Origin: an uncultured Chloroflexia bacterium
GTDB taxonomy: Bacteria > Chloroflexota > Limnocylindria > Limnocylindrales > CSP1-4
Length of the DNA: 64,000 nt
Direction of reading: 5' to 3'
NCBI GenBank assembly: GCA_963791725.1
Contig: CAWBTQ010000008.1
Span: forward strand, 360,359-424,358
The notes beneath the pieces are model-generated. The model was not told the DNA's origin and did no database searches. It saw only the letters and a program-made list of their open reading frames with translations. The position numbers and the translations under genes are program-made. Positions 1 through 64,000 of this stretch are shown here, one piece after another (within the stretch, counting starts at the first letter, position 1; the number at the start of each line of letters is the position of its first letter).

Positions 1-549
1 ATCGGACTCGAGCTTCGCGAGCAGCTGACCGATTCGCTCGGGCGGCTCGTACGCGCCGGTCGGATTGTTCGGCTCGCACAGCCAAACCAGCTGCGCTGCC
101 CGAGCGGCATCGGCAATCGCACCGATATCGAGCCGGAAGCCCGCGTCCGGCCCGAGGCGAGGCACCGCCACGACGCTCGCCCCACGCTGTTCCGAGACGA
201 TTCGGTACATCGCGTATGTCGGCGCGGCAACCACGGCGACCGACCCCTCGCGCAAGGAGGCGCGCGCTATCAGGTCCAGCGCCTCGTCGGCTCCCGCGGT
301 CGGCAACAGCTCGTCCCGCTCCACGCCGTAGGCCTCCGCCGCGGCCGCCACGAGCGGCGCGTAGTCGCTCGGCGGGTACTCGCATAGCGGCGGGTCGAAC
401 GAGCCGGCGAGCACGTCGCTCAGGTCCGGCGGCAGGGGCGAGGTGTTTACGTCGAACCGCACGATCGACTCCCGGGGCAGGCCGTATTTCGTCGCCAGGG
501 AATCGGTCGTCGGCTCCCAAACGTACGTCGGCAGGACGGATCCGATCAT
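1..549 (-). CDS. hisC: histidinol-phosphate aminotransferase, N-terminal about 183 aa (gene runs off window start)
   Basis: Minus-strand translation from the ATG at 549-547 gives MIGSVLPTYVWEP...LCEPNNPTGAY, matching the class-II aminotransferase HisC N-terminus including the NPTG motif. Its start overlaps the hisD stop as ATGA. Confidence 0.75.
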   Translation of the reverse strand, partial: MIGSVLPTYVWEPTTDSLATKYGLPRESIVRFDVNTSPLPPDLSDVLAGSFDPPLCEYPPSDYAPLVAAAAEAYGVERDELLPTAGADEALDLIARASLREGSVAVVAAPTYAMYRIVSEQRGASVVAVPRLGPDAGFRLDIGAIADAARAAQLVWLCEPNNPTGAYEPPERIGQLLAKLESD

Positions 550-1880
550 TCGGCCGACTCGAACCGGACCTCGACGGCCCGCTTGTGCGCGCTCAGGCCC
601 TCGGCCTCGGCCACGGCCTCGACCGAGTCGCGGATGGCTGCGAGGCCGGAGCGCGTGATCCGTTGAACCTGGATGAACTTGCCGAAGCTCTCGGTGGAGA
701 GCGCCCCGCTGGAGCGGGCAAGCCCACCGGTCGGCAGGACGTGGTTTGCCCCCGAGGCATAGTCCCCGGCCGACTCGGGCGCGTACGGGCCGACGAAGAG
801 CGAACCCGCATTCCGTAGCCGCGCCACTGCCTCCTCCACGTCGTCCACGACCACGGAGAGATGCTCCGGTGCATAAGCGTTGACGAAATCGAGCGCCGTG
901 CTGCGATCCGGCGCGAGGACGACGAGCCCGCAGCTGGTCAGGGAACGCCGCAGGATCTCGCGCCTGGCCGCCGCGGCCAGTTGAACGTCCAGCTCCGCCT
1001 CGACGGCGGCGGCGAAGTCGGCGTCCCAGGTGACAAGCAGGGCAGGGGAGTCGGGGCCGTGCTCGGCCTGGGAGAGCAGGTCCGACGCGACATGGATCGG
1101 ATCGGCGGTCGCGTCGGCGATCACCATGACCTCCGAAGGACCGGCCGGGAGATCGATGCCGCACTCGCCGAAGACTTCGAGCTTGGCGGCCGTCACCCAG
1201 GCGTTGCCGGGGCCCACTATCCGGTCTACGGGCGCCACGCCCGCTTCCGGCAGGCCGTAGGCGAGCGCCCCAACCGCCTGAGCGCCGCCCGCAACTACGA
1301 AGGTATCGACGCCCGCGAGACCGGCGGCGCCCAACAGGGTGGCGTTGAGCCGGCCGTCGGCGGCGGCGGGCGACGCCACGACGACCGCGCCCACACCGGC
1401 CACCCTGGCGGGCACGACGCCCATCAACAGGGAACTTGGGTAGGCGGCGGAGCCGCCCGGAGCGTAGATGCCGACACGCGCCAGCGGGACCCACCGGCGC
1501 TCGATGTCGACGCCCGGGACGATGGTCGTGGTCCGGGTCTCCGGCAGCTCCGTCTCGGCGAAGCGGCGGATGTTCTCGATCATCTGCTCGAGGCCGGCCC
1601 TGATGCGTGGCAAGAGAGCATCTCGGGCCAATTCCATCTCGGCGCGCGTGACGATGAGGTCTCCGTTCGCGCGCCCGCCGCCGAACCTGGCGTTAGCCGC
1701 ACGCACGGCAGCGTCGCCGCCCGACTTCACCCGGGCCAGGATCGCCCTCGCGCCGTCCCTCACGCTGCCGTCCGGCACTGCGCCGCGGCGCACGAGGGCA
1801 CGTATCTCGGCCGCTGCCGAAGGATCGGTGTCGGCCAGCGACAGATCGAGCCGGCGGAGGGTCACCGCTGCGCCGCTCAT
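546..1880 (-). CDS. hisD: histidinol dehydrogenase
   Basis: The 445-aa C-terminal part of the 739-aa track ORF (MSGAAVTLRRL...SAHKRAVEVRFESAE) is full-length HisD. Its ATG at 1880-1878 overlaps the hisG stop; the upstream part of the 739-aa ORF is a read-through artefact across hisG in another frame. Confidence 0.9.
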   Translation of the reverse strand: MSGAAVTLRRLDLSLADTDPSAAAEIRALVRRGAVPDGSVRDGARAILARVKSGGDAAVRAANARFGGGRANGDLIVTRAEMELARDALLPRIRAGLEQMIENIRRFAETELPETRTTTIVPGVDIERRWVPLARVGIYAPGGSAAYPSSLLMGVVPARVAGVGAVVVASPAAADGRLNATLLGAAGLAGVDTFVVAGGAQAVGALAYGLPEAGVAPVDRIVGPGNAWVTAAKLEVFGECGIDLPAGPSEVMVIADATADPIHVASDLLSQAEHGPDSPALLVTWDADFAAAVEAELDVQLAAAARREILRRSLTSCGLVVLAPDRSTALDFVNAYAPEHLSVVVDDVEEAVARLRNAGSLFVGPYAPESAGDYASGANHVLPTGGLARSSGALSTESFGKFIQVQRITRSGLAAIRDSVEAVAEAEGLSAHKRAVEVRFESAE

Positions 1881-2737
1881 GAGACGAGCTTCTCGATGGG
1901 CAGGATCAGGATCCCCGAGGCGCCGGCGGCCTTCAGCCGCGGCAGCAGCGACCAGACCTGATCGGCGTCGACGACCGAGTGGATGGCGCACATGCCCGCG
2001 TGCGCCAGCGGGATGATCGAGGGCGACTCGAGCCCCGGCAGCAGGTCCTCGAGCTCGGCCAGCTTCGCCGCCGGCGCGTTCATCATCAGGTACTTGCGGT
2101 CGCGGGCGGCGAGGGTCGCTCCCAGCATCGTCCGGATCGTCTCGATGTCGTCGCACCTGTCCCGCAGGGCCGCCTTGTTGGCCAGGAGGACCGCCTCGGA
2201 GGCGAATACCTCTTCGATCGCCTGCAGGCCGTTGACGACAAGGGTCGAGCCCGTTGAGACGAGGTCGACGATCGCCTCGGCCAGGCCCAGGCGAGGTGCC
2301 ACTTCTGCCGCCCCGGACACCGGGATTACGTCGACGGGAATGGATCGCTCCTCGAAGTACCTCCTGGTCAGGGAGATGTGCGACGTGGCCACCCGAAGCC
2401 CGGCGAGGTCCTCTGCGGCCCGGAAGGGCGAGCCGTTTGGCACCGCGATAGTGAGACGGCATCTGCCGTAACCGAGCGTGCGGAGTCGCGGCACGTCGGA
2501 GCCGGACTCTGCCACCAGATCGAGCCCGGTGACGCCGAGCTCGGCGACGCCGTCGCTCACGAACTCGACCACGTCGTTGGTGCGCACGAACAGGATGTCC
2601 AGCTCGAAGTTCTGGACGCGCGCGACCAGCGCCCGCTCGCCGGCCTCGAACACCAGTCCAGCGTCGCGAAGGAGGGCGACCGTTGGCTCGACGAGCCGAC
2701 CCTTGTTGGGGATGGCCAGCCGCAGGCGTCGGGTCAT
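1877..2737 (-). CDS. hisG: ATP phosphoribosyltransferase (long form)
   Basis: The 286-aa ORF MTRRLRLAIPNKGRLVEPT... matches HisG. It overlaps both the hisD start and the yerC-like stop. Confidence 0.9.
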   Translation of the reverse strand: MTRRLRLAIPNKGRLVEPTVALLRDAGLVFEAGERALVARVQNFELDILFVRTNDVVEFVSDGVAELGVTGLDLVAESGSDVPRLRTLGYGRCRLTIAVPNGSPFRAAEDLAGLRVATSHISLTRRYFEERSIPVDVIPVSGAAEVAPRLGLAEAIVDLVSTGSTLVVNGLQAIEEVFASEAVLLANKAALRDRCDDIETIRTMLGATLAARDRKYLMMNAPAAKLAELEDLLPGLESPSIIPLAHAGMCAIHSVVDADQVWSLLPRLKAAGASGILILPIEKLVS

Positions 2738-3060
2738 CGAGCCTTCTCTCCAGCCGTAGATTCATTGGCCCGCCGCAGCCGCTCCAGTGCGGCCGTGTAG
2801 CCGCCCTCGCCGTGGTGCAGCCACTGTGCGATGCGGGTTATCGTCGCCGTGCTCGCACCGGTCCGGCTCGAGATCTCCGCGTAGTGCATGCCCGCGTCGA
2901 GCAGCCGGACCACCGCCCAGCGCTGGGCCATGTCGTGCAGCTCGCCCAGCGTGCACAGATCACGGAAGAAGGCGGAGGCCTCGTCGGGCGTCTCGAGGCG
3001 GAGAATAGCCGCGAGCAACTCTCCCACGGCCTCGTCCCGCCAGGCTTCCATCGCACTCAT
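2734..3060 (-). CDS. TrpR-like YerC/YecD family DNA-binding protein
   Basis: Internal ATG of track ORF 2734..3144 gives MSAMEAWRDEAVGELL...ISSRTGASTATITRIAQWL, a helix-turn-helix typical of yerC genes that precede hisG in Gram-positive-type his operons. AGGAAC sits just upstream. Confidence 0.6.
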   Translation of the reverse strand: MSAMEAWRDEAVGELLAAILRLETPDEASAFFRDLCTLGELHDMAQRWAVVRLLDAGMHYAEISSRTGASTATITRIAQWLHHGEGGYTAALERLRRANESTAGEKAR

Positions 3061-3134
3061 CGTCGTTCCTCGTGGACGCTTCGGCCGGGCCGTTTCTGCG
3101 GCTCTCCGGCGTGCTGGTGTGCTAGCATAGTAGC

Positions 3135-3902
3135 ATGCTATCACGCACGCAAGTTCCGCGACCCGGGGCTTTCCATTTGCTGCCGGCGATCGACCTGAGA
3201 GGCGGTAAGGTCGTGCGGCTCTCCGAGGGCGACTTTGGTCGTGAGACGATCTACGGGTCAGATCCGGCCGAGGTGGCGCTTCGTTTCGCGGCCGCCGGGG
3301 CGGAATGGATCCACATCGTGGATCTGGAGGGGGCGCGGGAGGGGGCTCGCCGCCAGACGGACGCCGTCGCCGGAATCGTGGCGGCAGTGGGGGACAGGGT
3401 CGCCTGCGAGGTCGCCGGCGGGCTCAGGGACGAGGCGGCGGTGGAGTCCGTTCTGACGGCCGGCGCGGCGCGGGTGGTCCTGGGCACCGCGGCCCTGCGT
3501 GACCCCCGCCTCGTGGAGCGGCTGGTCGCCCGTTTCGGATCGGATCGCATCGCCATCGCCATCGACGTGCGGGATGGGATGGCGATCGGTCAGGGCTGGG
3601 GACCGGGCGCCCCCGGCGTGGCCGTCGAGGGTGCCCTTGCGGAACTGTCCGCTCGCGGCGCCCGAACATTCATCGTGACTGCGATCGAACGTGACGGCCT
3701 GCTCGAAGGGCCGAACCTCGGCCTGCTGAAGCGCGCGGTCGGGCTCGGCTGCGGCGAGATCGTCGCGTCCGCGGGCATCTCGTCACTCCAGGACGTCTCC
3801 GCCGTTCGGGCCATCGGCTGCGTGGGCGCTGTGCTCGGCCGCGCGATCTACGAGGGCCGGCTGGACCTGGCCACTGCGATCCGGCTGAACCGCGCCGGTT
3901 GA
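3135..3902 (+). CDS. hisA: phosphoribosylformimino-5-aminoimidazole carboxamide ribotide isomerase (HisA/PriA)
   Basis: LLPAIDLRGGKVVRL N-terminal signature and (beta/alpha)8 HisA family body. Divergent from the his operon; the true start may be an internal alternative codon. Confidence 0.85.
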   Translation: MLSRTQVPRPGAFHLLPAIDLRGGKVVRLSEGDFGRETIYGSDPAEVALRFAAAGAEWIHIVDLEGAREGARRQTDAVAGIVAAVGDRVACEVAGGLRDEAAVESVLTAGAARVVLGTAALRDPRLVERLVARFGSDRIAIAIDVRDGMAIGQGWGPGAPGVAVEGALAELSARGARTFIVTAIERDGLLEGPNLGLLKRAVGLGCGEIVASAGISSLQDVSAVRAIGCVGAVLGRAIYEGRLDLATAIRLNRAG

Positions 3903-4003
3903 TCGCGCAGGGCACCGCGACGGCGCGTTGAGCCAGACGGCTAGGTATCGCCCGAACTCGCCGCTCCACGGCGCGCCAACCTCACCGCCGGCTGCGGCGC
4001 AGA

Positions 4004-5449
4004 TCAAACCTGGGCGCCGGTCTCTCCGATCGACAGCAGCCGGCGAACGGCCCGTCGGTCCAGCTTGCCCGTGCCAAGGCGGGGAACTTCCCGTACACGG
4101 ACGATGGCGACCGGCGCCTTGAATCCGGCCAGCCGGCCGCGGCAGTAGACCAGGATCTCTTCGTCCGTCGCCGCCGCACCCGGGCGAATGGCCACGGCGG
4201 CGACCGGGACGGCGCCCCATGTCCGGTCCGGTCGGCCGGCAACGCCCGCGTCTACGATGGCCGGGTGGCTTGTGAGTACCGCCTCGACCTCGGCCGGGTA
4301 GACGTTCTCGCCGCCGGAGACGATGAGGTCCAGGCGTCGGTCCGCGACGACCAGGTAGCCGCCCGCGTCGACGCTGCCGAGGTCGCCGGTCCCATACCAG
4401 CCATCGGCGTCGAACGACGCCTCGGTTTCGGCCCGATGGCCGACGTAACCGGAGAAGAGGCTCGGCCCCCTTATCTCGATCTCGCCGACGCCGTCGTCTG
4501 AGGGGCGCGCGATCCGCAGCTCAACGCCCGGCAACGCTCTACCGGAGGAGGCGGGCCTGGCTGCGGCCTCGGCCGTCGCCAGGGCGGTAACGCCCGATGC
4601 GGACTCGGTCATGCCGTAGGTCGGAACCAGCGGCCATCCGAGCGCCAGCGCCCTGGAGACGAGACCGGGATCGATCGGGCCGCCTCCGAGCAAGGCTGCC
4701 CGCAGGTTCGACGGGGCCGGCGCGGAGCCGGCTTCGTCGAGCAGTCGGGCGAGCTGCACCCCCACCACAGAAACGTGACTGACGGGCGGCTGGCACGCCG
4801 CGCGCAGGAGTGAGGCGGCGTCGCCCGCAGACGGGATCACCACCGGTACACCAGCCATGGCCGCTCGCCAGACGATCCCGAGTCCGCCGACGTGGGCGAG
4901 CGATAGGGAAGCGAGCCAGCCGGTCGCCCCCGGAAGGAAGTCGTTCCAGGCGGCGGCGCTTGCCGCCATCTGGCGGTGCGTGATGAGGGCGACTTTCGGC
5001 CTGCCGGTCGTGCCCGAGCTGGCGACGATGACGGCCGGGTCGCCTGGGACCGCGGTCCCCGGTCGCGGCATGGCCGCGGGCCATTCCGCCAGCGCCTCGA
5101 GCGAGAGGGCCGGGCGACCGAGCAGACCGGCCCGGACGGTCATTTCCCGCGACGCCACTACGGCAGCCGCGCCGGCATCGGCCAGGATCCGGTCCAATTC
5201 GGCGGTGGCCAGCCGCGTGTTGAGGGGCACGACGGCGGCACCCGAGCGTCCGGCGCCGTACAAGAAGGCTATGGCCGCCGCACTCGTGCGGGCAAGCAGC
5301 GCGACCCGGCTGCCCGGGATGATGCCCGCGTCGGTCAATCCCGCGGCAACCGCATCGGCTCGGGCGTCCAGCTCGCGCCAGGTCCATCTCAGCGTGCCGT
5401 CGATTACGGCCGGAGAGCCGGCCCGATCCAACGCGTTGACGCGCCCCAC
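4004..5449 (-). CDS. menE: o-succinylbenzoate-CoA ligase (AMP-binding)
   Basis: C-terminal 480 aa of the 882-aa track ORF carries the adenylate-forming motifs SSGTTGRPK, YGMTE and GWYGTGDLG...GENVYP. A GTG start near 5449 follows the menC stop at 5497. Confidence 0.8.
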   Translation of the reverse strand: MGRVNALDRAGSPAVIDGTLRWTWRELDARADAVAAGLTDAGIIPGSRVALLARTSAAAIAFLYGAGRSGAAVVPLNTRLATAELDRILADAGAAAVVASREMTVRAGLLGRPALSLEALAEWPAAMPRPGTAVPGDPAVIVASSGTTGRPKVALITHRQMAASAAAWNDFLPGATGWLASLSLAHVGGLGIVWRAAMAGVPVVIPSAGDAASLLRAACQPPVSHVSVVGVQLARLLDEAGSAPAPSNLRAALLGGGPIDPGLVSRALALGWPLVPTYGMTESASGVTALATAEAAARPASSGRALPGVELRIARPSDDGVGEIEIRGPSLFSGYVGHRAETEASFDADGWYGTGDLGSVDAGGYLVVADRRLDLIVSGGENVYPAEVEAVLTSHPAIVDAGVAGRPDRTWGAVPVAAVAIRPGAAATDEEILVYCRGRLAGFKAPVAIVRVREVPRLGTGKLDRRAVRRLLSIGETGAQV

Positions 5450-5496
5450 CGACGGCAAGGGGCGGATGGTCGGCTCGGGGCGGCCGATCTTGCCGC

Positions 5497-6601
5497 TCAC
5501 GAGTTGGGTGCCATCCGCTCCACCGTGTAGCGCCTGAGGGCCTCCTCGTCGAGGAGGGCGTTCTCGCGCAGCGCCATGCGGCCATCCAGCACCGGGGTTG
5601 GTACCCGCAGAAGATCGTGGACCAGGAAGGCGGCCGTGGCGAGACCGTGGGCGCGTTCCGGCCCAACCCGAGGGAGGCCGGCCGCGGCTCGAACGGCCGC
5701 GCCGGTCCCGATGCCCGTCTCCAGGAAGGTGCTGAGTACCACCGGCACGCCGACGCTGGCGGCGCGGGCGGCGATCTCTCGAACGACCGCCGGCCCGCCG
5801 ACCCGGGCCGGCTTTACGACCAGCACGTCGGCCGCTTCGGCGGATAGCACGGCGGCGGCGGCCGCGGAGGAAATCGATGGACTCGTCGAGGGCTATCGGA
5901 ACGGCGGATCCGCGCCGGAGTCGAGCGTGACCATCGAGTTCCTCCGGCGCCAGCGGCTGCTCGACGTACTCGATCGCGAAGGCGGCTATGGCCTCGAGGC
6001 GCTCCACCGCCATCGCCAGATCCCAGCTGCAGTTGGCGTCGAGTCGGAGCCCCACCGGCGCGCCAACGGCGGCCCTCACGGCCGCGACACGGTCGACCAG
6101 TGAGCCCACCGGCTCCGGACCGACCTTCAGCTTGATGCAGCGGAAGCCGTCGGCGGCAGCCCGTGCGGCAGCCGTCGCCGCCTCGTCGGGACCCATGACG
6201 TCCAGCGTTGCGTTGACGGCCACCGACCCGGCTCGACACGGGTCCGGCGCGCCCGCCTGGGCGGCTCGCGACAGCGCCTCCAGGGCCCCGTCCAGGCCGG
6301 CTCGAACCGCCCGCGATTCCGGCTCCGCATGGTCGCGGCGGTTCCAATCGGGAAGCCGCCCGACCGCCACGATTCCCAGCGCATCGCGCAAGACCTCCGT
6401 CAGCCGCCGCTCCTGGCCGCTCGATGCCGACGGATCCAGGGCGATCTCGCCCCAGCCGGCCCTTCCCTGGCCGTCGAACAGCCGCAGGATCCACGAGCGG
6501 CGCACCGTGACGATGCCTCGAGCGGTCGCGAACGGCCGCCGGAACGGCACGCACACGTGGAACGCCTCGGCCTGAAGCGCCGATGGAAGACGGACGTCCA
6601 C
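5497..6601 (-). pseudogene. menC: o-succinylbenzoate synthase MenC, interrupted by an apparent -1/+1 frameshift in a GCC repeat near 5848-5865
   Basis: N-terminal enolase-superfamily part (to ...IALDESIDFL) is in the frame of ORF 4004..6652. The C-terminal part (VLSAEAADVLVVKPARVGG...) is ORF 5497..5850 in another frame. The join falls in ggcggcggcggccgcgg. Could be a sequencing indel rather than a true pseudogene. Confidence 0.6.
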
Positions 6602-6605
6602 CCGG

Positions 6606-7526
6606 CTACCGGCCCAGCGCCAGGCCGATCGCGAACAGGACCGCGAAGCCAAGCGTCAGCATGGCGGTCCCTCGCAAGACCGAATTGAGCCGTCGCGGAT
6701 CGCCCTGACCGTAGACGGTCCGCAGGAGCGGGAGTGCCACCGGAACGGTCAGGAGCGGCAGCAAGGCCGCCGGCCCGGCTCCGAGCGAGGCGTCGGCCGA
6801 CCGCGCCGCCACCAGCCCCACCGGCACGATCCAGGCGAGGATGAGGCAGGCCGCGTACTCCGCCCTGGCAAAGGACTCACCGAATGTCACGGCCAGCGTC
6901 CGCTTGCCGGCCGCCCTGTCGGTCGTCGTGTCGCGCAGGTTGTTGATCACGAGGATCCCCGTCGTCAGGGTGCCGATCGGTACCGCGGCCAGGGCGTAGA
7001 GCGCTTCCACCCGGCCCGACTGGAGCTCGGCCGTTCCGACGACGGCCGCGAGGCCGAAGAACATGAAGACAAAGACTTCTCCCAGACCGCGGTAGCCGTA
7101 GGGGAATGGACCTCCCGTGTAGCCGAGCAGGGCCAGGATCGCGGCGGCGCCGAGCACCAGGATCGCCGGGCCGCCGACCACGGCCAGCCACAGGCCGACT
7201 GCGGCGGCGACGGCCAGAACCAGGACGATGCCGGCCTGGAGCTGGCGATCCGTCACCAGACCGGCCGCCGCGACCCTGGTCGGGCCCAACCGGTCAGCGT
7301 TGTCGGCTCCTCTCCGGAAGTCCGACAGATCGTTGGCCAGGTTGGCCGCAATCTGGAGAAGAAGGGCCACGGCCGCGCATCCGAGAGCCGTGTCCGGGCG
7401 GAACGCGGCGCCCGTCGCCAGGGCGGCTCCCAGTCCGACAACGACGCCGCTGACCGAGGCCGGCAGAGTCGCCGGGCGGATGGCGAGCAGCCAGGTATGC
7501 AGGCTCGGAGGCGAAGCGAAGCTCAT
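6606..7526 (-). CDS. menA: 1,4-dihydroxy-2-naphthoate polyprenyltransferase (UbiA family)
   Basis: An internal ATG at 7526 gives a 306-aa multi-TM UbiA-family protein with NDxxD-type motifs ([10 protein letters not shown]). Its start overlaps the menB stop as ATGA. Confidence 0.85.
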
Positions 7527-8347
7527 GGCCGCCGCGGAAAGCGCGAGAAGTCCGGCTTGCGCTTCTCGAGGAAGGCCTTCGAGCCTTCGGCCGCTTCCTC
7601 GGTCGTGTAGTAGAGACCCGTGGCGTTGCCGGCCAGCTCCTGCAGGCCGGCCAGACCGTCGGTCGAGGCGAGGAAGGAAGCCTTGAGGAAGCGGATGGCG
7701 GTCGGGCTCATGGCCAGGATCTCGTCCGCCCAGGCCACGCCCTCGGCCTGCAATGTAGCTAGCGGTACGACCTTGTTCACGAGGCCCATCGCCAGCGCTT
7801 CCTGGGCCGTGTACTGCCGGCACAGGAACCAGATCTCGCGGGCCTTCTTGTCGCCGACGAGGCGGGCCAGCAGCCCGACCCCGAAGCCGGCATCGAAGCT
7901 GCCGACGCGGGGCCCGACCTGCCCGAAGACGGCGTTCTCGCCCGCGATGCTCAGATCGCAGACGACGTGCAGGACGTGGCCGCCGCCGATGGCGTAGCCG
8001 TTCACTAGTGCGATCACGGGGATGGGGAGGGAACGAATCTGCCGCTGCAGGTCGAGGACGTTCAGGCGGGCGATGCCGTCGCCGCCAACGTACCCGCCGC
8101 GGCCTCGGACGTTCTGATCGCCGCCGGCGCAGAAGGCCACGTCGCCGGCTCCGGTGAGGAGAACGCAGCCGATCGAGGCGTCGTCGCGGATCTGGTAGAA
8201 GGCGTCGATCAACTGCTGGACCGTCTCCGGCCTGAAGGCGTTGCGGACGCGCGGTCGATTGATCGTGACCCGGGCGATCCCGGTGCCCGAATGCTCGTAG
8301 AGGATGTCGCTGTACTCGGCGACCGGCGTCCAGGTGGTAGTGGCCAT
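7523..8347 (-). CDS. menB: 1,4-dihydroxy-2-naphthoyl-CoA synthase (crotonase fold)
   Basis: The 274-aa sequence carries the MenB signatures ...[15 protein letters not shown]...KVVP... and the C-terminal KRKPDF. Confidence 0.9.
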
Positions 8348-9190
8348 TCAGGAGTCCTCCTGCGAGCTTGTACGGGACGCTCGAGGCGCCGCAATGAATG
8401 ACAGGACGAGCGAGCGGAAGACGGCCGGCTTCTCGAGGTGAGTTGCATGGCCGGCGCCTTCGATGAGTTCGAGCCGGGCCCCCGGGATGCCGGCCGCGAC
8501 GACCTCCGCCCGCCCCCGAACGGGGTCCAACGCGCCGCAGAGCACGAGCGTCGGCGCCACGACCTCACGCAGGCGGTCGTGCAGCGGTTCCATGACGCCC
8601 TGGCCGGCGCCGCGAAGGCTTCCCGCCAGGCCCCGGGCGCGGTTGCGGAGCCGCTCGGCATGGAGTCGCCTCCGAGTTGAATCCGGCAGTGCGGCTTGCG
8701 TCGCGAAGAGCGGCAGACTCTCCCAGCGGGCGACGAAATTCGGCATTCCATCCCGTTCGATGGCATCGGCGAGGGCTTCATCGGCGGCGCGGCGCGCCGA
8801 CCGCTCGGACGGATCGGCGATGCCGGCGGACGGGCTCTCCAGGACGAGCCGCCGGACGGCCGGCGGGTGGCCGATGGCGAGAGCCAGGGCCACGCGGGCC
8901 CCGAACGAATAGCCGATTACGTCGGCGGGTCGGCCGGCGACCCGGCGGAGGATGTCGGCCAGGTCGGCCGCCTGTCTGGCGGGCGCGTGCCGGGCCGCAT
9001 CCGCCGGCGCGTCGGACCGGCCGTGGCCGAGCAGGTCGACCTGGATCGTCGTCGCCACGCGCCTCAGGGCCGGCAGGTGAGGCGCCCAGGCCGCGCCCCG
9101 GCCGGTGAAGCCGTGCAGGAGGAGAAGTGGCCGTCCACTCCCTCCCAGGCGAACCTCGTAGCGAACGCCGTCGACCTGCAGCCGGGTCAC
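8348..9190 (-). CDS. menH: 2-succinyl-6-hydroxy-2,4-cyclohexadiene-1-carboxylate synthase (alpha/beta hydrolase)
   Basis: Alpha/beta hydrolase with LLLLHGFTG and GYSFGARVA (nucleophile elbow). It sits between menD and menB with overlapping start and stop codons. Confidence 0.75.
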   Translation of the reverse strand: MTRLQVDGVRYEVRLGGSGRPLLLLHGFTGRGAAWAPHLPALRRVATTIQVDLLGHGRSDAPADAARHAPARQAADLADILRRVAGRPADVIGYSFGARVALALAIGHPPAVRRLVLESPSAGIADPSERSARRAADEALADAIERDGMPNFVARWESLPLFATQAALPDSTRRRLHAERLRNRARGLAGSLRGAGQGVMEPLHDRLREVVAPTLVLCGALDPVRGRAEVVAAGIPGARLELIEGAGHATHLEKPAVFRSLVLSFIAAPRASRTSSQEDS

Positions 9191-11031
9191 GGCCGGGTTT
9201 CTCCGCCCGCAAGCTCTTCCAATCTCGCGGCAACGGCGGCCGCTGCCTCACGATGGAGGACCGCGTTCCTGGCCCGGTCGGTCCGGACCTCGAGCACCCG
9301 GACGCCCGCGGCTCCGACCGATCCGGCCAGTGCGGAACGCAGGTCACCGACCCTCACCAACGCATGCTCGGCTCCGAGGGCCCGCACGATCGGCCCGAAA
9401 TCAACTCCGTGCGGAGTGCCGAACAGCGTCTCGTAGGCCTCGGGCAGCCCAACACCCGGATCGACCGTGGACGCCTGCGGCAGGAAGGAGAAGACCCCAC
9501 CGCCGTCGTTGTTGACGAGGACGATCGTCGCGGACAGGTGGTGCAGCCGCGCTGCCACGAGGGCGTTGAGGTCATGCAGAAACGAGAGGTCGCCGACGAC
9601 GAGGACGACAGCACCGGTCTGCGCCGCCGCGGCGCCGAGCGCGCTCGACACGACCCCGTCGATCCCGTTCGCGCCGCGATTGGAGCAGCAACGGATGGCC
9701 CGTGGTCCGGTCGGGAGATAGGCGTCCATGTCGCGCACCGGCATCGAGCTGCCGGCCCAGAGGACTCCACCGTCGGGCATCAGGTCGGCGAGGAGCGTGA
9801 AGGGGCGAGGCTCGAGAGGCTCGGCCACAACCGCCGGGTCATCAAGCCAGGCCGCAAGTGTGTCGCTCGCGATCCGGTCGGCCGACAACCAGTCGGCTGT
9901 CCAGTTCGACGCCGTCTCCGCGGCCTTCGGCGTGCCCATGCGAGCCAGCGCCCCAGCCAGGCCGTCGGCAAAGGCGACCTCGTCGGCGTGGATGAAGGTC
10001 GCGGGCAGGAGGGCCGGTTCTCTCCAGCCACCCCCGCCATCTACAACGAGCAGCGCCGGTCGAGCCAGACGGAGCATCTCCAGGATTGGCTTCGAGGTGG
10101 GCATGGCGCCGAATCGGATCACCATCTCCGGGCGATGGGCATCGATCCAGCGTCCCGGCCGCGCGATCAGGTCGCCCCGCGCGATCACGCGTGAACGGTC
10201 GTGGGGCCCCAGGCGCATCTGCGAGAGGGGGTCGGCCAGGATCGGGTAACCGGTCATGGCGGCGAGCCGCGCCGCCGCTTCCGGGAAAGCCGGATCTTCC
10301 TGCGGGCCGGCCACGATGAGTCCGCGCTCGATCGCGGCCAGCCTGGCGGCCAGAGTTCTCAGGTCATCGGGCGAAAGTGTGGGCCTGCCTTCGAGGGCGT
10401 CGGCGAAGGGAGCACCCGGCCCCTCAAGAACCGCGCGGTCGCGAGGATCGTCGGCGAGCGGCCCGAGCGAACCGCGAGGGATGAGCGGCTCCCTGAGCTG
10501 GAAGTTCAGGTGGACGGGCCCGCGTGGAACCGCCAGCGAGGTCGCAACAGCACGGCCGGCGAGAGCCCGGATATAGGCGAGTAGATCCGGCGCGGCCTCG
10601 AGGACCGGCACGTCGACGAACCACTTGACTTGCGTCCCGTAGAGGCGAACCTGGTCGATCGTCTGGGCGGCGCCGCGATCGCGCAGCTCGGGCGGTCGGT
10701 CGGCGGTCAGCAGGACGAGCGGGACGCGGCCGTGGAAGGCCTCCACGACGGCCGGCGCCAGGTTTACCGCCGCGGTCCCGGAGGTGCACAGGACGGCGAC
10801 CGGCCGGCGGCTGGCGCGGGCCATCCCCAGAGCGAAGAAGCCCGCCGCGCGCTCGTCCAGCAGGACGCGGCAGCGGAGCCCGGGATGGGCGTGCATGGCC
10901 AGGGCCAGCGGTGTCGATCGCGATCCAGGGCAGATCACGACATCCCCCACGCCGGCCCGGGCCAGCTCCTCGACGAAGGCTCGCAGCGGATCGGCGATGC
11001 TCAGATCGGCCTCGGCCGGCATGTCGTTCAT
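9187..11031 (-). CDS. menD: 2-succinyl-5-enolpyruvyl-6-hydroxy-3-cyclohexene-1-carboxylate synthase (ThDP-dependent)
   Basis: Internal ATG MNDMPAEADL... gives a 614-aa ThDP enzyme with the GDLSFLHDLN motif, as in MenD. It overlaps the menF stop and the menH start. Confidence 0.85.
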   Translation of the reverse strand: MNDMPAEADLSIADPLRAFVEELARAGVGDVVICPGSRSTPLALAMHAHPGLRCRVLLDERAAGFFALGMARASRRPVAVLCTSGTAAVNLAPAVVEAFHGRVPLVLLTADRPPELRDRGAAQTIDQVRLYGTQVKWFVDVPVLEAAPDLLAYIRALAGRAVATSLAVPRGPVHLNFQLREPLIPRGSLGPLADDPRDRAVLEGPGAPFADALEGRPTLSPDDLRTLAARLAAIERGLIVAGPQEDPAFPEAAARLAAMTGYPILADPLSQMRLGPHDRSRVIARGDLIARPGRWIDAHRPEMVIRFGAMPTSKPILEMLRLARPALLVVDGGGGWREPALLPATFIHADEVAFADGLAGALARMGTPKAAETASNWTADWLSADRIASDTLAAWLDDPAVVAEPLEPRPFTLLADLMPDGGVLWAGSSMPVRDMDAYLPTGPRAIRCCSNRGANGIDGVVSSALGAAAAQTGAVVLVVGDLSFLHDLNALVAARLHHLSATIVLVNNDGGGVFSFLPQASTVDPGVGLPEAYETLFGTPHGVDFGPIVRALGAEHALVRVGDLRSALAGSVGAAGVRVLEVRTDRARNAVLHREAAAAVAARLEELAGGETRP

Positions 11032-12575
11032 GACCGGAACTCGCCCAGCGCGGAGGCGACGACCTGCATCTTGTTGCTCGATTCTTCCCACTCGCGGCCC
11101 GGATCCGAATCGGCCACGATGCCGCAGCCAGCGAACAGCGCTGCATTGCGGCCCGAGACGACGGCGCAGCGCAGGGCTACTACGAACTCACCGTCGCCGT
11201 CGGCTCCCACCCAGCCAAGGGGACCGGCATACCAGCCACGTTCGAAGCCCTCGTGTTGAGAGATGAGATCGAGCGCGAGCGCCCGGGGCTCGCCTCCGAC
11301 CGCCGGTGTTGGGTGGAGGAGCGCGGCGAGGCTCAAGATACCGGCCCGGTTGCGCAGGCGCCCGGTCACCGTGGTCACGAGGTGCTGGACCGTCCCGAAG
11401 GTGGCCACGACCGGGGCTGCAGCGATGTGGATCTCCGCAGCAACCGGGTCGAGCATCGCGCGCAGCATCTCCACGACGATCTCGTGCTCCTCTCGATCCT
11501 TGTCGCTGGACAGCAGCTCGGCCGCCAGGGCTGCCTCCTCGACGGCGTCGTCAGCGTGTCGGATCGATCCGGCGATGGCGACCGTCTGGAATTCCTTGCC
11601 CTGCGTTGAGATCAGACGCTCCGGCGTCGCGCCGAGGAAGACGCTGCCGCCGCGGGCGATCGCGTAGGTCGTCGAGGTCGGGGAGCCGGTCGCGAGCCTT
11701 CTCAGAGCAGACACGGCGTCTATGTCCACCGCGGAGCTCAGATCTAGCCGCCTGGCCAGGACGACCTTGTCCAACCGGCCGCGCCCGACTGCACCGGCGA
11801 AGCGATCCACCAGCCGGTCCCAGGTCTGCCGGTCGGGACGCTCTCCCTCGATCGAGAGTCGTACCCGGTCCGTTGCAGCCTCGGAAGATGCGGCGTCGGC
11901 GGTCGATCGAGCCACCAGGTCGACCCAGAGTCGGTCCAGTCGATCGGGCGAATCGAATTCGCCGGGCTTCGAGCCGCCGCCCTCCTCGGAGGCCATGAAG
12001 GACGTCGTGAGCCAGCCGCCCGCCGGGGTCTGAAGCAGCAGGATCTCGGGCACGCACATCGAGGCGGCGCCGAAGGGAGACCACGCCGCGTCCGCCGGTG
12101 GCTCGCCCGTGAAGCCGAGGCCGCCGATCAGCAAGGGACCGAGCGCGCGACCGTCCGAGCCGTCGCCCCGGAGCCGCGCGCCGGCCAGCAGCCGCTCCCA
12201 AGCATCTGCGATCGTCCGAAATCGTTCCGGACCGCATCCTCGGATCGACCAGGCCCGGCCGATGCCAACCATGGCCAACCCGTCGGCCGGCTGCAACCAC
12301 AGCGACGGTTCCAGGCCCGAGCGCAACGCAGCCGCGAACAGGGCGACCGGATCGAGCGCCGGCGACGAGCCCAGGCCGAAGGTGGCGCTGACCAACCCGC
12401 CGGCGACGTCGTTGCCGGCCTCGCCATCCGGGCGCTCCAACAGCGACCTCGTCACGGCCGAGATCGGCGGCGGCACCGTTCCCCCGCAGCCGGCCGGCCG
12501 GGCCGGCGCCCGGGCCGCGCCAGGGGCTCCGCCCACCACGGTCACCGAGACCGGACCGCGGCCAGGCGGTGCCAC
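11028..12575 (-). CDS. menF: isochorismate synthase
   Basis: Chorismate-binding-enzyme C-terminus (...GGSVFLGATPERL...AGILSLAALLHPTPAVGG...WYAGPLGW). The annotated start overlaps the tetR stop by 34 nt, so the true start is probably downstream. Confidence 0.8.
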   Translation of the reverse strand: MAPPGRGPVSVTVVGGAPGAARAPARPAGCGGTVPPPISAVTRSLLERPDGEAGNDVAGGLVSATFGLGSSPALDPVALFAAALRSGLEPSLWLQPADGLAMVGIGRAWSIRGCGPERFRTIADAWERLLAGARLRGDGSDGRALGPLLIGGLGFTGEPPADAAWSPFGAASMCVPEILLLQTPAGGWLTTSFMASEEGGGSKPGEFDSPDRLDRLWVDLVARSTADAASSEAATDRVRLSIEGERPDRQTWDRLVDRFAGAVGRGRLDKVVLARRLDLSSAVDIDAVSALRRLATGSPTSTTYAIARGGSVFLGATPERLISTQGKEFQTVAIAGSIRHADDAVEEAALAAELLSSDKDREEHEIVVEMLRAMLDPVAAEIHIAAAPVVATFGTVQHLVTTVTGRLRNRAGILSLAALLHPTPAVGGEPRALALDLISQHEGFERGWYAGPLGWVGADGDGEFVVALRCAVVSGRNAALFAGCGIVADSDPGREWEESSNKMQVVASALGEFRS

Positions 12576-13213
12576 GCCGGATCGCCTGCCGAGATGCGCG
12601 CCTCCGGAACACCGACACTGCGCAGCAGGACCGCGCGAAGGATCGGGTACGAGTCCTCGAGGCGTCCCGGCTTCTCATCGAGCAACCAGCGCGAGACGAT
12701 CTCGTTGAGCGCCCCGAACCAGGCCCGTGAGGTCGTCTCCGCGTCGAGCTCCGGGATGGCGCCGGCGGCCTGGGCCTCCTCGAGGTACCCGCGGATGAGG
12801 CCCGCGAATCGAGCGTGCATGATCGCCGTCTCGCTCTGGAAAGCGCGACCGGCCGCAACCGCGTCGATGAGGAGGAGGCGGGCAGTCGTTCGGTGGCCGG
12901 CGAAGGCCAGCAGCACCGTCCGGATACCGGCCTCGGCCCTGGCAATCGGCTCCGTCTCTGCCGCGACCGCGCGTTCGACCTTGCCGGCCAGCCTGTCGGC
13001 GGTCGTACGCATCAGTTCCCGGAATATCGTGTCCTTCGTCGGGAAATGGAAATAGATCCCGCCCTTGGAGGTGTTGGCTGCCGTGGCGATCTCGTCCATC
13101 GAGGTATCGCGGAAGCCTCGGTGGGTGAAGCTGGTGAAGGCCGCGTCGAGGATCTGATCCCGACGGGCCCGGCTCTTCTCGGTGGGCTCGGTGGAGAAAC
13201 GCCTGGGACTCAA
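12542..13213 (-). CDS. TetR/AcrR family transcriptional regulator
   Basis: N-terminal TetR helix-turn-helix (ILDAAFTSFTHRGFRDTSMDEIATAANTSKGGIYFHF). It heads the men operon on the same strand. Confidence 0.85.
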   Translation of the reverse strand: MSPRRFSTEPTEKSRARRDQILDAAFTSFTHRGFRDTSMDEIATAANTSKGGIYFHFPTKDTIFRELMRTTADRLAGKVERAVAAETEPIARAEAGIRTVLLAFAGHRTTARLLLIDAVAAGRAFQSETAIMHARFAGLIRGYLEEAQAAGAIPELDAETTSRAWFGALNEIVSRWLLDEKPGRLEDSYPILRAVLLRSVGVPEARISAGDPAWHRLAAVRSR

Positions 13214-13296
13214 CGCCGCGCTCCGTACAAACCGACTGACTGGTCGGTTTTATCCTAGCACGACGGTCCCTTCTGAAGGCCGATCGAGCCGCGCCC

Positions 13297-15384
13297 TTAC
13301 TCCTTGTGCGCGGCCTCGTGCGCCTTCTTATGAGCCTCGATCACCTTCTCGGCGATGTGCTGCGGCACGTCTTCGTAGCGGTCGAGCGTGGCCGTGAAGG
13401 TGCCCCGTCCGCCGGTCAGCGAGCGGAGCTCGGTGGCGTAGGTGAACAGCTCGGCCTGGGGGACGCTGGCGGTGATGATCTGCATCCCGTCCTTGGTGTC
13501 CATGCCCAGGACGCGCCCGCGTCGACCGTTGAGGTCGCGGTTGACGTCGCCCATATAGGCCTCCGGGATCCGGATCTCGACGGTCATGATCGGCTCCATC
13601 AGGGCCGGCTTGCACTCGAGGACACCCTGCTTGAGGGCCATCGAAGCCGCGATCTTGAATGAGAGCTCGTTGGAGTCGACCGCGTGGAACGAGCCGTCGT
13701 ACAGGGTCGCCTTGAAGTCGCTGAGCGGATACCCAGCCAGGACACCTTCCGCAGCAGCCTCGCGGATGCCCTTCTCGACGCCCGGGAAGAAGTTCTTGGG
13801 GACCGTGCCGCCCACGACCCGGTCAGCGAATTCGACGCCGCCGCCGTGGTTCGGCTCGATCTCGATCCAGACGTCGCCAAACATGCCGTGGCCGCCGGTC
13901 TGCTTCTTGTACCGGCCGTGGCTCTGGGTCTTGCCGCGAATCGTCTCCTTGTAGGGGACCCTGGGCGTCCTGGTGACGATCGCCGCGCCGAACTTGCGCT
14001 TGATCCGCTCGCCCAGGACGGCCACGTGGGCATCGCCCGTCGCCACGAGGACCTGCTCGCCCGCTTCGCTGCGGATGACGCGGGCGGACGGCTCTTCCTC
14101 GAGCATGCGCTGGAGGGCCGTGCCCATCTTGTCGAGGTCGGCCTTTGTCTGCGGCTCGATCGCGACCTGGAGCGTCGGGATCGGGAAGATCAATGGAGGT
14201 AGGACGTAGGCCCCCTCCCGGCTGGCGCACAGGGTGTCGCCCGTGCCGGTCACGGTCAGCTTGGCAACCGCGCCGATTTCGCCGGCGTGTAGCTGCCCGA
14301 CGGTTTCCTGATCCTTGCCATGGAGGAGCAGCAGCTGGCCCAGGCGCTCGGCCTCGCTGCGCGTGGCGTTCCAGGCCTGACCCTGCCCCTGAAGCGTCCC
14401 GGAGAGGACGCGCAGGTAGGTCAGCCGGCCGACGAACGGGTCGGCGGTCGTCTTGAAGACGCGGGCCACGAGCGGTCCCGTCGCGTCCGGAACGAGCTTC
14501 ACCTCCTTGCCCTTCGAGTCCGTCGTGACGAACTCACCGAGCTCGGCCGGGGAGGGCAGGTAGTGCACGATCGCGCTGGTCAGCGCCCGCACGCCGATGT
14601 CCTTGGACGCGCTGCCGACCATGACCGGCGCCACCATGCCGGATCGAATGGCCTTGTGCAGGCACGTCTCGAACTCCGCGTCGGTGATCTCCTCGCCCTC
14701 GAGGTACTTCGTCATCACGTCGTCGTCGGCTTCGGATGCCGCCTCGAGCAGCTGGTCGCGGCGGGCGGCCACCTCGTCGGCCAGGCTCGCCGGGACGGCG
14801 ACTTCCGTTTCTTTGCCACCCTGCATCTGGAAGGCCTTGCGGTGGAGCAGGTCCACATAGCCTGTGAACGACTCGGCCGCCCCGAGCGCGATATGGAGAG
14901 GCGCGATCTTCTGGCCGAAGGCCCCGCGCAGCGCATCCAGCGCGGCCGCAGGGTTCGCGTTCTCGCGATCGCACTTGTTTATGAAGAAAAGCGCCGGGCG
15001 GCCGTTTGCGCGAGCCAGCGCGACGGCGGACTCGAGGCCTGCCTCTACGCTACCGGACGCATCGATCAGCAGGACGGCGGCATCCGTCGCGGCGAAGCCC
15101 TCGACTACCTCGGCCCCGAAATCGGCGTATCCGGGGGTATCGACGAGCTGTATGCGGGTCCCCTCGTGCTCCAGGCTGGCCACCGCGAGGGTCAGGGACT
15201 GCTTGCGCTTCTGCTCCTCGGGTTCGTAATCCAGGCTGGCTGTGGCGTCGTCCACGCGGCCGAGCCGCGTGATCGCTCCGGCGTCGAACAGAAGCCTCTC
15301 GGCCAGCGTCGTCTTGCCGGCGCCGGCATGGGCGGCCAGGACGACGCTGCGAAGGTGGGGGAGGTCGACACTCTTGGTTGTCAT
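13297..15384 (-). CDS. elongation factor G family GTPase (EF-G2-like paralog)
   Basis: An internal ATG (MTTKSVDLP...) gives 695 aa with G1 motif AHAGAGKTT, DTPGYADF, NKCDR and EF-G domains II-V. The G1 motif diverges from canonical AHIDAGKTT. Confidence 0.85.
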   Translation of the reverse strand: MTTKSVDLPHLRSVVLAAHAGAGKTTLAERLLFDAGAITRLGRVDDATASLDYEPEEQKRKQSLTLAVASLEHEGTRIQLVDTPGYADFGAEVVEGFAATDAAVLLIDASGSVEAGLESAVALARANGRPALFFINKCDRENANPAAALDALRGAFGQKIAPLHIALGAAESFTGYVDLLHRKAFQMQGGKETEVAVPASLADEVAARRDQLLEAASEADDDVMTKYLEGEEITDAEFETCLHKAIRSGMVAPVMVGSASKDIGVRALTSAIVHYLPSPAELGEFVTTDSKGKEVKLVPDATGPLVARVFKTTADPFVGRLTYLRVLSGTLQGQGQAWNATRSEAERLGQLLLLHGKDQETVGQLHAGEIGAVAKLTVTGTGDTLCASREGAYVLPPLIFPIPTLQVAIEPQTKADLDKMGTALQRMLEEEPSARVIRSEAGEQVLVATGDAHVAVLGERIKRKFGAAIVTRTPRVPYKETIRGKTQSHGRYKKQTGGHGMFGDVWIEIEPNHGGGVEFADRVVGGTVPKNFFPGVEKGIREAAAEGVLAGYPLSDFKATLYDGSFHAVDSNELSFKIAASMALKQGVLECKPALMEPIMTVEIRIPEAYMGDVNRDLNGRRGRVLGMDTKDGMQIITASVPQAELFTYATELRSLTGGRGTFTATLDRYEDVPQHIAEKVIEAHKKAHEAAHKE

Positions 15385-15649
15385 CTGCTCATCGATCCTC
15401 TGGTGGCTCAGATCGCATCGGACAAGGCGGCGTGACGAGGGGGCTGCTGCCGCCGCCCGGCCATGATATCCCTGCTCGCCGCCTCGGACGAGGAGGGGGC
15501 GACGCCGGCGGAACGGTCGCCTCCACGACACCGGCGACTCGGGACGCCCGAGGCCCGACGGCCCGCGCGACCGCCCGCCGAGCGCGGTTTCCCGGCCGCG
15601 TCGGCAGGGTGCGGCCGGCAAGGGCCGGCTCGGAGCCTTCGTTCGGCGG

Positions 15650-15662
15650 TATACTCCGGCCG
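15650..15662 (+). promoter_or_regulatory. candidate -10 element (TATACT) immediately upstream of the yebC ATG; suggests a leaderless transcript
   Basis: TATACT at about 15650-15655 lies 7 nt before ATG 15663, with no Shine-Dalgarno sequence between them. Confidence 0.3.
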
Positions 15663-16409
15663 ATGTCAGGACATTCCAAGTGGTCGCAGATCAAGCGCCA
15701 GAAGGGCGCCAACGATGTCAAGCGCGGCGCCGTCTTCACCAAGATGGGCCGCGAGATCAGCGTCGCCGCCAGAGCCGGCGGCGGTGACCCCGACGGCAAC
15801 TTCCGACTCCGCCTGGCCATCGAGCGAGCGCGCGCCATAAACATGCCGCTCGACACGATCAAGCGGGCCATCGAGAAGGCGACCGGCGGCGGTGAAGGGG
15901 AGCAGTTCGAGGAGATCACGTACGAGGGCTACGGTCCGGGCGGCGTCGCGATCCTCGTTGAGACCGCCACGGACAACAAGAACCGGACGGCGGCGGACAT
16001 TCGCTCGGTGCTGACCAAGGCGGGCGGGCAGCTGGCGGCGCCGGGCAGCGTCGCCTGGCAGTTCGAACAGCGCGGCGCGATCATCCTGGCCCCCGGCGGC
16101 AACACCGAGGAGCTGGAATTGCTGGCCATCGACGCCGGCGCGGACGACGTCGACTCGTCAGGCGAGCAGGTCGAGGTCTACACCAGGCCCACCGACCTCG
16201 AAGCCGTTCGCCGCGCTCTCGAGAGCGCCGGCGTCAAGATCGAGTCGGCCGAGCTCAGCATGACGCCCAAGAACGTCGTCGAGCTCGACGTCTCGAAGGC
16301 CCGGCAGGCGCTCAGATTGATCGAGATCCTCGAAGACCACGACGACGTCCAGCGGGTCACGTCGAACTTCGAGATCCCCGAAGAGATCATGGCTGAGGTC
16401 GGCGCGTGA
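15663..16409 (+). CDS. yebC: YebC/PmpR family DNA-binding transcriptional regulator
   Basis: MSGHSKWSQIKRQKGANDVKRG... is the hallmark N-terminus of the 248-aa YebC family protein. Confidence 0.9.
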   Translation: MSGHSKWSQIKRQKGANDVKRGAVFTKMGREISVAARAGGGDPDGNFRLRLAIERARAINMPLDTIKRAIEKATGGGEGEQFEEITYEGYGPGGVAILVETATDNKNRTAADIRSVLTKAGGQLAAPGSVAWQFEQRGAIILAPGGNTEELELLAIDAGADDVDSSGEQVEVYTRPTDLEAVRRALESAGVKIESAELSMTPKNVVELDVSKARQALRLIEILEDHDDVQRVTSNFEIPEEIMAEVGA

Positions 16410-17044
16410 TCATCCTGGGAATAGACCCTGGGACCGCGATGCTGGGCTACGGACTCATCGAGCGAACCGGAACGCGGCTGCGGGCTGTCGACTACGGCGT
16501 CATCAAGACCCCGTCGAACATGGATCTTCCGGACCGGCTCGAATCGATCTACCTCAGCCTGACGGACCTGATCGAGCTCCATGCACCGGCTCTGGTCGGC
16601 GTCGAGCGGCTCTTCTTCACGAAGAACGTTCAGACGGCCTTCGCCGTCGGCCAGGCCAGGGGCGTCGTGCTCCTTGCCGCAGCGCTCCACCACCTGGAGA
16701 TCCGAGAAGCCACACCCAACGAAGTCAAGGTGGCGACCGCAGGCCACGGCTCGGCCTCCAAGGCGCAGGTCGGGCGTATGGTCCAGGCCATCCTCGGTCT
16801 GGCCGAGGTGCCCGAACCGGACGACGCCGCGGACGCCCTCGCTATCGCGATCTGCGTCGCGAATCGCGAGCGCTCCGTCAGCCGCATTCCCACGGGCGCG
16901 CTCGACAGGTCGGCGTTGAAGCCGGCCCCGGACGGCGTGACCCCCTACGAGAAGGCCGTCCGCGACGCGCTCCGTCGAGAGCGGCTGGGTCTCGGTCCCG
17001 ACGGGCACGCGGCGGGCGCGCCCAAGTCCAAGACGGCTTCGTAG
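16406..17044 (+). CDS. ruvC: crossover junction endodeoxyribonuclease RuvC
   Basis: IILGIDPGTAMLGYG... RuvC fold. The start overlaps the yebC stop; the protein has a C-terminal extension. Confidence 0.9.
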   Translation: MIILGIDPGTAMLGYGLIERTGTRLRAVDYGVIKTPSNMDLPDRLESIYLSLTDLIELHAPALVGVERLFFTKNVQTAFAVGQARGVVLLAAALHHLEIREATPNEVKVATAGHGSASKAQVGRMVQAILGLAEVPEPDDAADALAIAICVANRERSVSRIPTGALDRSALKPAPDGVTPYEKAVRDALRRERLGLGPDGHAAGAPKSKTAS

Positions 17045-17053
17045 GCCCGGGGC

Positions 17054-17647
17054 GTGATCGCCTCGCTCGGCGGCACAGTCAGCGCCGTCTTCGCGGACTC
17101 GCTGATCCTCGAGGTGGGAGGCGTCGGCTATCGCGTATTCGCGGCGCCGTCCGTCCTCGCTTCGACGCCGGTCGGCGGCCCGCTGAAGCTCTTCACGCAT
17201 CACGTCGTACGCGAGGATCTCCAGGCGCTCTACGGCTTCCGAACGCCCGAGGAGCTGGGCTTCTTCGGTCTCCTCCTGACGGTGACCGGCGTTGGGCCGA
17301 AGGTCGCCCTCGGGATAGTCGGGTCGCGAGCCGTCGGCGACCTCCAGCTGGCGATCCTGTCGGACGACCTGGCCCTCCTGACCGCCGTACCGGGCGTCGG
17401 CAAGAAGCTGGCGGCGCGCGTCGTTCTCGAGCTCAAGGAGAAGGTCGCCGCGGCCGGAGTCGCCGCCGGCGGTATCGCGGGTGGGCCCTCTGCGGGCGAG
17501 TCCGAAGTGATGGCCGCGCTCCTGGCCCTCGGCTATTCCGCGGGCGAAGCGCGCCAGGCGTCTCGGGAGGCTCTGGTGGATCTATCGGTGGGGCTGACTC
17601 TCGAGGATAGGGTCAAGGCGGCGTTGAGGACGCTGGTCAGGGGGTAG
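17054..17647 (+). CDS. ruvA: Holliday junction branch migration protein RuvA
   Basis: MIASLGGTV...GYRVF...LLTVTGVGPKVAL...AVPGVGKKLAARVV, with the HhH motifs of RuvA. Confidence 0.9.
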   Translation: MIASLGGTVSAVFADSLILEVGGVGYRVFAAPSVLASTPVGGPLKLFTHHVVREDLQALYGFRTPEELGFFGLLLTVTGVGPKVALGIVGSRAVGDLQLAILSDDLALLTAVPGVGKKLAARVVLELKEKVAAAGVAAGGIAGGPSAGESEVMAALLALGYSAGEARQASREALVDLSVGLTLEDRVKAALRTLVRG

Positions 17648-17767
17648 GGGATTCACCCCGAGTGCGGTCGGGGTTCGGATTTGCCCGGTGGCGCCGGTGT
17701 TTCCCGGGCCGCAAGGGCTGTAGAACGTCCGTTCGGTCTGATATGATCCGCACATGAGCGAGCGCCC

Positions 17768-18853
17768 GTGACCGACATCTCGCGAATCCTCACGCCGGCC
17801 GTGGAAGACGAGGTAGAGGTCGCCGTCGATCGGACGCTGCGACCCAAGACGCTCGACGAATACATCGGCCAGCGCGAGCTCAAGGCGAACCTGTCGATCC
17901 TCCTCGGGGCCGCCCGCCAGAGAGGGGACGCCGCGGATCACGTCCTGCTCCACGGCCCGCCCGGGCTGGGCAAGACGACCCTGGCCACGATCATCGCTCG
18001 CGAGCTCGGCACGAACATCCGCTACGCCAGCGGCCCGGCGATCGAGCGGGCAGGGGACCTGGCGGCCATCCTGACCTCGCTCGATGAGCGCGACGTCCTC
18101 TTCATCGATGAGATCCACCGGCTCAACCGTGCGGTCGAGGAGATCCTCTACCCGGCCATGGAGGACTTCGCTCTCGACGTGATGATCGGCAAGGGGCCGT
18201 CCGCGCGGAGCCTGCGCCTGAGCCTCAAGCCCTTCACGATCGTCGGGGCGACTACGCGCGCCGGCCGGATCTCGAGCCCGTTACGCGACCGCTTCGGGGC
18301 CACGTACCGGCTCGACTTCTACGACATCGCCGACCTGACCGCGATCGTGGTGCGGTCCGCCAGTCTCCTGGGCGTGGAGCTTAACCCGGACGGCGCCACG
18401 GCCATCGCACGCCGGGGCAGGGGAACGCCACGCGTCGTGAACCGCCTTCTGCGCCGTGTTCGCGACTACGCCCAGATCAACGGCGACGGGCGCGTGGACG
18501 CGCAGACTGCGGACAAGGCCCTCGCCGCCCTTGAGATCGACGACGAGGGGCTCGACGGGACGGACCGCAAGCTGCTCGCCGCGATCGTCCAGAAGTTCGG
18601 CAGCGGGCCCGTCGGCGTCCAGGCGCTCGCGGCCGTCCTGGCCGAGGAGCCCGAGACCGTCGAGGACGTGTATGAGCCATTCCTCCTGCGCCTCGGTTTC
18701 CTGGATCGCACGCCGCAGGGTCGCATCGCCACGGACGGCGCCCGCCAGCACCTCGCCCGCCTCGGCTACGAGATTCCCCCCGCCCGCCGTGCAGAGGCCG
18801 AGCAGCCGGCCCTGTGGGACGGGACTGCCGACCCAGACCTCCAAGCGCGCTGA
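17768..18853 (+). CDS. ruvB: Holliday junction ATP-dependent DNA helicase RuvB
   Basis: [11 protein letters not shown]...[14 protein letters not shown]...FIDEIHRL, the AAA+ RuvB signature. Confidence 0.9.
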
Positions 18854-20046
18854 TGTCGAACGGGTCCCACGGCGCCGGCGAGCGCCCCAATTCTCCTGCC
18901 CGGTTCGAGGTCCTCGAGTCGCCGCCGGATGGCTCGACGCGGGCCCGACTCGGCCGCCTGACGCTGCCGCACGGTGTCGTCGAGACGCCGCAGTTCATGC
19001 CGGTGGGGACGAACGCGACGGTCAAGGCGCTCGACCCGGATGACCTGCGCGCGGCCGGAGCCACGATCATCCTCTCGAATACGTACCACCTTTACCTCCG
19101 GCCCGGCCACGAGCGGATCGCCCGACTCGGAGGGCTGCATCGCTTCATGGCCTGGGACCGGCCGCTCCTGACGGACTCGGGCGGCTTCCAGGTCGTATCA
19201 CTCGGCGAGCTCCGCAAGATCGACGACGAGGGCGTCACCTTCCAGAGCCACCTCGACGGTTCCTACCACCGCTTCACGCCGGAACTCTCGATCGCGGTCC
19301 AGGAGGCGCTCGGCGCCGACATCGCCGTCGCGTTCGACCAGCCCGTTCCCCCGGCCTCCACGAGCCTCGGGGCGGTCGCTGAGGCCGCGGCTCGGTCGAA
19401 TCGTTGGGCCGCTCGATCGCTGGCCGCACACACTCGCCCGGATCAAGCCCTGTTCGGGATCATCCAGGGAGGGCTCGACCCGGAGCTGCGGGCCGAGTCG
19501 ACGCGCGCCGTCGCCGACCTGGCGTTCGACGGCATCTGTATCGGTGGCCTGGCGGGTGACGAGACTCCGGCCCAACGCGAGGCGACACTGGACCTGGTGG
19601 TCGGCCTGCTCGCGACCGACCCGCGGCCCCGCTATCTCATGGGCCTCGGCTCGCCCCTGGACCTGCTCGAAGCCGTGCACCGAGGGGTCGACATGTTCGA
19701 CTGCGTGCTGCCGGCTCGAGTCGCCCGGAACGGCCAGCTGTGGATCCCCGGCGGACGCCTCAACATGCGCAACGCCCGGTTCGCCGACGATCCCAGACCG
19801 GTTCAGGAGGGCTGCCGGTGCCCGCTCTGCCGCAACTTCTCGAGGGCTTATCTGGCCCACCTGTTCCGCGCCGAGGAGCTGCTCGCCTACCGCCTCGCGA
19901 CTTGTCACAACCTGACCTTCACCCTAGACTTCATGGCCGAAATCCGCTCCGCATTGCGCTCCGGCACGTTCACCTCGCGCCTGCCCGAGCTCCGAGCGCG
20001 CGCGCAGCCGTCAAGCTCGCGTGCATTGGCAGTGCAGTCGGAATGA
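18853..20046 (+). CDS. tgt: tRNA-guanine transglycosylase (queuine tRNA-ribosyltransferase)
   Basis: An ATG overlapping the ruvB stop (TGATG) gives 397 aa with LTDSGGFQVVSL, the zinc site CxCxxC...H (CRCPLCRNF...AH) and the TIM-barrel Tgt family body. Confidence 0.9.
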   Translation: MSNGSHGAGERPNSPARFEVLESPPDGSTRARLGRLTLPHGVVETPQFMPVGTNATVKALDPDDLRAAGATIILSNTYHLYLRPGHERIARLGGLHRFMAWDRPLLTDSGGFQVVSLGELRKIDDEGVTFQSHLDGSYHRFTPELSIAVQEALGADIAVAFDQPVPPASTSLGAVAEAAARSNRWAARSLAAHTRPDQALFGIIQGGLDPELRAESTRAVADLAFDGICIGGLAGDETPAQREATLDLVVGLLATDPRPRYLMGLGSPLDLLEAVHRGVDMFDCVLPARVARNGQLWIPGGRLNMRNARFADDPRPVQEGCRCPLCRNFSRAYLAHLFRAEELLAYRLATCHNLTFTLDFMAEIRSALRSGTFTSRLPELRARAQPSSSRALAVQSE

Positions 20047-20086
20047 AGGCCCCACCCGTAGCCTGTAGTACGCGGAGGCGAAACAG

Positions 20087-20239
20087 ATGGCCAGTCGAGA
20101 CCGCCCCCACCGTCAAGAGAAGAAGAAGCCCAAGGACGCTTCGGCGAAGACCAAGATCCAGCCCTTGCTGGAGCCGCCGACAAACGTCGAGGTCTGGAAG
20201 CCAAAGCGAAAGCCGCGGACCGAGGAGACCGAGAGCTAG
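20087..20239 (+). CDS. small lysine-rich basic protein (50 aa), hypothetical
   Basis: MASRDRPHRQEKKKPKDASAKTKIQPLLEPPTNVEVWKPKRKPRTEETES, with GGAGG 8 nt upstream of the ATG. It is below the ORF-track size cutoff and has no recognisable family. Confidence 0.35.
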   Translation: MASRDRPHRQEKKKPKDASAKTKIQPLLEPPTNVEVWKPKRKPRTEETES

Positions 20240-20416
20240 CTCGCGGGCGGACGCCATCAGGCGCGTGCTCGATGTCGACCGCCCGGCGCGACGAGGCCAA
20301 GGCGGATCGAGCACCGAAGGCGAGCAGGCTTCTTGCCTGTGAGTCGAGGAGCGCAGGTCCATACCGGCATCGACCGCCCGATGGGCGACATCCAAGGAGC
20401 GAGGAGCAAGGTGGCA

Positions 20417-21478
20417 ATGATCGAGCGAGGGACCGAGGCCCGCGGATCTGCCGGTGGCGGCAACGACAGGACCAAGGCCGTGGACGCGGCCATCCTGGCG
20501 ATCGAGAAGCAGTTCGGGCGCGGCTCGATCATGCGTCTCGGCTCGTCCGAACGCCAGGCCGTGGACGTCATCCCGACCGGCTCGATCGCGCTGGACCTCG
20601 CGCTCGGCGTAGGCGGCATTCCGCGCGGCCGCATGACGGAGATCTTCGGTCCTGAGTCGTCGGGCAAGACGACCCTCTGCCAGCATGTCCTCGCCGAGGC
20701 CCAGAAGAGGGGCGGCGTCGTTGCCTTCATCGATGTCGAGCATGCGCTGGACCCAGGCTATGCCAGGGCCTGCGGCGTCAACGTGGACGAACTGCTCGTA
20801 AGCCAGCCGGACACCGGCGAGGACGCTCTGCAGATCACCGAGACGCTGATCCGCTCCGGCGGCGTGGACTGCGTCGTCGTGGACTCGGTCGCGGCGCTCG
20901 TTCCCAAAGCTGAGATCGAAGGTGAGATCGGCGACTCTTTCGTGGGCATCCAGGCCCGGCTGATGAGCCAGGCCCTCCGCAAGCTGGCAGGCGCCGTCAA
21001 CCGATCGAATACGGCCCTCGTCTTCACGAACCAGCTGCGTGAGAAGATCGGCGTGATGTTCGGCAACCCCGAGGTCACGCCCGGCGGCCGCGCCCTCAAG
21101 TTCTACGCCAGCGTCCGGCTGGATATCCGGCGGGTCGAAACGATCAAGGTCGGCACCGACTCGGTCGGCAATCGGGTCAAGGTGAAGGTCGTCAAGAACA
21201 AGGTCGCGCCGCCGTTCCGCGTCGCCGAGTTCGACATCATGTTCGGCGAGGGAATATCGCGCGAAGGCGGCCTGCTCGACGTCGGCGTGGCGATGAGCAT
21301 CGTCACCAAGACCGGCGCCTGGTTCACGTTCGGCGAGACCCGGCTCGGCCAGGGTCGCGAGGCCGGCAAGGACTTCCTCAAGGCTAATCCGGACATCTCG
21401 GCCGAGGTGGAGAAGCAGATTCGGGGCAAGATCTCCGAGGTCACGCTTCCGGTCGAGGGCATCGCCGAGGCCGAATAG
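20417..21478 (+). CDS. recA: recombinase RecA
   Basis: ...[18 protein letters not shown]...[10 protein letters not shown]... RecA core. The start was chosen at ATG 20417, preceded by AAGGAG/GAGGAG; the track ORF starts further upstream. Confidence 0.9.
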
Positions 21479-21484
21479 CCGGCC

Positions 21485-22081
21485 ATGCCCCCACCCACCG
21501 GTCGCGAGCGCCTCGAGGCAAGACGAGCTCGACTGGAACGCCATGCCGCCGAATCTGACCCGGCCGTCGTCCTCAATGCCGCGGCACGTTTCCTCGAGCT
21601 GCGATCGCGGTCGGTCCATGAGATGCGCCGCCATCTGCTGACGGCGAAATACCCGGAAGGGCTGGTCGAGGCCGCCATCGCAAGGCTGTTGGAGCTCGGG
21701 ATGCTCGACGACGCGGCCTTCGCCCGGGCCTGGGTCGAGTCTCGGGACCGGGCTCGCCCGCGAGGGGCGGGGGCCTTACGTCGCGAGCTCGCGCTCAAGG
21801 GCATCGATCGCGAGACGGTGGCGGGAGTCCTGGCCGACCGGGAACGCGACAGCGGCGGGCCCGCGGATGACGGCGACTATGGAGTACACACGACGGCCGG
21901 CGCCGACGAGATAGCCGCCGAGCGGCTGCTGGACAAGAACCGCGCGAATCTGGCCCGCCTGGCCGATCCGCGCGCCCGCCGCCAGCGAGCCTACGCGCTG
22001 CTCGCCCGGAACGGTTTCGATCCGGAGGTGTGTCGCGAGGTAAGCGCCCGAACCGTGGGGCCGGCAACGCAGGACGACTGA
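21485..22081 (+). CDS. recX: recombination regulator RecX
   Basis: RecX three-helix repeats (...EMRRHLLTAKYPEGLVEAAIARLLELGMLDD...). Lies immediately downstream of recA. Confidence 0.85.
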   Translation: MPPPTGRERLEARRARLERHAAESDPAVVLNAAARFLELRSRSVHEMRRHLLTAKYPEGLVEAAIARLLELGMLDDAAFARAWVESRDRARPRGAGALRRELALKGIDRETVAGVLADRERDSGGPADDGDYGVHTTAGADEIAAERLLDKNRANLARLADPRARRQRAYALLARNGFDPEVCREVSARTVGPATQDD

Positions 22082-22344
22082 CCCGGCCCGGCTCGACCCG
22101 GCCTCGGGAACGACCGGCTCCCTGCCGGCGCGGCACCACCGAATTCCTCCCGGCGCCGTAGACTACGCGGCGAGACGAAGGACGCGCCGCTCTTCCACGA
22201 TTGAGACGGCGCAAGCTCGAATCAGCGACAACGCGGCTTCCGCTCGTCCTCTCGGGGAGCGAGAACGGTCGGGGTTGGGAGCCGCTCCTATTCGTTTCTA
22301 CGTACCTCCGGTCGCGTCAGCCGGCCGGGTGGAGGCAAGTGAAT

Positions 22345-23874
22345 ATGGATACCGCCCTTGTGGCCATCGTGGTGGTGGTCGCCGTTGTCGTGGGCGTGGT
22401 GGTCGGCTTCCTGGGCCGCGGCATGGTGGCCAACCAGGCCATCCAGAGCGCGCAGGAGAAGGCCGCTCGGATCGTCGCCGAAGCGCGCACGCAACAGAAG
22501 GAACTGATCCTCACCGCCAAAGACGAGAAGCTGCGACTGCAGCGCGAGGCGGAAGACGAAGCCAGAGCCAAACGCGGCGAGCTGAGCGTGCTCGAGAGCC
22601 GACTACTGGCCCGCGACGAGCAGCTCGACCTTCGGGCCGACACGCTCGAGCAGCGCGATCGCAAGCTCATAGATCGCGAGCGGGACTTCGAGCAGAGCCG
22701 CCAGGAGCTCGCCCGAGCCCACCAGGAGCACGTGGCCGCCCTCGAACGAGTCAGCGGCATGTCGGCGACGGAGGCCAAGGCCCAGCTGCTCGAGGCCGTC
22801 CGCGAAGAGGCCGAGCGCGACGCCGTCCGCCTGGCCAAGTCCATCGAGCGCGACGCTCGGGAAGAGGCCGAGGAGCGGGCGCGCGAGATCGTCATCACGA
22901 CGATGCAGCGCATCGCCGCAGACCACACCGCCGAGCACACAGTCTCGACGGTCCACTTGCCCAACGACGAGATGAAGGGCCGCATCATCGGCCGCGAGGG
23001 CCGCAACATCCGCGCCCTCGAGCAGGCGACCGGGGTCGACCTGATCATCGATGACACGCCCGAGACGGTTGTCATCAGCGCCTTCGACCCGGTGCGGCGC
23101 GAGATCGCCCGCCTGGCTCTCACCAAACTGATGGCCGACGGCCGCATCCATCCGGGCCGCATCGAGGAGGTCGTCGCCAAGGCCCGCGCCGAGGTGGACC
23201 TGGTGATGCGCCAGGCCGGCGAGCAGGCGATCTACGACGCCGGCGTCCCCGCGCTGCCGTCCGAGATCGTCAAGCTTCTGGGCCGCCTCAAGTACCGCAC
23301 CAGCTACGGCCAGAACGTGCTCGTCCACTCCGTCGAGACCAGCCGCCTGGCGGCCATCATCGCCGCGGAGCTCGGTGCCGACGTGCAGGCCGCGAAGGTC
23401 GGAGGCCTGCTCCACGACCTGGGCAAGGCCGTCGACCACGAGGTGGAAGGGCCGCATGCCCAGATCGGTGCCGCGATCGCGCTGCGCCACAACCTGTCGC
23501 CCAAGGTTGTCAACGCCATCGCCGCCCACCACCAGGAAGTCGAGTTCGCCTCCCAGGAGGCGCCGATCGTCCAGGTCGCCGACGCCATCAGCGCTTCGAG
23601 GCCAGGTGCGCGCGGCGAATCGATGGAGACCTACGTCCGCCGGCTCGAGGACCTGCAGGCCATCGCCGAGAGCTTCGACGGCGTCGAGCGGAGCTTCGCC
23701 GTCCAGGCCGGCCGCGAGGTTCGCGTTCTCGTCAAGCCGGAGCAGATCGACGATGTCAGCGCCACCCGGCTGGCGCGCGACGTGGTCAAGAAGATAGAGG
23801 CCAGCCTGACCTATCCGGGCCAGATCAAGGTGACGGTCATCCGCGAGACGCGGGCCGTCGAATACGCCAAGTAG
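22345..23874 (+). CDS. rny: ribonuclease Y (N-terminal TM helix, KH and HD domains)
   Basis: An ATG with GGAGG 9 nt upstream gives a 509-aa protein: TM helix ([17 protein letters not shown]), coiled coil, KH ([13 protein letters not shown]) and HD (LLHDLGKA...AHH). Confidence 0.9.
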
Positions 23875-23880
23875 CCCGCC

Positions 23881-24723
23881 TTGGAAGCCACCAGCGCCGC
23901 ATCTCAGCCCGGCCGGGGCGGTCGGCGGGTCTGCCGCATCCTGATGATCGGGGACTTGATCGGCAAGCCCGGCCGCCTGGCCGTCGAGGCGCTGCTGCCT
24001 GGTCTGCGGCATGAGCTGGACATCGCCTTCGTCACCGCCAACGGCGAGAACGTCGCCGGGGGCATGGGCCTCACCGAATCCACGGCCGAGGCGATGTTCA
24101 AGGCCGGCGTGGACGTGATCACCTCCGGCAACCACATCTGGGACAAGCGCGAGATGTATCAGGTCCTGGAACGCGATGAACGCATCCTGCGGCCGCACAA
24201 CTACGGTTCGGACGGCGTCCCGGGTCGAGGCTGGGGCATCTTCCACGCCGAGGACGGCACCGAACTGGCAGTCCTCAATTTCCAGGGCCGGACGTACATG
24301 ACGCCCATCGAGAACCCGTTCACCGAGTTCGACCGGCTGGTAGACCAGGCCTCCGAACCGCTGCCGATCGTCCGTATCGTCGACTTCCACTGCGAGCTCA
24401 CCAGCGAGAAGAACGCCTTCGGCATCTACCTCGACGGCCGCGTGAGCGCGGTCGTGGGAACGCACACGCACGTGCCGACGGCGGACGAGCGCATCATGCC
24501 GAGGGGCACGGCCTATCAGTCCGACCTGGGCATGGTGGGGCCCGTCCACAGCGTCATCGGCTTCGAGCCGGCCACGGTCATACCGCGCTTCATCAACGGC
24601 CTGCCGACGCGTTTCGTCGTTGGCGAGGGTCCGGTCGTCTTCAACGCCTGCCTGATCGACGTGGACCCGGCCAGCGGCCACGCCGTAGCCGTCGAGCGTA
24701 TCCAGCGGATCGTCGAAGGCTGA
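23881..24723 (+). CDS. ymdB: YmdB-like 2',3'-cyclic-nucleotide phosphodiesterase (TIGR00282 metallophosphoesterase)
   Basis: RILMIGDLIGKPGR...ANGENVAGGMGLTE...TSGNHIWDK...GTHTHVPTAD collinear with B. subtilis YmdB. The true start may be ATG 23944. Confidence 0.8.
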   Translation: MEATSAASQPGRGGRRVCRILMIGDLIGKPGRLAVEALLPGLRHELDIAFVTANGENVAGGMGLTESTAEAMFKAGVDVITSGNHIWDKREMYQVLERDERILRPHNYGSDGVPGRGWGIFHAEDGTELAVLNFQGRTYMTPIENPFTEFDRLVDQASEPLPIVRIVDFHCELTSEKNAFGIYLDGRVSAVVGTHTHVPTADERIMPRGTAYQSDLGMVGPVHSVIGFEPATVIPRFINGLPTRFVVGEGPVVFNACLIDVDPASGHAVAVERIQRIVEG

Positions 24724-24724
24724 C

Positions 24725-25678
24725 ATGGCCTACAGGTTCAAGGACCGCGCAACGGGGGCGATGAGCGGGCCGCGGGTCGTGCCGGAGCATCCGTCTCGCG
24801 TCGATCTCCACACGCACAGCCGCCGCTCGGATGGCGTCCTGGAGCCTCGCGCCTTGATCGAGGCGGCGGCCGGGGCCGGCGTTCGTGTCCTCGCCCTGGC
24901 CGACCACGACACGCTCGCCGGAGTTCGCGAACTCTGTGAGACCGGGGCCGCGCCGCTGCCGCTCGAGCTCGTGCCGGCGGTGGAGATCAATAGCGTGGCC
25001 ACGGGCATCGACAGGCTCTGGGAGGGAGAGCTCCACATCCTGGGTCTGGGCGTGGACCCGCAGAACGAGGAGTTCGAGGCGGCGCTCGAACGCCAGAGGC
25101 GGTCGCGAGCGGTCCGCTTCGGGCTCATATTGGCCCGGCTCCGTGAACTCGGCCTGCCGGTCGATCGCGAGGCGGAGGCGCTGCGAACCGCTCCCGGCTC
25201 ATCGCTCGGCCGGCCGCAAATCGCCCGGCTCCTCGTCGAGGCCGGCCACGCGTCCTCCGTCGATGCCGCGATGCAGGAGGTGCTGGCCAGGGGCAGGCCC
25301 GGGTACGTGCCGCGCCAGGGTCTCGGGCCGCGCGACGCCATCGCCGCGATACGCGCCGCCGGAGGGCTGCCCGCACTGGCGCACTTCGCCGACGGCCGGG
25401 CCCGGCGAGCGCTCCTCGATGAGCTCGTCGACGCCGGCCTGGGAGGCCTGGAGGTCCACTACCGCCATTTCGACGCGGAAACGGTCAGCGACATGGCCGC
25501 GCTGGCGGCGGCCCTCAGGCTCGTTCCCACAGGCGGCAGCGACTACCACGGCGACGGTGAGACCTATGCCCAGGCCCACGCCGCGCTCTTTGTCCCGGAC
25601 GGCGACGCATTTGCCCTTTTCGCGGCTCTGGGCCGAGAATCGAATCAACAGGCCGCAGGAGCTACCACGACCTCATGA
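24725..25678 (+). CDS. PHP-domain metal-dependent phosphoesterase (TrpH/YciV-like)
   Basis: VDLHTHSRRSDG...LADHDT...GGSDYHG, the PHP motifs. Confidence 0.75.
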   Translation: MAYRFKDRATGAMSGPRVVPEHPSRVDLHTHSRRSDGVLEPRALIEAAAGAGVRVLALADHDTLAGVRELCETGAAPLPLELVPAVEINSVATGIDRLWEGELHILGLGVDPQNEEFEAALERQRRSRAVRFGLILARLRELGLPVDREAEALRTAPGSSLGRPQIARLLVEAGHASSVDAAMQEVLARGRPGYVPRQGLGPRDAIAAIRAAGGLPALAHFADGRARRALLDELVDAGLGGLEVHYRHFDAETVSDMAALAAALRLVPTGGSDYHGDGETYAQAHAALFVPDGDAFALFAALGRESNQQAAGATTTS

Positions 25679-27351
25679 CCGCGAGATCGATCGAAGACCT
25701 GGCCGCGGGCCTCACCGCCCTGCCGATGCCGGGCAGCCTCGCCGCCTCGCCCGCCGTGGATGCCGGTCTCCTCGAGTTCCGGCCCGAGCTTCACAGCCTG
25801 CCGCGCTTCTTCATGTGGACCCTCGGCTGCCAGATGAACATGAGCGACTCCGAGGAGATGGCCGGCCAGCTGCTGGCCGCAGGCTGTACCCGCGCCCCAT
25901 CGATGGAGACTGCCGACCTGGTGGTCATCAACACCTGCGCCGTGCGCGAGCACGCCGAGGCCAAGGTGATCGGCCGCCAGGGGATGCTCGCCGGGCTCAA
26001 GCGCGACCGTCCGGGGATGCGCGTGGTCCTGACCGGGTGCGGCGTACGCGAGGCGGAGCGGGCGGGCCTGGCTCATCGCTTCCCGGCGGTCGACATGTTC
26101 CTGCGGCCGGACGAGGAACCGGAGCTGGCTCTTCGGTTGGGCCTCGTCTCGGCCCAGGCTCCGATCGGACTCCGGACCGTCTCCACTGCCGCCACTACCG
26201 TCCTGAGCGGCCGGCCGGTGAGCGCCGCCGATCGTCTCGCCGCGTCCCGGTCCAACGCCCTATCAGAGAACCGCGTCGCCCGCTCCTCGACGATCTCGGC
26301 CTGGCTGCCGATCGTCTACGGCTGCGACAAGACCTGCACCTACTGCATCGTGCCCTTCAGCCGCGGCCCGGAGCGGAGCCGGCCCTTCGACGACATCGTG
26401 GCCGAGGCTCGTACGATCGCCGCGGCGGGCTACAGCGAGCTCACCCTGCTCGGCCAGAACGTGAACAGCTACGGCCACGACCTGCCGGCCGAGGAACGCT
26501 TCAGTCACATCGATACCGAACGGTCGGCCGGGCGCCGGCTGGACCTTCGATCCCGGCCCGACCTGGCCGAGTTGCTGTGCGCTATCGACGGCATCCGCGG
26601 CGCCGACGGGCGACCGGCGATCTCACGGCTGCGGTTCATCACCTCGCATCCCTGGGACCTGTCGGACCGGCTCATCGACGCCATGGCCACGTGCGAATCA
26701 GTGGCCGAGCACCTGCATTTGCCGATCCAGTCGGGTGACGACGCAATGCTCCAGCGGATGGGTCGCCAGTACACCGTCGCCCACTACAAGGAGCGGCTGG
26801 CCCGCATCCGCGAGGCCGTGCCCGGGATCGCGGTCTCCACCGACGTCATCGTCGGCTTCTGCGGCGAGACCGAGGCGCAGTTCGAATCGACCCTGAGCGC
26901 GCTCGAGGAGATCCGCTACGACACCGTCTTCGCGGCCGCCTACTCGCCCCGACCCGGCACCCCGGCGCTGCGCATGGCCGATGACGTACCGCCCGACGTC
27001 AAGCGCCGTCGCCTCAATGACCTGCTGGCCCGTCAGGAGAAGATCGGGCTCGAGATCAACCGGGGCTGGCTCGGGCGCGAAGTCGAGGTCCTGGTCGAGC
27101 GCGTCATGCCGCAGCGCCGTCAGGCGCTCGATGGCCTCGCCGCCGATCCGGACGATCCTGGGCCTGGCATCCCGGCTCTGGCCGGAACGGCGGGGGAGGG
27201 GAGCGTTGCCCTGGCTGGGCGGACGCGCCACAACAAGCTCGTCCACCTCGCCGGGGCTCCGGAACTGGTAGGCCAGGCCGTGACGGTTCGGATAGAACAC
27301 GCGGGACCGTTCGCCCTGCGGGGGCGCGCCGCCGTCGCCGCCGCGGAGTGA
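25675..27351 (+). CDS. miaB: tRNA-i6A37 methylthiotransferase MiaB (radical SAM)
   Basis: MWTLGCQMN...CDKTCTYC radical-SAM cluster and TRAM C-terminus. A conserved start near 25813 is more likely than the long N-terminal extension. Confidence 0.9.
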   Translation: MTARSIEDLAAGLTALPMPGSLAASPAVDAGLLEFRPELHSLPRFFMWTLGCQMNMSDSEEMAGQLLAAGCTRAPSMETADLVVINTCAVREHAEAKVIGRQGMLAGLKRDRPGMRVVLTGCGVREAERAGLAHRFPAVDMFLRPDEEPELALRLGLVSAQAPIGLRTVSTAATTVLSGRPVSAADRLAASRSNALSENRVARSSTISAWLPIVYGCDKTCTYCIVPFSRGPERSRPFDDIVAEARTIAAAGYSELTLLGQNVNSYGHDLPAEERFSHIDTERSAGRRLDLRSRPDLAELLCAIDGIRGADGRPAISRLRFITSHPWDLSDRLIDAMATCESVAEHLHLPIQSGDDAMLQRMGRQYTVAHYKERLARIREAVPGIAVSTDVIVGFCGETEAQFESTLSALEEIRYDTVFAAAYSPRPGTPALRMADDVPPDVKRRRLNDLLARQEKIGLEINRGWLGREVEVLVERVMPQRRQALDGLAADPDDPGPGIPALAGTAGEGSVALAGRTRHNKLVHLAGAPELVGQAVTVRIEHAGPFALRGRAAVAAAE

Positions 27352-28286
27352 CGAACACGAACCCCCCGCCGCTCGTCGTGCTGGCCGGTGCCACGGCCAC
27401 CGGCAAGACGGCCGTGGCCCTCGAGCTCGCCGGGTCGCTCAGCGCGCGGGGCATCGCCGCCGAGATCGTCTCCGCCGACTCGCGCCAGGTGTACCGGGGC
27501 ATGGACATCGGCACGGCCAAGGCCACGCCGGCCGAACGAGCGCGCGTTCCCCACCACGGGCTGGATCTCGTCGACCCGGACCAACCGTTCAGCGTCTCGG
27601 ACTTCGTAGCCTGCGCGGAAGAGGCCCTGGCGGGGATCGCCGGGCGCGCCGCCATAGCCATCCTCGCCGGTGGCACGGGCTTCTACCTGCGCGCCGTGGC
27701 GCGCGGCCTCGCCGTCGACGAGCTGCCCTGGGACGCCGACGTTCGAGCAGCGGTGGAGGCGGCGCTCGTCTCCGAGGGCCTGCCGGCACTTGTGGCCGAG
27801 CTGCGCCGCCTCGCTCCGGCTCGTGCGGCAGAGGTGGATCTCAAGAACCCGCGCCGCGTCGTCCGGGCCCTCGAGATCGCCCGGTTGCAGGGCGACGCGC
27901 CGCTGCCCCAGCCACGCGGCTACGGCCGGCCGGTCCTCTGGCTCGGGCTGACCGTCGAGCCGCCGGTCCTCCGCGAGCGAATCGCAACTCGCGCCCGCGC
28001 CCAGTTCGACGCCGGGCTCGTCGACGAGACGCGGGGCCTGATTGCCCGCTTCGACCCGGCGCTTCCGAGCTTCTCTGGGATCGGCTACGCGGAGTCGATC
28101 GGGGTAATACAGGGCCGCCTGACCCTGGACGAAGCGATCGCCCAGGACGCGCGGCGCAACGTGCTCTTCGCCCGGCGCCAGGCCACGTGGTTCCGCCGGG
28201 AACCTGATGTCAACTGGCTGGATGCGACGCGCGCGCTACCACTCGCCGCTGCCCTGCAGGCGGCGCTGGGCTACCTGCGCCAGTGA
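27348..28286 (+). CDS. miaA: tRNA dimethylallyltransferase MiaA
   Basis: VLAGATATGKTAVALELA...SADSRQVYRGMDIGTAK P-loop. The start overlaps the miaB stop. Confidence 0.9.
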   Translation: MTNTNPPPLVVLAGATATGKTAVALELAGSLSARGIAAEIVSADSRQVYRGMDIGTAKATPAERARVPHHGLDLVDPDQPFSVSDFVACAEEALAGIAGRAAIAILAGGTGFYLRAVARGLAVDELPWDADVRAAVEAALVSEGLPALVAELRRLAPARAAEVDLKNPRRVVRALEIARLQGDAPLPQPRGYGRPVLWLGLTVEPPVLRERIATRARAQFDAGLVDETRGLIARFDPALPSFSGIGYAESIGVIQGRLTLDEAIAQDARRNVLFARRQATWFRREPDVNWLDATRALPLAAALQAALGYLRQ

Positions 28287-28297
28287 CTGTTGCCGCG

Positions 28298-28353
28298 TAT
28301 ACTTGTCATTGTGCCAAGTATCCTTGACACGCGCCGTACCGGCCTGGCAAGAT
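28298..28353 (+). promoter_or_regulatory. candidate autoregulatory operator plus sigma-70-like promoter for the XRE regulator gene
   Basis: Inverted repeat TATACTTG-N9-CAAGTATC (about 28298-28322), then TTGACA (28324-28329), an 18-nt spacer and CAAGAT (28348-28353), 8 nt before ATG 28362. Suggests a leaderless or near-leaderless transcript. Confidence 0.45.
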
Positions 28354-28361
28354 GACGGTCG

Positions 28362-28589
28362 ATGCGAAACCACCACGAACCCCAACTTCTCAACCGGCTG
28401 CGAGTCGCCAGGGCGGAGCGCGACCTGTCGCAGGACGAACTGGCTCGGTCGGCGGGAGTCAGCCGGCAGACGATCAGCTCGATTGAGACCGGGCAGTACT
28501 GCCCGTCTGCGTTGCTCGCCTTCCAACTGGCCAACGTCCTCAGCGTTCGGGTGGACGAGCTGTTCTGGATCGAAGGAGGGAGCAAGTGA
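28362..28589 (+). CDS. XRE-family (Cro/CI-type) helix-turn-helix transcriptional regulator
   Basis: LSQDELARSAGVSRQTISSIETGQ, the canonical HTH_3 motif, in a 75-aa protein. Confidence 0.8.
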   Translation: MRNHHEPQLLNRLRVARAERDLSQDELARSAGVSRQTISSIETGQYCPSALLAFQLANVLSVRVDELFWIEGGSK

Positions 28590-28876
28590 ATCTCACGGGT
28601 CCCCGCGATGAGCGCGAGCAGGGAATAGACCGGTCGGGCGACCGGCTTACCGCGATGGTGCTGTCCTACGGACTGCTCGTTCTCGTCCTCCTTCGAAGCA
28701 TGCACGGTGAGGCGGCCTGGGATCTCCTTGGTCTGGTGATAGTCGGAGGCGCTGTTGGCACCACGTACCGGATCTGGCACCGCGCCGTCTCGCGGCGTTG
28801 GGTCCTGGCTCTCGTGTTGCTCGGCGCCGTGTCTTTCATGGTTGCAGCCTCGATTGCGCTGGCGCTTCACGCCTAG
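28586..28876 (+). CDS. small two-TM membrane protein co-transcribed with the XRE regulator
   Basis: A GTG overlapping the XRE stop gives a 96-aa protein with two predicted hydrophobic helices (LTAMVLSYGLLVLVLL; WVLALVLLGAVSFMVAASIALAL). Confidence 0.5.
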   Translation: MNLTGPRDEREQGIDRSGDRLTAMVLSYGLLVLVLLRSMHGEAAWDLLGLVIVGGAVGTTYRIWHRAVSRRWVLALVLLGAVSFMVAASIALALHA

Positions 28877-28951
28877 GGTCCAGGGCGCCACTTGCCGGCC
28901 AGTCTCTCGCTAGGACGGGTGGTAGCCGCCGTTCCGGTATCCTGTGCCGGC

Positions 28952-37420: not shown

Positions 37421-37544
37421 ATGGTGCGCGACAAGTACGCGCCGGCGTGGTGGACACTAGCCGACGCGGCGGGCAACGAGGCCGACATCGCCACCACGAT
37501 GGGCCGCGAATAGGTCGGAAAGTCTCGAATCGCGTAGGGAAGAA

Positions 37545-39242
37545 CTAGAGGGCCCGGACGGTGGCTCCACCATCGACCAGCACCCCTCCCTCGCTTCCTC
37601 CAAGGACTTCGTTGTGGTCGAGCGTGGCAGTTGCGCCATCGGCCACCCAGATGCCCGGGCGGCGGGAGTTCTCGACGGTGTTGCGCTCGATCACTGCAGA
37701 CACCCCGGGATCAGAGACCGTGATGGCGCCTCCCCCGTTACCGGACAGCCGGTTCGCGATGATCTCAGCCGACGCGCCGTCGTGGACATAGATTTCTTCA
37801 CTGGCATTGTCCCGAAGGGTGTTCTCGCGTAGAACGGCGTGGGTGCCCGCTCCCACGACCGTGATCGCCGGTTGGTCGTTCTTCCATATCTCGTTGCCCT
37901 CAAGGAGGGCTTCGGCGCCCGCGTGGATGGCGATCCCGTTGCTCCGGTTGTCGTGGACACGGTTGCGCAGCGCCTCGATGTGGCCGCCCATGGTCACGAT
38001 GCCGGGGTACGCATTCTCGAAGACGTCGTTCCCATCCAGAACTGCCTTTGCATCGGCGGCGATCGAAATGCCTGTTCCGCGGTTCCCGTACACACTGACC
38101 CCGCGCAGGACGAGGTCGGTGCCTGTCTTTTCCACAAAGACGCCCCCGTTTGCGCCACTGACCTCACCACCATCTGCCACGAGCCTCGCTCCGCCGCTGG
38201 CGAACAGCCCGAACTTCGCGGCGTCGCTCACCAGGCAGTCCCGCAAATCGAGCCTTGTCCCCTGTCCTACCGCCCGGACCCCGCAAGTTCCGCCGACGAT
38301 CGCGACCCCGGCAACCTTCGCGACGGCCCCTTCCGCCACGGCGAGACCGGTCTCGCTGGCCTCCAGACGCCCCCCCGAGACGTCTACGAAAGTGTCCGGA
38401 TCACCGGCGAAGATACCGACCACCGACGCCCGCACCACGTTGCCATTGCCCACGAACCGGCCGCCACCCCCGACCAGAACCCCCGCATCCGGGCATCCGC
38501 TGATCCTGCTCGCTCGAAGCTCGGCCGTCGACCCCTGATCGGCGACGAAAACGCCGACGCGTGTGTTCGCGAATTCGCATTTCTCGACGAGCGCTGCCCC
38601 GCCTTTGTCGACGTAGACCGGCTGTCCCCGACTGTCGCGGAAGGCGCAGCGTCGAATCTCTGCGCTGCTGGCTCGGCTTACCCAGAGGGCGTCGGAGATC
38701 CATTCCGAGAATTCACAGTCCTCGATCAAGCCCGTGGCACCACCGACGACCGCGATGCCCCCTGTAACGCGATGAACGCGGCTGCGGCGCACTTCAACAC
38801 GGGTGTCGGGCTTTCCCGTCATGATCGCGAAGCCGCTGGCGGCCGAGATCGAGCAGTCCTCGATCTGGAGCCGGCCCGCCCGAAGCTCGATCACAGCGAC
38901 CTTCGGCTCCCTCGTCGGCGGAATGGGCTCAGCCGCAGTTCCGCGGCCGACGAGACGTCCTAGCCCTCCCGCTTTCGGCTGGCCTTGCCATACCGTGAAA
39001 CCGCGAACGGTTACCGATCCCGCCGCCGTGACGCAGGTGCCGGTCCCCACGATCCGGACGGACCCTGGCGCTCCGTCGGCCACGAGCTCGAGATCGCGGT
39101 CGATAGCGACCAGTTCCTCATAGGTCCCGGGCCGGACGAGGATGCGACCGCCCGGTGCCGCCGCGGCGATCGCACTCGAGATCGTCCTGTGATCGGCCTG
39201 CCCAGTCTGGGCCACAACAGTCGTGACGACGCTGACGCCCAT
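37545..39242 (-). CDS. right-handed parallel beta-helix repeat protein (pectate-lyase/NosD-like fold), no obvious signal peptide
   Basis: A 565-aa protein with a characteristic start (...TISSAIAAAAPGGRILVRPGTYEE...), then more than 15 degenerate beta-helix repeats rich in G/N/V/D (...GNDVFENAYPGIVT...NRSNGIAIHAG...). Confidence 0.75.
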   Translation of the reverse strand: MGVSVVTTVVAQTGQADHRTISSAIAAAAPGGRILVRPGTYEELVAIDRDLELVADGAPGSVRIVGTGTCVTAAGSVTVRGFTVWQGQPKAGGLGRLVGRGTAAEPIPPTREPKVAVIELRAGRLQIEDCSISAASGFAIMTGKPDTRVEVRRSRVHRVTGGIAVVGGATGLIEDCEFSEWISDALWVSRASSAEIRRCAFRDSRGQPVYVDKGGAALVEKCEFANTRVGVFVADQGSTAELRASRISGCPDAGVLVGGGGRFVGNGNVVRASVVGIFAGDPDTFVDVSGGRLEASETGLAVAEGAVAKVAGVAIVGGTCGVRAVGQGTRLDLRDCLVSDAAKFGLFASGGARLVADGGEVSGANGGVFVEKTGTDLVLRGVSVYGNRGTGISIAADAKAVLDGNDVFENAYPGIVTMGGHIEALRNRVHDNRSNGIAIHAGAEALLEGNEIWKNDQPAITVVGAGTHAVLRENTLRDNASEEIYVHDGASAEIIANRLSGNGGGAITVSDPGVSAVIERNTVENSRRPGIWVADGATATLDHNEVLGGSEGGVLVDGGATVRAL

Positions 39243-39267
39243 GCGCTCGGCTCCTCATCTCGTAGAC

Positions 39268-39330
39268 CCGTCTCGGGCCGTGACGAGCCAATTCTACGGG
39301 CTGCCCACACCTTCGGGCAGGCTCCGAGAC
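39268..39330. other. nested inverted repeat / hairpin (GTCTCGG...CTGCCC-N8-GGGCAG...CCGAGAC) between the transglycosylase-protein stop and the beta-helix gene start
   Basis: The outer 7-bp and inner 6-bp arms are perfectly complementary. Could terminate the upstream minus-strand gene or act as an operator for the beta-helix gene. Confidence 0.35.
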
Positions 39331-39423
39331 CGTCCGACATGTCGACTTGTCGTTTCGCCCTCGAACGCGCCGAGCCACGTGGATAGTCGTCGGCCGCGCG
39401 CAACAACAGCGCCGGTCGGGTGA

Positions 39424-40452
39424 TTAGTACCAGCCGACTCCGTTGCGGAACGCCAGAGCGGCACATGGCGATCCATAGCGGCCGATCATGTAGTCGACGC
39501 CCCACTCCGCCTGAGCCACCGGGTTATCCCGCCACGCTCGATACAGCCAGGCGGTTTCGGCATCGCCGGCCTTGCCCGCCGCCGCGGCCCTGGCCTCAGC
39601 CCAATTGGCCAGCTTGCTCGCCGGATTCGCCTGGGGCAGGCCGTAGGCGCCGCTGGTCTTGTTGACGGCGTGCGGATTCCATCGCGCCTCGTACTCGAAT
39701 ATCAGGCTGGCGCACTGAGACTGAGCCAGGCCCCAGCGCCTATCCACCCTCGTGCCCAATCGAGCGACCAGGTAATTCCTGGCGTCCTGGACCGTCGGAA
39801 TAGCCATCAACCCGACCGCAGATGCTGCCGCGAGGGGGGCGGCAGCCGGGATGGTCGATACCGGTTCCATCGCGATCACCACGGTGGACGAGGTAGCCTC
39901 CGGCGTCGGTTCCGGCGTCGGTTCCGGTGTCGGGCCCGAGGTCGCCGACGGCCGCTCGGTGATCGACGGAAGACTCGCCATCTGGGCCGTGTCGGCGGCG
40001 ACGATGGCTACCGGAGATCCACCGGCGGACAGACCACCGACGGGCACACGGTCGAGCGGCACGGCGCCGGCGGAGGCGGGTGGATTGACGGCCAGGGCCG
40101 AGCCGGCAACGACGACCGCGAGGAGAGCGGCGCATGCGCCGGCCTGCGAGATGCCCCGCAGGCGGTCGCCGAGAACGAGACTGCGGGCTTCAAGGCATCC
40201 GCGACCACGATACCGGGCAAGAGCCGCGAACTCCCCGTCGGGGATCGGGAATTCGATGCCCCACTGATCGAGCGCCTCGCGACGCTTCGGCGGCAACGTC
40301 GGGATCGAGAGGCGCCAGGCGGAAATGGCTCCGGTAAGGTTCGACGATGTCGGCGCCACAAACTCATAGGGATCATCGGGTAGCAGCGGGAATTGGATAC
40401 CCCATTGGTCAAGGGCATCGAGAGACGACCGCGAGGCCGCAGTTTGGCGCAT
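39424..40452 (-). CDS. membrane-anchored protein with N-terminal DQWGI(Q/E)FP tandem repeats, one TM helix, a TPEPTPEP linker and a C-terminal IsaA/SceD-like lytic transglycosylase domain
   Basis: Two N-terminal repeats (LDALDQWGIQFPLLPDDPYEF / REALDQWGIEFPIPDGEFAAL) conserved at the peptide level, with synonymous DNA differences. TM segment GACAALLAVVVAGSALA. C-terminus CASLIFEYEARWNPHAVNKTSGAYGLPQA...WGVDYMIGRYGSP resembles the SLT-like domain with a catalytic Glu. Confidence 0.65.
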   Translation of the reverse strand: MRQTAASRSSLDALDQWGIQFPLLPDDPYEFVAPTSSNLTGAISAWRLSIPTLPPKRREALDQWGIEFPIPDGEFAALARYRGRGCLEARSLVLGDRLRGISQAGACAALLAVVVAGSALAVNPPASAGAVPLDRVPVGGLSAGGSPVAIVAADTAQMASLPSITERPSATSGPTPEPTPEPTPEATSSTVVIAMEPVSTIPAAAPLAAASAVGLMAIPTVQDARNYLVARLGTRVDRRWGLAQSQCASLIFEYEARWNPHAVNKTSGAYGLPQANPASKLANWAEARAAAAGKAGDAETAWLYRAWRDNPVAQAEWGVDYMIGRYGSPCAALAFRNGVGWY

Positions 40453-40630
40453 GAACGGACTGTCGCGGAAACGCCGCCTGATTCAAACCGTACGAGCGGC
40501 GGATTCCCGGAGCGCCGGATGTACTGCCGCCGCCTGACTGTCGGCGGCTGACGGCAGCGCGTCAATCAGCCGCGTCGGTCATCTCGCGGAATTGCGCTCA
40601 TACAACCGTACCGCCCAACGTGAGCGAACG

Positions 40631-40664
40631 AAAAGGCGCCCGGGTTCAGGGCCCGGGCGCCTTT
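40631..40664 (-). terminator. strong bidirectional intrinsic terminator (13-bp perfect stem AAAGGCGCCCGGG/CCCGGGCGCCTTT, 7-nt loop, A/T runs on both sides)
   Basis: Lies 18 nt downstream of the secreted-protein gene stop (40682). aaaaGGCGCCCGGGttcagggCCCGGGCGCCtttg. Confidence 0.65.
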
Positions 40665-40681
40665 GCCGCAAGCGAACCAGG

Positions 40682-41164
40682 CTACCAGCCGGTAACGGCG
40701 AACCAGCGGTCCACGCCCGGCGCCGGAACCCCGGCGAAGAAGACCGCCGGCGCGAGGCAGGTCGACGGCATCGCGATCGGCTGGTCGAGCTGCGCGTCGC
40801 CGGCCGAGGAGAACGGAACGACGGAGGACATGGCAACCGGCGTCCCTGCGCAAGTCAGGATGGCCTGTCCTTCAGGGATGGGGTTGGTACCGGCATGGGG
40901 GCCGGTCGCCAGAACCAGGCCCTCAACCTGCACCTGCAAGCGCCCGCTCGCGGAGATCGAGGCCGAGCCGGCCCGGATCCGCCAGGGCAGGCCGCCAGCC
41001 TGGACACCGAAGAGCGTCTGGTTCACCTGCGCCGCGGGCAGTCCGGCCATCGACGATTGGAAGTGCGGCGCGCCGCCTGTATCCGCCAGGACTGAGAGCG
41101 ACGTGGCCGCGAGAAGGGCGCCGATAGCGATTGCGATGCCGGTCAGGCGAAGAGTCCGAAGCAT
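40682..41164 (-). CDS. small secreted protein with signal peptide, unknown function
   Basis: An internal ATG with AAGGAG 7 nt upstream gives MLRTLRLTGIAIAIGALLAATSLSVLA, a predicted Sec signal peptide, then a 130-aa Gly/Ala/Pro-rich domain ending ...RWFAVTGW. Confidence 0.6.
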   Translation of the reverse strand: MLRTLRLTGIAIAIGALLAATSLSVLADTGGAPHFQSSMAGLPAAQVNQTLFGVQAGGLPWRIRAGSASISASGRLQVQVEGLVLATGPHAGTNPIPEGQAILTCAGTPVAMSSVVPFSSAGDAQLDQPIAMPSTCLAPAVFFAGVPAPGVDRWFAVTGW

Positions 41165-41349
41165 GATCTTCTCCTTCAGTACGGTTACGGGACAGGCTAC
41201 GTAGCCGTAGAGGAGGCAGTTTCCGCTGCGAGTCTGGTCCCACGACGCGCGACCGGGAGCGGGCCAGGCTCGACGACGCCCTGCGGGCGCGTGTACCACG
41301 TGGCGACGCGACTCGGTTGCCGCCCGAAACGATCTGCCAGAGTTGAGGC

Positions 41350-42801
41350 ATGGGCGCGGACGATCCGCAGCGGATCTTCACCGGAATCGCGGCGTCGTAC
41401 GACCGCGTGGCGACGATCCTGTCGCTCGGGCAGGATCCGCGATGGAGGCGTGCCCTTGTCGATGCGATCGAGGCGCGGCCAACGGACCGGGTTCTGGATG
41501 TCGCGACGGGTACCGGAATGGTGGCCGCGGCGCTGCACGCGAGATACGGCTGCTCGGTCGTCGGCGTGGATCAGAGCGCGGACATGCTGCGCGTGGCCCG
41601 AACTCGAGACGGCGTCTACGAGAGCGTCGTCGAAGGGCGCGCCGAGGAGCTGCCGTTTCCGGACGCGTCCTTCGACCACCTGACGTTCACGTACCTGCTG
41701 CGGTACGTCGAAGACCCCGCCGCCACGCTGCGTGAGCTGGCTCGAGTCGTGAAGCCGGGTGGTCGCCTGGCGATGGTGGAGTTCGGCCTGCCGGGCGGCC
41801 TCTGGCGCCCGCTGTGGTGGCTGTACACGCGCCTCGGCCTTCCGGTCGCCGGTCGCCTGGTCTCCGCCAGGTGGTCGGCTGTGGGTGCGTTCCTCGGGCC
41901 GAGCATCGAGCGCTTCTACCACCGCCATCCGCTCTCGGCGATCGAGCGCTATTGGGCCGAGGCCGGCCTCGTCGACGTACGGACCAGCCGGCCGAGTCTC
42001 GGCGGCGGTGTCGTCATGAGCGCGACCAGGGCCGATGCCCCGGCGACGCCGGCGGGCGTCGAATCGGCGCCCTCCCCTGCTCCGTCGCCACTCTCACCGG
42101 CGTTCTACGCGGCGCGTGGCGGCGGCTGGCGCGATTACTGGACGCTCCTGCATCCGCCATACACCGTGTGGCATCTCTCGTACGTGCTCCTGGGTGCGGC
42201 GCTGGCGCCCTCGCCCGACCCGAAGATCGTCGCGGGCGCGCTGCTGGCCTTCGGGCTGGCCGTCGGGGTCGCCTCACACTCCTTTGACGAACTACAAGGG
42301 CGTCCCCTGCGCACGCGGATCCCGTCGCCGCTTCTGGTTGCTCTCGGCACGGTGGCGCTCTTCGTGGCCGTCGCGATCGGGCTTGCGGGCGCGACGATGT
42401 TCGGTCCGCTCTTCCTGGTGTTCGTGATCGCCGGCGCGGCGATCGTGGTCCTCTACGGGTTCGAAGCCCCGCTCGTGCACTCGGACGTCGGGTTCGCGGT
42501 CGGTTGGGGAGCGTTCCCCGTGGCGGCGACCGCTTACGCGACAGGCGCGCATCCGGTTCCAGCGATCCTGGCCGCATTTGCCGCCGCTCTGCTGAGTCTG
42601 GCGCAGCGGCGGCTCTCCACTCGGGCGCGCTCGATCCGTCGTCGGGCCGTCAGCGTGAGCGGCGAGATCGTCTTTGCGGACGGGTCGAGGGAGTCGATCG
42701 ACGCGCGCGCGCTCATCGGCGCGGCCGAAGGAGCGCTCTCCATCTTGTGGATCGCGGTCTTCGCGGCCTCGCTCGCGGTACTGCTCGCACACTGGCTCTG
42801 A
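41350..42801 (+). CDS. demethylmenaquinone/ubiquinone methyltransferase (UbiE/MenG, class I SAM MTase) fused to a C-terminal polytopic membrane domain of about 230 aa
   Basis: N-terminal 240 aa: ...YDRVATILSLGQDPRWR...VLDVATGTGMVA...LPFPDASFDHLTFTYLLRYVED...VKPGGRLAMVEF. C-terminal half: at least six predicted hydrophobic helices (YWTLLHPPYTVWHLSYVLLGAALAP...). One continuous ORF with no frameshift. Confidence 0.75.
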   Translation: MGADDPQRIFTGIAASYDRVATILSLGQDPRWRRALVDAIEARPTDRVLDVATGTGMVAAALHARYGCSVVGVDQSADMLRVARTRDGVYESVVEGRAEELPFPDASFDHLTFTYLLRYVEDPAATLRELARVVKPGGRLAMVEFGLPGGLWRPLWWLYTRLGLPVAGRLVSARWSAVGAFLGPSIERFYHRHPLSAIERYWAEAGLVDVRTSRPSLGGGVVMSATRADAPATPAGVESAPSPAPSPLSPAFYAARGGGWRDYWTLLHPPYTVWHLSYVLLGAALAPSPDPKIVAGALLAFGLAVGVASHSFDELQGRPLRTRIPSPLLVALGTVALFVAVAIGLAGATMFGPLFLVFVIAGAAIVVLYGFEAPLVHSDVGFAVGWGAFPVAATAYATGAHPVPAILAAFAAALLSLAQRRLSTRARSIRRRAVSVSGEIVFADGSRESIDARALIGAAEGALSILWIAVFAASLAVLLAHWL

Positions 42802-42881
42802 CGCGGGTCAGGCCGACCCGCGGTCCGAGAAGCTGCCGGCTCCCCGTCGCACGTGGTGCGTTGGGTAGGCCGACCCTCCGC

Positions 42882-43139
42882 TTAATACCTGGTGCGGCGA
42901 GGCTCTTCCTTCTTCACCGGACGGGGTTCGTGGCCCGGTCGCGGCGGGTGCGGGGCAGTTCCGGGAGCCATGTCCGGCTGTGGGGGCCGCGGTCCCCGAG
43001 CACGAGCTGCTTCTACCTCGAGCGCGAACGCTGCTGCGCGCTCCGGCGGAACTGCTCGCTCCCACTCGGCCGTGATCTGCTTGACCCGCACGTTCTCCGC
43101 CGCGCGCTGCTCGCGTTCGTGTCTCGATCTCTTCGTCAT
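42882..43139 (-). CDS. small highly charged hypothetical protein (85 aa)
   Basis: MTKRSRHEREQRAAENVRVKQITAEWERAVPPERAAAFALEVEAARA..., a sub-segment of track ORF 42882..43622. A GAGGA-like RBS lies upstream. Coding status uncertain. Confidence 0.25.
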   Translation of the reverse strand: MTKRSRHEREQRAAENVRVKQITAEWERAVPPERAAAFALEVEAARARGPRPPQPDMAPGTAPHPPRPGHEPRPVKKEEPRRTRY

Positions 43140-43252
43140 CTGATCCTCTTCTGGGATGCCCGGCATCTCCGCCGACCGGGGCGACCATCTTGCGCTAAAC
43201 GCCGGCGCCTGTCCTGGGTCGGCTGCACTGGACGCGACGGTGCTGCGCGCGG

Positions 43253-43555
43253 TCAATTCGGGCGCGGCGGGCCGACCAGCTCGTATGTGACCTTGAAATA
43301 GGTGATGCCGAGCGCCGGCCTCTCGTACTCGCGGGTGGAGGCAATCCGGTAACCGAGCTTCGCCATCGCGGTAGCGTCCTTCTCCATCTTCTCGAGCAGG
43401 CGATCCTGATAGACCGTCCGGGCGTTCATGTTTCGCCCGCTCAAGACGAAGAACGTCATGATCGGGTTTATCAGCCCCAGGAAGCTGTCGCGTCCGTACT
43501 CCTTGACGACCACGGGCTTCGGCCTGGGCTTTCCGAACGGACCCATCTCCTGCAC
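43253..43555 (-). CDS. hypothetical protein (100 aa) with one hydrophobic segment
   Basis: MQEMGPFGKPRPKPVVVKEYGRDSFLGLINPIMTFFVLSGRNMNARTVYQDRLLEKMEK...ITYFKVTYELV. Protein-like composition, no family recognised. Confidence 0.4.
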   Translation of the reverse strand: MQEMGPFGKPRPKPVVVKEYGRDSFLGLINPIMTFFVLSGRNMNARTVYQDRLLEKMEKDATAMAKLGYRIASTREYERPALGITYFKVTYELVGPPRPN

Positions 43556-43723
43556 CTGCCCTTGCTTGTGTGCCGCTTACTGCGTCCGCCGATCGGCGCC
43601 ACCCGGAGTGCACCTTGTGCAACGCATGCTACGCCCGGTCAGGGACTCGGCCGTCTCGTCCAAGATTCGCGGAGGCCGGCGACCGCCCGGTCTGAGCCAT
43701 TCGAGAGCGCAGGAGAGCGGAAC

Positions 43724-44284
43724 GTGGGCAAGCTGATCTACTTGATGAACGTGTCTCTCGACGGCTACGTCGAAACACCCGATCACTCACTCGATTGGAC
43801 GGAAGTCGACGAGGAGGTGCATACCTGGTTCACCGATCGCGGCCGAACGACGGACGCCTTCCTCTACGGTCGGCGGCTGTACGATGTGATGGCTGCCTAC
43901 TGGCCCCACGCAGAGTCCGAACCCTCGGTGACCCCCTACATGCTCGACTTCGCCCGGATGTGGAATGAGACGCCCAAGGTCGTCTTCTCGTCCACCCTCG
44001 CCTCCGTCGATTGGAACAGCCGGCTCGTACGCGGCGATGTCGGCGACGAGCTCGCACGGCTGCGGACCGAGTTCGACGGCGACCTCGCCGTCGGCGGCCC
44101 AACGCTGGCCTCGGAGTTCATCCGGCGGGGCCTGGTCGACGAATATCAACTGGTGGTCCACCCGGTGATCCTGGGGGCGGGCACGCCATTCTTCCCGACG
44201 CTCGAGCGTCCGATCAGACTCCGCCAGACGGAAACCCGGAAGTTCCGCTCCGGAGTGGTGTATCTGGGCTACGCCACGTCATAG
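43724..44284 (+). CDS. dihydrofolate reductase family protein (RibD C-terminal domain fold)
   Basis: A GTG with AGGAGA upstream gives VGKLIYLMNVSLDGYVE...GRRLYDVM...GDLAVGGPTLASEFIRRGLVDEYQLVVHPVILGAGTPFF. Confidence 0.8.
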   Translation: MGKLIYLMNVSLDGYVETPDHSLDWTEVDEEVHTWFTDRGRTTDAFLYGRRLYDVMAAYWPHAESEPSVTPYMLDFARMWNETPKVVFSSTLASVDWNSRLVRGDVGDELARLRTEFDGDLAVGGPTLASEFIRRGLVDEYQLVVHPVILGAGTPFFPTLERPIRLRQTETRKFRSGVVYLGYATS

Positions 44285-44294
44285 CGGGCTTGCC

Positions 44295-45128
44295 TCAGGG
44301 GATCCAGTTGAACTCGTCGGGGTTTGGGCCAGTGCGGTAGTCGCGATTGAGGGCCGAGATGGCCCGAATGTCTTCGTCCGTGAGCTCAAAGTCGAAGATG
44401 GCGAAGTTCTCGGCGACTCGCGCCGGGGTCACAGACTTCGGGAACACGATCTCGCCGCGCTGGATGTGCCAGCGGAGGGTGACCTGAGCGGGCGTATGGT
44501 GCAGCCGTTGCGCTATTCCGACGATCGTCGGATCGTCCAGAACCTGTCCCTTCGCGAGTGGCGACCAGGCCTCCGTGGCGATCCCATGGCCTCTGTCGAA
44601 CGTGCGCACGTCGTCCTGGATCAGGTACGGGTGGATCTCGACCTGATTGACCGCCGGCGTGACCGCCGTCTCCCGAGACAACCGCTCGAGGTGGTGCGGT
44701 TGGAAGTTCGAGACGCCGATAGCTCTGGCGCGTCCGGATCGATGGATCTCCTCGAGCGCCTTCCATGTCTCTACGAAGTCGCCGACGGCCGGAAGCGGCC
44801 AATGGATGAGGAAGAGATCGAGGTAGTCGAACTCCATGACTTCGAGCGAACGATCGAATGCCGCCAGTGCCTTGTCGTGGGCGTGGAAAGCGTTGTTGAG
44901 CTTGCTCGTCACGAAGACGTCGGCTCGATCGATGCCGGAATCCCGGAGCGCCTCGCCGACCTCGCGTTCGTTGCCGTACATCTCGGCCGTGTCGATGTGG
45001 CGGTAGCCGACCTTGAGCGCCTCGAGCGTCGCCGCCCTGGTCTCCTCGGGCTTGACCTGGAAGACGCCGAACCCGAGCTGCGGTATCTCGACGCCGTTGT
45101 TGAGCTTCACGATCGGAACTGCGGTCAC
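44295..45128 (-). CDS. aldo/keto reductase (2,5-diketo-D-gluconate reductase-like)
   Basis: ...LGFGVFQV...GYRHIDTAEMYGNE...SKLNN...LFLIHWP...IGVSNF... AKR catalytic tetrad context. Confidence 0.9.
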   Translation of the reverse strand: MTAVPIVKLNNGVEIPQLGFGVFQVKPEETRAATLEALKVGYRHIDTAEMYGNEREVGEALRDSGIDRADVFVTSKLNNAFHAHDKALAAFDRSLEVMEFDYLDLFLIHWPLPAVGDFVETWKALEEIHRSGRARAIGVSNFQPHHLERLSRETAVTPAVNQVEIHPYLIQDDVRTFDRGHGIATEAWSPLAKGQVLDDPTIVGIAQRLHHTPAQVTLRWHIQRGEIVFPKSVTPARVAENFAIFDFELTDEDIRAISALNRDYRTGPNPDEFNWIP

Positions 45129-45243
45129 TGCCCTTGGCCTCCTCTAGGACGGTCTCCGGACCAGTATGATCGGGTCGGGCCGGCAGCAGTCAGGACGCGG
45201 CCCAATGCAACGCCTTTAGGCAACCACGCGAGCGTGGCGCCGG

Positions 45244-45663
45244 TCAGCCGGCCACCGCTCGTTCCAGCGCCACGACCGGGATGGTGCGCTCGAGTTTGGC
45301 TTCGTATTCGCCGAAGAACGGGAAGTCAGCCTTCAGGGCCGACCAGACCCGCTCACGCTCGTCGCCATCGAGAGGCGTCGCCGTGGCGTCGTACGCCTCC
45401 TGCCCAACCTCGACCTTGACCTGCGGGTTCGCGATCAGGTTGCGATACCAGTGAGGGTGATCCTCGGCTCCCGCGTTCGCGGCCACGACGACCAGCCGGT
45501 CCCCGTCGCGCACGAACATCATCGGGGTTGTGTGGGCCTTGCCGGTCCTGGTGCCCGTGGTCGTCAACAGCAGAAGGCGATCGCGGTGCATGCCCCGGAT
45601 CTCGCCGCCGCTGCGAAACGCCTCGATCACGCTGCGGTTGATGGCCCGATAGTCCGTCGTCAT
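45244..45663 (-). CDS. deazaflavin (F420)-dependent nitroreductase family protein (Ddn/DUF385-like)
   Basis: An internal ATG gives MTTDYRAINRSVIEAF...LLLLTTTGTRTGKAHTTPMMFVRDGDRLVVVA...HPHWYRNLIANP, the Ddn-family signature. Confidence 0.8.
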   Translation of the reverse strand: MTTDYRAINRSVIEAFRSGGEIRGMHRDRLLLLTTTGTRTGKAHTTPMMFVRDGDRLVVVAANAGAEDHPHWYRNLIANPQVKVEVGQEAYDATATPLDGDERERVWSALKADFPFFGEYEAKLERTIPVVALERAVAG

Positions 45664-45914
45664 CCTGATCCTCGCTCCGCGGCTGAGCCGACCCAGCTCG
45701 ATGCGATCGCCGCTCATCGAGTCAGCACTCTAGAGCCTGCCTGAACCCGCTGCGCCACGACCGTCGGGGGCGACCGCGGGACGCACCCGTGGAAGCCGGA
45801 CGGCATCGGGCCGCCCTCCGAGACACTCGTTCGCGGCAGCGTGGGGAACCCCGTGGCGTGTGCAGCTGGTGCTAACGTCGGCCGAACCTACCGAACGCTC
45901 GGAGGAGCCAGGAG

Positions 45915-46469
45915 ATGCCACGCAGGCTGGTTGCGAGCACGTACGTTACCCTCGACGGCTACATCGATGAGCCCGGCGAATGGTCGTTCCCGTTCTGGTG
46001 CGAAGAGGCCGCCCAGTTCAAGTCGAAGGAGCTGTTCGCCAGCGACATCCTGTTGCTCGGTCGACTCACCTATGAGGGTTTCTCCTCCGCGTGGCCCACG
46101 ATGAAGGGTACGGGCGAGTTCGGCGAGAAGATGAACAGCATGCCCAAATACGTGGCCTCACGAACCCTCCAGACGGCGACCTGGAACTCCACGATCATCA
46201 AAGGTGACGTCGCGGAGGAGGTTCGAAGGCTCAAGGCGGCCGCTGGCGGGGACATCCTCATCGGCGGCAGCGGCCAGCTCATCGACTTCCTCACCGGACA
46301 GCATCTCATCGACGAATACCGGCTGATGGTCCACCCGATCGTGCTCGGCTCGGGCACCAAGAGGCTCTTCAATACCGCCCCGCGGCGCACCCTTACGCTC
46401 GTCGATAGCGTGCGCTTTCCAACCGGCACCGTCGTCAACACGTATCGGCCGCGGCCTGGATCGCCTTGA
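45915..46469 (+). CDS. dihydrofolate reductase family protein (RibD C-terminal domain fold), paralog of 43724..44284
   Basis: MPRRLVASTYVTLDGYIDEP...GRLTYEGF...GDILIGGSGQLIDFLTGQHLIDEYRLMVHPIVLGSGTKRLF, with GGAGGAGCCAGGAG upstream. The two copies share clearly recognisable similarity. Confidence 0.8.
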   Translation: MPRRLVASTYVTLDGYIDEPGEWSFPFWCEEAAQFKSKELFASDILLLGRLTYEGFSSAWPTMKGTGEFGEKMNSMPKYVASRTLQTATWNSTIIKGDVAEEVRRLKAAAGGDILIGGSGQLIDFLTGQHLIDEYRLMVHPIVLGSGTKRLFNTAPRRTLTLVDSVRFPTGTVVNTYRPRPGSP

Positions 46470-46651
46470 GGGCTCGACAGGCGCGGAGCGTGACCCGTTG
46501 GCTCGGCACAACCCCAGTCGTCGACGAGCGTGAAGACGGCGGTCCGGCGCGTTCGACCGCGCCCGTCTCGCTCGGACAGAGAAGCGCGGCTCTACACTCG
46601 CTCGTAACACACCTGACGTGGGGTATCGCAACTCGACCGCGGAGGACGCGA

Positions 46652-46978
46652 ATGAGCGAGAAGAGCCGGAGCATGGTTTCCGGACGTGTCCCGATCCAGA
46701 ACGTGAACCATCCCGGGTCCACGACCAAGGTAGCCGGCGCTCCGTACTACGCCATGCGGGACACAATGCTCAAGGTCCTGCCCTTCACCGCCCCGGGCCT
46801 CACCGAGGCAGAGATGCGCGAGGCCATGTTGCCGCTCCTGCCCGAGGCGCTGTTCCCCGGCGGCGCGAAGGTCGGTTGGTGGTCTAAGACAGTCCAACTG
46901 GATCTCGAGGCCAAGAGCATCATTTCGAGAGAGCGATCGAGGCCGATGCGCTTCCACCGCAACCTGAAGTTGGGTTAG
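46652..46978 (+). CDS. hypothetical protein (108 aa)
   Basis: An ATG with GGAGG 6 nt upstream gives MSEKSRSMVSGRVPIQNVNHPGSTTKVAGAPYYAMRDTMLKVLPF...GWWSKTVQLDLEAKSII. No family recognised. Confidence 0.5.
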   Translation: MSEKSRSMVSGRVPIQNVNHPGSTTKVAGAPYYAMRDTMLKVLPFTAPGLTEAEMREAMLPLLPEALFPGGAKVGWWSKTVQLDLEAKSIISRERSRPMRFHRNLKLG

Positions 46979-46987
46979 GTCCCCGGC

Positions 46988-48112
46988 TCAGTCTCCGAAG
47001 CAGGTCTCCACGTGTCGAGCGGCCTGAACCCAGGTGTGGTCCGGAGGCACGGGCTTGCGTCTGCCGGCCACCTGGTCGAGCGGCACCGGCTCCGTCCCGT
47101 CCCCGCGGGCAGCCACCATCACGCCGAACACACCCTCGTTGATGAGATCCGCACCGGCGCTGCCGAGGCGGGTCGCGAGCAACCTGTCGGCGGCGGAAGG
47201 AGTGCCGCCGCGTTGCACGTAACCGAGGATCGTGACTCGGGATTCGAGACCGGTGAGCGCTTCGAGCTGCCCGGCCAGCCGGATGGTGTTGCCGGCGTGG
47301 GCCGCTCCGACGGTTGCCAGCTCGGCCGCCGCCGCCGCCTTGTCCTCGGCTGTCGCGGCTGACCGCTTCCGGGCGTCCGCCGCCCGGAACGCCGCGGAGA
47401 CCTGGATGTCCATGGCGCCCTCGGCCACGGCGACGATGCTGAAGTTGGACCCGCGGGCCACGCGCCGGCCGATCGCGTCGGCGATGGATCGGACGTCGTA
47501 CGGGATCTCCGGGATCAGGATGACGTCGGCGCCGCCGGCGATGCCCGCTCCCAGGGTCAGCCAGCCCGCCTTGTTGCCCATGAGCTCGACCACGATGATG
47601 CGGTGATGGCTGTGGGCTGTGCTGTGCAGCCGGTCGATCGCCTCGGTGGCCACATCAAGAGCCGTCGCGAAACCGAACGTCGCGTCGGTGAGGACCAGAT
47701 CGTTGTCGATCGTCTTGGGCAGGGTGATGATGTTCAGGCCGGCCTGGACGAGACGGAGCGCGTTCTTCGCCGTGCCGTCGCCACCGAGACAGACGACGGC
47801 ATCGAGACGGTGCTTCTCGTAGGTCTTGATCACGGCGCCGGTCATGTCCACGACCTGGCCGTCCACGAGCATCTTGTGGGGCTTGTCGCGGCTCGTGCCC
47901 AGGATGGTCCCGCCGACGGTCAGGATTCCGGAGAGCCTCGAATCGAGCGGCACGAACCGATCCTCGGCCAGACCCCGGAACCCGTCGCGGAAGCCGATCA
48001 CCTCCATGCCGTAACGATCGATGGCGGCCTTGCCGATGCCGCGAATAGCGGCGTTGAGTCCGGGGCTGTCGCCCCCCGCCGTCAGGATGCCGATCCGCTT
48101 GGAAGGGGCCAT
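46988..48112 (-). CDS. pfkA: 6-phosphofructokinase
   Basis: [20 protein letters not shown]...GGDGT...PKTIDNDL...MGNKAGW, the PFK signatures. Confidence 0.9.
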
Positions 48113-48223
48113 CGATCACTCCACTTGATGTGCCGAGCCATCGAGTCCCGGCATCTCGTCTGCTGTCCCGACCAGGATACGGCGCCCAGGCCGAGCGAGC
48201 GGCGGGACCGCCGCCGGGTCCGC

Positions 48224-48775
48224 CTAGATGTCGTCGGGCTGTATCTCACCCCGTAGCAGGTCGAGCAGCAAGCCGTCGTGCCAGGTGCCGTCCGCACCGC
48301 GTTCGTAGTCGCGCATGACGCCGACCCGTCGGAAGCCCACCTTCTCGTAGGCTCGGATCGCCCTCTCGTTGGCGACCGCGGGGTCGATGATCAGGCGGTG
48401 GTGGCCGCGCCCATCGAACAGGTAATGAGCCAGGGCTCGGATCGCATCCCGTCCGAGACCCCGACCCTGGTGTGGTGTATCCAGGAAGATGTCGATGCCG
48501 GCGTGCCGGTAGTCGGGCTCGTTCTCCTCGCAATACTCGATGGCGCCGACTACGGCACCGTCGACCTCGATCGCATACACGACCTCGGCACCATCGAACA
48601 GGCCGTCGACCGCGTCATCGACCGCTCGGGGCGCCCACCAGCGCGCCACCTCCGGCTCGGACAGAATCTCTTGGAGCCGCGGCCGGTCGTCCGTCGCGGC
48701 CCGACGAAGGACCGTCCGATCGCCGAAGATCCGGCACGGCGGTGGTGCGGGCAGGACCCATTCGTCAGGCATCGT
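48224..48775 (-). CDS. GNAT family N-acetyltransferase
   Basis: Internal ATG MPDEWVLP...; the acetyl-CoA motif Q/R-x-x-G-x-G/A appears as HQGRGLGRDAIRAL. AAC(6')-like topology. Confidence 0.75.
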   Translation of the reverse strand, partial: TMPDEWVLPAPPPCRIFGDRTVLRRAATDDRPRLQEILSEPEVARWWAPRAVDDAVDGLFDGAEVVYAIEVDGAVVGAIEYCEENEPDYRHAGIDIFLDTPHQGRGLGRDAIRALAHYLFDGRGHHRLIIDPAVANERAIRAYEKVGFRRVGVMRDYERGADGTWHDGLLLDLLRGEIQPDDI

Positions 48776-48852
48776 GGCGGATGGTAAGGCCGCATTGACG
48801 ATGGCCCTCCAGGGCGCCAAGCTCAGTCTCGAAATCACACGCGAGGACGGCA

Positions 48853-50293
48853 TTGGCACTCCTCTCTGATCGCTCTACCACCCTGGCCGGCGCGAAGGCC
48901 GGCTTCGAGTTGTCCCATCCGGAATTCGCGGCCACGCGCCCGCTGGATGAGTTGCGCTCGGCCGAATATGCGCGCCTTGACCGGGAGGGACAGGTCTTCC
49001 TCGACTACACCGCTGGCGGTCTGTACGCGGACTCGCAGATCCGAGCCCATAGCGAGCTGCTCCTGGGCGGCGTGTTCGGCAACCCTCATTCCACCAACCC
49101 CGCCTCGCTCGCGATGACTCACTGGGTCGAAAGCGCCAGGGCGTATGTGCTCGAGTTCTTCAATGCGTCTCCGGACGAATATGAGGTCTGCTTCACGCAG
49201 AACGCCAGCGGCGCATTGAGACTGGTCGGCGAGGCCTATCCCTTCTCTCCGGCCGGTCACTACCTCCTCACCTTCGACAACCACAACTCGGTGAATGGCA
49301 TTCGCGAGTTCGCGCGGACGAAGGGCGCGAAGGTGACCTACGCGCCGGTCATCCCGCCCGACATGCGCATCGACGACGATCGGCTGGTCGGCTACCTCGA
49401 GGAAACCGGGACCGGCTCGTGCGACCTCCTGGCCTACCCGGCGCAGTCCAACTTCTCCGGTGTCCGGCATTCGCTCGAATGGATCGAGCTGGCTCAGGCC
49501 AGGGGCTGGGACGTACTGCTGGACGCCGCCGCATTCGTGCCCACAAACAGGTTGGACCTGAGCCGCTGGCATCCGGATTTCGTACCGGTTTCCTTCTACA
49601 AAATCTTCGGCTACCCGACCGGCGTCGGCGCCCTGGTCGCCCGAAAGGTCGCCCTGAGCAAGCTCCACCGGCCGTGGTTCGCAGGCGGGACGATCACCGT
49701 CGCTTCGGTCCAGGGCGACCGCTACTACCTGCAGGAGGGCGCGGCCGCCTTCGAAGACGGCACGCTGGACTATCTGTCGCTGCCGGCCGTCGAGATCGGC
49801 CTGCGCCACATCGACCGCGTCGGCCTCGACCTGATCCACGCCCGCGTCCAGGCTCTCACCGGATGGCTCCTGGGCGCCCTGGCGGCCCTCCACCATGACA
49901 ACGGCCTGCCGGTGGTCCGCATCTACGGGCCGCTCGACGCGGTCGATCGCGGCGGCACGATCTCGCTCAATCTCTACGACGTCAACGGCCACTTCGTGGA
50001 CCACCGCCTCGTCGAAGCGAGGGCAAACGTTGCGGGGATCTCCTTGCGCACCGGGTGCTTCTGCAACCCGGGAGGCGGGGAGCTGGCGCTCGGCCTTTCG
50101 GCCGACGAGCTCACGTCGTGTTTCGTCGGGACTCGGCGACCGCCTTGCGCTCGACGAGTTCCGGCGCTGCATCGACGACAAGAGCACGGGCGCCGTCCGG
50201 GTCTCGCTGGGGATCGTGAGCACGTTCGAAGACGCCTACCGCTTCGTGGAATTCGTTCGCGAGTTCATCGGCAGGACGGCGGCGGAGGCCTAG
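48853..50293 (+). pseudogene. class V aminotransferase-fold PLP enzyme (cysteine-desulfurase / MOSC-N-terminal-like) with an apparent single-base frameshift near 50128-50135
   Basis: First 430 aa of the 1090-aa track ORF (...LDREGQVFLDYTAGGLYADSQ...SFYKIFGYPTGVGALV...RTGCFCNPGG...ADELTSCF) continue in ORF 49895..50293 as ...GLGDRLALDEFRRCIDDKSTGAVRVSLGIVSTFEDAYRFVEFVREF. The rest of the 1090-aa ORF is in-frame intergenic read-through into pncB. Confidence 0.65.
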
Positions 50294-50640
50294 GCCGGGA
50301 CCTACCCGGCGTCGAGCAACTCGCGAACCCTTTGGGCGAGACGCTCCGGAGTGGACGGCTTCGGCAGCAGTCCGATTCGGAGCCAAGGCCCAAGGGGCAT
50401 CGGCCCCGCCATTCATACGTCGCTTCGCGACCTCTCTCCAGCACGGTTATGCTGCGCTCAGAGGTCCGGGGACCCCGTAGGACTTGGAGGCGCGCGACAT
50501 GGGAGAGGGCGGCAGGCAGGAGCTCCGCCGATCCGGCAGAGATGCCCGGCCGGCTCGGGTTGCGCGACTGGACGACCCATCCGGGCGCGGAGATCCGGGT
50601 GTCCTTGGGTCCGGGCCGGAAGCATCGCTGCGAGGCTACC

Positions 50641-52125
50641 GTGTCCCGCGTATCTGAGATCTACCGGACCAGCCTGGCCACACTCACGGACCTCTACGAG
50701 TTGACGATGGGCGCCGGCTACGAAAAGGCCGGCGTGGCCGCGCGCGAGGCCGTCTTCTCACTGAGCTTTCGAACTCTGCCTTTCGGCGGCGGGTACGCGC
50801 TCATGGCGGGCCTCGATGACGCCATCGCAATACTCGAGAATCTGCGCTTCGATGCCGAGGACATCGCGTATCTCAGGAGCCTGCGCGGCGCCGGCGGGGA
50901 ACCGCTCTTCAGCTCCGCCTTCCTGGCCACTCTCACCGGGCTCGAGTTCGGCTGCGACGTAGACGCCATTCCGGAGGGGACGGTAGTCTTCGCTAACGAA
51001 CCGTTGGTGAGGGTCCGCGGACCTCTCCTCCAGGCGCAACTCGTCGAGAGCCTCCTCCTCACCGTCATCGGCTTTCAGACTCTCGTCGCGACCAAGGCCG
51101 CCCGGGTCGTCGAGGCCGCCGGCGGAGGTTCGGTTCTAGAATTCGGGCTGCGGCGGGCGCAGGGCCCCGACGGCGCTCTCTCGGCTGCGAGGGCCGCCTA
51201 CATCGGTGGCGTGGCAGCGACCTCGAACGTGCTGGCAGGCCGGTTATTCGGCATACCGGTACGGGGCACTCACGCGCATTCCTGGGTCCAGGTGTTCGAT
51301 GACGAGCAGCTCGCGTTCGACGCCTACGCCGACGCCCAACCGGACAACGTGACGCTCCTGGTGGACACGTACGACTCGCTCACAGGCGTCAGCCATGCGA
51401 TCGAAACCGGTCGGCGCCTCGAAGCCACGGGCAGGAAGCTGGCCGGGATCCGCCTCGACTCGGGCGACCTCGCCTACCTGTCTACGGAGGCGCGCCGGAT
51501 GCTCGACGAGGCCGGCTTCCTCGACACCAAGATAGTCGCCTCCAACGACCTCGACGAGTACACCATCACCTCGTTGCGCGAACAGGGAGCGCGCATCGAC
51601 ATCTGGGGCGTCGGGACCCGCCTGGACACCTGCTTCGACCAGCCCGCGTTGGGCGCGATCTACAAGCTGACGGCGGTCTGCGATCCGGACGGGGGCTGGC
51701 GCTACCCTGTCAAGCTGTCCGAACACAGCGCCAAGATCTCCATTCCAGGGGTGCTCGGCGTCCGCCGCTATGTCGATCCCACGGGTCGCTTCCGGGCCGA
51801 CATGATCTACGACGAGGACCTGCCGGCTCCACCCGACGGCGACGTCATCGTCGACCCGGCCGACGCGCTACACATGCGAGCCATCGACGCCACCTGGCAG
51901 CCCGAGGAACTCGTTCTTCCCGCCATGCGCTCGGGACGGCGCCTGGCGCCGGCTCCTCCGATCGACGAGATCCGCGCTCGAGCCCACGCCCAGGTCGGGG
52001 GCCTGCACCCCGCGATCCGACGGCTGCTCAATCCCCACATCTATCCCGTGGGCCTGGAGCGCGCGCTGCACGAACGCCGCGTCCAGCTGGTTCTGGAGCG
52101 CCGCCGGACGCAACCCACGGGCTGA
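50641..52125 (+). CDS. pncB: nicotinate phosphoribosyltransferase
   Basis: Starts at a GTG: ...SEIYRTSLATLTDLYELTMGAGY..., then the NAPRTase family body (...GTHAHSWVQ...) to the end of the track ORF. Confidence 0.85.
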   Translation: MSRVSEIYRTSLATLTDLYELTMGAGYEKAGVAAREAVFSLSFRTLPFGGGYALMAGLDDAIAILENLRFDAEDIAYLRSLRGAGGEPLFSSAFLATLTGLEFGCDVDAIPEGTVVFANEPLVRVRGPLLQAQLVESLLLTVIGFQTLVATKAARVVEAAGGGSVLEFGLRRAQGPDGALSAARAAYIGGVAATSNVLAGRLFGIPVRGTHAHSWVQVFDDEQLAFDAYADAQPDNVTLLVDTYDSLTGVSHAIETGRRLEATGRKLAGIRLDSGDLAYLSTEARRMLDEAGFLDTKIVASNDLDEYTITSLREQGARIDIWGVGTRLDTCFDQPALGAIYKLTAVCDPDGGWRYPVKLSEHSAKISIPGVLGVRRYVDPTGRFRADMIYDEDLPAPPDGDVIVDPADALHMRAIDATWQPEELVLPAMRSGRRLAPAPPIDEIRARAHAQVGGLHPAIRRLLNPHIYPVGLERALHERRVQLVLERRRTQPTG

Positions 52126-52215
52126 ATCTCGAGGCAGTCTCCAACCCGGGACTCAGGTGGCTGCGAAGTCGCCGTGCGTCCGATGCCTCGGCGCCCGCGG
52201 GTCGGCTTCGCTCCC

Positions 52216-54213
52216 CTACTCCGTCGGCTCGGCCTCGCCGGCAGTTGGGACGGCAACCAGTTCCTGGGCCGCGGTCTCGGCATCCGATTCCGAGGACGAG
52301 ACGTCGTCGCCGGCGCCGTCGATTAGCTCGGTCGGGCTCGTCGCCACGGCCGCGTCGTGGGCGTCCACGTCGTTCGGCTTGTTCTCCTCGGCTGGTGCGC
52401 CCGCCTCGGCTGGTGCGTCCGCCCCGACCGCTTCGGCCGGTGCGGCGAGGACAGCCGCCGGCTCCACCGGGACGGCCCCAAAGCCCTCCTCGTCGGGCCC
52501 GCTCGCCGTCTCCGAGGCATTCCGCTCGTCGGCCGCAGGCGCGGCGTCCGGCGTGGTCCAGCGTGGATCCAGGGCCAGATGGAGGAGGGCCGGGCGGCCG
52601 GCCTCCAGAGCCTGGATCAGCGCCGGCTCGAATTCGTCGTCGCTGCGAACGGAGATCCCGAGGGCGCCGCATGCTTCTGCGACCGCGCCGAAGTCCACCG
52701 GGCCGAGCTTTGTCGCCAGGCCTGCGTTCGTCCCTCTCTGCTCTTGGTGCCTCCAGATCGTGCCGTAGCGGCCGTTGTCGAAGACGAGAGCCACGACATG
52801 AGCTCGTTCGCGGACGGCCGTCTCCATCTCGGCCATGGTCATGGCAAAGCCACCGTCGCCGGCGAGCGCCACACCCAGGCGACCCGGACGGGCCAGCGCG
52901 GCGCCGATCGCGGCGGGCAGGCCATAGCCCATGGGCCCGGCCGAGGAACCGATGAAGGTGCCGGGCCTGTGGAAGCGATAGCCGCGCGCGGCCCACGTTC
53001 CGAAGTCTCCGGCGTCGGTTGTCAGGATCGCCTCCGGCGGCAGCACCCGAGCGAGGGTCGCAACCACCCGACCCGGGTGCACGCCGGGGCCGTCCCACGG
53101 CTCGGAATCGACCTTGGAGCCCGCCTCGTAGGCAGCCCGATCGGCGGCGTTTGCCGCGGTGCGCGAGTCGAGCGAGACAGCGTCGAACGCCGCCCGGCTC
53201 AGGACGCGCTGGGCCACTCGCAAGAAGGCCGCGACGTCGGCGGCCATCACGATCTCAGGCTTGTGCACCGCGGCCCCGCCACGCGGCTCCACGTCGACCT
53301 GGGCCCATCGCGTCGACGGCCCGGGAACTCGATAGCCGTACGTGGTCATCTCGCTCAGCCGACAACCGAGCACGAGCAGAGCATCCGCTTCCTCGAGCCG
53401 CGCCTGAACGCTGCTTGAGGCCCCCAGCCCGGTCATGCCCAGGTACAGCGGGTTGTCGTTGGGGAACGCGTCGCCGCGTCGCCACGAGGCGACCACCGGC
53501 ACGCGCATCGTCTCGGCGAAACGGACCAACGCGTCGGTGCTGCGGGCACGCAGCACTCCGGCGCCGGCCAGGATGAGCGGCCGGCGGGCGTCGGCCAGCA
53601 GATGGAGGACCTTGCGGACGAGCGTCGGGTCCGGCTCGGCCGCGTGGTCGGGATGGAAGGCGGCAACCTGGCCATCCGCCGCCGGAACGGGCATGTCCCA
53701 CACGTCGGACGGGACCGCGAGCAGCACCGGCCCAGGCCGACCCCGCATGGCGATGCCGATGGCCTTCTCGATGAGCACTCCGGCCTCCGACGGATCCTTG
53801 AGCTCGGCGGCCCATTTGACCATCGGTTCGAAGGTTCGAACCAGGTCCATCTCCTGGAATGCCTCGCGGCCCTGCACGTCGCGGCGGACCTGTCCGACGA
53901 TTGCTATGACTGGCGCAGAATCGGCGCGGGCGGCGTGAAGGCCTATGGCGAGGTTCGAGGCGCCGGGTGCGCGGGTAGCGACGCACACCGCGGGCCGGCC
54001 CGTGAGCTGGGCCACCGCCTCGGCCATAAAGGCGGCCGACCCGTCGTGGCGCGTCGCGACGACGCGAATGTGGTTGGCAGCCAGCCCCTCCAGCAATCCC
54101 AGTACGCTCTCGCCCGGAACGGTGAAGGCAATCTTCACGCCGGCATGAGCCAGGCCTGCCGCCAGGGCCCCGCCGACCGTGATGGTGGCTGCCCCGGTCT
54201 CATCGATGGACAT
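52216..54213 (-). CDS. thiamine-diphosphate-dependent enzyme, acetolactate-synthase-large-subunit-like, with a 110-aa acidic Ala/Pro-rich C-terminal tail
   Basis: N-terminal Pyr domain, central domain, and C-terminal PP domain GDGGFAMTMAEMETAV...N. The tail ...AAPAADERNASETASGPDEEGFGAVPVEPAAVLAAPAEAVGADAPAEAGAPAEENKPNDVDAHD... is atypical. Confidence 0.8.
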   Translation of the reverse strand: MSIDETGAATITVGGALAAGLAHAGVKIAFTVPGESVLGLLEGLAANHIRVVATRHDGSAAFMAEAVAQLTGRPAVCVATRAPGASNLAIGLHAARADSAPVIAIVGQVRRDVQGREAFQEMDLVRTFEPMVKWAAELKDPSEAGVLIEKAIGIAMRGRPGPVLLAVPSDVWDMPVPAADGQVAAFHPDHAAEPDPTLVRKVLHLLADARRPLILAGAGVLRARSTDALVRFAETMRVPVVASWRRGDAFPNDNPLYLGMTGLGASSSVQARLEEADALLVLGCRLSEMTTYGYRVPGPSTRWAQVDVEPRGGAAVHKPEIVMAADVAAFLRVAQRVLSRAAFDAVSLDSRTAANAADRAAYEAGSKVDSEPWDGPGVHPGRVVATLARVLPPEAILTTDAGDFGTWAARGYRFHRPGTFIGSSAGPMGYGLPAAIGAALARPGRLGVALAGDGGFAMTMAEMETAVRERAHVVALVFDNGRYGTIWRHQEQRGTNAGLATKLGPVDFGAVAEACGALGISVRSDDEFEPALIQALEAGRPALLHLALDPRWTTPDAAPAADERNASETASGPDEEGFGAVPVEPAAVLAAPAEAVGADAPAEAGAPAEENKPNDVDAHDAAVATSPTELIDGAGDDVSSSESDAETAAQELVAVPTAGEAEPTE

Positions 54214-54257
54214 AGCCGTACTCCTTCGGATTGCCGCGCCGGATCACCGGGCGGCTC

Positions 54258-54749
54258 TCACCGATAGTTCGTGAACTGCAACGGCAACGGTTCATCCAAT
54301 TCCTTGAGCCTGGAGATCACGCGCTGCAGATCGTCCTTGCTCTTGGCGAAGACGCGCAGCGCGTCTCCCTGGATCTGCGGCTTCACTTTCGGAAACTCGT
54401 CGCGCACCAGCTTGCTCAGCTTCTTCGCCAGGTCCTCGTCCAGGCCGCGCCGCAGCACTATCTGCTGGCGGACTTTGTTTCCGCCCGCCGGCTCGATCTT
54501 GCCCCAGTCGAAGATCTTCAACGACAGCCCGCGCCTGACGGCCTTCGACTCGATGATCTCCCGGATCGACTTCGCCCGGAATTCGTCGTCGGTGACGAGA
54601 ACAAGCTCGGTCTTCGCCTGTGACAGATCGAAAGTCGCACCCTTGAAGTCGTACCGCTGCTGGACTTCACGCCGGACCTGGTCGAGCGCGTTGCGCATCT
54701 CCTGATCGTCGAAGTCGCTGACCACGTCGAATGAGGATTCGCCTGCCAT
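54258..54749 (-). CDS. yajQ: YajQ family cyclic-di-GMP-binding protein (UPF0234)
   Basis: MAGESSFDVVSDFDDQEMRNALDQVRREVQQRYDFKG..., full-length YajQ-like at 163 aa. Confidence 0.85.
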   Translation of the reverse strand: MAGESSFDVVSDFDDQEMRNALDQVRREVQQRYDFKGATFDLSQAKTELVLVTDDEFRAKSIREIIESKAVRRGLSLKIFDWGKIEPAGGNKVRQQIVLRRGLDEDLAKKLSKLVRDEFPKVKPQIQGDALRVFAKSKDDLQRVISRLKELDEPLPLQFTNYR

Positions 54750-54916
54750 CTACCCTCCTTTACGTCGCATGGAAACCAGCCCCGGATCCGTATCCACCAC
54801 CGCCGTGCCGTGTCGCAGGCGAGATGAGCAGGCTTGCTCCGAGTGGCGTTGATTGTGCCGCACCGCGAGGCCCTTGGGGCAGGCAAGATCGGAACTCAGG
54901 GCCACGCCTGGCGACC

Positions 54917-56440
54917 TCAACGGAGCAGACCCGCAAGGAGCAGCTCCGCGATCCGGTAGCTCTTGCCGCCGCCCATGACCAGGACGGCGTCGCCCGGGCG
55001 GACCTCGCGCTGGAGCCACGCAGCCGTCTGCTCGACGCTGCCGGGCGCCACGGCCCGCAGACCCGGCCTGCCGCGCCTTGTCGCGGCGGCCAGAGCGGCG
55101 GCCGAGGTGATCGTCGTATCCGGGTCGCGGCTGGCCCAGATGTCCGCGATCACGACCGCGTCGGCCGTTGCCAGCACGGACGCGAACTCCTCGAGCATGG
55201 CCGCGGTGCGGTGATACGTCAGCGGCTCATACACGGCCCAGATGCGCCGTCCCGGCTCAAGCTGGCGGATGGCGGCGAGCGTCTCTCGTATGGCCGTGGG
55301 ATGGTGGCCGTAATCGTCATAGACGACGACGCCCTTCGCCTCGCCCTTCCGCTCCAGGCGCCGGCCCACGCCGCCGAAACCGGCGATCCCGTCGGCCAGA
55401 GCCTCCGGTGGGACACCCAGCATGAGGGCGGCTCCGGCCACGCCGAGAGCGTTGGCCGCGTTGTGGCGCCCCGCCAGCCGCAGGTGGACGGTCAGCGGGC
55501 CTGGAAGGGTCAGGCCGGCCAGGCGCAGCTCCGTTCCACGCGCATCGGCCGCCACGATCGTCCCCGTGAGCACCGCTTCCGTCCCAGGAGCATCAGCGAT
55601 CGAGCCGGTTGTGAGTCTCGTTCCGATTACACGTCCGGGCAGGCCGCGGAGTCGCGCCACGACCTCGACAACGCCGGGGTCTGCCACGTTGGCCACAAGC
55701 ATTGGCGCCGGCGCCGTCCGAGCTGCGCGCTCGAGCCAGGAAGCGAAGCAATCGACCACGGCCGCCCTGTCGGCGAACACGTCCGGATGATCCCATTCGG
55801 CCGATGTCAGGACGGTCAGGTCCGGCCGATACGCGTCGAAGTTGCCGGCGTACTCGTCCGCTTCAACGACGAACGGCATCCCGCGACCCGAGCGGGCCGT
55901 CGAGGCGAGCCCGCCGGTCAGCCCTGCGGGCAGCAACGCCCCAACGCACGCAGACGGGTCCAGACCCGCTTCGGCCAGGACGTGGACGAGCCAGCCGGAC
56001 GTGGTGCTCTTGCCGTGTGTGCCGGCCACTCCGACGAGGGTCTTGCCCACGGCGGCGTCGGCGATCACCTGCTGCCACGGCTCGAGCGGGACCGACGCCG
56101 ACCTTGCGGCGACGAGTTCAGCGTTGCCGGGGTCTACGGCCGTGAGCGCCTTAGTGACCGCCAGCCGATCCGGAAGCGGCCCGGCCGTGACGTGACGCGG
56201 ATCATGGGCCCAATCGAGGCGCATCCCGGCCGCTTCGAGTGGCGGCGTATAGGGTGACGGCCCGCCCCGGTCGCAGCCGCTGACGTCCGCTCCGGCGTTA
56301 TGAGCCAGCAGCGCCGCCGCGGACGCTCCCGCGCCGGCCGCACCGACGACGTGTATCCGCTCGCCTTCGCGGATCGGGCGCGCCTCTCTTGCGGGCGCGA
56401 GTCCACTCCCCACCGCGGCCGCGCCCCGTACGGTCTTCAC
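54917..56440 (-). CDS. Mur ligase family protein, UDP-N-acetylmuramate--L-alanine ligase (MurC)-like
   Basis: IHVVGAAGAGASAAALL...GVAGTHGKSTTSGWL...DEYAGNF...YDDYGHHPTAI. Lies outside any dcw cluster, so may be a paralog or Mpl-like recycling ligase. Confidence 0.7.
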   Translation of the reverse strand: MKTVRGAAAVGSGLAPAREARPIREGERIHVVGAAGAGASAAALLAHNAGADVSGCDRGGPSPYTPPLEAAGMRLDWAHDPRHVTAGPLPDRLAVTKALTAVDPGNAELVAARSASVPLEPWQQVIADAAVGKTLVGVAGTHGKSTTSGWLVHVLAEAGLDPSACVGALLPAGLTGGLASTARSGRGMPFVVEADEYAGNFDAYRPDLTVLTSAEWDHPDVFADRAAVVDCFASWLERAARTAPAPMLVANVADPGVVEVVARLRGLPGRVIGTRLTTGSIADAPGTEAVLTGTIVAADARGTELRLAGLTLPGPLTVHLRLAGRHNAANALGVAGAALMLGVPPEALADGIAGFGGVGRRLERKGEAKGVVVYDDYGHHPTAIRETLAAIRQLEPGRRIWAVYEPLTYHRTAAMLEEFASVLATADAVVIADIWASRDPDTTITSAAALAAATRRGRPGLRAVAPGSVEQTAAWLQREVRPGDAVLVMGGGKSYRIAELLLAGLLR

Positions 56441-56949
56441 CCCGCGCCGGCGACGCTGCCCGCCGCCGCGACGCGCTCCAGCATCAACTCGAGCGCGGCG
56501 CGGGCGCTGGATTCGCGGTTGCCGGACCGGTCGCCCGACCAGACGAAACGCCGGACGTCGACGCCGCTCACGTCGGCCACGGCCACGTATGTAAGCCCCA
56601 CCGGCTTGGCCGGGCTGCCGCCCGACGGTCCGGAGACACCGGTGACGGCCACGGCGATGTCTGCGCCCGTGCGCTCTAGGGCGCCGAGGGCCATCGAGCG
56701 AGCCACTTGCGCACTGACGGCGCCGTGGGCGGCGAGGAGGTCGTCAGGCACGCCGAGCAGGCGCACCTTGGCGTCGTTGGAGTACGAGACGAGCCCTGCT
56801 CGAAAGTAGCCGCTCGATCCGGCGATGTCGGTGATGAGTTTGGCGACGAGACCGCCCGTGCACGATTCCGCGGTCGCAACCGTGAGCCCACGGTCGAGGC
56901 AGGTGGCCTGGAGGCGTTCAACCAGCTGGACCAGCGACTCGCTCTCCAT
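56437..56949 (-). CDS. pncC: CinA C-terminal domain protein / NMN amidohydrolase
   Basis: LTVATAESCTGGLVAKLITDIAGSSGYFRAGLVSYSNDAK, the PncC/CinA-C signature. Confidence 0.8.
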   Translation of the reverse strand: MESESLVQLVERLQATCLDRGLTVATAESCTGGLVAKLITDIAGSSGYFRAGLVSYSNDAKVRLLGVPDDLLAAHGAVSAQVARSMALGALERTGADIAVAVTGVSGPSGGSPAKPVGLTYVAVADVSGVDVRRFVWSGDRSGNRESSARAALELMLERVAAAGSVAGAG

Positions 56950-56951
56950 GG

Positions 56952-58397
56952 CTATGGGCAGGCGGCGATGTTCCGAGGCCCCTTAGCGTCGATGTAGGCG
57001 TGCGTACCGCCGAATCCGCTGATCGGCCCGTACGGCGTGCCGTTGACGGTGATGTACACGCGGTTGGGACGACTACCGGAGACCACGCAGACGTACCGGC
57101 TGCCGGCCACGGTAAACGACCAGCCATCCGCCTGAGTGACAGTTGCGCTGTCGACGACGCCATCGTGGAAGACGCCCACGGACGCGGAACCGCCTTTGAC
57201 CTGGACCATGACGTTGATGCCCGTGTACTGAACCGACACGGTTCTCAATACCGGTTTGGTCACGGCGCCGGTCGGGCTCAAGCCGACGAGCGAGAGCTGC
57301 CACCTTCCCGGCGTCAGTGTGAGATCGACCGCGAAAGTGCCGTCGGCACCAGGCTTCGTGGAGGCCGGCTGTGGGCCCGGAGCCACCGACGGCCCGGCCG
57401 AGGCGCTGGCCGAGGCGCCGGCCGAGGCGCCCGCCGAAGGCAACGCCGATCGAGCCGCGGCGGTGGGGCTCGGAGCCGGGGGCGCCGTGGATCCAGGCGC
57501 GAGCGGCGGTCCGAGATACGTCGGGGTCACCGTTACTGTGGCAACGTCGGTCGTTGTGCCGGTGACGACGACCGCGCCGCTGGCTAGCGACGCCGCGTCG
57601 GCAGGCGTCGCGAACGCGACCTGCGGCGTCAGCGGGGTCGGTGTTGGAACCGGAACGACGACGATCAGCCGGACGGTGTTGCTGGCATGACTGGTGTCGA
57701 GGTTCTTGGCAGTGATGTCGAACTGGTTGGGGCCGTCCTGCAGGACGGCTTTGTAGGTCCACTGGCCGGCGTCATCGGCGACGACGATCTGAGGGTCCTG
57801 GCCGTTCCACTTGATGAGGACGGTGGCCCCGGGCGTGGCCGTGCCCTTCAGAACATAGCTGGTGGTCCCGACCGGGACGGTGATGGGCGCCGAACCGCCG
57901 GAGGCGACCGCGAGCGTCGGATAGGAGAGGTAGCGCGTCAGCTGATATCCGAAGTAGGCGGCGACGATCAAGACGACGACGGCGACGACGGCGATGACCA
58001 CATGGCTGCGCTGGAAGGCCACACCGCGGCGAATCGTGAGCGGCTGCGGTCCGACAATCAGCGCACTCACCGGGCCACTGCCGCCGGACTCCCGGCGCCA
58101 CTCTTCCTCGATCTCGTCCGGGTCAAGGCCCAGGTACGTCGCGTAGTTCCTGAGGAAGCCGCGCGTGTAGACATCACCAGGCAGGTCGGCGAAGTCACCT
58201 TCCTCGAGGTCGGCGAGGAACTTGTGCCGGATCTTGGTGTCGCGCTCGACACGGTACAGGTCCACGCCCCTGATCTCGCGGGCGTCCCGCAGGCGTTCCC
58301 CCACCGCAGACCGGCCATCGAGGCCCGCCCCCGCGCGGCCCGTCCTCTGGCCAATCATGCGGCGTCCCTGACGCCGCGATGGTCTCGTGCTCGTCAT
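56952..58397 (-). CDS. rodZ: RodZ-like cytoskeleton protein (XRE HTH, TM helix, Pro/Thr-rich periplasmic region, C-terminal DUF4115-like domain)
   Basis: LGERLRDAREIRGVDLYRVERDTKIRHKFLADLEEGDF...GFLRNYATYLGLD, then TM VVIAVVAVVVLIVAAYF, then a low-complexity PT-rich region. Confidence 0.7.
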   Translation of the reverse strand: MTSTRPSRRQGRRMIGQRTGRAGAGLDGRSAVGERLRDAREIRGVDLYRVERDTKIRHKFLADLEEGDFADLPGDVYTRGFLRNYATYLGLDPDEIEEEWRRESGGSGPVSALIVGPQPLTIRRGVAFQRSHVVIAVVAVVVLIVAAYFGYQLTRYLSYPTLAVASGGSAPITVPVGTTSYVLKGTATPGATVLIKWNGQDPQIVVADDAGQWTYKAVLQDGPNQFDITAKNLDTSHASNTVRLIVVVPVPTPTPLTPQVAFATPADAASLASGAVVVTGTTTDVATVTVTPTYLGPPLAPGSTAPPAPSPTAAARSALPSAGASAGASASASAGPSVAPGPQPASTKPGADGTFAVDLTLTPGRWQLSLVGLSPTGAVTKPVLRTVSVQYTGINVMVQVKGGSASVGVFHDGVVDSATVTQADGWSFTVAGSRYVCVVSGSRPNRVYITVNGTPYGPISGFGGTHAYIDAKGPRNIAACP

Positions 58398-60757
58398 ACA
58401 TCGTCCTCGCCGTATCCACCGCGTGAATCGGACGGCGCACCGTCTCGGCGCAGCACCTGCCGCGCATTCGACCCGTCGAATGGGCCGATGTACCCCCGTT
58501 CCTCCAGCTGATCAATGATCCGCGCGGCGCGGGCGTAACCGATCTTGAGGCGTCGCTGGAGGAGCGACGCGGATGCACGATCGTACTCCTGGATGACGCC
58601 CACGGCATCGAGCATGAGACGGTCCGCATCGTCGTCGGGCAGTTCGCTCGCGTTCGAAGGCTCCTCGTCGGTCTCGATGATGGCCATGTCGTAGTGCGGC
58701 TCAGCCTCGGCGCGCCAGTGTTCGCAGATGTTGCCGATCTCCTTGTCCGACACGAACACGCCTTGCAAGCGTATCGGCCGCGGCAGGTCGGCAGGCTGGA
58801 AGAGCATGTCGCCCCGCCCGATCAAATCCTCGGCGCCGGGCATGTCGAGGATCGTTCGCGAGTCGATCTGGGAAGCCATCGCAAAGGCGATACGGCTCGG
58901 GAAGTTGGCCTTGATCAGGCCCGTGACTACGTTGACCGACGGCCGCTGGGTCGCGAGAACCATGTGGATACCGGTAGCGCGGGCCTTCTGTGCCAGCCTG
59001 ACGATCGGCTCCTCGACGTTCTTTCCCTCGCGCATCATCAGGTCGGCCAGCTCGTCGATGACGATGACCACGTACGGCAGGCGGTCGGCGGGATCGGCCC
59101 GCGTCTCGTTGTAGCCGGCCAGGTTTCGGGCGGTGGCGCCGGCGAAGCGCCGATATCTGTTCTCCATCTCCGTCACGGCCCACTTGAGCGCCGCCTTGGC
59201 CCGTTCGGTCTCCGTGATCACGGGCACCATCAGATGCGGCAGGCCGTTGTACGCCGAGAGCTCGACTCGCTTGAGATCCACCAGCACGAGCCTAACCTCG
59301 GTCGGTGTGGCTTTGCAGAGCAGGCTCGAGATCAACGCGTTGACCATGACGCTCTTGCCCGAACCGGTCGCTCCGGCGATCAGCAGGTGCGGCATCTTGG
59401 CCAGGTCCGCCGCCCTGGCATGACCGGCCACGTCGCGGCCGAGAGCGAAGGTCAGCTTGGAGGTCGCCTGGAAGTCGACCTCCTCCAGGATCCGCCGCAG
59501 GGCGACGATATTGAAGTCCTTGTTCGGGATCTCGATCCCCACCACGCTCTTGCCCGGGATCGGCGCCTCGATGCGGATGGTGCGCGCCGCCAGGGCCATG
59601 GCCAGGTCGTCGGAGAGGGCTTCGATGCGCGAGACCTTGATATCCGGCGAGGGCTCGATCTCGTACTGGGTCACGACCGGACCGGCATTCCAGACCGCGA
59701 CCCGGGCCGGAATGTTGAAGCTGGCCAGCTTCGCGGCGATGATCGCGGCGTTTCGCTCGTGGTCCATGCCGCTTTCGCCAATCCGTGGGGCCGCGTCGTC
59801 GAGCAACGTCAACGGCGGCAGCCGGTACTCGACCGGCACCTTCTCCGCCGCCACCGTCCCGCCAAGCTTGGACTGAGGTGGCACGCCCAGACCCGGGTGG
59901 GGGCCGCGCAGAGTAGCGCCGTCGCGCACCGACGCGCCTTCGCGGGCCGCGGTGGCGGGTTCATGTAGTGGCCCGCCCGGTGCCCCGGCCATCGTCGGGG
60001 CAAAGGTCAGCGACGTCGGACCGGGGTTCGGCACCGCGACCGGGATCGCCGGCGTGCGGTCGTCACCGAAACGATGCGGGTCGGCCGTCGCCGCCGTCTT
60101 GGCGGCCTTCTCCGGTCGGTCGGGCCTCGTAGCCGCGACGCCGCTCGCCTGCGACTCCGGCGCAGGTCGGAAGAGGGACGCCATCGCCCGTGACACGAAG
60201 CGCCCCAGCGGAGCCATGACCGCTGGCAGAGACGTGTCGAGGGCGAGCAGGGCGCCCGCAACCATGCCCAGCGTCAGGAGGAAGCCGGTCCCAGGCGCGG
60301 TGACCAGCGGGGAGAGGAAGTTGGCCAGGGCCCGGCCGATGTATCCGGCCGCCGGCCACTTGCCCCACGTGCCCTCGAGCAGCCCGGCGATGCCCAACAG
60401 CGAGCCATACGCCAGGCCGCTGCCGAGCAGGGTAAGCTGCCAATCCCAATGCTCGCCGTGGGCGCGTTCCAGGTAGTAACCGAGCAGGATGAGGACCGGC
60501 GGCAGGAGCCATCGCGCCGTGCCAAACCACGGTGCTATTGCATCGCGCTCCCAGCTGGTCAGGGAGCCGCCCTGGATCGTGAGCCCGATCAGAAGCGTCA
60601 CGCCCACCAGCTGCATCGCCAGCGCAAGCAGCCAGCGCACGATCTCGGAGGAGACCGTCCATTGGCGCGTCGACCGCCGCCTCCGCACCGGAGGCACGGC
60701 ACGACTGCTCCGAGTGGAGCTCGACCGGCTCGACGCGGCGCTGGCCCGGGGCGGCAT
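58394..60757 (-). CDS. ftsK: DNA translocase FtsK/SpoIIIE
   Basis: N-terminal multi-TM domain, linker, and motor domain with Walker A GATGSGKSV and the C-terminal gamma winged helix (...LLQRRLKIGYARAARIIDQLEERG). Confidence 0.9.
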   Translation of the reverse strand: MPPRASAASSRSSSTRSSRAVPPVRRRRSTRQWTVSSEIVRWLLALAMQLVGVTLLIGLTIQGGSLTSWERDAIAPWFGTARWLLPPVLILLGYYLERAHGEHWDWQLTLLGSGLAYGSLLGIAGLLEGTWGKWPAAGYIGRALANFLSPLVTAPGTGFLLTLGMVAGALLALDTSLPAVMAPLGRFVSRAMASLFRPAPESQASGVAATRPDRPEKAAKTAATADPHRFGDDRTPAIPVAVPNPGPTSLTFAPTMAGAPGGPLHEPATAAREGASVRDGATLRGPHPGLGVPPQSKLGGTVAAEKVPVEYRLPPLTLLDDAAPRIGESGMDHERNAAIIAAKLASFNIPARVAVWNAGPVVTQYEIEPSPDIKVSRIEALSDDLAMALAARTIRIEAPIPGKSVVGIEIPNKDFNIVALRRILEEVDFQATSKLTFALGRDVAGHARAADLAKMPHLLIAGATGSGKSVMVNALISSLLCKATPTEVRLVLVDLKRVELSAYNGLPHLMVPVITETERAKAALKWAVTEMENRYRRFAGATARNLAGYNETRADPADRLPYVVIVIDELADLMMREGKNVEEPIVRLAQKARATGIHMVLATQRPSVNVVTGLIKANFPSRIAFAMASQIDSRTILDMPGAEDLIGRGDMLFQPADLPRPIRLQGVFVSDKEIGNICEHWRAEAEPHYDMAIIETDEEPSNASELPDDDADRLMLDAVGVIQEYDRASASLLQRRLKIGYARAARIIDQLEERGYIGPFDGSNARQVLRRDGAPSDSRGGYGEDDV

Positions 60758-62425
60758 CTACACCTCCACCACGACTGGGAAGACGAGCGGCCGCCGGCGC
60801 GTCTGCTCGTACAGATACCGGGAGACTTCGTCCTTGATCTGACTCTTGAGCAGGCCGACTTCGCTCGTCCGGTCGCCCGGGCTCTCGATCGCGGCCAGGA
60901 TGTGCTCCACGGCGCCGATCATCAGCGGATCGCGCTCATTGCCGTGGACGAAGCCGCGGGTCACGATCTCGGGCCGGGCCACGACCTTGCCCGTCTGCTT
61001 GTCCACCGTGACGACGACGATGAACATGCCGTCGCTGGCCAGGGCGCGCCTGTCCCGGAGGACGACCTCGCCTACGTCGCCAACCGACAGCCCATCGACG
61101 AGAACGTAACCCGACGTCACCGGCGCCGCCCGGCGGGCGCTGCCGTCGGCGAAGAACTCGATGGCCTGACCATTTTCGATGATGAAGACGTTCTCCGGGG
61201 CAACCCCGGTCTCGACGGCCAGGCGGCCATGCTGGACGAGCATCCGGAACTCGCCGTGGATCGGGATGAAGTACTTGGGCCGGGTCAGGCCGAGCATCAA
61301 CTTGAGCTCTTCCTGGCTGGCGTGCCCCGACACGTGGGCATGCTTGACGGTGTGGTAGAAGACGTTGGCGCCGGCCTTGAACAGGTTGTCGATGGTGCGG
61401 GCCACGTACTCTTCGTTGCCGGGGATCGGGCTGGCACTGACGATCACGGTGTCGCCGGGCTGGATCTCGACGTAACGGTGGTCGCGGTTGGCCATCCGGG
61501 CCAGGCCCGCCATCGGTTCGCCCTGGGCCCCGGTCGTGGCGATGACGATTCGATTTGACGCCGCCGAGCCGATCTGGTCCTTGCCCACGATCTGGCCGGG
61601 GGCGTAGGTCAGATACCCCAGGTCCGTTGCGATCCTGAAGTTCTGCTCCATGGAGCGGCCAACGACCGCCACCTTGCGATCGAACGTGGCGGCGGCGTCG
61701 ATGACCTGCTGGATCCGGGCGATGTTACTGGCGAAGGTGGCCACGATGACCCGGCCGTCGAGCGGCTCCATGATCTCGCGGAAGGTCTCCCCGACCGTCC
61801 TCTCGGAAAGCGTGTAGCCCGGGTTCTCCGCACGGGTCGAATCCGAAAGCAGGCAGATGACGCCGTCCTCGCCCAGCCGCGAGAGCATGGCGAAGTCGGA
61901 GCGCCGGCCGTCGACCGGGGTGTGGTCGAACTTGAAGTCGCCGGTCGTGACGACGGTGCCCACGGGGGTGTGAAGCGCGATCCCCATCGCGTCCGGGATC
62001 GAGTGGCTGATCCGGAAGGGCTCGATACGGAACGGCCCGATCTGGAGCATGTCCCCCGGATCGAGAGGCAGGAGAGGATTGTCGTGGAGCTTGTGCTCCT
62101 TGACCTTGATCCCCAGCAGCCCCCGGGCCAGAGTCGAGGCGTAGACGGGGACGCCCGGCAGGTACGGCAGCACGTACGGCAGTCCGCCTACGTGGTCCTC
62201 GTGAGCGTGGGTGATCAGGAAGGCGCGAACCTTCTCCCGGTTCTCGCGCAGGTACGTGACGTCGGGGATGACCAGGTCGATCCCGAACATCTCTTCGTCC
62301 GGGAACATCAACCCGCAGTCGACCACGACGATGTCATCGCCGTACTCGAACACGTACATGTTCTTGCCGATCTCCCCCACGCCTCCGAGGGGGATGATTC
62401 GGAGCGGAGTCTCGTTATCAGGCAT
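60758..62425 (-). CDS. rnj: ribonuclease J (metallo-beta-lactamase / beta-CASP)
   Basis: LRIIPLGGVGEIGKNMYVFEY...LITHAHEDHVGGLP...GDFKFD..., the RNase J signature. Confidence 0.9.
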   Translation of the reverse strand: MPDNETPLRIIPLGGVGEIGKNMYVFEYGDDIVVVDCGLMFPDEEMFGIDLVIPDVTYLRENREKVRAFLITHAHEDHVGGLPYVLPYLPGVPVYASTLARGLLGIKVKEHKLHDNPLLPLDPGDMLQIGPFRIEPFRISHSIPDAMGIALHTPVGTVVTTGDFKFDHTPVDGRRSDFAMLSRLGEDGVICLLSDSTRAENPGYTLSERTVGETFREIMEPLDGRVIVATFASNIARIQQVIDAAATFDRKVAVVGRSMEQNFRIATDLGYLTYAPGQIVGKDQIGSAASNRIVIATTGAQGEPMAGLARMANRDHRYVEIQPGDTVIVSASPIPGNEEYVARTIDNLFKAGANVFYHTVKHAHVSGHASQEELKLMLGLTRPKYFIPIHGEFRMLVQHGRLAVETGVAPENVFIIENGQAIEFFADGSARRAAPVTSGYVLVDGLSVGDVGEVVLRDRRALASDGMFIVVVTVDKQTGKVVARPEIVTRGFVHGNERDPLMIGAVEHILAAIESPGDRTSEVGLLKSQIKDEVSRYLYEQTRRRPLVFPVVVEV

Positions 62426-62463
62426 TGCTACTCGCGTGACGGGACCGTCCAGTTGCGTCCATC

Positions 62464-63336
62464 CTAGAAGAGGGTGAGCTGGTCTGTCGGGTCGGATTCT
62501 GCAGCCAGAGCCAGGGATTCGGCCGTATCGGCCGATTCGAGTGGCCCGACTCGAGGGGAGGTCGGGGCGGCCGGAGCCACCTCCGTTGCTGCCGCGGCGG
62601 CCTCGAGCGCCGGCGGTCCATCGGGTGGCGCTATCACAACCTCAGCGGGCCGGCCGGCCTCGCAGGTATCGGGATTGAGAGCGGCCATATCGTCTGCGGC
62701 TGGTGCCGCAGCCGTCGCAGGGGCGGCAGCGGTCACTGAGCTCCGCCGCCGGCGGGCCTCCAGGAGAGCGGCCGGCACACCCTCCATGTCTCGGAAGAGC
62801 GTCGCCTTGAGCGAGCCCTGATGCAGCGCGGCGGCGGGATGGTACATGGCATAGGTGAGGGCCTCGGGCGCACCGGCCTCGGCGTCGGCCGGCCGGAACG
62901 TTCCGTGGACCTGGCCAATCCGGGCGCCGGGGCTGAATCGCGCCATCGAGAAGCGGCCCAGGGTCACCACCAGCGCCGGGTCGAGGGCCGCGAGCTGACG
63001 GGAGAGAAACGGCGCACACGCGGCGATCTCGTCGGGCTCCGGATCGCGGTTCTCGGGCGGCCGGCACTTGACGACGTTGGTTATGAAAACCTCATCTCGG
63101 GACCAGCCCACCGAACCGAGCAACTCGGTCAGGAGGGCGCCGGCCTGGCCCACGAAGGGACGGCCCTGGCGGTCCTCGTTGAACCCCGGGCCTTCGCCGA
63201 CGAACATGACCTCGGTAGCCGCGGTCCCCTCTCCGGGGACCGCCCGAGTCCGAGTCTGGTGCAGCCGGCAGCGGGTGCAGACCGCCACCTCCGCCGCGAT
63301 TGCGTCGAGCGCCGCGCGGCGCTCGGCCTCGGTCAC
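62464..63336 (-). CDS. uracil-DNA glycosylase family 4 (4Fe-4S type) with a low-complexity Ala/Pro-rich C-terminal tail
   Basis: CTRCRLHQTRTRAVPGEG...VMFVGEGPGFNEDRQGRPFVGQAGALL...ITNVVKCRPPENRDP, the family-4 UDG motifs. Confidence 0.8.
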   Translation of the reverse strand: MTEAERRAALDAIAAEVAVCTRCRLHQTRTRAVPGEGTAATEVMFVGEGPGFNEDRQGRPFVGQAGALLTELLGSVGWSRDEVFITNVVKCRPPENRDPEPDEIAACAPFLSRQLAALDPALVVTLGRFSMARFSPGARIGQVHGTFRPADAEAGAPEALTYAMYHPAAALHQGSLKATLFRDMEGVPAALLEARRRRSSVTAAAPATAAAPAADDMAALNPDTCEAGRPAEVVIAPPDGPPALEAAAAATEVAPAAPTSPRVGPLESADTAESLALAAESDPTDQLTLF

Positions 63337-64000
63337 GACGGCTCCCCGACCGAAGTCGGCGCTCCGCGGCGCGAACGCGCCTTGACCCAGCCCCGCTCGA
63401 CGAGCATCTCGGCGATCTCGACGGCGTTGGTCGCGGCGCCCTTGCGGAGGTTGTCGCTGACCACCCAGAACGCGAGGCCGCGCTCGACTGACGGGTCCTT
63501 CCGGATCCGACCCACGAAGACATCGTCCTTGCCGGCCGCCTGCGTGGCGAGCGGGTAGACGTGGCCTGCAGGCTCGTCCATGACGACGACGCCGGGGATC
63601 GCGGCGAAGGCTCGGCGAGCCTCTTCGGGCGTCATCGGCTTCTCGGTCTCGACGTGCACCGCTTCAGAGTGACTGACGAAGACCGGGACACGGACCGCCG
63701 TGCATGACAACCGCAGGTCCGGGAGATGGAGGATCTTGCGGCTCTCGGTCACGACCTTCCACTCCTCGCGGGTGTAGCCGTTCTCGAGGAAGACGTCGAT
63801 CTCGGGCAGTGCGTTGAAGGCGATCGGGTGCGGGTAGACGGTCGCGACCTTCGGCTCGCCGGCGACGTGGGCCCGAATCTGGGTCTCGAGCTCGGCCAGC
63901 GCCTCTGCCCCGGTCCCGGACACGGATTGATAGGTGTCGACGACGACTCGCTCGATGCCGGCGGCGTCGCGGAGCGCCATGAGTACGGGCGCCAGTTGCA
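63333..64000 (-). CDS. asd: aspartate-semialdehyde dehydrogenase, C-terminal part (gene continues beyond window end)
   Basis: ...VVVDTYQSVSGTGAEAL...NALPEIDVF...YTREEWKVVTESRKIL...CTAVRVPVFVSHSEAVHVE...WVVSDNLRKGAATNAVEIAE. No start codon inside the window. Confidence 0.85.
   Translation of the reverse strand, partial: QLAPVLMALRDAAGIERVVVDTYQSVSGTGAEALAELETQIRAHVAGEPKVATVYPHPIAFNALPEIDVFLENGYTREEWKVVTESRKILHLPDLRLSCTAVRVPVFVSHSEAVHVETEKPMTPEEARRAFAAIPGVVVMDEPAGHVYPLATQAAGKDDVFVGRIRKDPSVERGLAFWVVSDNLRKGAATNAVEIAEMLVERGWVKARSRRGAPTSVGEPS

Follow-up and report, generated by a model that had tools for sequence, protein, structure and literature searches.

A conserved tandem motif in the predicted cytoplasmic tail of a protein family with a predicted lysozyme fold from Candidatus Limnocylindria

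Introduction

A single gene in a 64,000-nucleotide stretch of DNA from an uncultured Chloroflexia bacterium (the whole stretch analysed, here called the window) appears to join a wall-cleaving domain to an N-terminal tail that carries the peptide motif DQWGI(Q/E)FP twice. The question that this locus raises is whether the repeats are a genuine part of the protein and, if so, what they may do in front of a membrane segment and a putative murein hydrolase. A preliminary description of the gene had proposed a cytoplasmic repeat domain, with a role in signalling or partner binding, fused to an extracellular transglycosylase. Here we follow these proposals through the gene and its homologs.

Results

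The gene and its family

39424-40452, minus strand: complete gene of a 342-aa protein in the list of open reading frames, with an ATG start and the stop codon at 39424-39426

From the N- to the C-terminus the protein consists of a tail, a hydrophobic segment, a Pro/Thr-rich linker and a domain with a predicted lysozyme fold. Just as first described, the 342-aa reading frame contains a transmembrane-like segment, a TPEPTPEPTPE linker and, towards the C-terminus, the block CASLIFEYEARWNPHAVNKTSGAYGLPQA. About 100 full-length homologs share 50-77% identity with the protein, and the 18 genome loci of the gene all lie in Limnocylindria/Chloroflexota MAGs. The gene family is confined to one subgroup of Ca. 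Limnocylindria (Chloroflexota) with uncultured members from soil and peat.

None of the 15 window ORFs compared by tblastn is a constant neighbour of the gene across the 18 loci. A Pfam scan of the eight ORFs adjoining it identified a beta-helix protein, a methyltransferase, a RibD_C protein and an aldo-keto reductase, the other four having no Pfam match. Regional synteny across the loci is only loose and involves a UbiE-type methyltransferase and RibD_C.

The C-terminal domain

39427-39810, minus strand: C-terminal domain with a predicted lysozyme fold, aa 215-342, with the candidate catalytic Glu255 at 39688-39690

Structure modelling predicts a divergent lysozyme/lytic-transglycosylase fold for the C-terminal domain. 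The transglycosylase-type C-terminus proposed at first is borne out, as a lysozyme/transglycosylase-type domain, by a match to NCBIfam AggPromo_Cterm (NF052397, cut-off 40 bits), which scores 75.9 bits with the whole protein (model positions 1-80 of 80, aa 244-342) and 80.1 bits with the isolated domain, and which is its best family. This family comprises aggregation-promoting factor C-terminal-like regions, lysozyme-like domains of secreted proteins from Lactobacillales and Actinomycetota, and the C-terminal 100 aa of our protein match the full model. The nearest relatives of the domain outside the Chloroflexota come from Streptomyces, Nocardia, Kitasatospora, Bifidobacterium, Pediococcus, Facklamia and Saccharibacteria; they differ in that they match only from residues ~160-250 on (most from ~236-251), and none of them has a DQWGI tail.

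The Pfam SLT profile (PF01464) reached 16.5 bits against a gathering threshold of 21.3 (E=0.0064, profile positions 16-47 of 117), and the conserved Glu followed by a G-L-x-Q type motif that marks this family is present in the form of E255 and GAYGLPQ. Across 81 family members E255, G268, A269, Y270, G271 and Q274 never vary, and most of them stay invariant when distant homologs are aligned as well. Family-1 lytic transglycosylases (Slt70, MltE, MltC, Cj0843c, phage phiKZ gp144) have a helical lysozyme-like fold of the kind predicted here and carry E-S ... G-L-M-Q motifs, to which we take E255 upstream of G-A-Y-G-L-P-Q to be analogous; Glu255 is a candidate catalytic residue. A sequence search of the PDB returned no solved relative.

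The narrower label "IsaA/SceD-like" that the domain was first given stands at a remote level only. S. aureus IsaA and SceD are secreted and end in a lysozyme-like domain, but BLASTP of the domain against an approximate IsaA sequence gave no significant alignment (E=19), and the same approximate sequence scored a weak 25.2 bits with NF052397, below the cut-off, while no IsaA-specific model matched. IsaA also differs in that its signal peptide is short and ordinary and that it lacks a cytoplasmic repeat tail.

Repeats, conservation and selection

40360-40422, minus strand: repeat 1, aa 11-31 (L11-F31), LDALDQWGIQFPLLPDDPYEF, a direct repeat with the core ALDQWGIQFP at 40387-40416
40219-40281, minus strand: repeat 2, aa 58-78 (R58-L78), REALDQWGIEFPIPDGEFAAL, a direct repeat under stricter conservation than repeat 1
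40303-40326, minus strand: inter-repeat conserved block, aa 43-50, ISAWRLSI (family consensus ISSWRLSI), from column conservation

Both of the 21-aa repeats reported earlier are present. At the DNA level they form a 37-nt direct repeat of 78% identity, with the copies 141 nt (47 codons) apart. The 13 aligned core codons of repeats 1 and 2 differ at 10 nucleotides, six of which are third positions (five synonymous, one D to E), two belong to the S/R codon that opens the alignment and one each to the L/R and Q/E codons; this agrees with the mostly synonymous third-position divergence that had been noted.

The motif is kept in ~130 distinct homologous proteins, which answers the check on homologs suggested at the outset and places the repeat beyond chance. 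Its consensus, ~20 aa long, reads D-A-L-D-Q-W-G-I-(Q/E)-F-P-h-x-x-(D/E)-(D/E)-h-A-x-h. Across 81 sequences Q16 and L23 of repeat 1 are invariant and W17, G18, I19 and F21 nearly so, whereas in repeat 2 Q63, W64, G65 and E67 are invariant; the repeat 2 variant DQWGIEFP occurs in 85 of the 120 proteins that have two or more copies. Most proteins carry two copies (118 proteins), a few carry three (2) or one (14), and the spacing is mostly 47 aa with a range of 16-62 aa. The same 47-aa step separates copy from copy and the copies from the hydrophobic core. Two of the homologs, P0005 and L107, carry independent duplications of different units, and the spacer deletions found among homologs are in-frame. 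The ISAWRLSI block is dispensable, as it is absent from the short-spacer variants P0082, P0090, P0093, P0094 and L125.

The repeats are also translated and selected. The repeat region is in frame at 18/18 Limnocylindria genome loci, and pN/pS is 0.30 and 0.35 in the cores of repeats 1 and 2, respectively, and 0.28 in the C-terminal domain, as compared with 0.58-0.78 in the spacers, the transmembrane segment and the linker (0.78 in the linker). Codon variation in repeat 1 decreases from the third to the first to the second position. Selection acts on the motif as strongly as it does on the catalytic domain, and the earlier claim of coding repeats under purifying selection at the peptide level is upheld.

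The A/T-ending codons that had been pointed out in the first 70 nt of the gene turned out not to be significant (9/24 codons vs 71/318 elsewhere, binomial p=0.067). The GC window at the gene start ranks 22nd lowest among 320 sliding windows in the gene, and comparable dips are also present in neighbouring genes. What is unusual at the gene start is the conservation at the nucleotide level, which is continuous with that of the upstream leader.

The tail as a disordered region

AlphaFold assigns residues 1-100 a pLDDT of 31-43, compared with ~90 for the C-terminal domain in the same model, although the low values of the tail could partly stem from a shallow alignment of close relatives. Because low pLDDT goes together with a variable copy number (1-3) and spacing (16-62 aa), the N-terminal tail is best modelled as disordered and the repeats as short linear motifs with no folded domain; the term "repeat domain" used at first does not fit this picture.

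The earlier failure to place the repeat in a known family was repeated here, with no described family and no Pfam entry matching it. Searched at E up to 10, residues 1-101 matched no family, and a profile of the tail found 9 matches among 1.84 billion representatives, of which those outside the family were a weak match to DUF7487 and one 128-aa chimera-like protein. A six-frame scan of the window and the homolog loci found no copy of the motif outside this gene. The motif is unique to this protein family.

DUF7487 (P0123) is a repeat family whose pattern (L/M)-x-x-W-G-(I/V)-E-(F/Y/H)-P-(I/M)-x-x-x-E-(I/F) resembles our repeat, with an hmmsearch E of 2.4e-6 summed over three stretches and an hhalign probability of 69% over 19 columns. 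It differs in that its members are soluble proteins in which ~9 repeats, each of ~29 aa, follow closely on one another and are accompanied by other domains. The resemblance spans just ~19 residues and, judged as homology, is not significant.

The hydrophobic segment and topology

40144-40215, minus strand: basic juxtamembrane stretch, aa 80-103, RYRGRGCLEARSLVLGDRLRGISQ, from net charge
40087-40143, minus strand: single hydrophobic segment, aa 104-122, AGACAALLAVVVAGSALAV, from Kyte-Doolittle hydropathy; signal anchor or h/c-region of a signal peptide
39811-40086, minus strand: disordered Pro/Thr/Ala-rich linker, aa 123-214, including TPEPTPEPTPE, with pLDDT mostly below 50

Kyte-Doolittle hydropathy over 19-residue windows peaks in the hydrophobic segment, at aa 104, with a value of 2.29. 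The family mean net charge is +3.5 in the 20 aa preceding it and -0.4 in those following, an AGSA(L/S)A motif at aa 116-121 is conserved, and Cys247 and Cys330 of the C-terminal domain are invariant. The linker varies widely in length among homologs, as seen from large alignment indels. Given one hydrophobic segment, this charge difference, the AGSA(L/S)A site and the two invariant cysteines, hydropathy and charge rules predict a cytoplasmic tail and an external catalytic domain. The repeats, lying N-terminal to the only strong hydrophobic segment, would accordingly be placed where the preliminary description had put them, i.e. before a single transmembrane helix and on the cytoplasmic side. 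A Tat signal was ruled out, since the consensus GRLRGIS before the segment lacks the twin-arginine pattern S/T-R-R-x-F-L-K.

The upstream element

40453-40545, minus strand: conserved upstream element, positions -1 to about -93, near-invariant in 19 and then in 41 sequences
40627-40664, minus strand: terminator-like hairpin of the upstream gene, a 13-bp GC-rich stem followed by UUUUCGUU, from fold energy

The upstream element contains CGACAGTC twice (GACAGT at 40537-40542 and 40459-40464), GGCAGTACATCCGGCG (40513-40528), CGTAC (40490-40494) and TTGAAT (40481-40486), and it includes GTACATCCGG-N15-CCGGTCGTAC. Pairwise identity is 0.78 within the element vs 0.45 further upstream, and in the genome loci and a metagenome scan the ~100-nt element occurs solely before this gene.

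Riboswitches of the ydaO/c-di-AMP class often precede wall hydrolase genes. A known riboswitch in the leader and repeat region, notably one of this class, was ruled out, as Rfam 15 gave 0 matches on either strand of window positions 38900-41100 at E up to 1. A structured leader RNA was rejected as well: RNAalifold on 19 sequences gave -11 kcal/mol with a covariation term of ~0, and an all-pairs covariation scan of 41 leader sequences yielded at most one compensatory pair per helix. Two pairings in the leader, GTAC...GTAC and CCGG...CCGG, are uninformative because they are invariant palindromes.

Scans for consensus sigma-70 promoters and terminators around the gene flagged nothing. The terminator-like hairpin (-35.4 kcal/mol, z=-3.0), which the consensus terminator scan missed, lies just downstream of the stop of ORF 40682-41299 and sets the gene off as its own transcription unit.

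Discussion

For repeats that are real, translated, selected, modelled as disordered, unique to the family and joined to a C-terminal domain of predicted lysozyme fold, partner binding, which was among the functions first suggested, seems the most reasonable role. Our best reading is that they are docking motifs for a cytoplasmic partner of a predicted membrane-targeted wall enzyme, and our confidence in it is evenly balanced. The gene product would be an enzyme of lysozyme/lytic-transglycosylase fold that is targeted to the membrane and cleaves the glycan strands of peptidoglycan. Its ~100-aa disordered tail would stay in the cytoplasm (N-in/C-out), the one hydrophobic segment would span the membrane, and the flexible Pro/Thr-rich linker would bring the catalytic domain into the wall. 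The two, rarely three, motif copies would give a partner in the cytoplasm a multivalent site at which to dock, and this partner may position, gate or time the extracellular hydrolase, in the way that cytoplasmic segments couple other bitopic wall enzymes to cytoplasmic regulators. Two observations weigh against this reading, namely that the gene has no constant neighbour across the loci and that its Pfam SLT score lies under the gathering threshold.

It is useful to compare this predicted arrangement with MltG of the Firmicutes, which has a cytoplasmic N-terminal segment serving as regulatory input, one transmembrane segment and an extracellular glycan-cleaving domain (PMC12369325). In E. faecalis, IreK phosphorylates the cytoplasmic segment of this transmembrane glycan-strand-cleaving enzyme, with functional consequences (PMC12369325). 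However, the catalytic domain of MltG is of the unrelated YceG type, and the tails have no sequence similarity.

The main rival to docking motifs is an extended, cleavable Sec signal peptide, a possibility that we take seriously even though we lean against it. The hydrophobic segment and AGSA(L/S)A would then be the h- and c-regions, signal peptidase I would cut after Ala121, and the enzyme would be freed into the wall. The motifs in the 100-aa n-region would act before or during export, e.g. in the choice of route or site, much as the YSIRK/G-S motif in signal peptides of Gram-positive cocci influences export route or site; alternatively, the n-region would stay behind in the membrane, where the stable fragment could serve in signalling. 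The segment may indeed be cleaved, since a short hydrophobic core of ~14 residues (the AlphaFold helix has only 16, 102-117) is followed by the canonical small-x-small AGSALA. The site is conserved, with small residues at -3/-1 in most homologs, and the mature part would start with the flexible linker. On the other hand, the would-be -1 position is Val, which signal peptidase I disfavours, in 13/81 homologs (AGSASV or AGSALV), and an n-region of ~100 aa exceeds the extended signal peptides described so far, all of which are, to our knowledge, far shorter. Among wall hydrolases there is a precedent in S. aureus IsaA, whose stable signal peptide feeds the AyrRABC secretion-stress response (PMC5727409). 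Cleavage would alter what becomes of the tail, yet something in the cytoplasm would still have to read the motif.

It is also conceivable, but in our view quite improbable, that the W/I/F/L-rich motifs are membrane-interface anchors that insert in the cytoplasmic leaflet, so that the enzyme is held or clustered where the lipid environment is of a particular kind. Aromatic and aliphatic residues of the interfacial type abound in the core W-G-I-x-F-P-(L/I), the motif is modelled as disordered in isolation, and the equal steps between the copies and the hydrophobic core would suit such a role. Strict polar conservation (D15, Q16, G18, E67) is nevertheless more typical of a specific protein interface, and an amphipathic helix is not predicted.

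We consider it very improbable that the tail is a folded cytoplasmic signalling domain, e.g. of the anti-sigma type, as had been suggested. A cytoplasmic N-terminus, one transmembrane segment and an extracellular C-terminus do resemble single-pass anti-sigma factors, in architecture only; the tail, however, matched no anti-sigma or other family at E up to 10, its pLDDT is below 45 and the model shows no secondary structure, the motifs vary in number and spacing, and the eight neighbouring ORFs scanned with Pfam include no sigma-factor family, there being no conserved neighbour either.

Scarcely any credence is left for the repeats as a non-coding 5'-UTR or RNA feature with translation from the hydrophobic segment, the outcome that the preliminary description had named as its own refutation: the leader is strongly conserved at the nucleotide level and the annotation of one homolog in the databases, P0099, begins with the hydrophobic segment, but this only short homolog has the full tail with its repeats in frame upstream on its contig (L014), pN/pS in the repeat region is low and variation there is periodic by codon position, every indel, duplication or deletion in it keeps the frame, the ATG is invariant in 41 sequences while none of the internal start codons in the alignment is conserved, and no Rfam family matched.

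Returning to the docking motifs, we speculate further, and regard it as rather doubtful, that DQWGI(Q/E)FP is an undescribed cytoplasmic docking motif which couples extracellular peptidoglycan cleavage to an intracellular machine in monoderm Chloroflexota, together with a dedicated 100-nt cis-regulatory element. Candidate machines are the divisome, the elongasome and the sliding clamp; Q-W-G-I-E-F would fit the loose clamp-binding pattern Q-x-x-hydrophobic-x-F.

Enzymes that cut the wall are potentially lethal, and few mechanisms that couple them to control from the inside are understood (FtsEX-type activation, GpsB-binding tails, MltG phosphorylation), nearly all of them from model Firmicutes, Actinobacteria and Proteobacteria. 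The present family is a compact, testable example from an uncultured class of Chloroflexota. Should no partner be found, the family would remain a curiosity of one lineage, with modest importance in general. A partner, once found, would define a new interface between regulator and hydrolase, with the motif usable as a search handle, and if the proposal is true, an uncultured lineage would possess, in the motif and its exclusive upstream element, a self-contained module that controls wall cleavage from the inside out.

Coding status of the N-terminal repeats

The gene that carries the repeats is the following:

39424-40452, minus strand: hydrolase gene, ATG start, 342 aa (ORF list)

Two related segments, L11-F31 and R58-L78, lie within the N-terminal 80 residues of its product, and in the DNA they appear as a 37-nt direct repeat with 78% identity and a spacing of 141 nt (47 codons). 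The 13 aligned core codons contain 10 nucleotide differences, 6 of which are in third codon positions (5 synonymous) and 4 in the non-conserved S/R, L/R and Q/E codons. The preliminary description had noted that the repeats differ mostly at synonymous third positions; this is confirmed, as is the presence of the hydrophobic stretch, the TPEPTPEPTPE linker and the C-terminal block that it described. Its interpretation is partly supported overall.

The same description allowed that the repeats might be a 5'-UTR feature, and this is refuted. Firstly, the reading frame stays open and continuous through the N-terminal region at all 18 loci where the genome scan found the full architecture, each of them a Chloroflexota MAG labelled Limnocylindria or Limnocylindrales. 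One of these loci, L014, is the contig behind P0099, the one "short" database protein, so the truncated start of P0099 is a choice of the gene caller. Secondly, the frame is kept by indels, by the duplications (a 47-aa unit in the protein P0005, a 20-aa motif-2 unit at locus L107) and by the spacer deletions (P0082, P0090, P0093, P0094 and L125). Thirdly, the repeat cores have pN/pS values close to that of the catalytic domain:

pN/pS by Nei-Gojobori counts in 18 sequences (the window and 17 loci, frameshifted L016 left out)
Repeat 1 core: 0.30
Repeat 2 core: 0.35
Catalytic domain: 0.28
Spacers, TM segment and linker: 0.58-0.78

Variation in the repeat cores falls in the order of codon positions 3 > 1 > 2, and both repeats are conserved among the ~100 full-length homologs (50-77% identity) returned by the protein search. 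Both repeats are translated, and purifying selection acts on them. In lineages outside the 18 loci, it is the C-terminal part alone that is matched, from about residue 160-250 on.

Several homologs, among them L132, L016, P0098 and P0105, are frameshifted inside the tail or the C-terminal domain; in L132 both motifs are lost beyond codon 4, in L016 the C-terminal end. These are either pseudogenes or MAG assembly errors.

Linear motifs in a predicted disordered tail

The repeats had been described as a domain, a view that the modelling does not bear out. In an AlphaFold2 model of the full protein, built with an 81-sequence alignment, residues 1-100 are without secondary structure (pLDDT 31-43), residues 102-117 form a helix, the linker is disordered and residues about 215-342 form a helical domain (pLDDT ~90). 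Among 134 distinct proteins the motif occurs twice in 118, three times in 2 and once in 14, with a start-to-start spacing that is usually 47 aa and ranges from 16 to 62. Such variable spacing and copy number, together with the predicted disorder, are what one expects of short linear motifs in a tail of this kind, and not of a folded repeat domain.

The consensus of the unit across the family is D-A-L-D-Q-W-G-I-(Q/E)-F-P-h-x-x-(D/E)-(D/E)-h-A-x-h, and copy 2 is stricter than copy 1 (DQWGIEFP in 85 of the 120 proteins with at least two copies). Since about 46-47 aa also separate motif 2 from the hydrophobic core, the spacing suggests that the tail was built by duplication of an ancestral 47-aa unit. 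One homolog has a SLARW pentapeptide in its spacer that is expanded up to four times; together with the duplications in P0005 and L107 this points to evolution of the tail by small tandem duplications.

As stated previously, the repeat matches no known family: the tail gave zero Pfam or NCBIfam matches even at E up to 10, and public sources label the hydrolase family "hypothetical protein". A tail profile run against 1.84 billion representative proteins found nine, six of which are family members or frameshifted versions of them, and a seventh (P0122) is a divergent member. The eighth, P0124 (128 aa), has the family N-terminus with motif 1 alone as its first 40 residues, fused to an unrelated C-terminus weakly resembling a Swt1-like HEPN domain (E=0.059). 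Gene rearrangement, chimerism in the assembly, or true reuse of the motif by a different protein could each explain it. The ninth, P0123 (408 aa, Pfam DUF7487), contains about 9 tandem repeats with the pattern ...(R/N)WGVE(H/Y)PMQ..E(I)K.K.., whose core is similar to DQWGIEFP across about 19 residues (hhalign probability 69%). We treat this likeness as a motif-level resemblance and not as homology; we know of no function for DUF7487.

Topology and catalytic domain

The sole strong hydrophobic window is found at aa 104-122 (Kyte-Doolittle 19-residue maximum 2.29). Averaged over the family, the 20 residues that precede this segment carry a net charge of +3.5, against -0.4 after it, a conserved AGSA(L/S)A closes the segment, and the C-terminal domain has two invariant Cys; no twin-arginine pattern is present. 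The hydropathy, the charge asymmetry, the AGSA(L/S)A end and the cysteines point to an orientation with the tail inside and the catalytic domain outside. As Chloroflexota are grouped with the monoderm Terrabacteria (PMC10608941), the outside is most likely the wall compartment.

Residues 244-342 match NCBIfam AggPromo_Cterm (NF052397) with 75.9 bits (cut-off 40). Pfam SLT stays sub-threshold (16.5 vs 21.3 bits), and the PDB holds no relative by sequence. The domain modelled alone reaches pLDDT 92.9, and its top eight Foldseek neighbours (Cj0843, turkey lysozyme, phiKZ gp144, Slt70) have E=0.16-1.2. Invariant residues are E255 and, in the GAYGLPQ motif, G268, A269, Y270, G271 and Q274. The domain thus probably has a divergent lysozyme fold and is predicted to cleave glycan strands, as either a transglycosylase or a muramidase. 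For the earlier label "IsaA/SceD-like" there is no specific support: a putative IsaA sequence matched NF052397 only weakly (25.2 bits), and BLASTP found no significant alignment between it and the domain.

Genomic context and the upstream element

The surroundings of the gene contain the following features:

37545-39242, minus strand: downstream neighbour, 565-aa right-handed beta-helix protein (Pfam Beta_helix E=1.4e-80, NosD-like)
40453-40545, minus strand: upstream element, about 93-100 nt abutting the ATG, near-invariant and continuing into codons 1-15 (40408-40452)
40627-40664, minus strand: GC-rich hairpin with a 13-bp stem, then UUUUCGUU (-35.4 kcal/mol, z=-3.0)
40682-41299: upstream neighbour, 205-aa ORF, no family match

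Adjacency of the two immediate neighbours to the hydrolase gene is not conserved in other genomes, and the beta-helix protein does not adjoin the gene at any of the 18 related loci. Recurring synteny is loose and regional only (a UbiE-type methyltransferase, a RibD_C protein), and none of the eight neighbouring ORFs scanned belongs to a sigma-factor family. The hairpin directly follows the stop codon of the 205-aa ORF and is itself followed by UUUUCGUU, so the hydrolase gene is probably a separate transcription unit. A simple terminator scan did not flag the hairpin; since an A-run flanks it on the side opposite UUUUCGUU, it could be a bidirectional terminator.

The upstream element hardly varies across all 18 genome loci and is near-invariant in an alignment of 41 sequences, with an abrupt conservation boundary upstream of CCGACAGTCAGG. 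The mean pairwise identity of the 41 sequences is 0.78 at -100..-1 vs 0.45 farther upstream. A metagenome scan with the pattern GGCAGTACATCCGG-N18-22-CGTAC returned 60 stretches: 27 have the whole element, each directly 5' of a hydrolase family gene, 32 are unrelated sequences that do no more than fit the pattern, and one (L114) is ambiguous. In the genome loci and the metagenome scan alike, the element is found only in front of this gene family.

The first 10-15 codons also show unusual conservation at synonymous sites: identity at the third positions of codons 2-15 is 81-83% (41 sequences), and pS is 0.22 in codons 1-10 vs 0.33-0.44 elsewhere. It is this constraint at the nucleotide level, not codon bias, that makes the 5' end of the gene stand out; the A/T-ending, low-GC codons singled out in the preliminary description are not significant (p=0.067).

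A riboswitch in front of the gene is rejected, with no Rfam match at E up to 1 on either strand of 38900-41100, the element included. RNA structure in the element is unsupported as well: RNAalifold gave -11 kcal/mol with a zero covariation term, and compensatory changes were found in no helix. By direct reading of the aligned sequences the ATG is invariant, no Shine-Dalgarno-like purine run precedes it, and GACAGT stands at exactly -12..-7 in every sequence, with TTGAAT-like hexamers 16 nt upstream. The element also contains two CGACAGTC boxes (the second at about -85), an imperfect palindrome GTACATCCGG-N15-CCGGTCGTAC between them, and an invariant GGCAGTACATCCGGCG. Judged by these motifs, it may be a promoter for a leaderless mRNA with an upstream operator.

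Proposed role of the tail

The hydrophobic segment is either a permanent anchor or a signal peptidase I substrate cut after Ala121, and its cleavage is the chief difference between the two explanations that we consider for the tail. In the best-supported model the hydrolase would be bitopic, or secreted with the tail retained, and the disordered cytoplasmic tail would bear a docking motif in two copies for a putative cytoplasmic partner, whose binding would exert inside-out control over localisation, activity or export of the enzyme. The closest functional precedent is MltG, whose cytoplasmic segment is regulatory (PMC12369325), as we propose for the docking tail. The principal alternative is a cleavable signal peptide of exceptional length, with motifs in its n-region that would serve export targeting or work as a stable signalling fragment, for which the IsaA signal peptide and AyrRABC offer a comparison (PMC5727409). 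This explanation requires a cytoplasmic reader of the motif, as does the docking model.

The protein is predicted to be a wall hydrolase of lysozyme fold; its linear-motif tail, putatively cytoplasmic, is novel and restricted to this lineage, and its gene has a conserved upstream element dedicated to it. We consider the family interesting but not startling, and its worth hinges on identifying the partner of the motif.

Follow-up and report, generated by a model that had tools for sequence, protein, structure and literature searches.

A protein of 483 amino acids encoded in the window (the whole 64-kb stretch of DNA that was analysed) combines a UbiE/Coq5-type SAM-dependent C-methyltransferase with a membrane module that is a remote, shortened homologue of the UbiA-type intramembrane prenyltransferases and has lost their catalytic Asp-rich motifs. 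The fusion is the Limnocylindria version of a gene pair that is widespread and translationally coupled in Actinomycetota, Chloroflexota and Dormibacterota; at least 572 species genomes of soil bacteria carry both parts as coupled genes. With a probability of roughly one half, pair and fusion represent a membrane-bound C-methyltransferase of prenylquinols that consists of two parts and probably has demethylmenaquinol as its substrate; the UbiA-derived module would bind and present this lipid. The pair points to a membrane-bound step of prenyl-quinone biosynthesis that is so far unstudied.

The fusion gene and its methyltransferase half

The fusion gene is a single open reading frame (41350..42801, +) of 483 codons plus stop that starts with ATG, directly preceded by a Shine-Dalgarno-like GAGG element. 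It encodes the methyltransferase domain (41350..42018, +; aa 1-223), a Pro/Ala-rich interdomain linker (42019..42099, +; aa 224-250) and the membrane module (42100..42798, +; aa 251-483), which has a seven-TM UbiA fold and belongs to an undescribed family. The initial annotation had described, for an organism that makes menaquinone, a UbiE-family methyltransferase that continues in one frame, without a stop or frameshift, into a polytopic membrane domain, and this description was borne out, down to the sequences that it quoted (VLDVATGTG at aa 48-56, and VKPGGRLAMVEF).

That two neighbouring genes were merged by an error of assembly or a frameshift could be envisaged, as the genes are separate with an overlap of 4-20 nt in most lineages and one indel could fuse them. 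Against this, full-length relatives of the fusion, with 96-100 % query coverage and 76-85 % identity, are present in at least 120 independent protein clusters of Limnocylindria (Chloroflexota), drawn from JGI, ENA, NCBI and Logan assemblies. Different assemblies and pipelines thus agree on the fusion in its full length, with an in-frame linker of 25-30 aa, and 15 genome loci carry the fused form. Codon statistics are even along the gene: GC3 is 0.85 in one half and 0.84 in the other, and codon-position GC is alike. An assembly artefact was rejected on the strength of the independent full-length clusters and the even codon statistics, and its probability is negligible.

The fusion relatives are 473-578 aa long, and their interdomain linker, which is unconserved and of variable length, takes the position at which stop and start overlap in the split loci. 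In the full-length AF2 model of the fusion (pTM 0.62), interdomain packing is not resolved and linker residues 232-242 are disordered (pLDDT <50), because of which any docking of the two halves is put forward here as a proposal.

The methyltransferase half matches Pfam PF01209 (UbiE/COQ5) over aa 7-223 (E 2.9e-32, 112.3 bits versus a cutoff of 20.1), spanning profile positions 10-227 of 233. Among solved structures, yeast Coq5 (PDB 4obw) is closest to it in sequence profile as well as in fold, and is the only one that aligns across the UbiE-specific N-terminal and lid regions. L49, D50, G54 and G56 of the SAM-binding motif I, VLDVATGTG (41491..41517, +), are invariant or nearly so in alignments of the methyltransferases. 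The Coq5-type catalytic residues, equivalents of Tyr78 and Arg201, are also present: Y17 and R118 are invariant in 35 aligned sequences and align with the 'RYD' and 'GIRN' of Coq5. R118 is part of the motif LLRYVxDP (codon at 41701..41703, +); the methyltransferase profile reads 'LlRYvdd' over the 'FGIRNFTD' of Coq5, the Arg of which, at chain index 151, was counted to be residue 201. In the text on Coq5 in PMC5289526, which cites Dai et al. 2014, Arg201 appears as the proposed general base.

The best NCBIfam matches of the methyltransferase are all to quinone C-methyltransferases, and all stay below cutoff: 148.5 bits versus 158.35 for TIGR01934 (the MenG/MenH/UbiE subfamily), 142.7 versus 216 for NF001244, 140.6 versus 327 for NF001241 and 101 versus 419.85 for TIGR02752. 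The partner methyltransferases of split loci behave in the same way; seven of the seven scored below the TIGR01934 cutoff (124-154 bits) and, together with that of the window, they reached 108-141 bits on NF001241, the actinobacterial MenG equivalog with its cutoff of 327. As a consequence, the methyltransferases of the pairs may be paralogues rather than housekeeping MenG. Of the 'MenG/UbiE' identity assigned at the outset, the UbiE/Coq5 type stands by virtue of the PF01209 match; since every curated MenG/UbiE cutoff was missed, the protein is not certified as MenG, a name that should be regarded as putative.

The membrane module as a remote UbiA relative

Seven TM helices and a cytoplasmic β-hairpin are predicted for the module (structure model, pLDDT 95.3); the polytopic character that was noted earlier is confirmed, with seven predicted helices in place of the 'at least six' that had been counted. 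The fold is that of the intramembrane prenyltransferases (UbiA superfamily, PF01040). Pfam and NCBIfam scans of the C-terminal half of the window protein itself returned no match, PF01040 included. Twelve of 30 module relatives do match PF01040, all below its gathering threshold of 34.2 bits, over profile positions 5-189 of 250. The best match (relative P0151; 29.1 bits, E 7.4e-07) starts at the DRPL of the HSFDELQGRPL-type motif described below. A PDB sequence search with the module profile gave noise only. An hhalign comparison of that profile with the MenA of the window was not significant (probability 5 %), for which reason the residue equivalences between module and UbiA rest on co-linear Pfam coordinates and inspection. 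The separate search of the C-terminal half that had been suggested, with 'UbiA-like' among the candidates, thus led to a remote UbiA-type homologue, identified by its fold and the sub-threshold PF01040 matches of its relatives, and the module is not the anonymous membrane tether for which it had been taken.

The UbiA motifs NDxxDxxxD, DxxxD and YxxxK have been defined (PMC6461227), and the canonical first Asp-rich motif is present in the window's own MenA. Residue conservation in the module was scored over 48 representatives. The most conserved motif of the family is HSFDELQGRPL (42277..42309, +; aa 310-320) at the cytoplasmic end of TM2, of which HSFDELQGRP had been singled out before as a conserved-looking loop. 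Its residues H310 (98 %), D313 (94 %), E314 (92 %), R318 (79 %), P319 and L320 vary little or not at all in the alignments. The motif occupies the place of the first Asp-rich motif of UbiA, NDxxDxxxD...RPL, with a loop that is approximately 9 aa shorter, and in its family form, H-x-x-D-E-L-x-G-R-P-L, keeps one Asp and one Glu only. The TM1 motif LLHPPYTVWHL (42145..42177, +; aa 266-276) contributes two conserved His residues, H268 (90 %) and H275 (85 %). YGFEAPLVHSD, at the end of TM4 and in the TM4-5 loop (42454..42486, +; aa 369-379), contains the nearly invariant Y369, E372 and H377, and D379, conserved at 69 %. Y369 is probably the Tyr of the YxxxK motif, the Lys of which would have been lost; the non-significant hhalign alignment mentioned above (probability 5 %) sets it over 'lgYtgg' of MenA.

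In the cytoplasmic half of TM6, the sequence QRRLSTRARSIRRR (42604..42645, +; aa 419-432) forms an Arg cluster. Q419, R420, S423, R427, R430 and R431 are conserved in this region, the four Arg residues in 92-94 % of the representatives. Neither a conserved acidic column nor a DxxxD motif was detected at aa 380-459 of the module alignment, and the Arg cluster appears to stand where UbiA enzymes carry DxxxD, in a register that we infer from co-linearity. All conserved charged residues of the module lie on its predicted cytoplasmic face, and the polar residues are kept across 33-50 % identity and several phyla. A conserved set of four His, four to five acidic and five Arg residues exceeds the needs of a passive binding site and looks catalytic or metal-binding.

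Distribution and genomic setting

All 80 genome loci have the module either fused to the methyltransferase or directly downstream of its gene, an obligate-looking pairing. Stop and start codons overlap by 4-20 nt in 59 of the 65 loci scored as split. Independent gene calls in divergent lineages confirm the coupling, and the methyltransferase is the only recurrent fusion partner of the module. The question whether orthologs are fused or split can thus be answered: fused in Limnocylindria, and separate and translationally coupled in most lineages. Six further contexts of the module were inspected, three of which (L091, L092 and L094) have no adjacent methyltransferase gene.

The module family comprises at least 7,700 clusters at 90 % identity; no Pfam or NCBIfam model covers it, and all named members seen are annotated as "hypothetical". 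No match to the module was obtained by tblastn against plasmid and phage collections. The initial annotation could not match the arrangement to any characterised protein, and Pfam, NCBIfam, the PDB sequence search and the literature likewise yielded neither a characterised protein nor a curated family of this kind; nothing relevant was found in the literature on the pair, the fusion or the quinones of Limnocylindria. A 'known widespread architecture' had been named beforehand as grounds for refutation; the architecture is widespread yet neither known nor characterised.

The genes around the pair are lineage-specific, and a conserved multi-gene pathway cluster was rejected. A gene of the geranylgeranyl reductase family, for which MenJ is the closest specific model at a score far below its cutoff, is divergently adjacent to the pair in 18 loci. 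In an actinobacterial lineage of 36.5 % GC, the pair sits between aa3 oxidase genes and qcr genes. In one actinobacterial group, genes for an MpaB/Lcp-like oxygenase, a HAD phosphatase, the methyltransferase and the module stand in a row on the same strand. In L091, an orthodox member of the module family is joined by a 1-nt overlap to a short-chain (FPP/GGPP-type) prenyl diphosphate synthase and followed by a gene of the geranylgeranyl reductase family, with no adjacent UbiE-type methyltransferase. For the neighbouring genes without annotation in L092 and L094, a scan against PHROGs gave no match. A separate observation is that SRPBCC/START-like genes, which may be compared with the COQ10 START proteins, flank the pair in 10 loci, where they are convergently adjacent to it.

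The window also contains a classical menaquinone operon, menF-menD-menH-menB-menA-(menC-like)-menE (4004..12575, -). The operon reported earlier at 4-12.6 kb stands, by NCBIfam models, for menF, menD, menH, menB, menA (291.4 bits versus a cutoff of 264) and menE (330.3 versus 330.15); its 'menC' has only a MenC-like domain, the MR_MLE_C domain of the enolase superfamily. No menG was found in the operon, nor a second UbiE-type gene within the 64-kb window. The module was rejected as the MenA of the organism because the window carries a separate, canonical MenA.

Possible functions and comparison with known systems

How peripheral enzymes of quinone tailoring, MenG and UbiE among them, gain access to their membrane-buried, extremely hydrophobic substrates is only partly understood. 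In the proposed two-part enzyme, the cytoplasmic N-terminal half of Coq5/UbiE type would use SAM to methylate the ring of a polyprenyl quinol, in a menaquinone-making host most probably demethylmenaquinol (the MenG reaction). The C-terminal half, a seven-helix descendant of UbiA/MenA, would keep the fold with its central cavity open to the cytoplasm and, because the Asp-rich motifs that bind Mg2+ and diphosphate are gone, would probably no longer transfer prenyl groups. It would anchor the methyltransferase and bind the membrane-embedded prenylquinol, whose head group would sit below the methyltransferase active site, at the conserved His/Asp/Glu/Tyr/Arg positions of the cytoplasmic face. Most lineages would employ two separate, translationally coupled subunits for this purpose and Limnocylindria the fused form. 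The data show what both halves are, that the motifs are lost, that the pairing looks obligate and that a canonical MenA is present separately; the substrate, the contact between the halves and the presentation of the substrate by the module are what we infer. In favour of this reading are the loss of the motifs, the coupling of the two genes, the separate MenA and the neighbourhoods with quinone-related and isoprenoid genes (the aa3 oxidase and qcr genes, the geranylgeranyl reductase family and SRPBCC). The contexts without a methyltransferase, L091, L092 and L094, count against it, as do the methyltransferase scores below the MenG/UbiE cutoffs, the low pTM of the full-length model and the large set of conserved His, acidic and Arg residues in the module. 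In MAGs labelled as Streptosporangiaceae that have the pair, a canonical MenG would also be expected, which would argue against a MenG role.

The module might instead be an active UbiA-fold enzyme with a non-canonical chemistry (a prenyltransferase, cyclase, phosphatase-like or metal-dependent enzyme) that, together with the methyltransferase, makes a distinct methylated prenyl lipid or a second quinone in two steps, apart from housekeeping menaquinone synthesis. The conservation of H268, H275, H310, D313, E314, Y369, E372, H377 and R420/427/430/431 is like that of an active site, the methyltransferase subfamily is consistently below the MenG/UbiE cutoffs and the window already has a complete MenA, all of which favours this option, as do the gene arrangement of L091 and the four-gene row with the MpaB/Lcp-like oxygenase. 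To our knowledge, however, every characterised enzyme of the UbiA superfamily depends on two Asp-rich Mg2+ motifs, and we know of no quinones other than menaquinones in Actinomycetota and Chloroflexota, both of which count against this option. Both Asp-rich motifs (PMC6461227) are absent from the module, the methyltransferase has retained the Coq5/UbiE architecture in full, together with its catalytic residues, which indicates a prenylquinol substrate, and the wider neighbourhoods do not form a conserved pathway cluster. An active module is a possible but less likely alternative. With similar reserve, the module might be a new catalytic class of the UbiA superfamily, in which a His/Asp/Glu site, possibly with a transition metal, and the Arg cluster replace the Asp-rich motifs. 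Such an enzyme would catalyse a separate reaction of a polyprenyl substrate and, jointly with the dedicated Coq5-like methyltransferase, yield a methylated prenylquinone or prenyl lipid that is undiscovered so far and widespread among Actinomycetota and Chloroflexota of the soil.

The role of a passive anchor, by which the module would keep a MenG-like enzyme at the membrane without a specific site for a ligand, would agree with the flexible, poorly conserved linker, the unresolved interdomain packing and the loss of the canonical catalytic motifs. It is quite improbable in view of the approximately 15 invariant polar residues on one face, maintained at 33-50 % identity in several phyla, and of the persistence of the module without the methyltransferase in L091; a plain anchor, moreover, needs no seven-helix UbiA fold. 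There is likewise little to recommend a non-quinol substrate bound by the module, such as a prenyl diphosphate or polyprenyl phosphate, as Coq5 is clearly the best match by sequence profile and structure and all best NCBIfam matches are quinone C-methyltransferases.

The module looks like a UbiA/MenA paralogue that was recruited as a dedicated partner of a Coq5-type methyltransferase. If the proposed two-part enzyme is real, it would be a new solution to the substrate-access problem of quinone-tailoring enzymes and a new example of a pseudo-enzyme or re-tooled enzyme in the UbiA superfamily, and it would improve the annotation of thousands of genomes from abundant soil and freshwater lineages (Acidimicrobiia, Thermoleophilia, Limnocylindria and Dormibacterota). 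A catalytic module would indicate an isoprenoid-quinone chemistry not known so far. In Gram-positive pathogens the biosynthesis of menaquinone is a drug target, and partner-dependent MenG variants are for that reason of comparative interest.

The methyltransferase half shares with Coq5, UbiE and MenG the class I SAM fold, the C-terminal lid, the UbiE-specific N-terminal helix motif Y-D-x-x-x-x-x-S-x-G-x-x-x-x-W-R and the equivalent of Arg201, whereas their FG(L/I)RN(V/F)TD reads YLLRYV(E/D)DP. It also differs in having a dedicated membrane subunit, joined to it by fusion or translational coupling; we know of no such subunit for a characterised UbiE, MenG or Coq5. Compared with members of the UbiA superfamily (MenA, UbiA, UBIAD1, AfUbiA 4tq3, ApUbiA 4od4, DGGGP synthase and DPPR synthase), the module has seven instead of nine TM helices, HxxDE with a shorter TM2-3 loop instead of NDxxDxxxD, an Arg cluster instead of DxxxD, and no Lys of YxxxK; it stays below the Pfam threshold, and its host has a separate canonical MenA.

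Non-catalytic partners with an isoprenoid synthase fold are known in HepS (of heptaprenyl diphosphate synthase), the small subunit of GPP synthase and the GGPPS-recruiting protein. These are soluble and assist a prenyl diphosphate synthase, whereas the module is membrane-integral, UbiA-derived and paired with a methyltransferase; they are non-catalytic, which the module may be as well. Eukaryotes and proteobacteria rely on soluble lipid-presenting proteins (COQ9 and UbiJ/K) for access to such hydrophobic substrates. A Trm112-like partner has been predicted for mycobacterial MenG in a 2026 preprint. With COQ9, UbiJ/UbiK, the COQ10 START proteins and the Trm112-type activators, the module would share the role of giving a soluble quinone-tailoring enzyme access to its hydrophobic substrate, or of activating it, although the folds are unrelated and those proteins are soluble or peripheral whereas the module is polytopic.

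Reading frame and methyltransferase half

The fusion gene (window 41350-42801, plus strand) is one uninterrupted ORF of 483 aa with an ATG start, directly preceded by a GAGG element read from the upstream sequence. Its two halves have a GC3 of 0.85 versus 0.84 and equal GC at the codon positions. A search of some 5.8 billion proteins yielded at least 120 cluster representatives that are full-length relatives (473-578 aa, query coverage of 96-100 %, identity of 76-85 %), and those carrying a name come from 'Candidatus Limnocylindrales' MAGs (Chloroflexota). An assembly artefact is extremely improbable, as the same fusion is present in all these clusters from JGI, ENA, NCBI, and Logan assemblies. 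The conservation of full-length relatives in so many assemblies shows that the fusion is real and no frameshift product, which bears out the single-ORF methyltransferase/membrane-domain fusion proposed in the initial annotation. The surrounding genes in the window are unrelated to it. Upstream lie genes for two proteins, a right-handed beta-helix/NosD-like one of 565 aa (37545-39242, minus strand) and one of 342 aa with an aggregation-promoting-factor C-terminal-like domain (39424-40452, minus strand), both probably cell-surface proteins without relation to the fusion gene. Two RibD_C-domain paralogues less than 2.5 kb apart (43676-44281 and 45915-46466, both plus strand) flank genes for an aldo-keto reductase and a deazaflavin-dependent nitroreductase-family protein.

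The N-terminal half matches Pfam PF01209 (UbiE/COQ5) over aa 7-223 of the fusion (E 2.9e-32). In NCBIfam it scores 148.5 bits against the MenG/MenH/UbiE subfamily model TIGR01934, versus a cutoff of 158.35, and it stays far under every cutoff of the MenG and UbiE equivalogs. The UbiE family given in the initial annotation stands; its MenG label is putative. Invariant in the methyltransferase are the SAM motif VLDVATGTG, Y17, and R118, the last of which aligns with Coq5 Arg201, a proposed general base (PMC5289526). Judged by its sequence, we conclude that this half is a putative Coq5/UbiE-type prenylquinol C-methyltransferase: it would work like Coq5, UbiE, and MenG, with which it shares membership of PF01209, but represents a sister subfamily to the curated MenG/UbiE groups.

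The menaquinone operon noticed earlier at 4.0-12.6 kb of the window (minus strand) was confirmed: menF, menD, menH, and menB were identified, menA (291 bits versus a cutoff of 264) and menE both exceed their cutoffs, and a MenC-like enolase-superfamily domain lies beside them. The operon contains no menG, and no second UbiE-type gene besides the fusion gene is found within the 64 kb of the window. The MenC-like domain (MR_MLE_C) and MenE are encoded, in this order, by a single 882-aa ORF without an in-frame stop (4004-6652, minus strand), the result of a MenC-MenE fusion or of two genes sharing a frame by chance.

The membrane module as a probable remote UbiA homologue

The C-terminal half matches no curated family in Pfam or NCBIfam. 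HMMER, run exhaustively against 1.84 billion representatives, retrieved 1,013 relatives, mostly free-standing proteins of about 240-270 aa. At E ≤ 1e-10, a profile search of a larger collection gave at least 7,721 clusters, and those of the best 120 that bear a name are all called 'hypothetical protein'. One family member, P0285 (368 aa, on a 3.2-kb ENA contig), contains a near-verbatim internal repeat of residues about 55-171, probably an assembly artefact. AlphaFold2, given a 30-sequence module alignment, modelled the module with very high confidence (pLDDT 95.3, pTM 0.89); besides seven TM helices, the model shows a beta-hairpin on the cytoplasmic side. UbiA-type proteins headed the Foldseek ranking; their scores are modest (E about 3e-3, TM about 0.5). 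Sub-threshold matches to Pfam UbiA were obtained for 12 of the 30 members (best E 7.4e-07); they run co-linearly from TM1 over profile positions 5-189 of 250, the strongest beginning within the main motif of the family, at its 'DRPL'. The module has the UbiA fold and is very probably a remote UbiA homologue.

Hallmarks of UbiA enzymes are nine TM helices and three motifs, NDxxDxxxD, YxxxK, and DxxxD (PMC6461227), and the Asp-rich motifs are present in the separate MenA of the window. In contrast, the module has seven helices, carries HxxDELxGRPL at the position of the first motif together with a loop about 9 residues shorter, and has YxxE instead of YxxxK. A conserved QRxLSTxARxxRR stretch replaces DxxxD, where no acidic residue is conserved. 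Since it lacks all sequence-level defining features of UbiA, the module was not classified as a UbiA prenyltransferase. Its conserved charged residues, namely H268, H275, H310, and H377, the acidic D262, D313, E314, E372, and D379, and R318, R420, R427, and R430-432, all lie on the predicted cytoplasmic face.

Pairing with the methyltransferase across genomes

Scanning one genome for each of 185,579 species revealed module relatives in at least 572, belonging to Chloroflexota (Limnocylindria, Dehalococcoidia), Actinomycetota (Acidimicrobiia, Solirubrobacterales, Gaiellales, Streptosporangiaceae), and Dormibacterota. Each of the 80 loci retrieved has the module fused to a UbiE-type methyltransferase or such a gene directly upstream of the module on the same strand. 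Fifteen loci, essentially of the Limnocylindria/Chloroflexota type, were clearly fused. In 59 of the 65 scored as split, the methyltransferase stop and module start overlap by 4-20 nt (35 in the 8-nt form RTGnnTGA, 10 in the 4-nt form RTGA), and the two are therefore translationally coupled. The pair was also seen in independent gene calls from divergent lineages, and the methyltransferase is the sole recurrent fusion partner among long module-family members.

A translationally coupled alternative partnership, which bears on module function, exists in locus L091 (578-3367). Its module, an orthodox family member with all conserved residues, overlaps by 1 nt a gene for a prenyl diphosphate synthase of the FPP/GGPP type. 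A geranylgeranyl-reductase-family gene comes next, and no UbiE-type methyltransferase is nearby. Neither does a methyltransferase adjoin the module in L092 and L094, both short contigs. In L092 (148-4342), the module gene lies among genes without Pfam entries on record, and these have no PHROGs matches.

The wider neighbourhoods are lineage-specific, yet have an isoprenoid and quinone flavour. In loci of the Acidimicrobiaceae type, the divergent neighbour in 18 cases (L014:3947-5320 and 17 others) is a geranylgeranyl-reductase-family gene that passes TIGR02032, its closest specific model being MenJ (137 bits versus a cutoff of 700), and the convergent neighbour in 10 (L055:6735-7250 and nine others) is an SRPBCC/START-like gene, often with a 4-nt overlap. 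One group has a same-strand row of genes for an MpaB/Lcp-like oxygenase, a HAD phosphatase, the methyltransferase, and the module. In an actinobacterial lineage of 36.5 % GC, the pair lies between ctaC-ctaD-ctaF and qcrCAB-ctaE. The loci of this lineage, L081 (3038-14310) and L087 (3416-17230), in which the pair has genes of the aa3-type cytochrome oxidase (COX2, COX1, subunit IV) on one side and qcrCAB, ctaE, and CtaG on the other, represent a respiratory-chain neighbourhood.

Possible function of the pair

With a probability of about 0.5, the fusion or pair is a prenylquinol C-methyltransferase that is bound to the membrane and consists of two modules. Its Coq5-type domain would methylate the ring in a SAM-dependent manner, in this organism most probably that of demethylmenaquinol. 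The UbiA-derived module, with its Mg2+/diphosphate motifs lost and its cap loop shortened, would anchor the methyltransferase, bind the substrate, which is embedded in the membrane, in the central cavity retained from its ancestors, and offer the head group to the methyltransferase at the conserved His/Asp/Glu/Tyr/Arg site. The domain identities, the loss of the motifs, the translational coupling, and the separate MenA are established by the results above, whereas substrate, docking, and presentation are inferred. The two halves may dock for this purpose; the full-length model (pLDDT 89) has a pTM of only 0.62 and a disordered linker at aa 232-242, and does not confirm docking.

The main rival is non-canonical chemistry performed by the module itself, the product of the pair being a distinct methylated prenyl lipid or quinone. 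It is a less probable but serious alternative, since three points argue against a plain MenG: the NCBIfam scores under the cutoffs, most of all that for the actinobacterial MenG equivalog; L091-type contexts; and a conservation pattern of the module that strongly resembles that of an enzyme. A purely passive anchor is improbable, as is, to the same degree, a methyl acceptor other than a quinol; like an assembly artefact, both rank below the two-module methyltransferase and its main rival.

No publication or curated Pfam or NCBIfam model describing the module family or the pair was found. The closest concepts are, on the one hand, non-catalytic partner subunits with an isoprenoid-synthase fold (HepS, the GPPS small subunit, and the GGPPS-recruiting protein) and, on the other, the lipid-presenting accessory proteins COQ9 and UbiJ of ubiquinone synthesis.
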